The notes below the pieces were generated by a model. That model was given only the letters and a program-made list of their open reading frames with translations, ran no database searches and was not told the DNA's origin. The position numbers were made by a program, and so were the translations under genes. From Atractiella rhizophila (Eukaryota), in contig MU271420.1 in assembly GCA_021432655.1 (NCBI GenBank), positions 1 through 54,749 of the forward strand: a stretch of DNA of 54,749 nt, in the 5' to 3' direction. This document shows, in pieces, positions 1-54,749 of this stretch (position 1 is its first letter; each line of letters starts with the position of its first letter).

Positions 1-908
1 GGACCAGGTGTGCGAGGGGATGTCAACAGCGTGAGGAATGGACCGAGAATTGTCACTGCTGTAAATGAGGAAAGGTCTGTGGCAAACACTGATCAGCGCC
101 TGCCTTGAATTCAACCGAAGTACATGGTATCAAAGCTCGTTGCTCTATGTCGCTGGCATTTAGCCAAATACTTTCCGCCTAGATGCAAGCAAGAATATTG
201 TAAATAAAGAAGCCCCACGGTCGAAACGGATTGGTACCCATGTTGTTCTGGCTGCCAATAAAAGTGCAAAGATGTAAAGCCGTCGTTCATATCAACATTT
301 TGGAAACAATTTCAATTGACTTGCCAAAATCGCGTACATTGGATGACACAGTGCAATGACTGTAGATTACTGTCTAAGACTTTGAGATTAAGATAGACGG
401 TTCAGGCTAGAACGAGAACCCGTAAAATCTCTTTTAATAAGGCCTAGTCATCAAGATAGACCAAATGAAATAAACATTTGCCTCGTGCATCTAAGGGTAT
501 CCTATCATACCTTACCTCAGACATAACCGTCGTAAGCGACTGTACAACGTTTGCAAGCACAGTGACAATTCCGTACAAGCAGCGCCAACGCCAAAATGAC
601 ACGTAGAAGTGAGCCAACACACCTTCTTCGCCCTCAACCTCTTCTCTCAGTCGCACCAGCGCCTCGTATGCAACAGCTTCTTCTTCCCTCTCCAATCCCT
701 TATCCTTCCTCACGCTCCCACTAGATCCGCTCCCTCCCAGTCCCGAGTTCCCCCTCCTCAGACCCATCTCACCCGCAAGTTCAGGACGGGATAATGACCT
801 TGCTACGGCGGATCCAGAGGCCCAGCGTGAGTTTCGACGCATGAGGGAGGTGAGTGTGAGTGTTTCGTAGAGGAGAAGGGAAGACGGGGAAAGCGAGAGT
901 GGAGCCAT
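1..908 (-). CDS. 5' part of a GBF1/Gea2-type Sec7 ARF guanine-nucleotide exchange factor (runs off the window start)
   Basis: Exon 1 (908-623) encodes ...LLYETLTLTSLMRRNSRWAS...YEALVRLREEV, resembling the fungal GBF1/Gea N-terminus. A GT..CAG intron at 622-77 is followed by an exon reading DLSSFTAVTILGPFLTLLTSPRTPGP, matching the recalled 'LxPFxxxxxSPxTxGPIT' DCB-domain motif. Recognised from memory, not searched. Confidence 0.75.
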
Positions 909-1210
909 ATTGTATGCTGTGTGATTTATGAGAATTATGCCTCGATATACGTGGTGTACAAGCAACGCATTAATATAACGTGTTGTAGCGACGTGTTACG
1001 CGCTTTGAATGTTCTGCCTTTGTTTTCCAGGAAAGGAAGTTGTTGTCATCATGCTGCTTCAACTCTTGCGATTAAGTCATATACTGAGTCATATATAGAT
1101 AGCTGAAGCGAGAACAAACTTGATTACGGATATTGGATTAACTCATGCTCGTATCTATTAAATATCTATTGCGTTGGCCCAACAAGCACATTTCACACCT
1201 GCCCACGAAG

Positions 1211-1700
1211 ATGAGCTGAGATGATTCTCTGGCCAAACAGGAGAAAGGACGTGAGTACCCAGCAAGATTGACATCCCCTCCACCCGTCGCAGCAAAGAAG
1301 GGAGAGGCCCGGGGTCAGCCGCCATACTCCATCGGCTGGATATTTGTTGGGGAGGACGGTCAGCGTGACCATCATGCAGATCTTGCTCATCTGGTGAGAA
1401 AGTGCAAGGATGCTGGTGCGTACGTTCTCTACTTGTGCCAGAGTTCGGACTTCTACGATTATGCCAGGAAAGAACCTCGGTACTGCTGTAAATGGGGGAT
1501 CAGAATGATTTTCACGATTGGCACCAATGCACCTCTAGTTACTAGGGCTACCGAGGAAGGTTTTATCAGCAGGATATAGGGAGTTACAGCTTCGACGCTG
1601 ACCCTGTTTTGTATCGCTTGGATAAGGTATCAAGAGCACCGTATTAATGAGTGCTCGACAGTCTGATTGCATCTGCTCACTTCGGCGCTTCACGCTATTT
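1211..1700 (+). pseudogene. Possible decayed spliced gene of unknown family
   Basis: Intron-like GTGAGT..GCAG at ~1251-1292 and a GTGCGT donor at ~1416 flank a coding-looking exon (KKGEARGQPPYSIGWIFVGEDGQRDHH), but the frames carry in-frame stops. No recognisable domain. Confidence 0.25.
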
Positions 1701-3260
1701 ACACTGTCATGCTTCGAACAAAAGGAGCAATCTCGAGCCGTGGGCCTGATTGGAGGTACATGGTTTCGATGTTTCATTGTGGCACAAACACGACACAGTT
1801 CGCCTCATTCGCGCGATCGCTAACCCGAAATAAATGAAGGAGTGGCATAGATCCTTGACATGTTCCAGGTGGCATCCATATCTAAATCTGACTAAAAGTA
1901 CTTTCACAAGCCCATGATGCGAATCAGGCGCATAGCAAAGGTTTTGATCAAGGTGAAGTCGAGATAATGTACAACTTCATCCATTGGATGAGGATCAGGA
2001 CATGCTGTCTCGTCGTTTCTTACAATAACTTGGGTGTCTCAACGCGGAAAGGGACCCTCAATCGCTGAATAGCTGGAATGCAGCTAGGTTGGATTTAGGG
2101 TAGCTTGTCACCTGAAAATGACACCAACAGCTTCACAGATAGCACACACTTCTCCTTTAGGAACTCCCATTCATCCCACCAACGAAGTGTGTACACTTCC
2201 AAAAGCCGACAAAAGCCAATAGCTCAGATGAAAGGAAAGCTTCATTGTCGAATGTTGGCACCTATTGAATTTCATCGAGATATCTGGAGTACTGAAGTGT
2301 TTCGACAAGGGGCAATGAAGCTTTGAGCCCATTACAAATAAAACAGGTCAGGTCACCTTTGGCCTTGTTCAAAGCGTCTTTGAGGGAACAAGTTGTCCCA
2401 GGCTTCTACTTCGTGATGCCTATTCCGTCGCATATTCACTCGAAGAGATGAAGGATAAGAAATAAGCCGACCTGGGCATTACATCTCTTGTAAACATTTG
2501 GCCAGTCTCCAGAGCCTTTCTAAACACGTAACCAGTACATACAGATATCAATAAATGTGTCAACTTGGATGGGTTGTCTGAAGAGTGGCGATTTAAAGAG
2601 ACAGATGTGTCATGACGGTCATATGGTAAAACAACTCCACTTTTGAAAGATTTTGTAAAAGGATATCATGCCGCAACTATCCTTGACATATGATAAAAAT
2701 TCATTCCATCAGCGTGTCTGGCGCATCGCGGTATTTACCAAACCGAATGATGAATCTGTCATCACACCACAACTCAAAGCCGTCTACTTCTGCTGACACA
2801 GGATGCTAATGCTGTGTGAAGACTACTTGAGAGGCTTATGCAAAATAGCATACTGTAGCACTGGTGAGAATGGGACTAAAACCACATGCCGTTGTCCTAT
2901 CACAACCATGAAAAGGCCCACATCTACATCAAATGTGATATTAGTGCTGGTCCTCAGCACCGCATCACTGCATCATCAGTAAACGCGGAATAAAGGTATG
3001 TTATGCACACCTTTGAAAACGGAAAGATTCTCTGAGGGTGGTGTTGAAAACGTTGAAATTTGAAGGCACCATGGTGGACACGGTGGAGGATTGAAACGAG
3101 TAAGAAATGCGGTTACGTACGAGGATCTTTCTGTTTTCTCGCCACCACGACCGAAACTGCTGCTCCACCTCCACTCTTATAAATCCAATCCACCTCCACC
3201 GCTTTCCCCTTTCCGCTCACGATTTGTATCTGGACGGCTTGCAGACATCGTAAGTACACA

Positions 3261-5468
3261 ATGTCCATGCCTGGATCGTATTCTGTCGAGCCTGAAGAAG
3301 TCGAGGATCTGATAATGGCCGCCCTTGATGAAGAAGATGACCCAGACTGGGAGCCAGACGAGGAAGAACAAGAGGAAACTGAGGATGTGGAGATGGATAA
3401 CGAAGAAGAAGAAGAAGAAGAAACGGAAAGGAGAAATGACGCTCTTTCCTTGATATCAGGTTTGTTGAATCCACAACATGAGGAAGCGGATGCCGATGAT
3501 GATGAGGAGAACGAGCTGCGGCTCGAATTTGATCGTATGTCGCCTCCTATTCATTAGCAAAGGGATGGTATATATTGTTGTTGGTGTAAAAAGCTCTCAC
3601 TGGACAAATTCGGATTGTCGCCTCACGTCCTCCTACCCTCTCCGCTCTCCGCCGTCTGTTGGAATCGAGGCGTGTTTCTGCTCCTCGCCGGCCGCCAGTA
3701 ACGAGATACTTCAAACCAGCCGATTCTCCCATCGAAGAGGGACGTGAGTTGTTGAGGAGCGGCGAGTTCGGACCGCTGCCTAGGAGGGAAAGGGACAGGG
3801 GACGCAAATTTAAGGGGAGGGAGAATGTGGGAGATTTGTTGATGGAGAGGATGGGAAGGAAGCGGCGACACCTCAGGAGTGAATGGGCGGATGTAAGCCT
3901 GCTTCATTCTTTCGTGCTTCCATCTGAGGAGAATAAAGGTCTGTGTCCCCAATTCTGTAGGAACAGAAGTGGCCGTCTACAGGGACAATGTCTACTCTGG
4001 CCAGTTTTCAAACGACGGCTCCTTTTTCTACTCCTGCGTGCAGGACTTTAAAGTGTACATCTACGACACGCGGCGGTCTCCACTCGCGGGCACAAAGTCC
4101 ATCTACGAGAGCCCACCTACCACCAATGCACGCCGCCGTCGGTGGGAGACAGACGATTACTGGATCTCGCATCGTTCTTCGCTGAAAGAAATCAAGACGA
4201 TCCGAGCTCGGGAAGAAAACTGCAGCTGGACGATTACAGATGCGAATCTTAGCCCAAGCAACGATTGGCTCATCTATTCCTCCATCACCCCAGTCGTACA
4301 TCTTGTGAATACGCGTGAATCTCTTCTTCAACTTCCTGGACAGAGAGCCTTTAGTGAGGAAGACCAGATATGTCTCGACTTCTCGACAAATCAGCAGGTT
4401 CATTTTGGTATTTGGTCGATCCGCTTCTCAGCCGATGCACGGGAGATCGTTGCGGGTGGGAATCGATACGGAGGGATATACGTTTATGATATCGAGAGGA
4501 AGCAAACAACTCTGAATGTGGTGGCTCATCGAAGAGATGTGAACGCCGTTGCGTTCGCAGATGAAGGCAGCAGTAATGTTTTGATCAGTGGTAGCGATGA
4601 CAATTTCGTCAAAGTTTGGGTGCGCAACTTCTTATCCTATTTGTAACCTAAGATCTGACTTAGCATGCCAGGATCGCCGGTCTCTAGCAAGTAACAAGCC
4701 TTCCGGAGTTCTGATAGGGCACACGGAAGGAGTCACTTATGTCTCATCGAAAGGTGACGGACGCTACGCTCTCTCGAACGGAAAAGACCAGGGTGCGAGG
4801 TTGTGGGATTTGCGGAAAATGAGAAGCAGTCATGACTTCGAAAACATCCCTCGAACGCAGCTAGATGTAGGCATTGAGGGTTGGGATTATCGGTCAGTAT
4901 CTTCAGCTTGGGAGGCTTCGAACTGACGTTTTCATAGAGGGGGAACATACCATGAGCCAAAGTATCGGGAGCATCCGCTGGAAGGGTCAGTAATGATCTA
5001 CCGCGGACACTCCGTCCTAAGAACCCTCATACGAGCGCACTTCTCCCCTCCCTCACAGACAGGTCAGCGGTACATCTACTCTGGTTCGTGTGCTCGTCAT
5101 CATCCTTCTTGCTTGCTTATTGACACCCGGCAAAAGGGTCAGCGGATGGTCGTATTCATATTTGGAATCTCGACGGCACGCTCAAAGAGCGTATCGATCG
5201 ACACTCGACCACTCCTCTCATCTCCTCTAAGGCATCGAAACAATACAACGATCCCTCCTTCCCCGATCCAAAAGACATTGTTGTTCCCAACGAGGAGAGC
5301 ATGGACCTTCACACAGTCGTGAGAGACGTTGCGTGGCATCCTTATGAGCCGTATCTAATAAGCACGGCATGGGGATCAAATACGAACAGCTTTGATGGAA
5401 GTCTCGCTAAACATCCTTGGAAGAGCTATGGATCCGCCTATGGGACCTTGGATGGTGGCGAATTCTAA
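3261..5468 (+). CDS. WD40-repeat protein, DCAF11/WDR23 (LEC14B) family; multi-exon
   Basis: Acidic N-terminus, then YSGQFSNDGSFFYSCVQDFKV, WTITDANLSP, FGIWSIRFSADAREIVAG, AHRRDVNAVAFAD, GHTEGVTYVSSKGDGRY..SNGKDQ..RLWDLRKM, YRGHSVLRTLIRAHFSP..TGQRYIYSGS and VRDVAWHP. Stop TAA at 5466-5468. Confidence 0.9.
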
Positions 5469-5576
5469 CAATTCCAGATTGCTCTGTGTTCATGATCATG
5501 ATTTGTGATGCAAGTTTGTCTTGCACTGTCCCTGCTTGTAAATGATCTAGTACATATAACTTTATTTGTACACCAA

Positions 5577-7648
5577 CTACACTTTGGGTGTTTGATGTCC
5601 ACTACGACCTCGACTCCCATTCCCTCCGGTCCCTGTGGCCGATGTGAGATTATGCAGAATGAGATCCTCCATCTTTTTCCCCCTCCTCTCGTTCTGGAAA
5701 TAGTGGCTAATGAGAAACGCCACATCAAGGGACTGCTCATAGTTCATCCTCGGATCGCAATATGTCTGATAATTCAGACTCAGATCCTCATCTAAAAGCT
5801 CCATGCTCCCTCCCAAACATTCAGTAACACTAAATCCATCCTCGTTCGTCTCGCCGGTCAGTTCAAGGTGGATGCCAGAGAGGCGGGATGAGTGTTGTAG
5901 GTGAATGCGGAAGGAAGAAGAAATTTCCGAGACCATGTCAGCTGCATAATCGAAGTCAACTAATAGGAAAATGTGTTGCGAATTAAGGACGGGGAGACAA
6001 ACCCATATGTCGAGTTTTGATGTCTGGAGATGCTTCGGAGCTTTTGGTGTTGCCATGCATCGGGTCACAACTCCAAATGACCACATTTTCGTATTCCGAC
6101 TCCTTGACAGCTCGAATAATGGGTGGGAGGGCACTCTCTACTTTATCTTTCCCAAACCTGAGCGAGTCACAATTTAGACTCTTGCCATGGACTCCAAAAG
6201 AACTCGAAAGAATGTGCTGACCTGCATATCAGCGTTACTCTGCCTGGCTCCTTATCTGGGTCTACGATTTTGAGCAGGTCGATCAACTCGGATGGTGCCA
6301 TGGAAGGTCCAACTTTGATACCTATTGGATTACGGATGCCACGGAAGTACCTATCGGATAACGCATGAGCGAGGGAGGCCTAGGTGGTGGGGAGGGGCAG
6401 CAAACTCGACATGAGCCCCGTCAAGCTGGCGTGTGCGGTCTCCAATCCACAAAAAGTGTCTGCGAATTGTTATCAGCCAAAATCTTGGGGAAAGACGGAG
6501 AACCGGTACGCAGAAACATTGTACCACGCTTCCTGCTCCTCTTCCGCCGCCCTCGTCGTCGTGCTGTTAGACAGCCTTTCTAAACTTGCTGATCTGCTCA
6601 ACGGATAGGGGGACACAAGTTTTCTCTCGACTTTCTTCTCCTTCTGTGTTATTTTTTCCATGGGACGGGTCAAGGCTTCTTCGTATTCAAGCAGTAAGCC
6701 TTCATGACTTGTCCAAACTTCAACCTTCTCCAGAATACTGCCTCCTCCCCCACCTACGACATCTATGAAGTCCAAAGCATCTGTTAGGTTATCGACGATG
6801 CGTTCGAACGCCTGTTGGAGGGCAGGAGAGCGAACGTGGGAGAGGGACCAGGAGAGAGGATGGTGGAGCGAGGCGAAACGTGGGGAAGAGAGGAGCGAAC
6901 GCATGTAGTTTAAGGTCGAGGAAGAATGGAAGTAGCTCTGTGTTAAGCGAGAGGGATCGGGCGTGCGTTCCGAGACGGCGAAGCCGTTGACGTTGTCTCC
7001 TCGAAACGAGAGGACTTCCCCAACGCCTGGTACCACCTCTGTTGGTTTGCTCCGCGGCTAGTACGACATGTGAGCTGGCTAAATGGCTACGTTCTGAAGA
7101 GAGAAGGCTCGAACCTTGGCATATTGACCTGCCCCTCGGAGGATTCGGACGACTGGCAGACGCGCACCATAGATGATGATGAGGGACATGGCGAGGAGTA
7201 GCTTGAGCTTGGACTCTATCATAGTGGGAGTGCAGTAATCGAATAGTTCTGCGCTATTTTAAGTAAAACGTCGTCAGCGTGGGCTCTGATAACTGCACAT
7301 AGTGAACACAAGCTGATTTACCAATCACCACCTTGGAGTAGGAAAGCCTTGCCAGCCGCTACCTGAGCACTTCGTTCTCATTCAGCTAGTTTCACGCCAA
7401 TCGCAGGAGAAGAGGCACACAGATTCTGCCTCAGCCTCTCAATCTGCGCCACACATGCCACAGAACTCTCAACACCACTTCGTTCAATACAAAGAAAATC
7501 GCACCTCGTCATTGCTCACCAATGGTGGTAGCTTCCTCAGCGTCTCCGTCACCGCTGGGAGCTTATGTTCAGTTTCTGGAGGGTATACTACGTCTTGTAA
7601 AATCTTCTTGGATCGCCAGGAGTCTGGAGTCCAGTTTGGAGCTGACAT
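5577..7648 (-). CDS. Class II DAHP synthase (phospho-2-dehydro-3-deoxyheptonate aldolase); multi-exon
   Basis: [40 protein letters not shown]-like segment, [70 protein letters not shown] and [15 protein letters not shown]. Confidence 0.95.
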
Positions 7649-8396
7649 CAGGGGCAATTTATTCGTTCTGCTGTTGCTGAGTGCAATAAGTCTGGCGTTT
7701 GTTCCTTTTCTGGCGTGTCTGATGAGAAAAGCGGCCAGTGACTGTACTGTATGTCCTTCTCTTCGTTGGAAAAAGCAATTGATAGATGACGCCGCGATGA
7801 AAACAAAAAGTCTGGACTAACTGATTAGAAAAGCCAGAATTAAATGTGATACTATGGACCTGCGTGAGAGATCCTGAGTAGCAACAGAAGGTTTTCTAAG
7901 TCGATCACAGTTTTAAGGGCCAACTGCTGCTCTGCACGCGCTTCAAGTTCTTTGGTGCTAGATCACGTGGGTGTGAGTGCCGTCATCATGTGACAGCCTT
8001 CAGCGCTCTGTTGAGGCTTTCTAGCGGTCTAAGCAGGTGCGAAGGTGGTGCTGAATAGGCTGTCAATTGGTGAGATGGAATTATGAGGTTGGTAGAGTGC
8101 TGAGGGAGTGCTTTGCGAAGTGGTGGAAAGGAGCAGCACGAGTGCCCGCCTCGTCGCTGGGTTCGCTATTTGTTCGCGTTGCCGATCTGCTCCATCAAGC
8201 AAAAATTGTCATCGAAGCTAAGCAACATGCCACCTCCGCATCATTCATTGTATGGTAGAGTTAACTGGCCAACGACGATTTCTTGCCGATGTTCTGGGCA
8301 GAGGGGAAGATATTTAGTACCATTTCAAAGTCAAGCTAGTCAAGTGAAGATGAATGTTTGACAACCATTCTTGAGTACGTTATCTCCTTGTGTGCT

Positions 8397-11300
8397 TTAA
8401 CTCGTTTGTTCTTTCGCATAGGTTTGCTGCTCCAAGAAGGCGGGTGGAGGTTGCTTCTCCACTCGTAGTAGCGTAGTAGTGGAACGAGCTAGGGTCTCTT
8501 CCACTGCTGTCGGGCTTGTGCGGGGTGAGGAACTCAACATGATGTTCATGGCTTCACAATGTCCTAGTGTGCCTGGGCTTCGCACCACTAACAGGTGGGA
8601 ATGTATCCTTTATAAAGATGTTGCAATCTATGACATTCTTTGACCTCTTGGTACCCTCGTACGTTGACACTAAGTTGTCTGAAAACAAACGAATAAACAT
8701 CAATTTAAGAGAGAAGTGACCGAAGAAGTTTTGAGTCAGTAGTTGATAAACGAATCGGAGAAGAATGGAATAAGTCCATGTGCTTTGGGCTAATATTGGA
8801 ACATTGGAGATGATAACTGCAATGAAGACAAGGCAACGACAAAGGAACTGAATAAGTATTTGAGAAAAGTATAACTTAGCGGGTTCAATTTCAATCTCTG
8901 CCTCCTTCATTTCTTCGGACATTAGGTTGATGTTGCAGTATTCGCTGGACCAGTTCCAGTTTCTTTCCATTTGTTGGAAGCCCAAAGTCCTAAGTCTGAT
9001 ATTAGTCTGAGTGTCGTGGCAGCAAAGGCAATAGTATAGAATAGTTTACCATCAATGCGGTCTTGCAATCTGATGCCGTATATTTGTTCCTGTTATTTAG
9101 ATCTTTCTCAGAAGCTCCCCAAGCCTTATTTCTGCTTTCAAGACCCTCGCCCTCTTCGCCTTCCCAAGTCCAGTAAACCCCACTGTCATCGTCACCGCTA
9201 ACCACAGCAACGTTGCTTTGTTTTTTCTTCTTATCCGTTCCGAGCCCCTTCTCGACACCTGTGCCTTTCTTTCTTCCTCCTGGTTTTGGGTCATCGAGGG
9301 GATTGGGTGTCGTGAGGCTGCTTGGGAAAGTTGTCCGTGTAGGGATGAGAGAATCTGCTGGGACAATGTTTCGAGCTTTTGCAGCTACAGTGGTGGGAGG
9401 AGGTGTAACGTTACTGGCGGACGTGGTTGTTTGAGGAGCAGGATGATCTTGAATTGTGAGCGACGGGTTTGGAGGTGTGAGTCCCATTTTTTCCCATTCT
9501 TCTACTCCAAACTGGATTCAAAAATCAGTTCACATCAGTCACGAACCTATATGTCGAAGAGAAGACATACAAACTCCAAAAGTCCCTTTCCTTTACCATT
9601 AACCCACCCAGCTGCCACAGCCTTCACAAGCTTCTCCAACTTTTCAGACAACACCAAATACCTTGTCTCCCGGTCCGATTCTTCCATCTTCATGCCACTT
9701 GACACAACATCAAACAGCTCTGCAACAAAATCTGGACAACTGATTTCCTTCCATTCATCTAGCTTGGCGAAAACAGTTGGATCCAGCTTGTGACCAAACC
9801 CGGTTGCAATGTCATCAATCTCATCTTCAGTCAGCTCAGTGCGCCGTCCAGTTATCCACTTCTCCCAAGCTGAAGTCTCTGCCTTTGCACTCCGAATGAC
9901 GGTCTGGATTTTTACGTGAGTAGAGGGTAGTGGGACAGGAAAGGTGGTGGGGTCAGCTAGCGCAAAGGACAGCGCTTGTAGTAAGCGGTGAGTTTGATCT
10001 TCCATTTCGAAAAGATTCTTTATGTATTCTGTCACAATAACTGGTCAGCATTGTCATTGCACTAAAGAAAGCAGTTACCAATTCCCGACAAATTGAAACT
10101 GTGTGGTGCTGTCCTTGCTCTCTTGCCTTGCAAGCGATCTTCATGATTTTCTTCTTCTTCTCGCCTTCTCTTCTTCCCTTTGTCTCTCTTCCCATAAGTA
10201 ATAGGTTCGGCATTCTCCACCAGCTGTAACCAACATGATAAGTGTTAGTCAGTACCATTGCAATTGGAGGAGAGGGCTAACCTTTGCACGGGTCAATTTT
10301 GGGTTCTTGATGGTTGATGATATGCCTTTTTCTCCATTCTCATTCTCATCCCCCCCTTCGTCCGATTGATTTGAGCCGGCAGTTTGAATGTTCTGAATAA
10401 GTAATGAATATTTCGTGGTTGGAAGTAAACTTAAAATTACACACCTTAATGACTTTCTTTGCCTTATTCCCCAGCTTGTTCTGAAGGATTGCCTTTGTGA
10501 TCCATCCTCCGGCGCAATACGACAAGCATGGGTGCAGCTCTTCCAAGTATCGGCAAGCGGCACAAACAAGGCGAGGGTCTTGATTGTCAAGCGCTACAGG
10601 GTGGTTGAAGAGTCCAATGACAAGGAAACTGACAGTCGTCTTGATGTCCTTCCAATCAGCATCAGAAAGCTCAACGAAGTCGAACTTGTCGTCTGGTAGC
10701 TCAACTCGCTTCCTAATGAGTGAACGAATAGATCTGAGTGAAAGCAAAGACTGTCCTGCACTGATAAGTTTGGAAGTTTGTGCGTTAAATTTCTTCTCCG
10801 CTGCTGGTCGGTCCCATGGAATTTTCGCATTTAAAGGAAAATCACTTTGGTTCCAGCAGATGGGAGGACGGCTGTACTGTGGGTTCCGTAAAAAGGCATA
10901 CCAAGATGGCACAGTTTCCAGAGTATATAGATCGGACGCGAGAGGAGCAGGTGTGTTCGAAGAGAATCGCGTGTTCCGTTCAAGTACAGGGGAGACGTTG
11001 CGAGAGGAAACATTCTGAGGAATAGCGGTTTGCTGCTTCAAATGTTCAAGTTCCGCCTTGAGATCAAGTATCTCTCGTTTGTAGGAGATGAGCTGGGAAT
11101 CCAAGGACTCGATATGTTTCTTCGAACTACTGAGTTCCAAAGTAAGCTGCAGAATTTGAGAACTTGAAGAGTAGGTATCAAGATGGATGTCGGGAAGAGT
11201 GCTAGACATTGGCACAAAATTAGGAGTCGACGGTGATACAGAAACTCCACGTTGAGGAAGATTTGGAGACAAGGGAAGGTTGAAAGGTGTATGATGACGT

Positions 11301-11461
11301 GCACCAAGTTGAAATGCAGAAGCTGCTGGATAGGTCGACGCGTCTCCCACTGAAAAAGTTTCAACAGTGCCGGTCCCAGCCATTTGAGAGCCACTTTCAA
11401 GCCGATTTCTCCACTGCTGCGAGCTACCATATCTGCTGGCAGCCGAGTTACATTGAGCCAT
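8397..11461 (-). CDS. Multi-exon hypothetical protein, probable transposon-encoded accessory factor (3' end uncertain)
   Basis: Long exon MAQCNS... with a coiled coil (LQLTLELSSSKKHIESLDSQLISYKREILDLKAELEHLKQQ) and a CAACRYLEELHPCLSYCAGGWITKAIL segment. Further minus-strand ORFs (10249-10590, 9547-10035, 9002-9487, 8554-8985) are separated by intron-sized gaps. Basic NLS-like runs are present. Confidence 0.55.
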
Positions 11462-11579
11462 GATGGCAACTTGGAATACAGAGGCAGAAAAGCTTTGATT
11501 TTGGTTTGTTTGGCTAAAATTGTGACCAGTACGTAACAAAACCAAAACCAAATCGATAACAACCACAATCCTTTCAGAG

Positions 11580-14500
11580 ATGTCAGGAGCCCGACAGAAG
11601 TGCGATTGCAGAAGATGTAGCTTACTTCCAGATAATCATCCTAAGCGATGGGTTGCAAAATCAACATTTCATTACCATCATCACCAATATCCTCACATTT
11701 CCACGTTTTTGAACTCTGCCTCAGCGCCAAATCAACCTCAAGGATCACTTTCAGATCAACAATTTGATCTTGCTCCCAGTATTGACAATGGACACTATCT
11801 GTCAGAGAAAAGTGAACAAACAGCACGCTTGGGTTCACGATCACCTATGCTGTGAGTAATATACATCTTAAATTAGTTGTTTGCCTAGTAAATGTTATTA
11901 ACAATTATATAGGCGATCTGAAGATGAGGTTATACCAGGAGTACAAGTTAAAGCTCACCAATCGAGTAAGAGGGAAACTTCACGCCTTGAACTTTCCAAA
12001 ACAACCAGTGGTTTTCTCTATGACGACACAATCAGGCATCCTGTGGAGGACTTTCAATCTGATCCTGATGTAGAGCCAGAAGATACTGAAAATGAACGTC
12101 TGGGTCACTGTGAACAACAAAATAGTATGAGCCCAGAAGATTCACCATTACTACGCCCTGAGTTCAACTATGCGGACGAGCAACTGGATGATTTGATTCT
12201 TGCTGAAGAGGAAGAAATGGCTGAGCTTCCGAGTGTAGAGGAAAGTGGGATGGATGTGGATGAGGATGTAGATGATGAAGAATCTGATAACGAATGGTAA
12301 GGATTCCTCCTATCATATAGAAAGGTCTGATTAGAGGATTACAGTGCATCGACTTCGTCAAATATCTCTGCTGATGACGTCCTATCTCTCTTCTCGGATG
12401 ATGGCCATGATCCAGGCCCCAAGCCAACGGAGCCTCCTTCTGGTCCAAGTATCCTGACGGAAGAAAAGCTTTGGACACTGAAAAACCTTCGAGCATGGGT
12501 TGTCTCTCCAAAAGCGACCGAGGCATCCTACGAGGCTCATCGAGTAAATCTTGAGGAGGCACTTGGATTCAAAATTGGGTCATTCTACATAGCAAAAAAG
12601 CTCCTCACAGACTTAACAAAGCTTCGCCCACAGTGGAGCGACCAGTGTGTAGACACTTGCTTAGGATTTACTGGTGAAAAGGCATCTCTGGACAAATGTC
12701 CCCACTGTAGTGAAGCAAGATTTACAACAGCACGATCGAAGAAGACAGGAACTTCTCTCCCAATTTCCAAGGTGCCTCGCCGCCGATTTGCTTATCTTAG
12801 TTTTCTTCCTCGCATCCGAGCGCTTCTTGACAATCCAGAAACAGCAAAGACGATAGGAAACTTTGGAGACCTGTTAAAGAAGAGCGTTGAGGCTATAGAT
12901 AAAGCTCAGAAGGAGTATCGGGACTGGTATGATGGCAAGGTGCTTCAAGACCTATACATGTCTTCTCAGAAGGTCCTTCAAAATGATCCTCGCGAAACAG
13001 TGTTCTACGCTTCAACTGATGGTGCTTCCTTACAACTCCGCCGTGCCGATAGCAATGCTTGGGTGTTTATCCTCATAGCATCGTGCTATGATCCGAAAGC
13101 TCGTTATCTTAAGGAGCACCTCTTCCTCCTCTGCATTGTCCCTGGACCAAAAAACCCAATCGATATCTCTTCCTTTTTCTATCTCTTTTTTAAAGAGATG
13201 GCAAAAGCAGCTACTGGGCACTGGCTCTACGATCGCTTCAAAAGGGAGTGGTTTTTATGGAGAGCATGGTTATTAGCACTGCTTGGGGACATGTTGGGAT
13301 CAACGAAGTTTAATGGGTGTACTGGCCATCAGGGAAAGTGTGGTTGCAGGTATTGTTGGCTTCATGGCCAATTGAAGAAACATGGGATGAGACCATATTA
13401 CTACACATGGAAAACTGTCAAATATCCCGATGGAACTCTCCCAACGACCTCGAAACGACCTGCACACTACAATCCTTATGACAAGACCCTTCACCGCACA
13501 CCAAAACAGTATTATAAAACTCTTCGACAGCTAGAACAAGCTCCAACTGAGGCTGCAAGAAAGCGAATCAGCAAAGAGACGGGCATCAAGCGAGCTTCAG
13601 AGTGTGCTGGTCTGCCAACTTTTATCGATGTCGCCACCTTTCATCCCCTTGACATTTCTCACCTCACCCTTGCTGATTTGGCAAAACTTATTTGGCGAAT
13701 CTGGACTGGAGAACTGAAAGGAAATGACTCTCACCTCGAACCTCTCATCCTCTCTGCGACTGATCAAGTCTGGATTGGAGAAAGAATGAGAGACGCGAAG
13801 AAGGATCTTCCTGCTTCTTTTGCTGCAACTGCTCCTCGTCCAATCCATGAGGCTGTCAACACCCAGTACAAGATGGCCGAGTGGTGGGCATTTATTGATT
13901 GGTATTCATTACCTCTTCTTGTTCATCTGAACGCAGATGAGAGAGTTTTAATGAATTGGAATAACTTCATTCATGGATTTCGACTTGCATGGCAGTATGA
14001 GTTGACAGAAGAAGAGGTGGAGACGATGGAGACATATTTGAATCAGTGGGCATTAGGTTGGGAGGAGCTTTATATTCGAGACGAGTCGTCAAATATTGAA
14101 CGAGCGACAATGAACTTCCACACTGTTTCCCACATTGCCCTTAACATTCGAAATCATGGACCTCCAATCCTTTCTTCTCAACTTCCTTGCGAACGGGTCA
14201 TTGGTCAGTCAAAAGAGTCAATTACACAGAAAGGAAAGTATTTCGAGAACATGATTCAGAATATGATCCGCCGCGAGCAGTTTAACATCCTCAATATTCA
14301 ATATCCAGATGAAAAGTTCGCTTTTCGATCTTCACGGACTCAGAATCTTCTGGCCCATGGTGTCACCTGTGCGCTTGTTGCTCCTCGCTGGAATTCCTTT
14401 CCTTATAAGGCAGTGCAAGGAGTTGAAAAGGACTGGTGGAAGAAGGAGGTAGCTGTTCTTCGCCAGTTTTGTGCCAGGAACCGCCTCAAAGTTCCAGAAT

Positions 14501-15046
14501 CAGAAGAACAGTTTGAGGAGCTCGCTGCTAGTTGGACAAGATGGGGAAAGGCAAGACTAAGAGGAGGAAGCATGCTGCGTTCAGTACGACAAGAGAGCTC
14601 AACTCGTCAGATCACACGGTCTAGTTGCAGGATGCAGGTAAGTCTTTCCTATAATTATGTGCTTTTGAATAAAAAGCTTGCAGGCAGTTGCAGACAATGG
14701 CGAAGCCATGTACTGTGATGTCTACTCTTTTGTCCAAATTGCAATCGGGTCTAGTTTATACAAGATCGCAGTTGTTCAGTTTTATAACAAGCTCAAAGCA
14801 TTTTCAGGCTGTGATAGTTTGATTAGGACCAAATTATCTGATGATTGGGGCGCTGTTCCTTTGAGGAGGATACACAGCGTAATTGGTGTATTCCAACTTG
14901 AAGATTATCATTACATTCTGCATCCACACTCTTATGCGTTTAGAAGACCCTTGGAGGTGCCAGCGGCTGTAGATTGGGAGGAAATTTCGGAGGAGCAACC
15001 GGACGAGGAAGACATTGCACTTGATCCAGCTGTAGACGATGAATAG
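11580..15046 (+). CDS. CACTA/EnSpm-type transposase (Transposase_21/Tnp2-like); spliced, apparently intact
   Basis: N-terminal CDCRRC..WVAKSTFHYH. Zinc finger DQCVDTCLGFTG..LDKCPHCSEARF (~12640-12725, in frame with the 12772 ORF). Core motifs STDG, IVPGPKNP.DISSF, LLGDMLG..KFNG..GHQGKCGCRYC, HPLDISH and QLPCERVIG. Introns at ~11853, ~11965, ~12297 and ~14638. Confidence 0.9.
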
Positions 15047-15805
15047 TTTTTGCTTCGTTTCACTTGTTTCCAGGTGAGCTCTGCCGATGATATATGTGTC
15101 TTACAAAGCAAGAGTGATACTCCGTACATGTTTGTAACTCATTGCATATCAACAGAATACTTTGATTGTGTACTGAATGGCCTATTACAGCACCTCAACG
15201 AGTAACAGAAGCGGGACACCCATTGGTCCATGGGCGAAAGTAGACAAGGAGGTTTGGAAGAACAGACATCCAGACGGCCAGTATGGCCTGTCCGCAGAAG
15301 AACGAAAAGCTACACGCCTACTATGACCCGTCAGCAAAATATAAAAATTGCACGGACTGAAATGAAAGATATTGTGCCACCTGGTGTGCACGTAAATAAT
15401 TTGAGCACTCACTAGCTCACTTATAATGAATGCGATGTCGTAATATCTATCTCCTCTCAAATACCTTGTGCCCAATTCCCCCAAATCCAGAGCAAGTATA
15501 CGTAGGAGGTGTTCAAGGAAGGGAACTTGCTGTTGCATCACGCGAACGCATTGCTCGATGACGACTTCTCATTCATGAGCTTATTTCTGCCTGGACGGTG
15601 GAAGGCCGTGGACAAGACACGGCCTGGCTCCAGACTTTGTACAATACCTGTGAAAGGTCCTTGTGCTGCTTCCCCGTCTCCACTTTTTTGATTTCTAGTT
15701 TTTTGAAAGAGGCCCCTTATGAGATTACCGGGGCAGTTTTTGATTTATCGGCCCTGTCCACAGAGTCAGAATGAAAACGTAAGGAGAAGCCAACTTGTGT
15801 TGCTA

Positions 15806-15852
15806 CATGACTCCCTTACGGAAGCAAATCATTTGCCCGTATGGGAGTCATG
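15806..15852. repeat. Imperfect palindrome/hairpin
   Basis: CATGACTCCC-TTACGG-AA-GCAAAT-C-ATTTGC-CCGTA-T-GGGAGTCATG: nested complementary arms of 10, 5 and 6 bp. Confidence 0.8.
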
Positions 15853-16879
15853 GTGAGTCATGCTAGGTGAGCCGCCTTCACTTCGTTCCATGAGGCAATA
15901 GCACATTCACTGAAACTACAAGTTACCTCAATAACCAGCTCTCTTGCTGCGCTATCAGTGGCACCTCACCCGCACGCCAACTGCACTCAAACGCAACGTA
16001 TTCTTCTTTGCTCACACAGGCATCATCTGGCCGCCCGTACGCCAGCTTCGAACGACGACTACAAACGACAAAATCGACAATTCTGACAATTGCACTTATC
16101 CAACACGCGTCAAACTTGCACACCCGAACCTGAGAGTGGGGAGGGCCATATTCTGTGAGTTTTAACTTCTCTGACACGGTTTTTTAATGACGTCAATTTT
16201 TACTTGTGAGGGTGAGGGTGATTTCAACGCGTTTTCTCCTCACAGTCTGCGGTATTTCTCTGTGTGGTCGACTTTCAGATTAGATACGGCGATGGGTGGA
16301 GGTTCTATATTGTTTAGATAAGTAGTTGCGTAGTAGTTAGAGCTAGTGCGTCTCTTATTATGATTGAAGGAGCAGTCGGAGGTTGGGCAGCTTTTTTTAC
16401 ACTGTCAGAGCTTCAATAATGCCTTGAAGACGAGTTGGAGGGACTCTTAAGCTCATCTCGTTGGATTGGTACGTGATTTTTGGCACCGAATAGCTGATAA
16501 CATGGCCTTTGGACCGGGTTCTACTGCGTCCGTGTTGCGTGGTCTTCCCTCATTCTTTCTTCTCCTTGCTCACCGTACCCTTGTTGAGTAGTGCTAACTG
16601 TTTTTTTCTCCCAGCTCCTGTTCTAATCTATGGCATCAGGTCTATCAAGCCATGCAGCGAAGCGCGGATTCCCCATCTCACAACCGACCTCCTTCACAAT
16701 TCCTCAAGGGTTGATCGATCTTTGTTCAGGTTACGGCGAGGGTGTTAAGGGTGAATTGAAAGAGAGGTGAAGGACAAGGAAAGGAGATCCGATCGATTGG
16801 AGAGGGTGAGAGGAAGGGAAATATCTGGATTTGTGAAATGGAATTGGGTTACTTGCCTCCTCACGAGCTCCTAATGTGT

Positions 16880-17270
16880 ACCTCTAAAGCACCTAAAAGC
16901 ACCTCAATGCAACAGCAAGCCTGCCCGAAGCACCTTGACAGCACCCGTAAAGCACTCAGGCGAGCGCCCTGACAGCACCTAGGATCAAACTCGAAAGCAC
17001 TTATCGAGCACCTTCACTGCTTATCCATAGAGCTCTACAAGCACCTAAAATTGACATTGCAAAGCATCTATGGAACACTCCTGTGGCACTTAAGAAGAGC
17101 TTTACAAGCACCTATCAAAGCACCTCAACGTCCCGCACTACGGCCCTATATTTGTTTCGGTTGAGTGCTTTGCTAGGTGCTTGAGGAGTGATTCCGGAGT
17201 CCAAGAATCCCACCTATCTACCACTCCCCACCTCACCTCCACCTGACGACCACCTAAACGGCACTCAAGC
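16880..17270. repeat. Dispersed short AGCAC(CT) repeat array (subterminal repeats)
   Basis: About a dozen (A)AGCAC(C/T)T copies at 16886-17125, including a near-duplicate AGAGCT(C/T)TACAAGCACCTA. Two inverted copies at ~17163-17182, then CACCT repeats. Confidence 0.8.
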
Positions 17271-17422
17271 AGGACTTGGACTCTTTCCAGGGGTGCACCT
17301 CATTGGCCTGAGCGCTCTTTCCTGGGCTTCAGCTGGAAGTGATTGTGACGGTGTCGTGAGTTGAGCATCTTCTATGTTAGAAATCGACTATACAATGATG
17401 TTATAGGAACCTTTGAACGACG

Positions 17423-19294
17423 ATGCGCCATGGCCCGTTTCTTCCTGTCTCCGCATGTTGTCCTTTGCTCCAACGCCGCATCTGGTTCAACGCCAAACTT
17501 CATTCCTCTGCAATCAATCAACCGAATAGCCCCTCACCTGCGCCAAAGAGCAGATCTCCTGCTCTCCCTCCGTCCCTCATCGCTCGCTATAAGCTTCTCT
17601 CAAGGCTCCACCGCTGCATGCACCTCCACGTCCCCAACCCTTCCCTTCTCTGGTCAGCCATCCAGGACATAGAAAAAAGCGACTTTCACCACCAGAGCGA
17701 CCCATCCCAAACAGTTCTGGATGCTCCTACGATACAAAAGGTCTTTGTCATCCTCGCACGCTCTCCACCTTCAGAGGAAGGACTGGATCGACTTCTGACT
17801 CTCGTGGGCATGCTCAATACCTCCCTTGCTCGTGCGAAATCAGAAGGAGGAGATCCGATACCGCTCTCGCCGAGTATACACACGACCCTTATGGGATACG
17901 CATCCAAACTTTCCCTTGGAAGCAAGAATAAGTTCCACATGCTTCGTCGGATCAATACTCTCCTCAAACAGCCCAACTGGCAGACGGGGACCACACCTCT
18001 CCTACCGGACTCAGAATACGAACGAAATAGCTTCAATCTATTCTTGAGCACTGCAGCGAAGAGTGGAAGGTGGAGAGAGTACGACGGTTATTTGCTTAGG
18101 ATGAGGGAGGCAGGGGTGGAAGAGGATGAGTGGACTTGGAGTGCGAAGATTAGGAGGGCCGTGGAAGAGGATGGGGTGGGTGAGATGGAACATGAATTTG
18201 CGAGGAGCTTGATATGGGACTTGAATAAGAAATCCGCCAGAGAGGATGGAAAGAAAGGTCATGGAATTGAGACAGAAGTGTGGAATCTCGTCATTTGGCA
18301 CCATCTTTCTGGTCGCCAGATCGACAGAGCTCGACAGCTCTACTCTCTCATGAATTCCCAATCTGCAGTTCCTATGTCCGCAATATTCCCTTCCTTACCT
18401 TCCGATATTCAGGACGGAGAGAAACTACTCGTCCAACCTCCAGCTCCAGATCACATAACACGCACCATTCTCCTCCGCTCCATCTCCTTTTACGGCCTCT
18501 ACCCCCTCATGCTCAGCATCATTCGCGACATTTCTTCCTCGTCTTCTTCTGATACCTCACGGGCATGGAACTGGTCCCTTCTCCGCTCCGGCGCACTGGA
18601 CATGCAAAACTACAGCGACATCTTCCATGGCTTTGCATTGCACGTTCACGACCGCTCCTCGTTCCTCCAGCGACGTTCGCCTCTCTTGTCCTCTGCCTCA
18701 GTAGACGAAGAGAAGAAGGATGAGAAAATACGAGGAAAAGGAGCTCTCGACGCCGTGATGGACATCGTGGAGCGGTCACTTTCGGAGAAACCACCAGAAA
18801 GAGAATCATCAGATTGGACGTTGGAGCATCTTAGGTCTTTCTTTGAAGCTTTCATGCTCCTCCGCGCCGCCCCTTCCAACTCCAATCTCCCTGATTTCTT
18901 CCCCTCTACCTCGCTCTCCCCTTCCACAGCGCAACCGCTAAACTCACGTGGACTCCGACACGCGATCCACAACACGCGAGCACCATCAAAAGAGGCCGTC
19001 TTTTATATCCTCACGGCATTCAAGAAGGCGACAGGAGACGATGCGAAAGAATGTCTAGAAGTGTGGGAGAAGTTGAGGGAGAAGTTCGAGCATGTTGATC
19101 CGTTGGGATTAAAGCAGGAGATGAGAGGAGGAGTGGACAAAGGACGGAGTGCAGGGGAGGCCAGGGTGAACCGGTTACTCGCCAGTTTGAATGGGAAGGG
19201 TTGGAAGGGATGGAAAGTCGACAAGCGCACGGAGAGGCTCGTCCGAATCTGGAGAGTAAGAGTGGGAACGGAGAGGAGGGAGGAAAAGGATTGA
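17423..19294 (+). CDS. PPR-like, probably mitochondrial protein (single exon, 623 aa)
   Basis: Arg-rich N-terminal presequence-like region. PPR-like helices: SFNLFLSTAAKSGRWREYDGYLLRMREAGVEEDEWTW, EVWNLVIWHHLSGRQIDRARQLYSLM and PDHITRTILLRS. Confidence 0.6.
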   Translation: MRHGPFLPVSACCPLLQRRIWFNAKLHSSAINQPNSPSPAPKSRSPALPPSLIARYKLLSRLHRCMHLHVPNPSLLWSAIQDIEKSDFHHQSDPSQTVLDAPTIQKVFVILARSPPSEEGLDRLLTLVGMLNTSLARAKSEGGDPIPLSPSIHTTLMGYASKLSLGSKNKFHMLRRINTLLKQPNWQTGTTPLLPDSEYERNSFNLFLSTAAKSGRWREYDGYLLRMREAGVEEDEWTWSAKIRRAVEEDGVGEMEHEFARSLIWDLNKKSAREDGKKGHGIETEVWNLVIWHHLSGRQIDRARQLYSLMNSQSAVPMSAIFPSLPSDIQDGEKLLVQPPAPDHITRTILLRSISFYGLYPLMLSIIRDISSSSSSDTSRAWNWSLLRSGALDMQNYSDIFHGFALHVHDRSSFLQRRSPLLSSASVDEEKKDEKIRGKGALDAVMDIVERSLSEKPPERESSDWTLEHLRSFFEAFMLLRAAPSNSNLPDFFPSTSLSPSTAQPLNSRGLRHAIHNTRAPSKEAVFYILTAFKKATGDDAKECLEVWEKLREKFEHVDPLGLKQEMRGGVDKGRSAGEARVNRLLASLNGKGWKGWKVDKRTERLVRIWRVRVGTERREEKD

Positions 19295-19553
19295 GCTGTT
19301 AGGTTTGTGTACATTGGGTATTCAGGAGTCAGCAACCTAATGTTTGCCCTCGCGGATTAATGAATGGAGGGAGTGATACAAGGTGCAACAAAACTAATAA
19401 CGCTCTGGGACTATTGAAAGAGTCAAGGTGTGATAAAGCATTTTTCGTTCATGCAACACTCAGTATCTATTCATCAAGTAGAGACTAAATGCTCGTCTAG
19501 GATGACAGAACGGTAATGGCATTAGTCTCTACTCATCGACAGCTAACCCACTA

Positions 19554-20370
19554 TCAACCTAGTGGTAAAGCATTTGCACCGCTTCCACTAGGCTTGAAAG
19601 CCTTCAATTTCTTCTTTGGTCTCTCCCCACTCTGTCCCTCAGCTTTGAACTTCATCCTCCTCTTCTCCTCCCTCTTTTTAGCCTTCGACACCGCGCCATC
19701 TTTGCTCTCCTTCTTCCCTTGCTGCTTCTCTTCACCTTCTCCATCCCCATCCGGTGCTTCACTCTCCTTCTCCTTTGCCTGTTCTGCTCTCCTCTGCCTC
19801 TGTTCCTCCAGCCGCTTCCGATGCTCCACTATCTTCCCTTTTCTGCCCTCTGAATTTCCACCTCCTCCCGCAGTAAGCTCGACACGGATCTTCGTCTTGC
19901 CCAATGTCGTACCGTGCAAACGTAGAGCGGATTGCAGAGCCGTCTTTTCCGTGAATTCCGCAAATGCGAACGGACCACCACGACCCTTTCTTTCCTGCTT
20001 TGGACCACGCTGTTGCCGGATACGTATGACAGGAGTCTCTCCTTTGCAGCCAAAATGGCCAGTTAGCGTATAATTTGGAAGAGGTGACAGAACTACTAAC
20101 CACATGAAGCAAAGTGCTCAGAAAGCTGCTGTTCTGTCACATCGGACGAGATATTGCCTGTTCATCCAGTCACAACGTTTGCATCTGGACATCCACTTGA
20201 AGAAAAGGAAATTGCGCACCAACGAAGAGGATCAGTTTTTGCTTTTTCGCAATTCCATTCTCGGGCGCTTTTTCGTTCTCAGCTGAAATCTGATCCTTGT
20301 CAGTGCTGATGTCAGCGAATTTTCGTTTCTTTGAGGACTTCTCCTTTGCACTCTGGTGCTTTGGATCCAT
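19554..20370 (-). CDS. NOP6: Nop6-like nucleolar RRM protein; spliced
   Basis: KLILFVG|NI (RNP2), FAFAEF (RNP1), ALRLHGTTLGKTKIRVELTAGGGGNSEGRKGKI, a Lys-rich tail and a terminal SGANALPLG. Confidence 0.8.
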
Positions 20371-20607
20371 ATTGCTTCCTAGACCGTAATATGTAATATT
20401 GTAATATTTTGATTTTGCTGGTCTTTTGCAGCCGGAGGAACCGTGGAACCTTTTCCGGTTCAATAAAATTTTTTGAACTCACGCTGAAAACAACCACGAC
20501 TCGACCACCACATCGATCCATCTCCGTCCCTCTCACGATTCTGTCTTTTTCTGCCTCTGCCTCCTCGCCCAGACTCGCGCCCTGCACAGATCCAAATCGA
20601 TTCAGCT

Positions 20608-22860
20608 ATGGTATCTGCACCCGAAAGCCAACAAGCCAACTCAGCCAACACTCCAAAGCCCCAGACAGACGTCAAAGAAATCGCTAATGGAATAGCAAAC
20701 CTGACTGTCAACGGAGTTAGTAGTCAGGAGGAGTCTGATCATCGGAATGGCCACGAGCAAGGTGCGTTCCATTCTGAATAGAAAGATTGGGGTCTCGGCG
20801 GCGGCGGATTGGATCCACGCCTACGTGTGTAACATCCACAGAGCACAGAATGCAGCACGTAGGCTGGCTCTAGTTATGATGAAAGGACGAGCTCGGATTG
20901 GAAGATTGGACCTGACCCTGTTTGTTTTGACAGTGAACGGAGCCAGTAAAGATCCATCTGATCAGTCACAAGCACCTCCAGCTCACAATTTGCCTCGTGC
21001 GTTTGCGTTCCTACTATCCTCGATGTGACCTACTCAATGAGGAACGCAGCTCGAGAAATCTCAAGTCAAATACCATGCCGCTTCTTCGCCAACGGTAACT
21101 GCAAATACGGGGATAATTGCGCCTTTGCTCATATTCCAGGTTACGCTCCACCTCAACCACCACCTATGCATATGCCCATGTACTATCAAGACCCTAACAT
21201 GTATTACCCTCCGAACCCTCAGTATCCACCCGTTACCCAGACGGCTCCCCCACCAGGCTCCTCGGACACCACCTCTCCCCCTCCTGTCGAGTTGTATCAC
21301 TATCCTCCGTACGCCGCATATTATGCCTACCCTTACGGCTACCCGTACGCCGCAGGTCATCCTCAACAACCCCATATGGTCTATCCACCACCTGGACCGA
21401 TGGTGTCCCCTGCTCCTCAACAGGACGTTTCGTCTCCTCCAGGATCAGCATATCCCTCCCCTCCAGTTCAGCAACCAGGAATCCCTCACCCTCAGTCCCC
21501 GAACATGGTGAATAGCTCACCGACGGGAACGACCCAACTTCCTCCCCAACCACCTTATGTGCACTTCTTTCCTCACTTCCCTCCGGGGACGGCCGGAGGT
21601 CCAGAGATGTACGGAATGACGAGGCCAGATGCTCCTCAAATGATTGGACAAGGACAAGGTGGGGAACTCCCTTTCAATTTCCCCCATCCTTATCCCATCC
21701 CACCGCCAATCTTCATCCCCCGATCTCCAACTCACGATTTCGCTCCTCTGTCTCCAGGAGCGAGACACGAAAGGTCGAGGTCTATGCATACCTTCTTCCA
21801 GACGTCCCCCGGACCAGTTCCGATCCCTCTGTCGCCTCATTCCAACATCCCGACCAATCTTCCCCGTCCACCAACCTCTCCCTCCCAACCTACTTCTCCC
21901 CACGCGAATCGCCCGCCGCTTCCTCCCATGCAAGCTCCTCATCGACGACCTCACGAGAACGGTGTGCCTCCTGGCAATCGGCCTCGATTCAACTCATACT
22001 CCTCAGTTGCCTCACACCATTCCCAAAGAGGTGCTCGGCCGCCTTGCGCTTTCTTTGAAGCCAACAGGTGCAGGAACGGAGACGAGTGTATGTTCCCGCA
22101 TTTTCTACCCGATGGAAGGGACGCGAGGGACTTGAAGGTTGGAATGATTGGAATCGATGGACGGACGGAGCACCCCGAACCTACGAAGAAGGTTATTCTT
22201 CCTGGCCGAAAGCGGACGGACCCTGGGATGGGAAGTTACGGGAGGGGAATGGGATTGGATGAGAAGCCCTTTGGTATCATGAATGGGGGTGGAGCGCCAT
22301 ATAGCCATCGCGATGGACGTGGAATGCCTTTTCAAAATCGGCCGTATAGGCAGAACAATCCCCCACCGCCGACAAACATCAACGCTGCTCTTGCAGGTTT
22401 GGGGAAGAGGACAGGACAGGTGAATGGAAACCCATACGTGAGGGAGCAACGCGTACCAAGCGGCGAAGCGGACTTTCCTGCTCTTCCCATCCCGTCTGCC
22501 TCTCGTTCTGGATCGCGAACACCACCGAAATCTGGCCGAGCAGAAAGCACGGAGAAGAATGAGTTCCTCCCCCGCTCAAATTCTAGCGCCGCCTCCACTC
22601 CAGGTGTCGAAGAATGGTCTCCAGAGCTAGGAAGGGATGGAGCGCCGTCCACGGAGCCATCGAAGCCCAGACCAGTCTCTCCCGTCTCTACCGCCGACAG
22701 CGCAGATGTGACACTGGTCACCGGGAGGGATAGCCCAGTGACGAGCAAGAAGGCCAGTTTCGCCAGTATGGCCGCGAGAGGTGCTTCTCAAAGCTCCCTC
22801 CCTGGACGGGCAGCCTCTGTCCCTAGAAATGCTCCCAGTCCGACCGTCATTAAAGCTTGA
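20608..22860 (+). CDS. CCCH zinc-finger, Pro/Tyr-rich low-complexity RNA-binding protein
   Basis: Two C-x7-C-x5-C-x3-H fingers, PCRFFANGNCKYGDNCAFAH and PCAFFEANRCRNGDECMFPH. Two 5' introns with GTGCGT donors. Confidence 0.8.
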
Positions 22861-23918
22861 TTGCTCGACCTTTTACATCCATCGTATTTGTCACTTGTCT
22901 TCGGATTTCGCTGTCAACTATTACGCAGGAGAAGGACCATACGTTGTTACCTCCCACCAGCTTGGAGTGGGAGAGCTTCATCCCTCGTTTATTATCTAAC
23001 GACCTCGCGACGATACATATTTTACTTATCATCCGCTCCTTACCCGAAAATGAGCTTTTGTTCGATTGTTTCTCAGATGTATTCTTCGCTTGCTTGGTTT
23101 ATTAGCTTCGTCTCATGTTTCGGATCTTTGTCTTAACTCAGCTTCCTCTTTACTTCAAATTAAGCTATCATTCTGTGTTCAGTCGGTTACCCCTTGGTTC
23201 CCTCCGGATTCTTTGCTTTGCTCAACAACATGCATAATCTCCAAACAAACAATTGCCAATTCTCAAATTCACCATTCAACCCTTTCCATTCCTCATTCAT
23301 TTCCTCCCTTCCCCATACGTCTCGTCGACTTCGAACTTGGTGCTCCACTTCCATAGATCAATCCCTTTCCTCTGGTGGTATGGTTGTTCTTTAAGTTCGC
23401 ATTTCTACAAATCCGATCCGTCATCTTCCAATCCCGTTTCCTTTATATGAGTCTCTATGTCGTATTCGAGCGTATTCTTCCTTGAATCCAGCAGTAGGCT
23501 TTTTATCTTTTTCGGGCTTTTTGCCTAAACATATATAGTGACCAACCAAAAAAATTCTGATTCGTTCAGGTCGACGTTGCGTTGTTTCTTGTCCGTTATT
23601 ACCCCTTCAAACCTGGCGTGTTCTCGGCCGGCTCTGCTTTACCCTTGCCAGCTAGACTTGCCTATGTTAATTGATATTCGTTCGAGTCGATTTGTGTTCT
23701 CTGAGTATTGAATGAATATCTCTCGCTCCCTTTGTTCCCTTGATGGATGTCTACCGGTCCTGAGCCGCCTAGAATCCTTGTTCCTGACTAGTTGAGTCTA
23801 AAGCTGATCATCCAAAAGAGTTAAAGAGGATATAAGTTGGCAGAACAAAGCAGACATGAGATTTTACAAATTGGACTGGCGGTCGGGAAAGAACAACACT
23901 TGTCAGCTTGTCAACCAA

Positions 23919-23924
23919 ACGCGT
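23919..23924. promoter_or_regulatory. MCB-like element ACGCGT upstream of ORC4
   Basis: Exact ACGCGT about 35 bp before the ATG of a replication gene. A 6-mer, so weak on its own. Confidence 0.35.
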
Positions 23925-23959
23925 CTGCTAAAGCTTCAGTGGCTGAACAAACGTCTAAC

Positions 23960-26900
23960 ATGCCATCCAAATCACACGCAGATCAAAGGCGCAGCAAGCG
24001 AAAGGCCATTGACGCGTCGTCCCCAGCCGCAGACGCAGAACAAGAAGCGCCTCTTGCAAAGAAACCTCGGTTGGATACTACAGGTGCAACAGCGCAGGAG
24101 AATGGGGAAGAGGTTCATGCTGATGCTTCGAAGAGAATAGGGCGTGAAAGTGGTGCGTTGTCTTCTTGGGGGATTATGTTAAGGTACAGCGGCTGACGGT
24201 GCTCGTTCATTCTTTATGGTTGAAAGCTTCGCTCCTCCATGCACCTCTCACCGCATCTTTCTTTTCCTCCACAACCTCTCGATCCCCAAAGCCAAGTCGA
24301 GTCCAAGTCAAAGGAGCTAGACAGCCCATTCCCGATGTGAAGTCGTCCATCGAAGACGCTGCCTCTCGTGCTCCCGCTCCATCCACCTTCACACCATCGC
24401 CATCAAAGAAGCAGGCACATCTGGAGGTAACTGCTGATAGTCCGGCGCGTTCGACGAGGAGTGGTAAGAACGCCGTGGTTTCCACTGAAAAGGAAGCAAA
24501 ATCTCCCTTAAAGAAAGCGAAGGAACGAGCATCAGAGAAGAACGAGCAGATCAATAAGAGAGAGAACAAGATGAACGGAGAGTTGCGGAAAAGCAAGCGA
24601 CACCCCGAAGAGATGGCAGCGAGCCAAATCATCACAGCTCAAGCTTCAACACGCTCGACGAGATCAAAGGTTGCGGTGCCAGATGATGCAGTGCCAGAGA
24701 ATATGGAGGAGGCGGATGCGTCAGGGAAGAGAACGAAAAAGAAATACGCTGCAGCTGCACCATTGGACCAACCTGATATTTCCCATCGCTCTCCCCGGAG
24801 GACGAAGGCGGAATCATCGTCAGGGTCCACACCCATTGTCAGCACGGTCTCGCCGAAGCTGGTGCCATCACGTTCCCAATCACCCACCAAACGCTCATCA
24901 TCGTTCATACCTCTGACGGACCTGACTTCTCCAAACAAACGCCCTCATCGATTGAATGATAACGCAACTGCTCCTATCGTTTCCATTCCAGCAACGCCAT
25001 CTGGTAGAGCAGCAACCACAGTCACATCCCCATTTTCTGACAAAAAGTCCCCACGCAAAAAGCCAACTCCAACTAAAAACAATCCTAGAGGCTCGCTGTC
25101 CCGCTTGACCCGTAGTAAAGGAGTGGACACCCAGCCGTCTACACCAGAAGCACCCTCTGCCACTGCAATCACCCGCGTCGAGGAACAAGCGGAAGAGATT
25201 GAGATTTCAGCAACTTCTGAAAATCACTCCTTCCCGTCTACAGTTGCTCTTCCCTTTCTAGAAGGCATCCTCGCCAGCTTGGCTGGAAGGTCCTCAGCGC
25301 TGCATGACCTTCCGAAGCAAATGAAGACAACAAGCGAACTGCTGGACGCGCCATATCTACCTGGGATGAAAGAAGACTGGGAGAGGGACGTGCGTTGGGT
25401 GTTGGATAGGACTGTGAAGTATGGAGAAGGGAATTGTGTCTTGCTTGTTGGGCCGAGAGGGGTGGGAAAGAGTTTAGTACGTCCTTCGTCCTTTACGATG
25501 ATATAACCCGTAGACTCATAGGGTGGATAGATGGTTCACCGCAACCTGGCACTGCTAGAAAGACTACATGGAAAAGATGCCTATGTGGTCATCAAGCTGA
25601 ACGGGCTATCGGAGACAAACGATAAATTGGCGCTGAAAGAGATCGCGAGGCAGTTGAAGGGGAATGAGGGCTATTTGGCCGCAGAAGTTGGGGGAGAAGG
25701 AGGAGAAAACGACTGGGGAGATAGTTTCGTGTGTCTTCTCTCTCTTGCGTTCACTATCTAGACGAGGCTGATAAATGGACAGGCGACATATGCATCCACC
25801 CTGCAGACGTTGATCAATATCCTGGAGCCGCATAAGTCGGCGAATATGACACTACCCACCGAAGGAGAGGATTCAGCAGGAAAGACAGAAGAACAAACTC
25901 AGCCTGAAGGAGAAACGAAACAAAAACCCATAATTTTTGTTCTCGACGAATTCGATCAGTTTGCCCTACAACCACGCCAATCCTTCCTCTACTGTCTGCT
26001 CGACTGCGTACAAGGACGAAAGCGGCAGGGAGGGATGCTAGTTCTCGGTCTGTCTTCTCGAGCTGTACGTCACTATTTTCCCATGATGACACGAGACGCT
26101 GATCGTGATCATTATGCTGTGTAGGATTGCTTGAACGCATTGGAGAAGAGAGTCAAGTCTCGATGCCAGAGCAGGGTGCATCAAATCACCCACGATGGCG
26201 GAATAGAAGGCATGCAAGCCATCGCAAAGTGGTTGCTCAAACCCTTGAGCGGCAAAGAAACATCTGATGAATTGAGAAAGGCATGGGAAGTCGAAGTTGA
26301 GGTTTGACTCCATTCCTTTCATGTCATCGAATGTATTCAAACGATGCACAGAGCTTTGCCGACTCTCCAGCGGCGAGAACAGCGTTGGAACAGGCGCATG
26401 CCATTGATTCCTCCAACAGGAGCAGAATCATCACCTTCCTCGTATGCTCTGCTTTCTGTTGTTCTTGCAACCAGAGAAGTTGATAAAGAATCTAGCATCC
26501 CGTCATTTCGTCGCTCTATCACAACACAAAAGTGTCGGGTTACCTCAATCTGCCATGTCTAGCCACGCTTCCGCCGCTGCCGTTCCGTACCGCGACAGAT
26601 AGTATCACTTTCTTGACGGGTGCGTCGCCTTTCATTTCAGGAGAGCGTGTTTGATGAATAGTCGAGCAGGATTGACTACTCCAGAGCTATGTGTTCTCAT
26701 CGCCTCAAAACACCTCACCCTCTCGAACCACACCCTCAACCTTCCCATCCTCCACAATGTCTATGTTACGCATTCCAAACGCGGCCTTGCTCTGAAGGAG
26801 CTGACCAAGGTATACTCAAAGAACGTCTTCACGAAAGCCTTTGAGCGATTGAGGGAACTAGAGATCTTATTACCAACTACAGATGCCCCAGTGAGGGCGT

Positions 26901-27043
26901 ATGAGCTTGGGAGTGCCAGTCTGGAGGAAGGATTCAAGATGGTTCGATTAGCGCCATGGGTTCAGTCTGTGGATAAAGCTGTTTTGGACGGACGGAACGT
27001 TCCTGAGAGCCTGAAAAATTGGTGTCGCAAATGGGCCAGTTGA
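23960..27043 (+). CDS. ORC4: Origin recognition complex subunit 4; multi-exon, with a long disordered N-terminus
   Basis: DRTVKYGEGNCVLLVGPRGVGKSL (Walker A), IIFVLDEFDQFALQPRQSFLYCLLD (Walker B), ALEKRVKSRCQSR, and a C-terminal winged-helix region GLTTPELCVLIASKHL...KAFERLRELEIL. Confidence 0.9.
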
Positions 27044-27138
27044 TAGCTACGCTACATTTATGTACAACAAATGAGACGGATATCATGACTACAGGACCCA
27101 GGGATATTACATACATGGTTCACTACATCGAATACCAG

Positions 27139-28155
27139 TCATTTGGCCTTGAACACTTTATCCCAAGCGATATCCTCAAAGTCTTCTGCGATCTGAAAAT
27201 TCTGTCGCACCTCGTTCGTTGCAATACCTAAACTACCTAACCACGAAAATATGCAATCCGTATACTCCGTCCAACGCTCAGCTGCTCCTTTCACCTTTTC
27301 GAAACTTTAATAGGTAGGGGAAGGTTGGAACGCGGAGAACAGACCTCTGACAAAAGTTTTTCTGGGAGAGGCAGTTAGGGACAAGACAGCGTCTGATAGA
27401 AGGGCAAGAATAGAAGGACGCACCTCTGCTTCCATAATCTTCAGGCGTGGTTTCGGTGAATTTGTCAAGCTCAAGCTTCAAACGGCGCTCTTCTAGATTC
27501 TTGGACTTCCAAGCCTCGAGCAACATGGTTCGCTCCTCCTTCAACAGCAGTCAATGCCTAAATCAACAAACAACCCATGCCATATCAAAGGAGGAGAAAT
27601 ACGTACTCCCTCCTCTTTAACCTTCAACATTTCTGATAACTCCTTTCGCACTGCTTCCCTCGATTTACCAACATCGACAACCTCCTTTCTCGACGCCTCC
27701 AACGCGTTTTTCACGGATATTGCAGCTGCAGAAGGGTAGGACCAAAAGTAATTCGATGTCCCTATCTTCTCTGAAAAGACCAGGCCGTCATCAACTAAAG
27801 ACTGTAGAATTTCTTTGATAGTCGGCATGGTGATCCCTTTAGCTTTGGAACACAGCTATGAAGAGGGCAGGGAAGTACGCGTTCAGGGCACCAAGGCAAG
27901 GAGGGGATTGAACCTTTTCAACTTCTTTCAGCTGATAAAACTCTTTCTGTTCCCATCAAAAGGTCAACAGAACAGCTTTTCTGCCGAGAAATTGTACAGT
28001 TTCGTGAAACCAGTCCAACATCCTGTCCAATACTCTGAGCTTAAGCGCAATCAAGAATGGTTGCAACTCGCCTGGAGCGTTTCTCGTCGTGAGAAAGACC
28101 TTTCGGAGCCTGAATTCGACTCAGCATGAGCACCTCTTTTCACTGTACCCACCAT
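27139..28155 (-). CDS. MND1: Meiotic nuclear division protein 1 (intact copy)
   Basis: Spliced by eye: M|APKGLSHDEKRSR|MLDWFHET|KEFYQLKEVEK|LCSKAKGITMPTIKEILQSLVDDGLVFSEKIGTSNYFWSYPS...AAERWTEYTDCIFSWL...FQIAEDFEDI. The first coding exon is ATG only; intron 2 has a GC donor. Confidence 0.9.
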
Positions 28156-28237
28156 ACTGTGCCTGTTCCGTAGTACCGTTGATCTGCGTCTCGTTTGCTT
28201 TCTTTTTGTGTCGCTCTTTTGATTGTTTTCAGTGGCG

Positions 28238-28260
28238 ACGCGTTGTAAATGCAGCACGTG
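28238..28260. promoter_or_regulatory. MCB (ACGCGT) plus E-box (CACGTG) upstream of MND1
   Basis: ACGCGT at 28238-28243 and CACGTG at 28255-28260. Both are retained in the identical copy (~33717-33739) and in the otherwise diverged copy (~29398-29420). Confidence 0.45.
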
Positions 28261-28527
28261 AGAAAAGATTGGACCTTATTCCACACGCAGGGGTCGTTTC
28301 TCGTTTCTCTGCAATGGAATGCTCAACGCTATCCATCACAATCAAGAGCCTTTTTGTTTTCGTCTTCTCTCTTCCCTCCACATCTAATGTAGGTCGAGGA
28401 TACGGTGTAAGGAACCCAACTGGAGAATATCGCTCGACGCAGGAAGACGAGAACCGTGACGACTAAAATACGAAAAAAGCCTGCAATTACTCACGTAATG
28501 TCCATTCCTACACTCAATCATTGCCCA

Positions 28528-29066
28528 TCAACACAAAAAATCTACCGCCTTCCCGAATATCCACACATTTCCTCCGAAATGAACCAAGCTGGCCAACCAC
28601 AGTTCCAGGAAGAGGGGTCGGGCTTTGATTTCGAGTTGGTAGGCTATTGAGAGCCAGAGTGCCTAGTGCAAAACAGATAGTTCGCATTGTGAGAAAGAGG
28701 ATGACGGGATTGGTAAGGACTAACCTGCGTCGCCACCCAGACTACGAGAAGTGGTAGCCAACGAAGGAGAGGGACGCGGGAGTTAAGGAGGACGAAAGGG
28801 AGGAAGAGGATGTACCAGATAAAATACTGTCACAATCTTCAGCCTCTTTCACGGCGAAATTGGTAGAAGCAAGTTGGACGAACCTGCGACGTGCAAACTT
28901 TGTTGAAAGTGACAAATACGAATGTTTGGAGGAACCAGCTGATGGCCATTCCATTTTCTCGTGCACCGTAGACGAATCCGAGGCCGAGGGAGAGTGAAAG
29001 TTGGGGGATGAATGCATAGAGAGATCCGTCGCTGAGCTTGGAAGTGAGGCTGGAAGATGAAGCAGA
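28528..29066 (-). pseudogene. Orphan 3' fragment of PIG-M/GPI14 (recent duplicate)
   Basis: Near-identical to ~34007-34545, covering the last exons ([13 protein letters not shown]..|[11 protein letters not shown]). It has no 5' half and joins abruptly to MND1 intron sequence at ~29066. Confidence 0.85.
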
Positions 29067-29067
29067 A

Positions 29068-29320
29068 GGGATTGAACCTTTTCAACTTCTTTCAGCTGAT
29101 AAAACTCTTTCTGTTCCCATCAAAAGGTCAACAGAACAGCTTTTCTGCCGAGAAATTGTACAGTTTCGTGAAACCAGTCCAACATCCTGTCCAATACTCT
29201 GAGCTTAAGCGCAATCAAGAATGGTTGCAACTCGCCTGGAGCGTTTCTCGTCGTGAGAAAGACCTTTCGGAGCCTGAATTCGACTCAGCATAGGTATCTC
29301 TTTTCTTGTACTCACCATAA
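29068..29320 (-). pseudogene. 5' fragment of MND1 (exons 1-4 only)
   Basis: 29068-29291 matches 27904-28127 (offset 1164). ATG|GTGAGT is retained at ~29318. Truncated within intron 4. Confidence 0.85.
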
Positions 29321-29619
29321 GGTTTCTGTTCCTTTGCAGCGCTGATCTGCGTCTCGTTTGCTTTCTTTTTGTGGTACTCTTGATCGTTTAAGTGACGACG
29401 CGTGGTAAATGCAGCACGTGCTGAACGTTCGGACAGTCATTTCTCTGCAAATGGAACGCTCAACGTTGTCCAATCAAGATCAAGAGCCTTTTTTATTTTC
29501 GTCTTCTCTCTTCTTCTTCCCTCTACATAAATGTAGGTCGAGTACGGTGTAAGGAACCCAACTGGAGAATTTCGCTCAACTCAGGAGGAAGTCATGAATA
29601 AAATACGAAAACAGTCTGC

Positions 29620-30110
29620 GGTTACTCACGTCCATTACTGCATACCCAACCATTGTCCATTAATACAAAAAAATCTATTACCTTCCCAAATATCCACACA
29701 TTTCCCCCGAAATGAACTAAGCTGGGGAACCACAGTTCGAGGAAGTGAGGTCGGGCTTTGATTTCGAGTTGGTAGGCTATTGAAAGCCAGAGTGCCCAGC
29801 GCAAAACAGATAGTTCGCATTGTGAGAAAGAGGATGACGAGATCGGTAAGGATTAACCTGCGTCGCCACCAAGACTATGAGAAGGGGTAGCCAGCGAAGG
29901 AGAGGGATGCGGAAGTTCAGGAGGACGAAAAGGAGGAAGAGGCTGTACCATACCAGATAAAATACGGTCACAACCTTCTCTTTCGCTACGAATTTTTGGA
30001 GCTTTGTCTGATTTGTCGCAGGTACGTTTTGATGACGAGCTCAGAGCTATATAGGTGAGGCATGCAAAGATGAATTTGCCAAGAGCGTTAGTATGGATAA
30101 GGAAGGTAAA
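29620..30110 (-). pseudogene. Older, diverged 3' fragment of PIG-M/GPI14
   Basis: [38 protein letters not shown] and [30 protein letters not shown], with substitutions and indels relative to the intact gene. Confidence 0.75.
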
Positions 30111-30591
30111 TGAAGAGAGTGCGAGAAGAGGAGTTTAGAGCGTTAGGTCGCCATTTCGTAGTGATCTCCAAATGAAAATGGCCGTTAGCCAGCGTTTTGA
30201 GGCAGACTTGGAGTGTAACCGGAAGCAGTAAGAGGAGCCATAGAAGACCTTGCAGTCGAGGTGCCATGCATTTAGCATTGGAGTTGAGGACGCCCCAAAG
30301 CCGAGAAGAAGACTTTCAAAGGTCATTGATGGCATGAGCATGAGACCGGAATGTTTTCAAGATTTCAAGCGCTGTTGACCGTAGTTGACCTTGAAGATTG
30401 CTCGTTATTGTTACTTACTAGCATCAGCTTCATGTTGTAAAGTTCTGAGCCCGGTGCTCCTTCACCCACACTCAGTGGCATTTCTCTCGTAACAAGGACG
30501 GACTCCATATCATTCCTTGCTCTATTTCATCGATACCTCACATGATCGACTCCAAAGGGTTCGTGAAGTTGATGGTACCATCACGGATCAA

Positions 30592-32220
30592 TCAGTGGAG
30601 TCTTGCATTTTTCATGAGATCCTCAGCAAAGTCCTCTTCTGACTCCCAAACCCCTGCATATCCCACCTTGAACTCCTTCAACACTTCAGCCATTGTCCTT
30701 CTAGCAAACCGAAGCTCTTCCTCAAGCCACTCTCCAAAGAATAAGTTGACATATAAATGGTAACCTTTGTAAAACTTCTCCTCTGGAGATCCATCCTCAG
30801 CCTCTGGCCCGAGGCTCTTCACCCGATCCCCGAAGAACCAAGGGATGAAATCGAGAACATCGGACGGGTCCACCGCACAGTAACCAAGCAAGATTAATTT
30901 TATTGCCTTTGCATTTTTGAGAGTGCTAAGGAACTGGGAATCAACAAGATTTGAAGTGTCCTCGCCACCGTCGAGATGGAGACCGGTGAGATGTGTGAGA
31001 TGTGACAAGTCGAGCGGCGTGGGTAGGATGGAGGTAGTTTCATTGGCCGAGAATGGTGCGAGCTCGAGTTTGAGAACCTCTAAAAGGGGAGGCAGAGCGG
31101 AGCTGGAGATTGACGGAGGGAGGGGACACAGGCCCACCAACTCCAGGCGCTTGAGGGAGTGTGGGAGCGCGATAGATGGGAGAGGTGGGTATGTCGTGAG
31201 AACTAGGGATGTTAAGGTGGGAGGTAATTGAAGTCCCGAAGAGGCAGGAGAGGCGGAAGAAGACTCTTCCACATCCAAAGCGCTAAGCTCACGGATCCTC
31301 CGACTCTCACTCCTCTGCATAAAGTTCTCCACCTGCTCCTTTTTCCACTTTCTTGAGCCCTCCTCTCCAAAAGTAACCTTCTCCAGCCCTCTCAAGCCCT
31401 TGATTGCATCCAACACCACCTTTGTCTCCTCTTCACTCCAAACTGCGTTCATGTCCACTTCCGTAACATTTGGGGAACCTTTGATGAGCTCTGTTACAAT
31501 CCCAACATCGATGTGTTCTTCAAACTGCAATCTTCTCCAAAGACGTCCAGCTTCAGGATACTTTTTCAAGCGAGCATGTTTCTCGTTCGCAAGATTAGGC
31601 TCCTTCCAATAAGGAACTGAAACGGTTCTCCAGCGGTGGCAGACACGCGAAAAGTCATAGCATTCATCATATTCGAGAAATTCGAAGATACAAGAAAGGA
31701 GCTCGATAGGCAGGCGTGAGATAGAGCACGAAGCCGTTCGGAGCGAGAGTTGAATGGTCGCAGTATTCGTAGGGAGGGATGATGATATCTCACGCTCGAT
31801 TGGGACGAAGCACTGTTTGCGTGTGGAGTAGAAGGCGATGGGGACGAGGATGGGCTGTAGCCCAATTTCAAAGAGATTAAATAAGCGAGTAAAGCTGGTA
31901 GACGACCGCAACCCTTTGTTTAAGCCAGCCGTGACAATTTCCCCGTCCAAGTTGATGTAAAGATTCACGACACCATACTTTTTGGCTTCGTCGAGACAGA
32001 GTGAGAAATAGGATAATCTTGAGGACAACCCTTGAGGATATTGATGCTTGAGTCTATGAGGTAACACAAAAGAGATTTGGATTATGTGAGCTGATGGAAA
32101 GAGGCGAGATATGACAGAAGGGAGAATGGAGAGCTGGAGCACAGTGCAATGTGTTTTTGGAGCAATCAGATTGATCTGTACATCCTGTGGAGCACACACA
32201 TCTGTTAGTTGATACAGCAA
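30592..32220 (-). CDS. F-box/LRR-like protein (one long exon; true start uncertain)
   Basis: F-box ISRLPIELLSCIFEFLEYDECYDFSRVCHRWRTVS, followed by LxxLxL repeats (LPPTLTSLVL, LPHSLKRLEL, LPPLLEVLKL, LTHLTGLHL). Confidence 0.8.
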   Translation of the reverse strand: MLYQLTDVCAPQDVQINLIAPKTHCTVLQLSILPSVISRLFPSAHIIQISFVLPHRLKHQYPQGLSSRLSYFSLCLDEAKKYGVVNLYINLDGEIVTAGLNKGLRSSTSFTRLFNLFEIGLQPILVPIAFYSTRKQCFVPIEREISSSLPTNTATIQLSLRTASCSISRLPIELLSCIFEFLEYDECYDFSRVCHRWRTVSVPYWKEPNLANEKHARLKKYPEAGRLWRRLQFEEHIDVGIVTELIKGSPNVTEVDMNAVWSEEETKVVLDAIKGLRGLEKVTFGEEGSRKWKKEQVENFMQRSESRRIRELSALDVEESSSASPASSGLQLPPTLTSLVLTTYPPLPSIALPHSLKRLELVGLCPLPPSISSSALPPLLEVLKLELAPFSANETTSILPTPLDLSHLTHLTGLHLDGGEDTSNLVDSQFLSTLKNAKAIKLILLGYCAVDPSDVLDFIPWFFGDRVKSLGPEAEDGSPEEKFYKGYHLYVNLFFGEWLEEELRFARRTMAEVLKEFKVGYAGVWESEEDFAEDLMKNARLH

Positions 32221-32354
32221 GAGAAGAGAAAGCCAAAGAAAGTGACATAATCATGGTTGCGCTTCCCCTTCTGAAGGAGCAGTTGACTAAACTTTCGAAA
32301 GATTTCAACCATTTTCGACAGAGTGTGGTTAGAAATTAGAGATCTAATTACAAA

Positions 32355-32530
32355 CTGCAGAATGCCCCAGTGAGGAGAGTGAAGCTTGAAGACCGCCAGT
32401 CTGGAGGAAGGATTCGTAGCAAGAATGCTTCGATGAGCGTCGATGAGGTTAGTCTGTGGTTAGCTGTTTGAACGGACGGAACGTGCCAGAGAGGGTGTAA
32501 ACTTGGGTTGCAAAGCCAGATTGATATCAT
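32355..32530 (+). pseudogene. Decayed copy of the ORC4 last-exon 3' end
   Basis: Shares ATGCCCCAGTGAGG, GCCAGTCTGGAGGAAGGATTC, TCTGTGG and GGACGGAACGT with 26883-27045, with many indels. Confidence 0.75.
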
Positions 32531-32619
32531 ACATTTCTGTGCAGCCATTGAAATTGACAAAGAGAATGGCGGACGTTGAGCGTCCCTGAGCCAGGGCGAA
32601 ATATTTTTGTGGCTACTGG

Positions 32620-33634
32620 ATGCAGTGATTAGCTCCTGGAACCTTTATTCCAACGATATCCGGTCGAAAATATGTACTTCCTGCGCTCAGAAAATTTCCA
32701 CATGGTTCCTCCTTCGTTGCCATACTTTTTCAACGACCACTATCCAAAAAAATATGCAAAGTCTCCTGGATCTCTGTAAAGTTCAACACTCGCTCGTTGC
32801 ATTACCGAAACTAAACTAGGAAGAGGTGATCCGTAACTCCTGAACGGGCTCAGATGCTCCCACCTCTGACTCATTTAGCGAAGAAACGCAGAATAGACGG
32901 TCGCAAAAGGTTTTTCTGGGAGAGGCAGTTAGACAAGACGTCTGATAGAAGGGAGCAGAAAAGAAGGCACCTCTGCTTCCATAATCTTCAGGCCGTGTTT
33001 CGGTGAATGTCAAGCCTCAAGCTTTCAAACGGCGCTCTTCTAGATTCTTGGACTTTCCAAGCTCGATGGTTCTCCTCCTACGTACTCCATCCTCTTTAAC
33101 CTTCAACATTTCTGATAACTCCTTTCGCACTGCTTCCCTCGATTTACCAACATCGACAACCTCCTTTCTCGACGCCTCCAACGCGTTTTTCACGGATATT
33201 GCAGCTGCAGAAGGGTAGGACCAAAAGTAATTCGATGTCCCTATCTTCTCTGAAAAGACCAGGCCGTCATCAACTAAAGACTGTAGAATTTCTTTGATAG
33301 TCGGCATGGTGATCCCTTTAGCTTTGGAACACAGCTATGAAGAGGGCAGGGAAGTACGCGTTCAGGGCACCAAGGCAAGGAGGGGATTGAACCTTTTCAA
33401 CTTCTTTCAGCTGATAAAACTCTTTCTGTTCCCATCAAAAGGTCAACAGAACAGCTTTTCTGCCGAGAAATTGTACAGTTTCGTGAAACCAGTCCAACAT
33501 CCTGTCCAATACTCTGAGCTTAAGCGCAATCAAGAATGGTTGCAACTCGCCTGGAGCGTTTCTCGTCGTGAGAAAGACCTTTCGGAGCCTGAATTCGACT
33601 CAGCATGAGCACCTCTTTTCACTGTACCCACCAT
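32620..33634 (-). pseudogene. Second MND1 copy: 5' half identical, 3' half frameshifted
   Basis: 33080-33634 matches 27601-28155 (offset 5479). Past KVKEDG the intron is mostly deleted and the exons carry multiple small indels. Confidence 0.8.
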
Positions 33635-34006
33635 ACTGTGCCTGTTCCGTAGTACCGTTGATCTGCGTCTCGTTTGCTTTCTTTTTGTGTCGCTCTTTTG
33701 ATTGTTTTCAGTGGCGACGCGTTGTAAATGCAGCACGTGAGAAAAGATTGGACCTTATTCCACACGCAGGGGTCGTTTCTCGTTTCTCTGCAATGGAATG
33801 CTCAACGCTATCCATCACAATCAAGAGCCTTTTTGTTTTCGTCTTCTCTCTTCCCTCCACATCTAATGTAGGTCGAGGATACGGTGTAAGGAACCCAACT
33901 GGAGAATATCGCTCGACGCAGGAAGACGAGAACCGTGACGACTAAAATACGAAAAAAGCCTGCAATTACTCACGTAATGTCCATTCCTACACTCAATCAT
34001 TGCCCA

Positions 34007-35440
34007 TCAACACAAAAAATCTACCGCCTTCCCGAATATCCACACATTTCCTCCGAAATGAACCAAGCTGGCCAACCACAGTTCGAGGAACAGGGGTCGG
34101 GCTTTGATTTCGAGTTGGTAGGCTATTGAGAGCCAGATTGCCTAGCGCAAAACAGATAGTTCACATTGTGAGAAGAGAATGACGGGATTGGTAAGGACTA
34201 ACCTGCGTCGCCACCCAGACTACGAGAAGTGGTAGCCAACGAAGGAGAGGGACGCGGGAGTTAAGGAGGACGAAAGGGAGGAAGAGGATGTACCAGATAA
34301 AATACTGTCACAATGTTCAGTCTCTTTCACTGCGAGATTTGGGAGAAGCAAGTTGGACGGACCTGCGACGTGCAAACTTTGTTGAAAGTGACAAATACGA
34401 ATGTTTGGAGGAACCAGCTGATGGCCATTCCATTTTCTCGTGCACCGTAGACGAATCCGAGGCCGAGGGAGAGTGAAAGTTGGGGGATGAATGCATAGAG
34501 AGATCCGTCGCTGAGCTTGGAAGTGAGGCTGGAAGATGAAGCAGAGGTGAAGGATAAATAGATGGGGTAGAAGTAAGACGAGAAGTTGTGTCGATGGTCG
34601 AGGCGGGTGAGGTGGTAGAGGTAGGTGTGCGAGATGAAGGGGTATCCCCATCTTTCAATTTAGAAAATGTAAGTTTAGTGCAGAAACGAGGGATGAAAAG
34701 GCGTACATGCTGTACATGAAGCCGTTCAATGTCGCAAAAGTTGTCAAGCTGACGATTCCAAACCAAACCTGTCGCCAACAGAAAAATCGGGCAAACAATC
34801 CATTTTCTTCTCTCCTTCCTTTTCGCAAGTCGTCTTCTCTCTTGATTCTCGACAGCAAGCTACTCGCGTAAATGAAGGGATAGATCTTGAAATGAACCGC
34901 CGCTCCAAGGACGATTGCTGCTAGATTCCACCTGCCTGTCTCCGCCGCTGCCAGACAGCCTATGACGAGGACACCAAGCACGGACTCTGCGCTCCCCCGG
35001 GTGGAGATGTTGGCTATCATTGGATTCCAGAGCCAGACGAGGTTGACCATCCACAGGATCTTGCTCCTCTTCTTCTGATCCGTGAGAGGCACATTTTTGA
35101 TAAGAAGCTTATAGATAAGGTAGCCAATAATTAGGTCGCAAGAAGCAAAAATGAATTTCCCAAAAGAGTTGTGGATGAGGTGATTGGTGGTGAGCAAGAG
35201 CGCGAGGAGAGGAGTGTAGCGATAAGTTGCCCTTTGGTAAGGGTCTCCAAATGAAAATGATCTTTCGGTAGCATTCTGCAGCAGATTTTGAGGATGTAAC
35301 AGGAAGTAAGCGGCGTCGGTGAAGACCCTGTAGTCGATGTCCGTGTACTTGAGCACTGAATGAGCGTCGTGGTGGATAGAGTAGAGAATGAGGAAGAATC
35401 TTGCCAAAAAGGCGAGGAGAAGACTTTGGAAGAGATTCAT
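34007..35440 (-). CDS. GPI14: GPI mannosyltransferase I (PIG-M/Gpi14); multi-exon
   Basis: [15 protein letters not shown] (DxD motif), [62 protein letters not shown] and [16 protein letters not shown]. Stop at 34007-34009. Confidence 0.95.
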
Positions 35441-35679
35441 TGATGCATCCCAGCACTAGAAATGTTACGCTTCAAGCTGCAGTTGATTCGCCTCCTCTTG
35501 TCTGTAACTTCAAGGTCTTGGGAGTAGTTTGCTGCATGTAGTTTTGCTTTAGTCTGACGTACGAGTGATACGTCACTTGTATGTGTGGGAGTGAGAATCG
35601 ACGACCAAGACCACCTTTGAGCCAGCTTTCGCTGCAGCACCTAACGTAATATCTCAGCCTAATAGCTCTTAATCCCAAC

Positions 35680-36986
35680 ATGTCCACCGGCCGCGACCGA
35701 ACCTCAGAGTTCAAGTCGACCGTCCAATCCATCTCCCTCCGGTCCGCCTCTCAGCCTGCTTCGTCTAACCCCGCCAAGAAGGCGTCCCAGCGAACCGAGT
35801 TCGCACGCACTGCTGGACAGATAGCTAATGACATTCATTCTACCACTCTAAAGTTGGAGAAGCTGGCCCAGCGTGCGCAAATTCATGTGGTCGTAGATTG
35901 TGTCCCTGATGTTTCAGTTTTCCTGTGCAGTGGCGAAGAGGAAGACCCTGTTTGACGATCGGCCAGTCGAGATCTCAGAACTGACGTTTATCATCAAGCA
36001 AGATATTGCCTCACTCAACCAGCAAATTGCCAAGTTACAGTCGCTTTCGGCTCAGGCAGGCCAGAAGGGGAAGAAAGGGAAGTTGGATGAGCACAATAAC
36101 AATGTGGTGTTGATGCTTCAAAGTCGGCTGGCGAGCACCAGTGTGGGATTCAAGGATGTGTTGGAGATTCGGACGCAGGTGAGTTTCTCCTTTCTGCTGG
36201 AACGTTGTGGCAGGATTGAGAGTTGGCACGATGTGGCAGAACATGAAAGCTACTCGCGACCGTACATCCCAATTTGCCTATAATCAAGCCCAAGGCCCAG
36301 CATCTGGTGCGTCTTCCTGCTTCTGCTAAACAACAGCCCGAGAAGGAACTGACAAGTGCTGCGTTCCCGCAAACCTTCTCCCTCGTCCACCTTTGACAAC
36401 AACACAGACTCGCCCCTCTTCGCCTCCGCCGCACCTAAAAACGCCGGTGGCCTTCTTGCACCCTCTGCTTCCTCTCGTACCGCTACTCCTCAACCTTTAC
36501 TTCAACCTGCATCGGGCCAAACGATCTACGACGAGAAGGGCAAGTCGAGGTCATATGAGACCGACGACTATCTGTCATTGGACATGGGTCCGACGTCGCA
36601 ACAGGATTATGAGCAGATGCAACTTTTAGAGCGACCCCAAGAGGACAGCTATTATCAGAGCCGGAGCACGGCGATTTCACAGATTGAGAGCACGATTCAA
36701 GAGCTCGGCGGTATCTTCAGTCAACTTGCGACGATGGTGGAGATGCAAGCGGATCAGGTGCAAAGGATCGATCAGGATACGAGCGATATTGCGAATAATG
36801 TGGAAGGTGCTCAGAGGGAACTCTTGAAGGTCCGTGCGAATGCATAATTTTATCATTATGGAACAATGCTAATTCGATGGTTGGGCACAGTACTATGCCT
36901 CTATCAGTAGTAATCGCTGGCTGATGCTGAAGGTTATGGGAGTCATCATCATTTTCTTCCTCCTATTCATCCTTGTTTCTCCTTGA
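35680..36986 (+). CDS. SED5: Syntaxin-5/Sed5 Golgi t-SNARE; multi-exon
   Basis: RDRTSEF Sly1-binding N-peptide, AKRKTLFDDRPVEISELTFIIKQDI, SNARE motif SRSTAISQIESTIQELGGIFSQLATMV...NVEGAQRELLK, and C-terminal TM SNRWLMLKVMGVIIIFFLLFILVS. Confidence 0.95.
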
Positions 36987-37536
36987 TTTCAGCCTTGTTT
37001 CTACCTTGAGATTGCTATATTGATATTGGCATCGAGCATTAGATTCCCTGAGCAGTATTGGATATTCTCAATTTTCTTCTGTCTGGCACTACGCGCTCGT
37101 CAGAGCGGCTTCCTCTCCTTATCTCTTCCCTACCAAATTCTTCTCAAGTACACATGGACGCTGAAAACTACCTGCTTTACCCCGATCCCAAGCAGCTGCG
37201 AGTAGGAAGGTTCTGTGAACAAGGTCTTCGATTTTGAGCACGATGCAAGGATGCGTAAGTGTAGCACATACGGTGAAAGATTGAAAGAATGAATAAAATA
37301 GGATGATGAAAGGCTGCATGGCCGGTGGAGAGAACAGGAATGGAGATGTGGAGAGAAAGAAGGAGCATTGGTAACTGCAAACTAAAAGCAACTGGAAACT
37401 AGAGAAAATCCAAGGTAGGTGTCCGTCCATTCAACGATAAGCAAACCAAATAGAGAAGTATCCATCCATGAAACAAAGCAAAATCCAACGTATAAACAAA
37501 AGCATCTCGTCCATCTATCTCAACACCCATCATCTA

Positions 37537-39282
37537 TCACACTTGGGCTCCGATGACAGTCTGAGGCTCTCCAGGGGTACTGGGCAAAGTCTTCTCCTGT
37601 CCCTTTTCCTTGTCTTCCTCGCCAATTCTTTCCCTCTCCTCCATTCCATCCGAAGTAGGTTCGGAAGACGGAGCCGTGCTCCCATTCCCATCAGACATAT
37701 CAGGTGTCCTCAGATTATCCGAAGAGCTGCTCCTCCCCTCCGAAGGCGAATCAGGACTAGGATTCTGTCGACTCGTCTCCGCGTTCCCGGTTTCTACCAC
37801 AGCAGCAGATTCAACCTTCCCCTCTGCCTGGTGAGGCTGATCACTCGAGAAAATTGGCTCATCCCGATCCGGGGAGGGAGGGAGTTGTGCCTGTTCTGGT
37901 TGTGGTGAAGGGGGTGACTGCCTGAGAGGCGACTTGGGCGGTTTTGGCGGGGGCTGAGTTGTCAGATTTTGGAGCTGAGGGAGTGGAGGAGGCTTTTCTT
38001 GACGTTGTTTTTTCGCCTTGAACGACCCTCTCCTGAAGAACACAACAAAAGTCCTCTTAGCCCACGACGTCTTCTCAATCCCAGCCTTGTTGTCCTTTTT
38101 TGACTCGGCCCCGGTGGGTTCAACATTGGATTTGATTTGAGAGAGCGCTAGTGGGGAGCGACTGTGGGCGGTCGTGTGCTTGGTTTCATTACGAGGAGGG
38201 GAGGAAGGAGTGAATTCGCTTTGGGCACGCCTGGATCGAGATGGGAGGGACATGAAGCGGGATGTCCGCTTAGATTTTGAATCTTTTGAGTCATCTTCGT
38301 GATCGTCAATCGCGAGGACCTGTCCCACAAACAAAATAAGAGTCCGAGTTACCGTTTGGCGTGCTAGCCGCTAGCTGCTAGCAGCGAGGAGACTCACCGA
38401 ATCCTGCAACGGACTCTTCCCCAGCTCACTTGTTCCCCTCCTCTTCATCGCTCCTGCAATCGATGTTCTCTTATCCGTCCCCACACCTCCATTTCCCGCT
38501 ACACTCGCACCATTCGCACTCCCAGCAGTGATCTTTCCTGCTTCTAACCCAATTGAGAGTGGCATCGGCGGCGGAGGGGACGGTTTGACCAAAGGAGAAT
38601 GGTTGGAAGTCTCATACAGACTTCTCGTCTCTGGCGTGGTAGATCCACTCCCATTCCCCGCATAGTTCCCAAAAAACATACTCCCTCGTCTCCCCTGCAA
38701 TTGGAAGTCTCATACAGACTTCTCGTCTCTGGCGTGGTAGATCCACTCCCATTCCCCGCATAGTTCCCAAAAAACATACTCCCTCGTCTCCCCTGCACTC
38801 CCTCCTTGCTCGAATATGAGAGTGCAGCATCGTACGGTGAGATGTCCGCAAACGCTAAGGGGTCGAAGAACCCACTGCCACCCCCATTCGCAGGATTCGC
38901 GAATCCGTACATGGAAGCAGGCCTCGCCAAAGATAAAGCGAGACTAGATCCTGTAGGCGTTCCGAGCACAGAAGTGGGTCTGGAGCCTGCTCGCGAAGGA
39001 GGACCGCTGCTAGTGTGACCATTGAGGGAAGGAGGAGGCGGGAGGTTTATCGAGAACGAGGCCTCGAATGCACGAGAGAACCGATTGATGGTTTGGAGAG
39101 GACGTTCGAGGGCGTAAGGAGAGTCGTCACCGTCGTACGAGTCCTCGCCATCGAGTGGTATCGACGGCTGGAGCTCCTCTTTGACGCTCCCCATCCGTGC
39201 ACGGTTGCGTGCGACCTTGTAGTCGTATCACTTGCCCGTCCCAACGATGCAGATGCAGAAAGAGACGTACCTTGGATGCCAT
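37537..39282 (-). CDS. Hypothetical Ser/Pro-rich protein, interrupted by an internal 98-bp duplication
   Basis: MASK|VARNRARMGSVKEE... then ORFs 38544-39194, 38371-38700 and 37537-38334, linked by an intron and a frameshift. No recognised domain. Confidence 0.55.
38603..38797. repeat. Exact tandem duplication, period 98 bp
   Basis: 38603-38699 equals 38701-38797, separated by a single A at 38700. Confidence 0.95.
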
Positions 39283-39685
39283 GTCGCGATACTCGCACTA
39301 GACGATACCTAGTTTACTGTCAAGCACACTGCAAAGTGGCCCTGGGAATAAGGCTGGCAGTAGGCAGAAGCAGAGCAAAAAGTGGAATTTGAGAATCGTC
39401 GTTTGGAGCCTTGGCACCAGAACGAACATTGGGAACTATCAGACCCACAGTAACGGAGTAGACATACTGTGTCTTCAACGCAGCAAAATCTTTTTCACCT
39501 TTGTCAAGCCGCAGTGCTACGCCATTCGAGTGACACTGAGTGACAGTATATTCCACGAAATAGTAAACTGTCGTCTCGCGGTGCGACGCCCTCCCATTGC
39601 TGTAAATACCTCTTAACAATGTATGACATCAAACAATATCAATACATCGTGGCAATTCAGATTTTCCAGTACAAAATTTGCTGCC

Positions 39686-40852
39686 TTAGGTTCCATTCCT
39701 TTGATCAACCGCCGTATATCTCTCCCAGCTAGTGATTCCTTCCTCCTGCAGTCCCTGATGCAGTGTTCTCCAAACCGGTAGTCCTTCTTCCTCGCTCAGG
39801 AAAATCCTCGATCGATAAGTGACGAGCGCTATTGCTTCCTTCTGATCTTTAATTGTCGCAACTGTTACATCGACCGCGTCATCCGTGTTGATCCAAAATA
39901 GGGACGTGTAGCATTTGGAGCAGGAAATTCGCTGGGCTTCAAAACCGGGAGTGGTGTAAGAGAGGAGACCTTCGACTTGGGTTTTGGCTGTGGGCACGGG
40001 GGATGGTTGGGAAGCGACCGTAAGGTTGAAGAAAGGTAGAGGAATAGTCGCCATACAAACTCCTGCCGTCGAACCCGTCCATCGAACACCTTTCTACCCA
40101 TGTTATTACTATTCCTTAGAAGCAAGAAGAAACATACAGCTGTCACAGTGACACGAAGACGCGCGATACTTCCACCCTCTCTGCGCATCCTTCTCAATCC
40201 CGCAACGCTCTCTCCACTTCTCTTCGGTCCATCCTGTCTGTTTATCGTCCACCAAAGCCTTCAAAGCTGCCTCAGTAGGCGCTTTGACGCGATATTGAAC
40301 GTTTTCGCAAGCGCAAGCACCCATAATCTCTTCAGGGAGAGAAGCAAGTATTTCCCTTCCGCCCTTCTTTTTGGCTCCGCTCAGATCCATGGCTGGACCT
40401 TTATTCCCACCTGTGATCTGCTGGCACCCCTTGAGCTGCCAACGAGTAAGATCGACCATCCCACCAAGCCCATCACAAGTTGCACCGGCGTTGCAGATGT
40501 AATCTAGCGACCTCACATAGCGCACGACGTCCTCCTTGTCCAAAGTTGCTACAGTGGCTTGAATCCACTCGCTACCTTCTCTGCTCCAAAACAAAGGCGT
40601 GCTACAAACGGAGCAGAAAGACCTCGTCCTCCCTGGCATGAGAGAGATCTCCGTGACGAGTTCAGGATGTGAGGTGACCTTCAACTCGGGTCGGAGGACG
40701 GCAAGGAAAGTCTGGAAGAATGTCCCAGATGAAACGCGGCAGTAGTCGCACAGACATGACCAGGCTTCAATCTTTTCGTTGGTGGAAGGTATTGGGATAG
40801 TGTAAGTTACCTTACCGCAGAGGCAAGATCCTCTACAAGTGCTCTGAAGCAT
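39686..40852 (-). CDS. Tandem GFA/CENP-V (Mss4-like) zinc protein
   Basis: Domain 1: GSCLCGKVTY..CLCDYCR..SFCSVCSTPL. Domain 2: GACACENVQY..CHCDSC..ISCSKCYTSLFW. Confidence 0.85.
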
Positions 40853-40969
40853 CTTAACTGCTGGTGGTTGATCTCAACAAATGTTATGACGTAAAGAGGT
40901 GAAGCGTACGGACGCGGACATAGACTACGATCATGACAACGGCACAGAAAGCTAACTGCTTGTCTCAAG

Positions 40970-42344
40970 ATGCAAACTAGGAACAGTAATATACCAACAT
41001 AGCCTTCAAGCTGCTTAGAAGCTGACAGAGACTATAGGTCCTCGTTGTCCAGCTTTACTCCTGTCCGAGGAAGCGTTAGATACCATCCTCCACTTCCTCG
41101 CCTCCGCCAATCGCTCGAGAACGCATTATGAGCCACCACCGATTGCGTCCCTACGCTCCTTCGCACTCGTTACTCGCAGATGGACCGCGTCAGCACAGCG
41201 AGCATTGTACAACACTCCAGACCCCATCCTGATCTTCAACGGCCGAAGGAAAGCAATGATCCTACTCGAAGCCCTGGAAGGGAACCCAGGACTCGGTAAC
41301 TGTGTCAAGAACCTGGATCGACTGGGAAACTGGTGCATGATCCTCAAGAACCAGGCTGGAGGTTCATCAGAAAGCGTATCGGAGTACGGGTTCAGGATCA
41401 TATCTGCTTGCAAGTCTCTCAGATTCCTCGACCTCCCCATCATCGTCAAGGACGACAAATCTCGAGTTTTGAACGCCATGAAAGAGCTAAAGAATCTCGA
41501 ACTTATTAGGATAGCGAGAGGTGTATTGGAAAGTATGAATGACGAACTCCCTGCCTATGGGGAAGAAGGCCCCGCTCCGAATCGATGGACTATTGAAGAC
41601 CTCGCCCTCATCGCCACTTCCTTGCCTTCAATGCGGGAATTACAGATTTGCAGTAGCTTCTTTAACGCAGAAGAGCCTCCACCCCCTTTCATAGCGTCAA
41701 CTGACCCGCCGTTGGCCGTCGAAGCATCTGACGACGTGGAGACAAACCTCGATTGGTCTATTCGGGGACTAACGATCGAGGATCCAGGGTTTCCATCCCC
41801 TACCCAGATCCGAAAACTTGTGGGTCGGGGAGAGAGACTGCAATCTTTGACTCTCAGGCAAATATACAACAATATCCCCGTTCTGGAAGAGGTCATACCG
41901 CAACTCGGCGCATCGCTGACGAATCTTTTCATCGAGTTCCCACTGAACGACCAGGAGGAGAGGCTGACAAGGACACGGAACAACCAAGCAGTAGCTCAGG
42001 ATGTATTGAGGATCGTGCACGCATCTTCATGCTCGACAACACTTGAACGGCTCGTCATCCGCAATGTTTCGTACTGTTTCGTCGAGCTCGAGCTCCTTGC
42101 TGCCAGCTTCCAGAACCTTCGACAATTCTATCTCATCGGGCACCCAGCTTGGGATGTCACTCCACCTGGAAAAGAAATGTTACTCGAAAACGTTTCCAGG
42201 CTGTTTGAAAACAAGGACACATTTCCTTCGCTTCAAAGTGGATGGTTTGATGTTGTGGATATGGTTGGAAATTGGGATAGTATCAGACAGTTTCGGAGCT
42301 CCTTGAGAGAAAAAAGGAATATTTCTATACTCATAAACGACTGA
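40970..42344 (+). CDS. F-box-like/LRR protein
   Basis: After a short first intron the frame reads LSEEALDTILHFLA...SLRSFALVTRRWTASAQRALY (basidiomycete F-box-like), then LRR-like segments (CKSLRFLDL, LKNLELIRI, LQSLTLR, LTNLFI, FQNLRQFYL). Confidence 0.7.
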
Positions 42345-43001
42345 TTTACTGTATATTGAAGAAGGACGGTAAATCACGTGATCTGAAAGCTTGTCAGTCG
42401 CTTCCTTCCTTCTCGCGCTTGTAGAACAGAAGAAGTCATACAAAATCGATGCCACATTCACAGTCGTCTTGATAGCAAATGAGTGGTCAAAGAAGAAGAC
42501 CAAAAACAGCAAAGTCACAATAATCACAGATAGAAAGCTTTCTCATCGCTTCTCAAGCTGCAGAACCGACCCACCTAGTTTCTGTACCAATTGTGCACTC
42601 CATAATACCATAATACGGGTACTGAGCACTACCTAGCCTTCCTGATGCACTTGGCAATTCTGACTTCGTTGTTCTGGATGTGACTCACTAATTTCAACTT
42701 GGGCGGAACAACGGTGATCCAGAGCATTCCTTCTTTCACCTTCGAAGAATCTCAGCTCCATACCGCTCAACTCTGGATTATCAGCTTCGAATAGAGCAAG
42801 TGTATTTGCAAGCTTAGTGTAGGCTCGATCTAGTCATCTGCGAATTGCACAAGCTTCCTCTTTGGCTCTTATCCCATCGTGCGTCTTGCTCTTATTTTCT
42901 TTGAGCACTTTGGAACGGTGTTTGGTGTTGGTGTTAGACTTTCACTTTGAGCTAATTAGACACTGGTTGTCTGTTTCTTTTACGCCAAGAACTCAACAAG
43001 G

Positions 43002-44210
43002 ATGCCCGCTCTCTCAGCACCCGCCACTCGGACCACATTCCAGCTCCCTCGTCGTCCCAGAGCTACTCCGAGGATTACTGTTTTGAGGAAGCCGACGCAG
43101 ATATTAGACAGTGTGATTGTTGAGCAATGCGAGTCTGAGGACGAGGAGGAAGACGGAGCGCAATATGCGACTTTCCCTGCTATGGAAGGGACAGAAGAGA
43201 CGGTGTTGAATATTGGCGCAATTAGGGAGAGGCAGGAGAAGAGGAGGGATAATATCTTTGAGAGCAAGGTTCTGGATAAGTTGGAGAGGAGAAAAGCGCT
43301 CGCCAATGGTGGAGGCAGGATCGATCTGGCCAAGGCTGCGGCCGCTGGTTCTTTGCGTGTGAAGGATGGAGTTCCACATCGTTCGTCCTCCTTTCATTTC
43401 ATTTCATTTCCCATCAAGGGCATCTGGCTGAGGCACGAAGCAGCTCAACCCCGTGGTCATCGTCACACACAATCGCTGAATATCCATCCCCTCTCCGATC
43501 CTTTCAGTCCTGCGTCCCCTCCGTCCTCTCCACCTGTATTCAACTTCTCCTCTCTCACCTCTCCCACCGCTTTCACTTCCGCGGTGTCGCCACATCCATC
43601 GATGCCAAACTTCTCCCACAATCCCCTATACAACTACCTCGTTGAGCAGAATCTGATCATGGCTCAGTTGATCAACAGCCTACCCCCTGTCGAGAAGCCA
43701 CAACACATCAAAAAGGCACAACAGCAGCTGGTCCATAACCTTAAACCTCAGCGAGAGCCGGAGCCAACGAATATTAAGCGAGCACACAAACGCACGGGAT
43801 CCCTACAGACTGGTGGCGGCTCGCTCTCCTCCCTTCCCTCCTTGGACCAAATTGCGGCGCATCTGAGCTCCACAAAATCGTCTGAGAAGAAACCCAGCCC
43901 GGTTCAGGCTCAGCCCACCATATCCATTTCCGGGAAGATGGAGGAGGTGCCTCCTACGCCGGGAGCGGGGCTGAGAGAGAAGAGGATGACCGAGTTCCTG
44001 AAGAGAAGGACGAGGGAGAGGAGCTCGAGCGGAAGTCAGCTCTTGGATGAGGAGGGACCGTTGAAGAAGAGCCCAAAGGTTGCGGAGGCTGAGTTGAAGA
44101 GCCCCAGTGAGGAGACCGGAGGGAGAAGGGTTGCGGCGAAGCGGATGGTCAATACGCTGATGAGTGGGAGGAGGAATAGATTCTCTATGATTGACGGAAT
44201 CACTTGCTAG
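43002..44210 (+). CDS. Hypothetical low-complexity protein (402 aa ORF; may contain a small intron)
   Basis: Long ATG-initiated ORF, Ser/Pro-rich, with an LPSLDQI motif. No family recognised. Confidence 0.6.
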   Translation: MPALSAPATRTTFQLPRRPRATPRITVLRKPTQILDSVIVEQCESEDEEEDGAQYATFPAMEGTEETVLNIGAIRERQEKRRDNIFESKVLDKLERRKALANGGGRIDLAKAAAAGSLRVKDGVPHRSSSFHFISFPIKGIWLRHEAAQPRGHRHTQSLNIHPLSDPFSPASPPSSPPVFNFSSLTSPTAFTSAVSPHPSMPNFSHNPLYNYLVEQNLIMAQLINSLPPVEKPQHIKKAQQQLVHNLKPQREPEPTNIKRAHKRTGSLQTGGGSLSSLPSLDQIAAHLSSTKSSEKKPSPVQAQPTISISGKMEEVPPTPGAGLREKRMTEFLKRRTRERSSSGSQLLDEEGPLKKSPKVAEAELKSPSEETGGRRVAAKRMVNTLMSGRRNRFSMIDGITC

Positions 44211-44979
44211 GCTCCCGTCTGGAACCACAAAATGGCGGGACTGCGGCGTAAAGAAGACGGTGGGCGGCTGGTCCGACTCATATTTCTAGGATTCGTCCTT
44301 TCATGAGTGCATGGGTCTTTCACAATCGTTCTTTCACCACTGCTTCCATTAGTCCACAAGCAACTTCTTTCTTAACTTACTTACCTCATGCTGCTGCGTC
44401 GACAGAATCATTTCAATATAGGAGTCGTACTCGATGTATCATCACCTCATCAGTCTTGACAGCTTCATTCGCACTTTTGGGACTGATTTTGACGTTGGAT
44501 TCTTCTCAGTGATCCGAAGCCGGATTTTTTGTACACTAGATGGACTTGTCCGTCTTTCCATCCTATCAATTGTGATTCATCCTCTGTGGAGGAGCTAGGG
44601 AGTATCTTATAGCAATGCATATTGAAATTTCCTTGTACCAGGCTGGTGGGTTCCTTGTATACGCTCATGGACTGGATCGCTTTTCGCTTGGAGTTTACGT
44701 CCCCTTGGCGACGAGCAATTATGGTAATGCTTCCCTACAAATGAACTGGAACAAATCGCAGCTGTAGATGATAGCTTTGACAAGTCCATAAGTGTAAGGA
44801 ACAACACCTGCTAGAACGAACAGATAAAATTGAGTTGATGGCTTGGGTAAGTGTTCAATGTCGGTGAGAGGACATATTCTGATGGAAATATCGCTGAAGC
44901 AAAAGTTGATTAGGATTGAAAATGAACGATTGAAGCATCAAACACGAACGAGAGAATGTATGGCATAGCGAAGACGGGA

Positions 44980-45550
44980 TTAGCCAGGTCCAACCTATTC
45001 CGAACCCAGATTTAGCATTCACGGACAACGAGGAAGCAAGGGAGCAGGAGTAGGACGCACCCTAGGAATATCATAATGCTCGCTCAAATTACCCAACTTC
45101 TCGTTAAATTCGGCTACTCTGTCTTTGTGTGACTTCGTCGCCTGTTTCTTCATCTTTTTCTCCAACTAGAGCCAAAGGCAGCCTCGTGAGCACACTTGCC
45201 CAATAGCTATTCATAAGTAGAACAAAGTAAACGCACCCGCTTCCGCCTAGTCTCATCAAAATGCTCCTCCGCCTTGGTTTTCCCAATCCGTACAAACTGG
45301 TGCGGTTCAACTTGCTCTCCTCCAGATCCTGTCTCCTCTTTTGCTTTGGACGAAGAAGCCTGGGAACTGCTACCGGCTGTAGGATCCCCCTTTGATAATG
45401 CTTCTTGATGAATTTTCGACTTCTTCTTTTTCTTCTTCCTGTAATACTAAAGTCAATGGGGAAAGCGAGCAAAGTGGCAGGAAATGGGAAGGCGTACCCA
45501 GCGTCCCCTTTAAACTTCAGCCCACCGCCAACGGCGACTAGGTCTGACAT
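44980..45550 (-). CDS. FAM32A/DUF1754-family small nuclear protein; multi-exon
   Basis: GGGLKFKG|KKKKKSK...KTKAEEHFDETRRKR|LEKKMKKQATKSHKDRVAEFNEKLGNLSEHYDIPR|VGPG*. Confidence 0.85.
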
Positions 45551-46160
45551 CCTTCTAGTCGATCCTGCGTCTGCTCAGCGCAAGCAGTAAGGCGAGTTGC
45601 TCACGGTGCTCTCATGCACCCACGCTCATGTGGTATGAGTCAGACTCATGATGAAGCCCCTTACCCAAGCTCTTCTTCCGACCGTGCAGATGCAGACCAG
45701 ACATCCCACGATTGTTGATTTTTCCAGCTTCTCTTCGATGATGGCGATAAGACATAAGACTCAGGAGGAGACTTAGATGGTGGGAGTACATTGGTTGTAA
45801 TGTGGCTAAAATTCAGTCGGCCTGTTGCGATGGTTCTGCGAGTACTTCCTGGTTGTGCTGGGTGAGTTGACTCTGCTCCAATATCCATTCTTGATTCTCG
45901 TTCGGCGCCGTTAGATTGCTTAACAGGCACTTGGAGTTTGAAGCGTTATCTGAGATTGCGAATGTTTTACCGTTCCGACAGATTCGGAAACATGTGCCAC
46001 AATCTAATACTTTCGTAGTATCTACGGAGCTTCTTTGTAACCAGTAATTGCAGTCCAACTTCATCCGCAGAAATTAATGTACATGTTTGTCTGGGGTTAC
46101 CACTTTACAAATTGAAGGAAAATCTCCTTTTCTCGTAACACAATGAAAAAGCCAAAGATT

Positions 46161-47283
46161 TTATATCCATTGCGCTTGGACAGCCTGGACAAATCCTTGA
46201 GTGGTGATTGGTACCACGGCTGGATTCAACTTCGAGAGACAAGCATGGCAAAAAGCGAGCCAGAACTATTACCAACCGCGTCAATTCTGGCTGTGAACAT
46301 GTGGAATATCAACGCACATCGTATATCCAATAAGAAATCATCTCTCTCTTAGGTTGATTCCTTATGAGGAGGTACCTTCCACAAGTAACAATAAGGAAGG
46401 CGATCTGAAGCCATATCAAGGTTGGGTGCACCGCAGAGATGAAGATGGATCCAACGGTAGAAAGACAGAGGACAGTAACGAGAAAGACGCGTGCTCCCCA
46501 AGGTGAGACCAGAGGGAACGTCTTTCGTCCTGCCGCTGCGTCACCAACGACGTCGGGAAAATCTTGAGCGTGCATCGTCAGCATGTTGACTAGCGCTGCA
46601 CCATGTCATATTCTCAGTTTGATTCAAGACAGACTGAATGGACGAACTGGAGAATACGACGGAGACGATCTGGTGGAAATTGAGAGCCTGACCTGCCGCT
46701 TTCGTAATCGCATGCGTCAGGACGAACCATCATAGATTGATGAAAACGTACTGGCTACAGTCATGCAACCGATTTCAAGCGCAGGAAAGCAAGCGCCAGC
46801 AAGAAAATTTTTTGCATAAAACTTTCTGCTCACTTCAAGGTCGTTATGAATCCAAAGAATGATGCTTAGCGAAATCGTAGCGTAGACCGTAGTTCTGCTT
46901 CCGAGAATGGCGGACTGAATGATGTTGAAAAAAGGCATGAACCATCGAATCCTTCGAGCTGTTTTTAAGGTCATCATCCCGCTCGGTATGGGTCGATAAG
47001 GCTTGTTGTTGATGTCTTCAGCCAACGCATTTGCTGTGACATAGTTTGGAATCAGGCACATGCAGTTGGGATTTAACGCACCGGAACTTTGATTTGAGAA
47101 ACACCATTCTGCTATCAAGCTTTGAAGCCAGAAAGCTGTCAACAATGTCCTGATGAAACCGGACCAGGGAACAATGGAGAGTGAAAATGCGAGCACAGGA
47201 AGTGTTACGGTTTTGATGTCAGAATATGACAGATAGTACAAAACTTTGGCCCCATGCCAGAGACTAGTTAATATGGTGGACAT
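46161..47283 (-). CDS. UbiA-superfamily membrane prenyltransferase / terpene-cyclase-like protein; multi-exon
   Basis: YSDIKTVTLP, CFSNQ...AEDINNKPYRPIPSG and HAQDFPDVVGDAAAGRKTFPL, with several hydrophobic TM stretches. Confidence 0.85.
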
Positions 47284-47892
47284 ACTGAGCTGTCAGAGTT
47301 GTTCACAGAAGTGTCAGCTGCGCTGAATCTTTCGGTAGAGGATGCAAGCTCGCTTTTATCTACGATGATTCTTAGGCATTACAGCCCTGTGCTACGCTGA
47401 TAAGTCAAGGGACGAGCCGGTTAAAAGGAAAAATTTCCCTAATGCGCAAAGCGGCTGCTGTGACTGCTTTCTGCATATCACGCACGATTAACTTCTAACA
47501 GTCTTTCCTCGCAAATCCTACGTCGGTCCCTGGAGCCCGTGAGTTAGACGCGGTGACAGTGTTTCCTTATTCTTTTGAAATGACGGTGCTGCTAATAGCC
47601 ATGCATTCGGGACTCCATTCGGGTATGGGCTTTGATTATCGATTTTCAGCATTCTCCATGCGATCAGGGCCAAAGTCTATGACAACGTGGGAATTTATCC
47701 AAAAAAATTGGATGATAGATCTATTTCCGCGCATATGTGATAGGATAGGATTGTCTGTTGTAACAAAGAGCGGAGGGAAATTTCTTTTTCTCTTCGGCAT
47801 CGGAACCTTATTCTGTTTCCTTGTTCGCCCAACTTCGCAGGAAACGGCACAAAAATTGATAATTACATGGCATTTCAAGATTCCAAAATTCA

Positions 47893-50140
47893 TTAATGTC
47901 TCTTCTTAACGTATACTTCCAATGGAGGATTGGTCATTGCCAAAAAGTCCCTGCTGCTGTTCAGAAACTTGTCCTCGATGAAACCATCTGAAAGTTTGAA
48001 CTCAAAGTGTTTCAGCAAGACCACCAACACAGTGCGAAGCTCCTCCATTGCAAGACTCTTCCCGATACAGGAATAGGCACCTACAGAATATTTCCTCACC
48101 TGTGAACGACCACATGAATGGATAACTCACCAGAGCTGAAGGGCACGGAAGCTTTTGCTTCAAATGTTTCCTCCTCAGGACGCGAGGACAACCACCTCTG
48201 AGGTCGAAACTCATCAGGGTGATCGAAATATCTCTCATCTCTCGCAACTGCATAGAATGGAACGCAAACGGTGGTTCCAACGGATATAAACCGTCCATCG
48301 ATCAGTAGCGGAGTATCGACAATCTCTCGTGGCAGGCCAGAGCTAACTGTGGGATTTAATCGCTGCGATTCGTTGATCACCGCTGTGAGGAGAGGAAGGG
48401 AACCTGTAATGTTGTTGAATAGACAAGACTCTGTGACAGAATAAGACAGACGAAGGTTTTGCAAAGAAATGTCGTCAATCTCTTTGTCTGGAAATGCGGA
48501 ATCAATTTCAGCCTGCAGTTTGCTGAGCCAGCCGGACTGAAGGAGCGCGTAGAAGAGGTATGTTAAGGTGATCGCAGTTGTTTCTCCTCCTGCATAACTA
48601 CATTAGTATTTCAATATGCATGGAACTTTGGCAAACCAGCAATTATTGCTAAAGCAGCGTCATTGTACAGAGAGTATTCGTCAATGTTCTTCCGCTGTTT
48701 ACTTCCTTCGTTCTCCTCGTCTAGCTGGCCATTCACACATCAAATGACCATGAGCGTCAAGGAGAAGGAACCCACTAGAAAGTAATAAAGATCCTTGAAT
48801 GAATCAGCATTTCTGTTCGTCCTCTTTTTCACCAGCTCTTCAGCCTTCCATCGCAGCCCGGGTTGGATCAGTGGACTGGGGAAGCAGAGAGAATAACGGG
48901 AGGAGAAATTGCATGTGTCCTAGTGCTTTGACGAGTCGCATGAGCAGACCTATGTCTCGTAGGTAGCCATTCTTGTCTTCCCCGTCACGCATGAGGGTGA
49001 AACCTCCGGAGAACGTGAGTTCGCTATCGAAATTCGTCAAAGCGAAAGAAAGTTAGGGTGGTACAAAGACGAACCCCATGACGTCGACCTAAGAGGTGAT
49101 TTATCTTTTTCTCCTCACAATGTTGAACATGGAAAGAAGGGACATACCTGAAAGAAACTAAACCAATCGGACAAGCAAATGGGTCCATCTTCAGATAAGC
49201 GTTCCAGATGATGTACGAGCTCAGAGAGTTTTGCTCTCAGTATGGGTCGAAAACGCGCGAGACTTTTTGTTTCGAATTTTGTCAGATATCTGGAAATATG
49301 TTGAAAGAAGCGCACCCTTCGATCCCTAGCAAAGGTTCCCACATCCTCCTCCTTTCAGAATGAGGTCCCTTCTCGCGCATACCCATGAGACCTGAGAAGT
49401 GTTATGACAGGAACAGAACGGGAATCAAGAAGTAATCGAACTTACTCTTGACTCCGGGATGCTTGGGATCGTCCAGAGCATCGTACCTACTTTCATCCTT
49501 GGCAAGGGGCTATTATGTGATAAGAAACCTGGACGTACCAATTGCTCCTTTTCACATTAGCTTTGTACGAATAGACCTCCTTTAAAGCGTCCACACTCCG
49601 TATGGAGAGGTGGTTGGGGCCTATTGCATTCTCTCAGATATTGATCACCGATAAAGACATAGAAGCGTACCAATCCTGACAAAATCACCGTACTTTTCGT
49701 GCAGCTCTTTCATGTCCCATCTCTCTGTCCCTTTGACAGCCTGAGGAAGGTACCACCACATGTTGAGTTTCGCCAGCTTTGGTCCTGGGAAAGGGGCGAG
49801 TGGATGAAGGGGCGAAAGTCGATAGAGGAACACTGCCGTGAAAACAAAGCACAAATAAAGTGCATACGAGAGCCAGAAGGAAGCAAGTTGTGGGAGATTG
49901 GGAAAGGCATGGTCAGTTAAGACTGACAGATAGTGGGATAGTATCGGCCATAGGACAATAATTGCTCGATAATATGGATATGAGAGGTAGATGTACTGCC
50001 ATAGCACAACTGCGTCAGCTATTACCTTGCAGAGACGGGAGCCGTATAGAATGTTCACGCACATTTAGAGATAGGGAGATACAGACCACAGCACCCAGCT
50101 TCTCCCACTGAAACATCATGGTCACAGTAGAGGCCATCAT
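47893..50140 (-). CDS. Cytochrome P450; multi-exon, apparently intact
   Basis: YRLSPLHPLAPFPGP, LHEKYGDFVRIGPNHLS, I-helix AIIAGGETT, K-helix INESQRL, FRPQRW, and heme motif PFSSG|AYSCIGKSLA. Confidence 0.92.
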
Positions 50141-51405
50141 GTTCCATCGGATGCCGTTCCCCAATCATACCTTATAACATGCCGTTATACTTTCACCTAT
50201 CTCTGGATAATTTGAGGGAAAATTCCCCATTGAGTAAAGAAAGACGTTGCTGTTCGTCTTGTAACCCTAATTTCGCCATCCCCTCCGTACCTCGACGTCC
50301 TTCTCCAGATCTTCATCTGCGTGTTCTCCGTCACCGTAAGCTAATCCAAATTTGCATGGACAGTGATTCGGTGGTGTGGGGGTATTGACCATTGAAAGCG
50401 GCCATAGGGAGGGGGGTGTAGAGTTGAGAAGCGAGGATGGAAGATCCGGCGCAGAAACTCACTGTAGTCGAAGTTTGGGAGGGAGTACCTGAGAATGTGT
50501 TTGAAAAGTGTTTTCCAGTGCCGATTTCAAATGCAGTTGGACTGCACAGGTGCTCATCTATTGTGGGAAACAGAGTAGGAATAGATAGGTACAAGCACAA
50601 GCACGAAGCATTCAAACACCTATTGGTAAGTATAGGCAGCGAGATAGCCATAACCGACTCGGAATGAACTTTGCCTGGAAAAGTCATCTCTTCTTCGGTT
50701 TAAACAAGCAGAAGCTGCAAAGAAAGAAAGAAGGAAGAGAGAAGTCCACACCAACGAATAATGAAGCGGCGTTACAGGAAATCCAAGTAGAGGGGATTAT
50801 CTCTTATTACCATGAAGCGTGTTTGCCATAGATCACTTTCAGGCCCATTTTCCCGTTTTCATATTCGGTCCACCTGATATAAAGGAATGAGCTTCACTTT
50901 CTGACGCCTCTGCGTTATACTACTAGTCGGTAGATGTGTGGTGTAGACACAGGGAGATTGAGCATTTATGACGCCTGACGGCCTGACGAGCAAGTCGAAA
51001 CTGAACAAACGCAACGCACCAAGATCCCACCAATCATGTCGCGACTTTACGGCTTTCACAATTGCAACACTGTTCAAATCTCCATCGTCTTAACATTTGC
51101 AAATGTTGAGGCTGTTGAGGCCTTCGAAGAGTTGGAGACAAATGACATGGCTGCAAATGAGGCTTCCAATGATTGTCGGAACATATTACCTTTTCAGGCA
51201 ATCTCCGGTTCATCGAGGGTGGCTTGAAACGAAACATCATCGAGACTCGCCACGGATCAAAGTGACGAATTTGGTGCATCATGAATAGGAGGCTGTGGAA
51301 ATCTCAGGACAAGTGTAGGATTCTTGGGGAGACGTGGATGTATTGTAAGCTCTTTATGTGAAGTGGTAACATTGCTCCGTTATCAATTGGCTTTCTATCC
51401 TGAAT

Positions 51406-53486
51406 CTAAAATACATTTGAGATTTTGTCTTGCTCTTTCAACCATCCGTCCAACTTTCCAATCATTCTCCAAGCCGATCCATTTTCCCTGGCGCTGTCGA
51501 AGAAAACTTTTCCCCACCCTTCCACTGTTGTTCTCATTTTCCTCCCTTCTTCTCCTTTCAGAATTAGCTTCAGGGCATTTTTCAATTCTTGTGCTCTGCT
51601 CTCGTCACTTTGGTCGATTGTCGTATGCTCTGCCCCCGTTACGAGATCTGGACGAAAGGCGATTGTGTTTTGGGGACCAGTGCGGAACTGTAGAAGCTCG
51701 ATTCCCACTTTGAGGTTCAAGGACAGATGGAGAGCAGTCAGGGGCTCTGTGTATAGGGGATCAATTCGATGAGCATGCCTAGGACCAAATGACTGACGGT
51801 CTCCTCCAAAAGGAAGGACGATCATCGGAATCCCACAAAGCATCGTTTCCATGACCCCGTTGAGGCCGCCGTGCGTCAGGAACGCACCGATAGCCTTTGC
51901 TCATTCTTGATTATATATGATTTTGCGGAAGATAACAAGTTGCGCACCTCGTGTCTTAATACTCTCGTTTGATCGACCCATTTGCTAAATCTTCCCTTTC
52001 CTGACTTCTCTGCCATTTTCTGCAGCTCCGGATCTACGGAGGCAGCTGGCGAAGCAGTCGCGAAAAGGAAAGGTGTGGGAGGATCGAGCGATAGCAATGT
52101 CGTGACGATAGTACGCACGATTTCAGGCGTTGTGATCCTGCATCCCCTTGTCATTAAAAGTACAGTGTGGAAATGAGAAACAGCACGGCCAAACTATGGA
52201 GCCAAAGCTCACATATACCACGCTTCGCTTTCCATATTTCGCCTGCATGTCGTCCAGGTATTCGATGTTAAAATCCGGCTCTGCGTCCTGTTGATCGTTC
52301 ACTCCAATGTGAGCAAAGGCAGGTGGAATTCCTGTGACATGCTGTGGCAGTGAGTTCCAGGTAGACGGCGCCAGCTGAGGACCAATAAGGAAGAGCGGTT
52401 TCTTCCCTTCCTTTCCATGGATGCGCAACCCTGCCTTGAGCCCCGCAGGAGGCTCCTATTCAACATATGAACTGCCTGCGCGTACTCAGTGAGACTGGTC
52501 CGACTTACGAACTCTTCAATGCTGTGAATGATCAAGGCGTCACTCTCATTGCTCAGTCTGAGCATTTCGGGGAGCGCCTCAGCTACTATCCGGCTTTCTA
52601 AAATCGCTTGTGGAGCTTGTTCGAATTCATATCGATCTGGAAATCCTGGGTATCGATGCATACCATCTTTGAACCGTGGATTGTTCCGCATCATCTACGA
52701 ACCGTCTCGTCAATCGATTAGACAGACAAAGAGAGCAAAACCGACAGTATCCATTATTCCGATCAAGTCTTGCTCAGAAGGATTAGAGGAAGTCGAGACC
52801 AAAGCCTGGGCGTCAGCAGGGACGTTGCCCATTCCTCCATCTTCTGGTCCCGCTGGCGTCCTGTATAGCTTTCATTCTGAGGAAATCTCCGAGGAGCAGA
52901 CCACATACTGGGTCCATCCATAGAGGCTGGTGCTAATGAAATCAACGACTTTGAGGATGTGCAATCCTTCCTCTTTCAATCGTATCCCCCAAGCTCCTCC
53001 CATGCAATCCTCGAAAATGACACAAGGCTTTCTCACAGCGATTCCGAAGTCGTGTATCACTCCATTTACATCTTCAAAAGTTGTCTCTTTCTCTACAGAG
53101 TGCAGAACGCGGCGAAGCGTACTTCCAAGATCTCTCTGTGCAGCGGAAAGGAGATTGAGAGGTACTCCCGGTTCTGGTGGATCAGATGCATTTGCTGCGA
53201 TGAGGCGAAGTGATTTGCATTGGGTAGGAGAGAGATACCACTTGTCAATTTCACGATTCGCCTGCTCGAGGAGGAAGGGTGAGAGAATAATGCTGATGGT
53301 GTAGTCAGGGAAGCGGAGGAGGAGACTACAGCTCAAAGCGATGAGACAGCGGCAGTGTCCCTTTTATTATTTCATCATTATCTGTTCAATATGGAGAGAG
53401 CAATCAAAGGAAGAACTTGCCCAGAGTGGAATGGTAGTACATAGAATATGCGGGCCTGTTTTGGGAACGGAGTCGGGAGGTCCCAT
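51406..53486 (-). CDS. UDP-glycosyltransferase (GT1 family); multi-exon
   Basis: N-terminal HILCTTIPLW|GH (catalytic His position, joined across a GC-AG intron), SVVYVSFGS, and PSPG-like box KWVDQTRVLRHE|AIGAFLTHGGLNGVMETMLCGIPMIVLPFGGD|QP. Confidence 0.92.
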
Positions 53487-54749
53487 GCTTGGACAGCTGA
53501 GTGCTTGGCTGAGTGCGGCTGAGCTACAAGTAGGATGAAGTCCATCATAGTCGCGTTAAGTTCTTCCGCACTTTTATAGAACAGCTGTAGAAAGCCGTGA
53601 AGTCCGAGGACGCCCCAACGAAGGGTAAGTATATGCTAACCATCGGGTCCTCAAAACTATTCCGCTAGTCCGACGGAGGACCCTAGCACTTTTCGCTTGA
53701 TATTCTTTCAAATCCGCACGCTTGCTCTGATTTTCTTCGCGTGTATACGACGTTAAAGCAGATAACTGGCAGGGGCAGAGAGAAGGCCCAAAAGTTTTCA
53801 TCAAAACCGCAGAAGCTACTACAACGGGACGGGAGGTTTGAGACGGCCTCGGTGCCAGGACTAAGTTTTCTTGGTAGTCAGTTTCAATGCTGTACCAGCG
53901 CCGGGATGGAGTCGGTCCGTACGTCGCCGCACGGTTAGGTAAGGTTTTAGCCATTTACCCACAAACGGAAGCCGAGAGTTAGAACAACTGCGACGCGGTG
54001 GTTTGTACAGGAGGGTTTATGTCGTACCAACCCCCTTACAAAACTCTAGCACTTGCTGAGGTTCGCGCAGGCGGTGAAGAGGGAAGAGCGGTTTTCGTCG
54101 ATCGTCGGAGAGCTCCCATCACATCTCTAGTCGGACTCTAAACTCTTTCTTCAAAAGTTACCGTCTACCTAACCGTAAACCAAGTGGTTGTCGCTATTTT
54201 AACTAGCGCGTCCTCTCTAAGACCCTTGAGTTGAGGACGAGTTCAAAGCCATGATTAAGTGGAACCCGGTTCTTCCACTGTACCATAGGCTTGTTCAAAC
54301 GTTGACAGCGTCGCTCTAACTCTTCACCGGCACGTACTGGGATTGTTCAAACGTCCGAGACAATTGCAGAGTTTCCCTATACGCGTACTTACGAATGGGT
54401 CGATCCTCACGTTTGCTGTTACTAGGGAGAGGCTAAGTCCGACCTGTATAACTATCCGTATCCGGTTGATCATAAGTCGCATGCAGAGAGCGAAACAAGT
54501 ATATGAAGGGTAGAAAAATGTTTGGCTCTATGAGGGTGCGGAAGATGATGTAGGAACGACTTCTACAAGCGCGTCTTCTTTCCGATTAAAGCCAATTTCT
54601 AGAGCTCCCTTCGCTGGTGGCTATCTCCTCCGCCGCCTCCTACGTGAAGCGTTTGGAACCTATAAATGTTCCCTCGAGGGGTGCCCCTTCTCACTTCTAG
54701 GCGTGACATCAGCCCGTTAGAGGATTATTCGCGAACTAAGATTCTCCCT

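Follow-up and report, generated by a model that had tools for sequence, protein, structure and literature searches.

A candidate terpenoid-glycoside gene cluster around a UbiA-type cyclase-like gene in Atractiella rhizophila

Three adjacent, co-oriented minus-strand genes lie between positions 46161 and 53486 of the window (the whole 54,749-nucleotide stretch of DNA analysed here) and encode a UbiA-family protein, a cytochrome P450 and a UDP-glycosyltransferase (UGT), in the places where the sequence-only reading had put them. Together with two further UGT genes identified in a second haplotype (C7), they would make up a small terpenoid-glycoside cluster in which FPP is converted to a sesquiterpene, hydroxylated and then glycosylated, a reading of the sequence to which we assign a probability of about 0.5.

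Layout of the gene array and the proposed pathway

The features of the locus are listed below. Contigs of four of the five sequencing runs (X1, X3, X4 and X5) were used: X1 is a DNA run; X3, X4 and X5 were taken as RNA solely because introns are missing from them at canonical sites, as no run is recorded as RNA.

53555..54749, no strand: haplotype-specific stretch adjoining the UGT start on its upstream side and continuing into an N gap
53486-51406, minus: GT1 UDP-glycosyltransferase UGT1, 571 aa, 8 exons; open, model identical to P0152
50250..51230, minus: region between UGT1 and the P450; X3 shows transcription here, with an intron of about 51019-50558 spliced out
50140-47893, minus: cytochrome P450 of 12 exons whose N-terminus has a membrane region; out of frame in the window, open in C7 (553-554 aa)
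48870..48876, minus: extra base (near 48873) putting the P450 out of frame; absent from C7, X1 and X3
47283-46161, minus: UbiA-type terpene cyclase-like gene, 305 aa, 5 exons; open, splice model identical to public protein P0001
45059..45617, minus: FAM32A-like housekeeping gene that bounds the array on the left (PF08555, E 2e-6); spliced contigs in X3, X4 and X5

To the left, the array is bordered by the housekeeping run described previously (FAM32A, GFA, F-box, SNARE, PIG-M, ORC4 and DAHP synthase). The earlier description of the cassette as "minimal" had to be abandoned, since the array extends past the end of the window, where an N gap begins. When the sequence beyond 54.7 kb was inspected, as had been proposed, haplotype C7 was found to carry two further open UGT genes upstream, UGT2 (C7 212552-210765) and UGT3 (C7 208703-210629). 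The full order in C7 is UGT3-UGT2-UGT1-P450-UbiA, flanked by NudE-like and FAM32A-like genes, and all five cluster genes are open. At the corresponding place in the window, the stretch 53555..54749 matches neither C7 nor any other part of the assembly, and the loose ends of X1 and X3 at 53528 agree with C7; the gap itself spans C241 54750-56464, beyond which C241 picks up inside UGT3. The intergenic DNA proves unstable when the haplotypes are compared: the region between UGT1 and the P450 also varies, with a 0.94 kb partial copy of the HBS1 gene in C7. In agreement with the sequence-only reading, the interval from the NudE-like to the FAM32A-like gene holds no prenyl-diphosphate synthase in either haplotype; the three polyprenyl synthase loci of the genome lie elsewhere (C18, C64/C849 and C4/C816).

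In the pathway that we propose, a nine-helix membrane UbiA enzyme would bind a prenyl diphosphate via Mg2+ on D74, D190, D193 and D197 and, as its motifs and family suggest, ionise it and form a terpene, either a hydrocarbon or an alcohol. With no prenyl synthase in the cluster, the most likely substrate would be FPP from primary metabolism, and the product a sesquiterpene. The membrane P450 would then hydroxylate the terpene scaffold, a role to which its conserved linkage points; as the window copy is out of frame as assembled, this step would be carried by the C7 allele. UGT1, and perhaps UGT2 and UGT3 after it, would transfer sugar from a UDP donor, as suggested by adjacency only.

The UbiA-type gene and its family

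The UbiA-type gene, which is also open in C7, has exons at 47283-47082, 47033-46752, 46698-46648, 46595-46318 and 46265-46161, and the motifs quoted in the sequence-only reading are present after removal of intron 1. The protein belongs to the UbiA superfamily (PF01040, 56.5 bits against a cut-off of 34.2), and its AlphaFold model (pLDDT 93.5) has a UbiA fold with nine long helices and UbiA homologs as top Foldseek matches. In an 80-sequence alignment, 9/9 invariant and 13/15 near-invariant columns are retained, the deviations being at W224 and D263. Motif II, QDxxDxxxD, is present as Q189-D190-D193-D197 and is found in 136/151 family sequences, while NDxxDxxxD is absent from this protein and from all 151; according to a study of the Antrodia enzyme Tps1A, these two forms separate UbiA terpene synthases from prenyltransferases (PMC9835599).

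In motif I (N64, A68, D74), the aspartate sits two residues later than in the published NXXX(G/A)XXXD, a spacing shared by 53 of the 100 homologs in which the motif can be read, whereas 45 follow the published spacing. Furthermore, His130 occupies a column that is Tyr in 113/149 homologs and His in 27/149. The same study reports that loss of Y155 abolishes Tps1A activity (PMC9835599); His130 probably matches Y155, judging by spacing (56 versus 55 residues) and not by an alignment with Tps1A. Other departures from the family consensus are W to S224 and W to S232.

The protein has the fold of the primary UbiA prenyltransferases (COQ2, COX10, DGGGPS, chlorophyll synthase) and weak sequence similarity to them, but it lacks NDxxDxxxD and falls far below every curated cut-off: no NCBIfam prenyltransferase cut-off was neared, the best score being 42 of 313 bits. 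In addition, blastp with P0001 found nothing significant against the COX10-like and partial COQ2-like proteins of the genome, which are encoded by separate genes (COX10-like at C410/C99, COQ2-like in pieces at C1908 and C707, labels that are our reading of the sequences). In view of the missing motif, the low scores and the lack of a blastp match, an identity as COQ2 or COX10 was rejected. The closest solved folds are prenyltransferases (TM 0.63 to both DGGGPS 6m31 and AfUbiA 4tq4), a match that cannot discriminate between cyclase and prenyltransferase because the PDB searches turned up no fungal UbiA cyclase structure. Taken together, the nine invariant residues, QDxxDxxxD, the absence of NDxxDxxxD and the lack of relationship to the genome's own COX10-like and COQ2-like genes are more in keeping with a fungal UbiA-type terpene cyclase than with a primary prenyltransferase, as far as sequence can tell.

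Within this group the protein is divergent. A HMMER search returned 894 homologs, and the Atlas clusters closest to the protein consist of fungal UbiA proteins. In a tree of 45 unnamed homologs with a COX10-like outgroup, the Atractiella proteins form a clade on a long stem, with at most about 37% identity to anything outside the genome; metagenome matches reach at most 35%. A word-index search with the intron-bearing UbiA frame recovered only the protein itself (1/190 candidates).

The P450 and UGT genes and their transcription

The catalytic motifs of the P450 had been described as intact. This is true of the motifs themselves (AGGETT, ESQR and FSSGAYSCIG in the window copy; PF00067 at E 1e-60 for the C7 allele) and not of the reading frame, in which one extra base near 48873 leaves a coding sequence of 1666 nt (1 mod 3) with a first stop at codon 305. 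The base is missing in the DNA run X1 (depth 142.9 of 142.9) and in the spliced run X3 (9.23 of 9.23). Since the P450 allele in X1 is near-identical to that of the window (4 substitutions in 1138 bases) and lacks the extra base, the break is recent or an error; that is, the base is an assembly error or a recent null allele. A frame-restoring intron around the break was considered, and 39/50 hypothetical introns of the right length class yield an open frame; it was rejected because C7, X1 and X3 all have a plain exon one base shorter. The public annotation P0153 bridges the break by a long intron; its 494 aa compare with 553 aa for P0154, the C7 allele, a difference of 59 aa. Expressing the annotated 494-aa protein would thus mean using a frameshift-skipping model, and the C7 allele would be the better choice. 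An initial start for exon 2 at 50009 (acceptor 50010) was replaced by 49995 (acceptor 49996), in line with the end of an RNA contig and with P0154.

UGT1 has the marks of the GT1 family (PF00201, E 1.6e-18; His24 in PLWGH; a PSPG-like sugar-donor box ending GGDQ), and among solved structures it comes closest to plant UGTs that act on small molecules (E 1e-16). Its first intron is GC-AG. UGT1, UGT2 and UGT3 have intron positions in common and are mutually only 36-39% identical, a divergence deeper than that of the duplicated P450-UbiA pair described below; on these sequences, the UGT array looks older. UGT2-like paralogs also occur at other loci that are free of terpene genes; their neighbours there encode an aspartic protease, a sugar transporter or a ribosomal protein.

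All three window genes are represented by spliced contigs in X3 or X5. For UGT1, 7/7 introns were seen as joints in X3; for the UbiA gene, introns 1 and 4 are removed in X5 and X4 contigs, and one X3 contig retains intron 1, an in-frame intron located within motif I. The shallow runs X4 and X5 also contain spliced contigs of UGT1 and of the UbiA gene. The P450 is uncovered in X4, an observation that carries no evidential weight. From the contigs, the genes are transcribed in the same runs, but expression levels cannot be ranked. No upstream word shared among the genes rose above shuffles (the best 6-mer was reached in 35/200). Between haplotypes, pN/pS was 0.15 for the UGT, 0.18 and 0.13 for the two halves of the P450 and 0.30 for the UbiA gene (only 12 changes), and the three genes are under purifying selection.

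Linkage, alternative readings and known pathways

The proposal that UbiA, P450 and UGT form one cassette is supported for the P450-UbiA link, while glycosylation of the product is suggested by adjacency. At a second locus, C208, a sister cyclase (55% identity, support 0.88) lies directly downstream of the closest paralog of the P450 (64%) in the same order, and the P450-UbiA pair is thus retained within the genome as well as between haplotypes. Moreover, a P450 is found next to 12/28 distant UbiA loci. C208 has no UGT and adjoins a TRI12/MFS-like pump (weak matches); a UGT was found at 0/28 distant UbiA loci, or 0/39 by motif. The genome has 5 cyclase-like loci, 3/5 of them without a P450 or UGT within about 8-10 kb; these neighbourhood scans took the 25 longest frames per 10 kb, so that short-exon genes may escape, and the P450 and UGT families were covered by tblastn. 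The link of the UGTs to the pathway is therefore weaker than that between P450 and UbiA, and it is possible, if less probable than the full cluster, that cyclase and P450 form a two-gene module making an oxidised, unglycosylated terpenoid beside an older tandem UGT array that acts on other compounds, for instance plant phenolics or xenobiotics. The three deep branches of the UGT array, the UGT2-like paralogs away from terpene genes, the pump in place of UGTs at C208, the lack of UGTs at distant loci and the HBS1 fragment that separates UGT1 from the P450 in C7 all favour such a module. Against it, UGT1 is co-oriented with and directly adjacent to the P450 in both haplotypes, its spliced contigs occur together with those of UbiA in X4 and X5, and adjacency by chance under uniform placement has a probability of about 0.01 or less (about 0.006-0.009 with assumed gene numbers, a post hoc figure).

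We consider it unlikely that the UbiA protein is non-cyclising, whether releasing an acyclic terpene alcohol or olefin or transferring a prenyl group to an acceptor, with P450 and UGTs tailoring the product. The long stem of the clade, changes such as Y to H130 and the two W to S substitutions, the prenyltransferases among solved folds and the sesquiterpenols reported for the UbiA cyclase TC9 of S. commune are compatible with this, but the prenyltransferase motif is missing. Prenyl transfer in particular would have to do without an adjacent acceptor-making gene, and whereas the aromatic prenyltransferase of basidiomycete pleurotin biosynthesis was identified as a COQ2 homolog (33%; PMC11574748), P0001 has no match to the partial COQ2-like protein. 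That the locus is decaying and its product no longer made is very improbable: the P450 frameshift, the insert directly upstream of UGT1 and the intron retained in one X3 contig would agree with decay, but all five genes are open in C7, pN/pS is 0.13-0.30, a near-identical P450 allele in X1 lacks the extra base, and transcripts are spliced.

The terpenoid-glycoside reading has relatives among known systems. The HEx survey describes 326 clusters with a UbiA-type cyclase, of which 13 with a nearby P450 were tested and only 5/13 gave products (PMC5895447); its table lists Ascomycota and mushroom-type basidiomycetes without Atractiella, and its main text has 0 matches to "glycosyl". In Antrodia, Tps1A with a P450 and a methyltransferase is reported to make oxidised bisabolenes (PMC9835599). 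Fma-TC, HEx TC1-TC13 and Antrodia tps1/tps2 likewise have a membrane UbiA-fold core with QDxxDxxxD and an adjoining P450, whereas here UGTs are attached, motif I is two residues longer and His stands at the presumed Tyr position. The erinacine-type precedent invoked by the sequence-only reading exists, and the architecture has named counterparts: the eri cluster of Hericium erinaceus (also rim, cya and bom), in which the UbiA-type synthase EriG, three P450s and one glycosyltransferase, EriJ, make diterpene glycosides with their own GGPP synthase, EriE (PMC8463280), and the ascomycete bra cluster of Hypoxylaceae, whose three core genes (terpene cyclase, P450 and the N-acetylglucosamine-transferring glycosyltransferase BraB) make sesquiterpene glycosides (PMC8403587). 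Compared with eri, the Atractiella locus lacks a prenyl synthase and combines a single P450 with three UGTs, and so is not of the erinacine type. BraA is a soluble class I cyclase, not UbiA-type.

A bolder extension, in which the His-type UbiA cyclases form a five-member clade of Atractiella's own and the cyclase, P450 and three UGTs at this locus make a di- or tri-glycosylated sesquiterpenoid of new scaffold, a saponin-like molecule of the root interface, strikes us as speculative and rather improbable; if true, it would be the first pathway with a UbiA cyclase in Pucciniomycotina as far as the literature searched goes. The pathway logic is already known from the erinacine, brasilane and HEx clusters, and what is new is the lineage and the enzymes; the gain would therefore be new chemistry rather than a new principle. 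In the literature searched, no UbiA terpene pathway was found in Pucciniomycotina. If the terpenoid-glycoside reading is true, this subphylum would possess a compact route to terpenoid glycosides, and biocatalysis would gain a divergent clade of cyclases together with three new fungal UGTs.

Gene array, haplotypes and transcription

In the root endophyte Atractiella rhizophila, manual splicing of intron-rich fungal DNA gave three minus-strand gene models that carry the motifs quoted in the sequence-only reading, which had proposed a terpenoid-glycoside cluster of just these three genes. Its extent had been drawn too small: contig C7, from the second haplotype and collinear with the window (97% over 11 kb), has two more UDP-glycosyltransferase (UGT) genes upstream.

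Features of the array and its paralogous pair (window coordinates unless a contig is named)
47283-46161, minus: UbiA-family gene, 305 aa, open; public protein P0001, labelled Atractiella rhizophila
50140-47893, minus: P450, frame broken in the window haplotype
53486-51406, minus: UGT1, 571 aa, open; public protein P0152
C7 212552-210765, opposite strand: UGT2, model of 553 aa, stop-free
C7 208703-210629: UGT3, model of 555 aa, stop-free
C7:215335-216275 (L012): HBS1 fragment copy, 0.94 kb, 94% to the HBS1 N-terminal part (gene on C807/C97), between UGT1 and P450
C208:18431-22139 and 24164-26700 (L015): further P450-UbiA pair, a paralog of the window pair

The array, ordered UGTx3-P450-UbiA, is flanked by a NudE-like gene and a FAM32A-like gene, with one 179-codon frame without assignment between the array and the former. 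As had been read from the window, no prenyl-diphosphate synthase occurs in the array; three such loci lie elsewhere in the genome. On the window's contig (C241), an N gap at 54750-56464 follows the window end, past which the sequence picks up within UGT3. The stretch at 53555-54749, which touches the gap and lies close upstream of the UGT1 start, is present only in the window haplotype, and no second copy was found in the assembly. C241 56465-59297, with the UGT3 5' part and part of the NudE-like gene, recurs at C241:64863-67968 (94.6%), through either tandem duplication or mis-scaffolding. Elsewhere in the window, near-identical repeats with the same open frames (27752-29119 and 33231-34654) flank an F-box gene, and a frame of 795 codons at 12331-14718 weakly matches Transposase_21 (CACTA-like).

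The P450 had been described as intact, which does not hold for the window haplotype, where the CDS of 1666 nt, with an RNA-supported exon 2, meets a stop at codon 305. Near 48873, C7 is one base shorter and its P450 is open (553-554 aa); this base is also missing from X1 (a DNA run) and X3 (a spliced run), neither of which matches the window haplotype exactly. With only 4 substitutions in 1138 bases between the X1 allele and the window, the frame break is either recent or an assembly error. In the public model P0153, which is 59 residues shorter, a long intron spans the break.

We examined four of the five listed runs (X1, X3, X4 and X5). UGT introns were removed 7/7 in X3, together with several P450 introns; UbiA introns 4 and 1 and UGT intron 7 were removed in X4 and X5, and P450 introns 8 and 9 in X5. 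These contigs demonstrate transcription and say nothing on levels or co-regulation; no upstream word common to the cluster genes stood out. UbiA intron 1 (window 47034-47081; 48 nt, in frame, stop-free, within motif I) was kept in one X3 contig and removed in X5. A further spliced X3 transcript at 50250-51230, in the UGT1-P450 interval and with an intron at about 51019-50558, is either an extended P450 leader that includes an upstream frame of 20 codons at 50230, or an independent RNA.

The UbiA protein and the duplicated pair

The UbiA protein passes Pfam UbiA, and its predicted structure (nine long helices, pLDDT 93.5) best matches solved UbiA homologs (TM 0.63). HMMER returned 894 relatives (E up to 0.001); among the best 150, the closest (47%) is a paralog from the same genome and the others are 25-37% identical. 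P0001 keeps 9/9 invariant columns of an 80-sequence alignment. According to the accessible part of PMC9835599, QDxxDxxxD versus NDxxDxxxD separates UbiA terpene synthases from prenyltransferases, and Tps1A mutants show that the Asp residues and Y155 are required. Among the family sequences compared, the former motif, which P0001 has, occurs in 136/151 and the latter in 0/151; by motif II and the absent prenyltransferase motif, the protein would fit the terpene-cyclase group. Motif I exceeds the published form by two residues, as in 53/100 readable homologs among the matches listed. The position likely to match Y155 is His130; His occurs there in 27/149 of the matches listed and in 5/5 genome paralogs. 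Separate COX10-like and COQ2-like genes (labels read from sequence) gave no significant match to the UbiA protein.

Relatives of the gene lie on ten contigs, pairing as five loci; modelled copies are stop-free at four, the fifth through public protein P0002, and the C2 copy is partial. When placed among 45 homologs picked by rank and length, the five loci formed one clade with a long stem (support 1.00), in which the window and C208 genes are sisters (0.88). The C208 gene sits immediately downstream of the paralog closest (64%) to the window P450, in the same order; the P450-UbiA pair was thus duplicated as a block. A pump-like gene (weak MFS and TRI12 matches) adjoins the C208 pair, making this a second candidate terpenoid mini-cluster. 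Neither P450 nor UGT was found at the other three loci in 8-10 kb per side, where contigs reached. One paralog is present on C25, C68, C560 and C2 at 93-98% identity, the partial C2 copy adjoining a Helitron-like frame. Class I terpene synthase genes lie at C239:15769-23441 and C136:14148-23553, with a P450 about 7-9 kb off.

From metagenomes, the best 80 of 333 relatives fell into 57 groups, 28 with at least 8 kb; of these 28, 12 had a P450 and none a UGT. With identities of at most 35%, the relatives allow a survey of the family rather than a test of synteny. A UGT motif scan nearby was likewise negative (0/39), having caught 8/9 control UGT loci. On each of three metagenome contigs (L112, L069, L056), UbiA-cyclase-like genes form a tandem pair or triplet.

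The UGTs and the proposed route

UGT1 has both GT1 hallmarks, the His and the sugar-donor box; among solved structures, plant small-molecule UGTs are its best relatives. The box ends in DQ, which suggests a glucose-type donor under a rule from plant enzymes. We infer a route, with a probability of about 0.5 for the whole, in which the UbiA enzyme would ionise FPP and release a sesquiterpene, the P450 would hydroxylate that product, and sugar would be added by UGT1, perhaps helped by UGT2 and UGT3. FPP is favoured over GGPP because the eri cluster, which likewise combines cyclase, P450 and glycosyltransferase and makes a diterpene, brings its own GGPP synthase (PMC8463280, part consulted), whereas the cluster here has none.

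The strongest competitor, a tentative one, is a genuine P450-UbiA pair next to an unrelated UGT array. UGT1-3 are mutually 36-39% identical, a divergence deeper than that of the duplicated pair; UGT2-like paralogs stand alone elsewhere in the genome; and in C7 the HBS1 piece separates UGT1 from the P450. The window haplotype is without this fragment, and loose ends suggest that X1 and X3 carry it too. Set against this, with some four places for UGTs in each haploid genome, the chance that one of five cyclase loci lies within two genes of one is 0.006-0.009, a post hoc figure under uniform placement and an assumed gene number. That the UbiA enzyme is non-cyclising is improbable, and a decaying locus is less probable still: the frame break stands beside haplotype pN/pS values of 0.15 for the UGT, 0.18 and 0.13 for two parts of the P450, and 0.30 (12 changes) for the UbiA gene.

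The title of PMC7225582 assigns Atractiellomycetes to Pucciniomycotina. Among titles and abstract openings, most subscription papers being out of reach, nothing relevant was found on the locus or on UbiA terpene genes in Atractiella or Pucciniomycotina. In the portions available, the HEx study reports 326 UbiA cyclase + P450 clusters, of which 13 were tested and 5 productive (its preprint and PMC5895447), a 2026 preprint reports UbiA terpene synthases in red algae as well, and the brasilane cluster likewise joins cyclase, P450 and glycosyltransferase, as three genes (PMC8403587). The locus would work like a terpenoid-glycoside cluster; UbiA cyclase + P450 clusters form a class already described.
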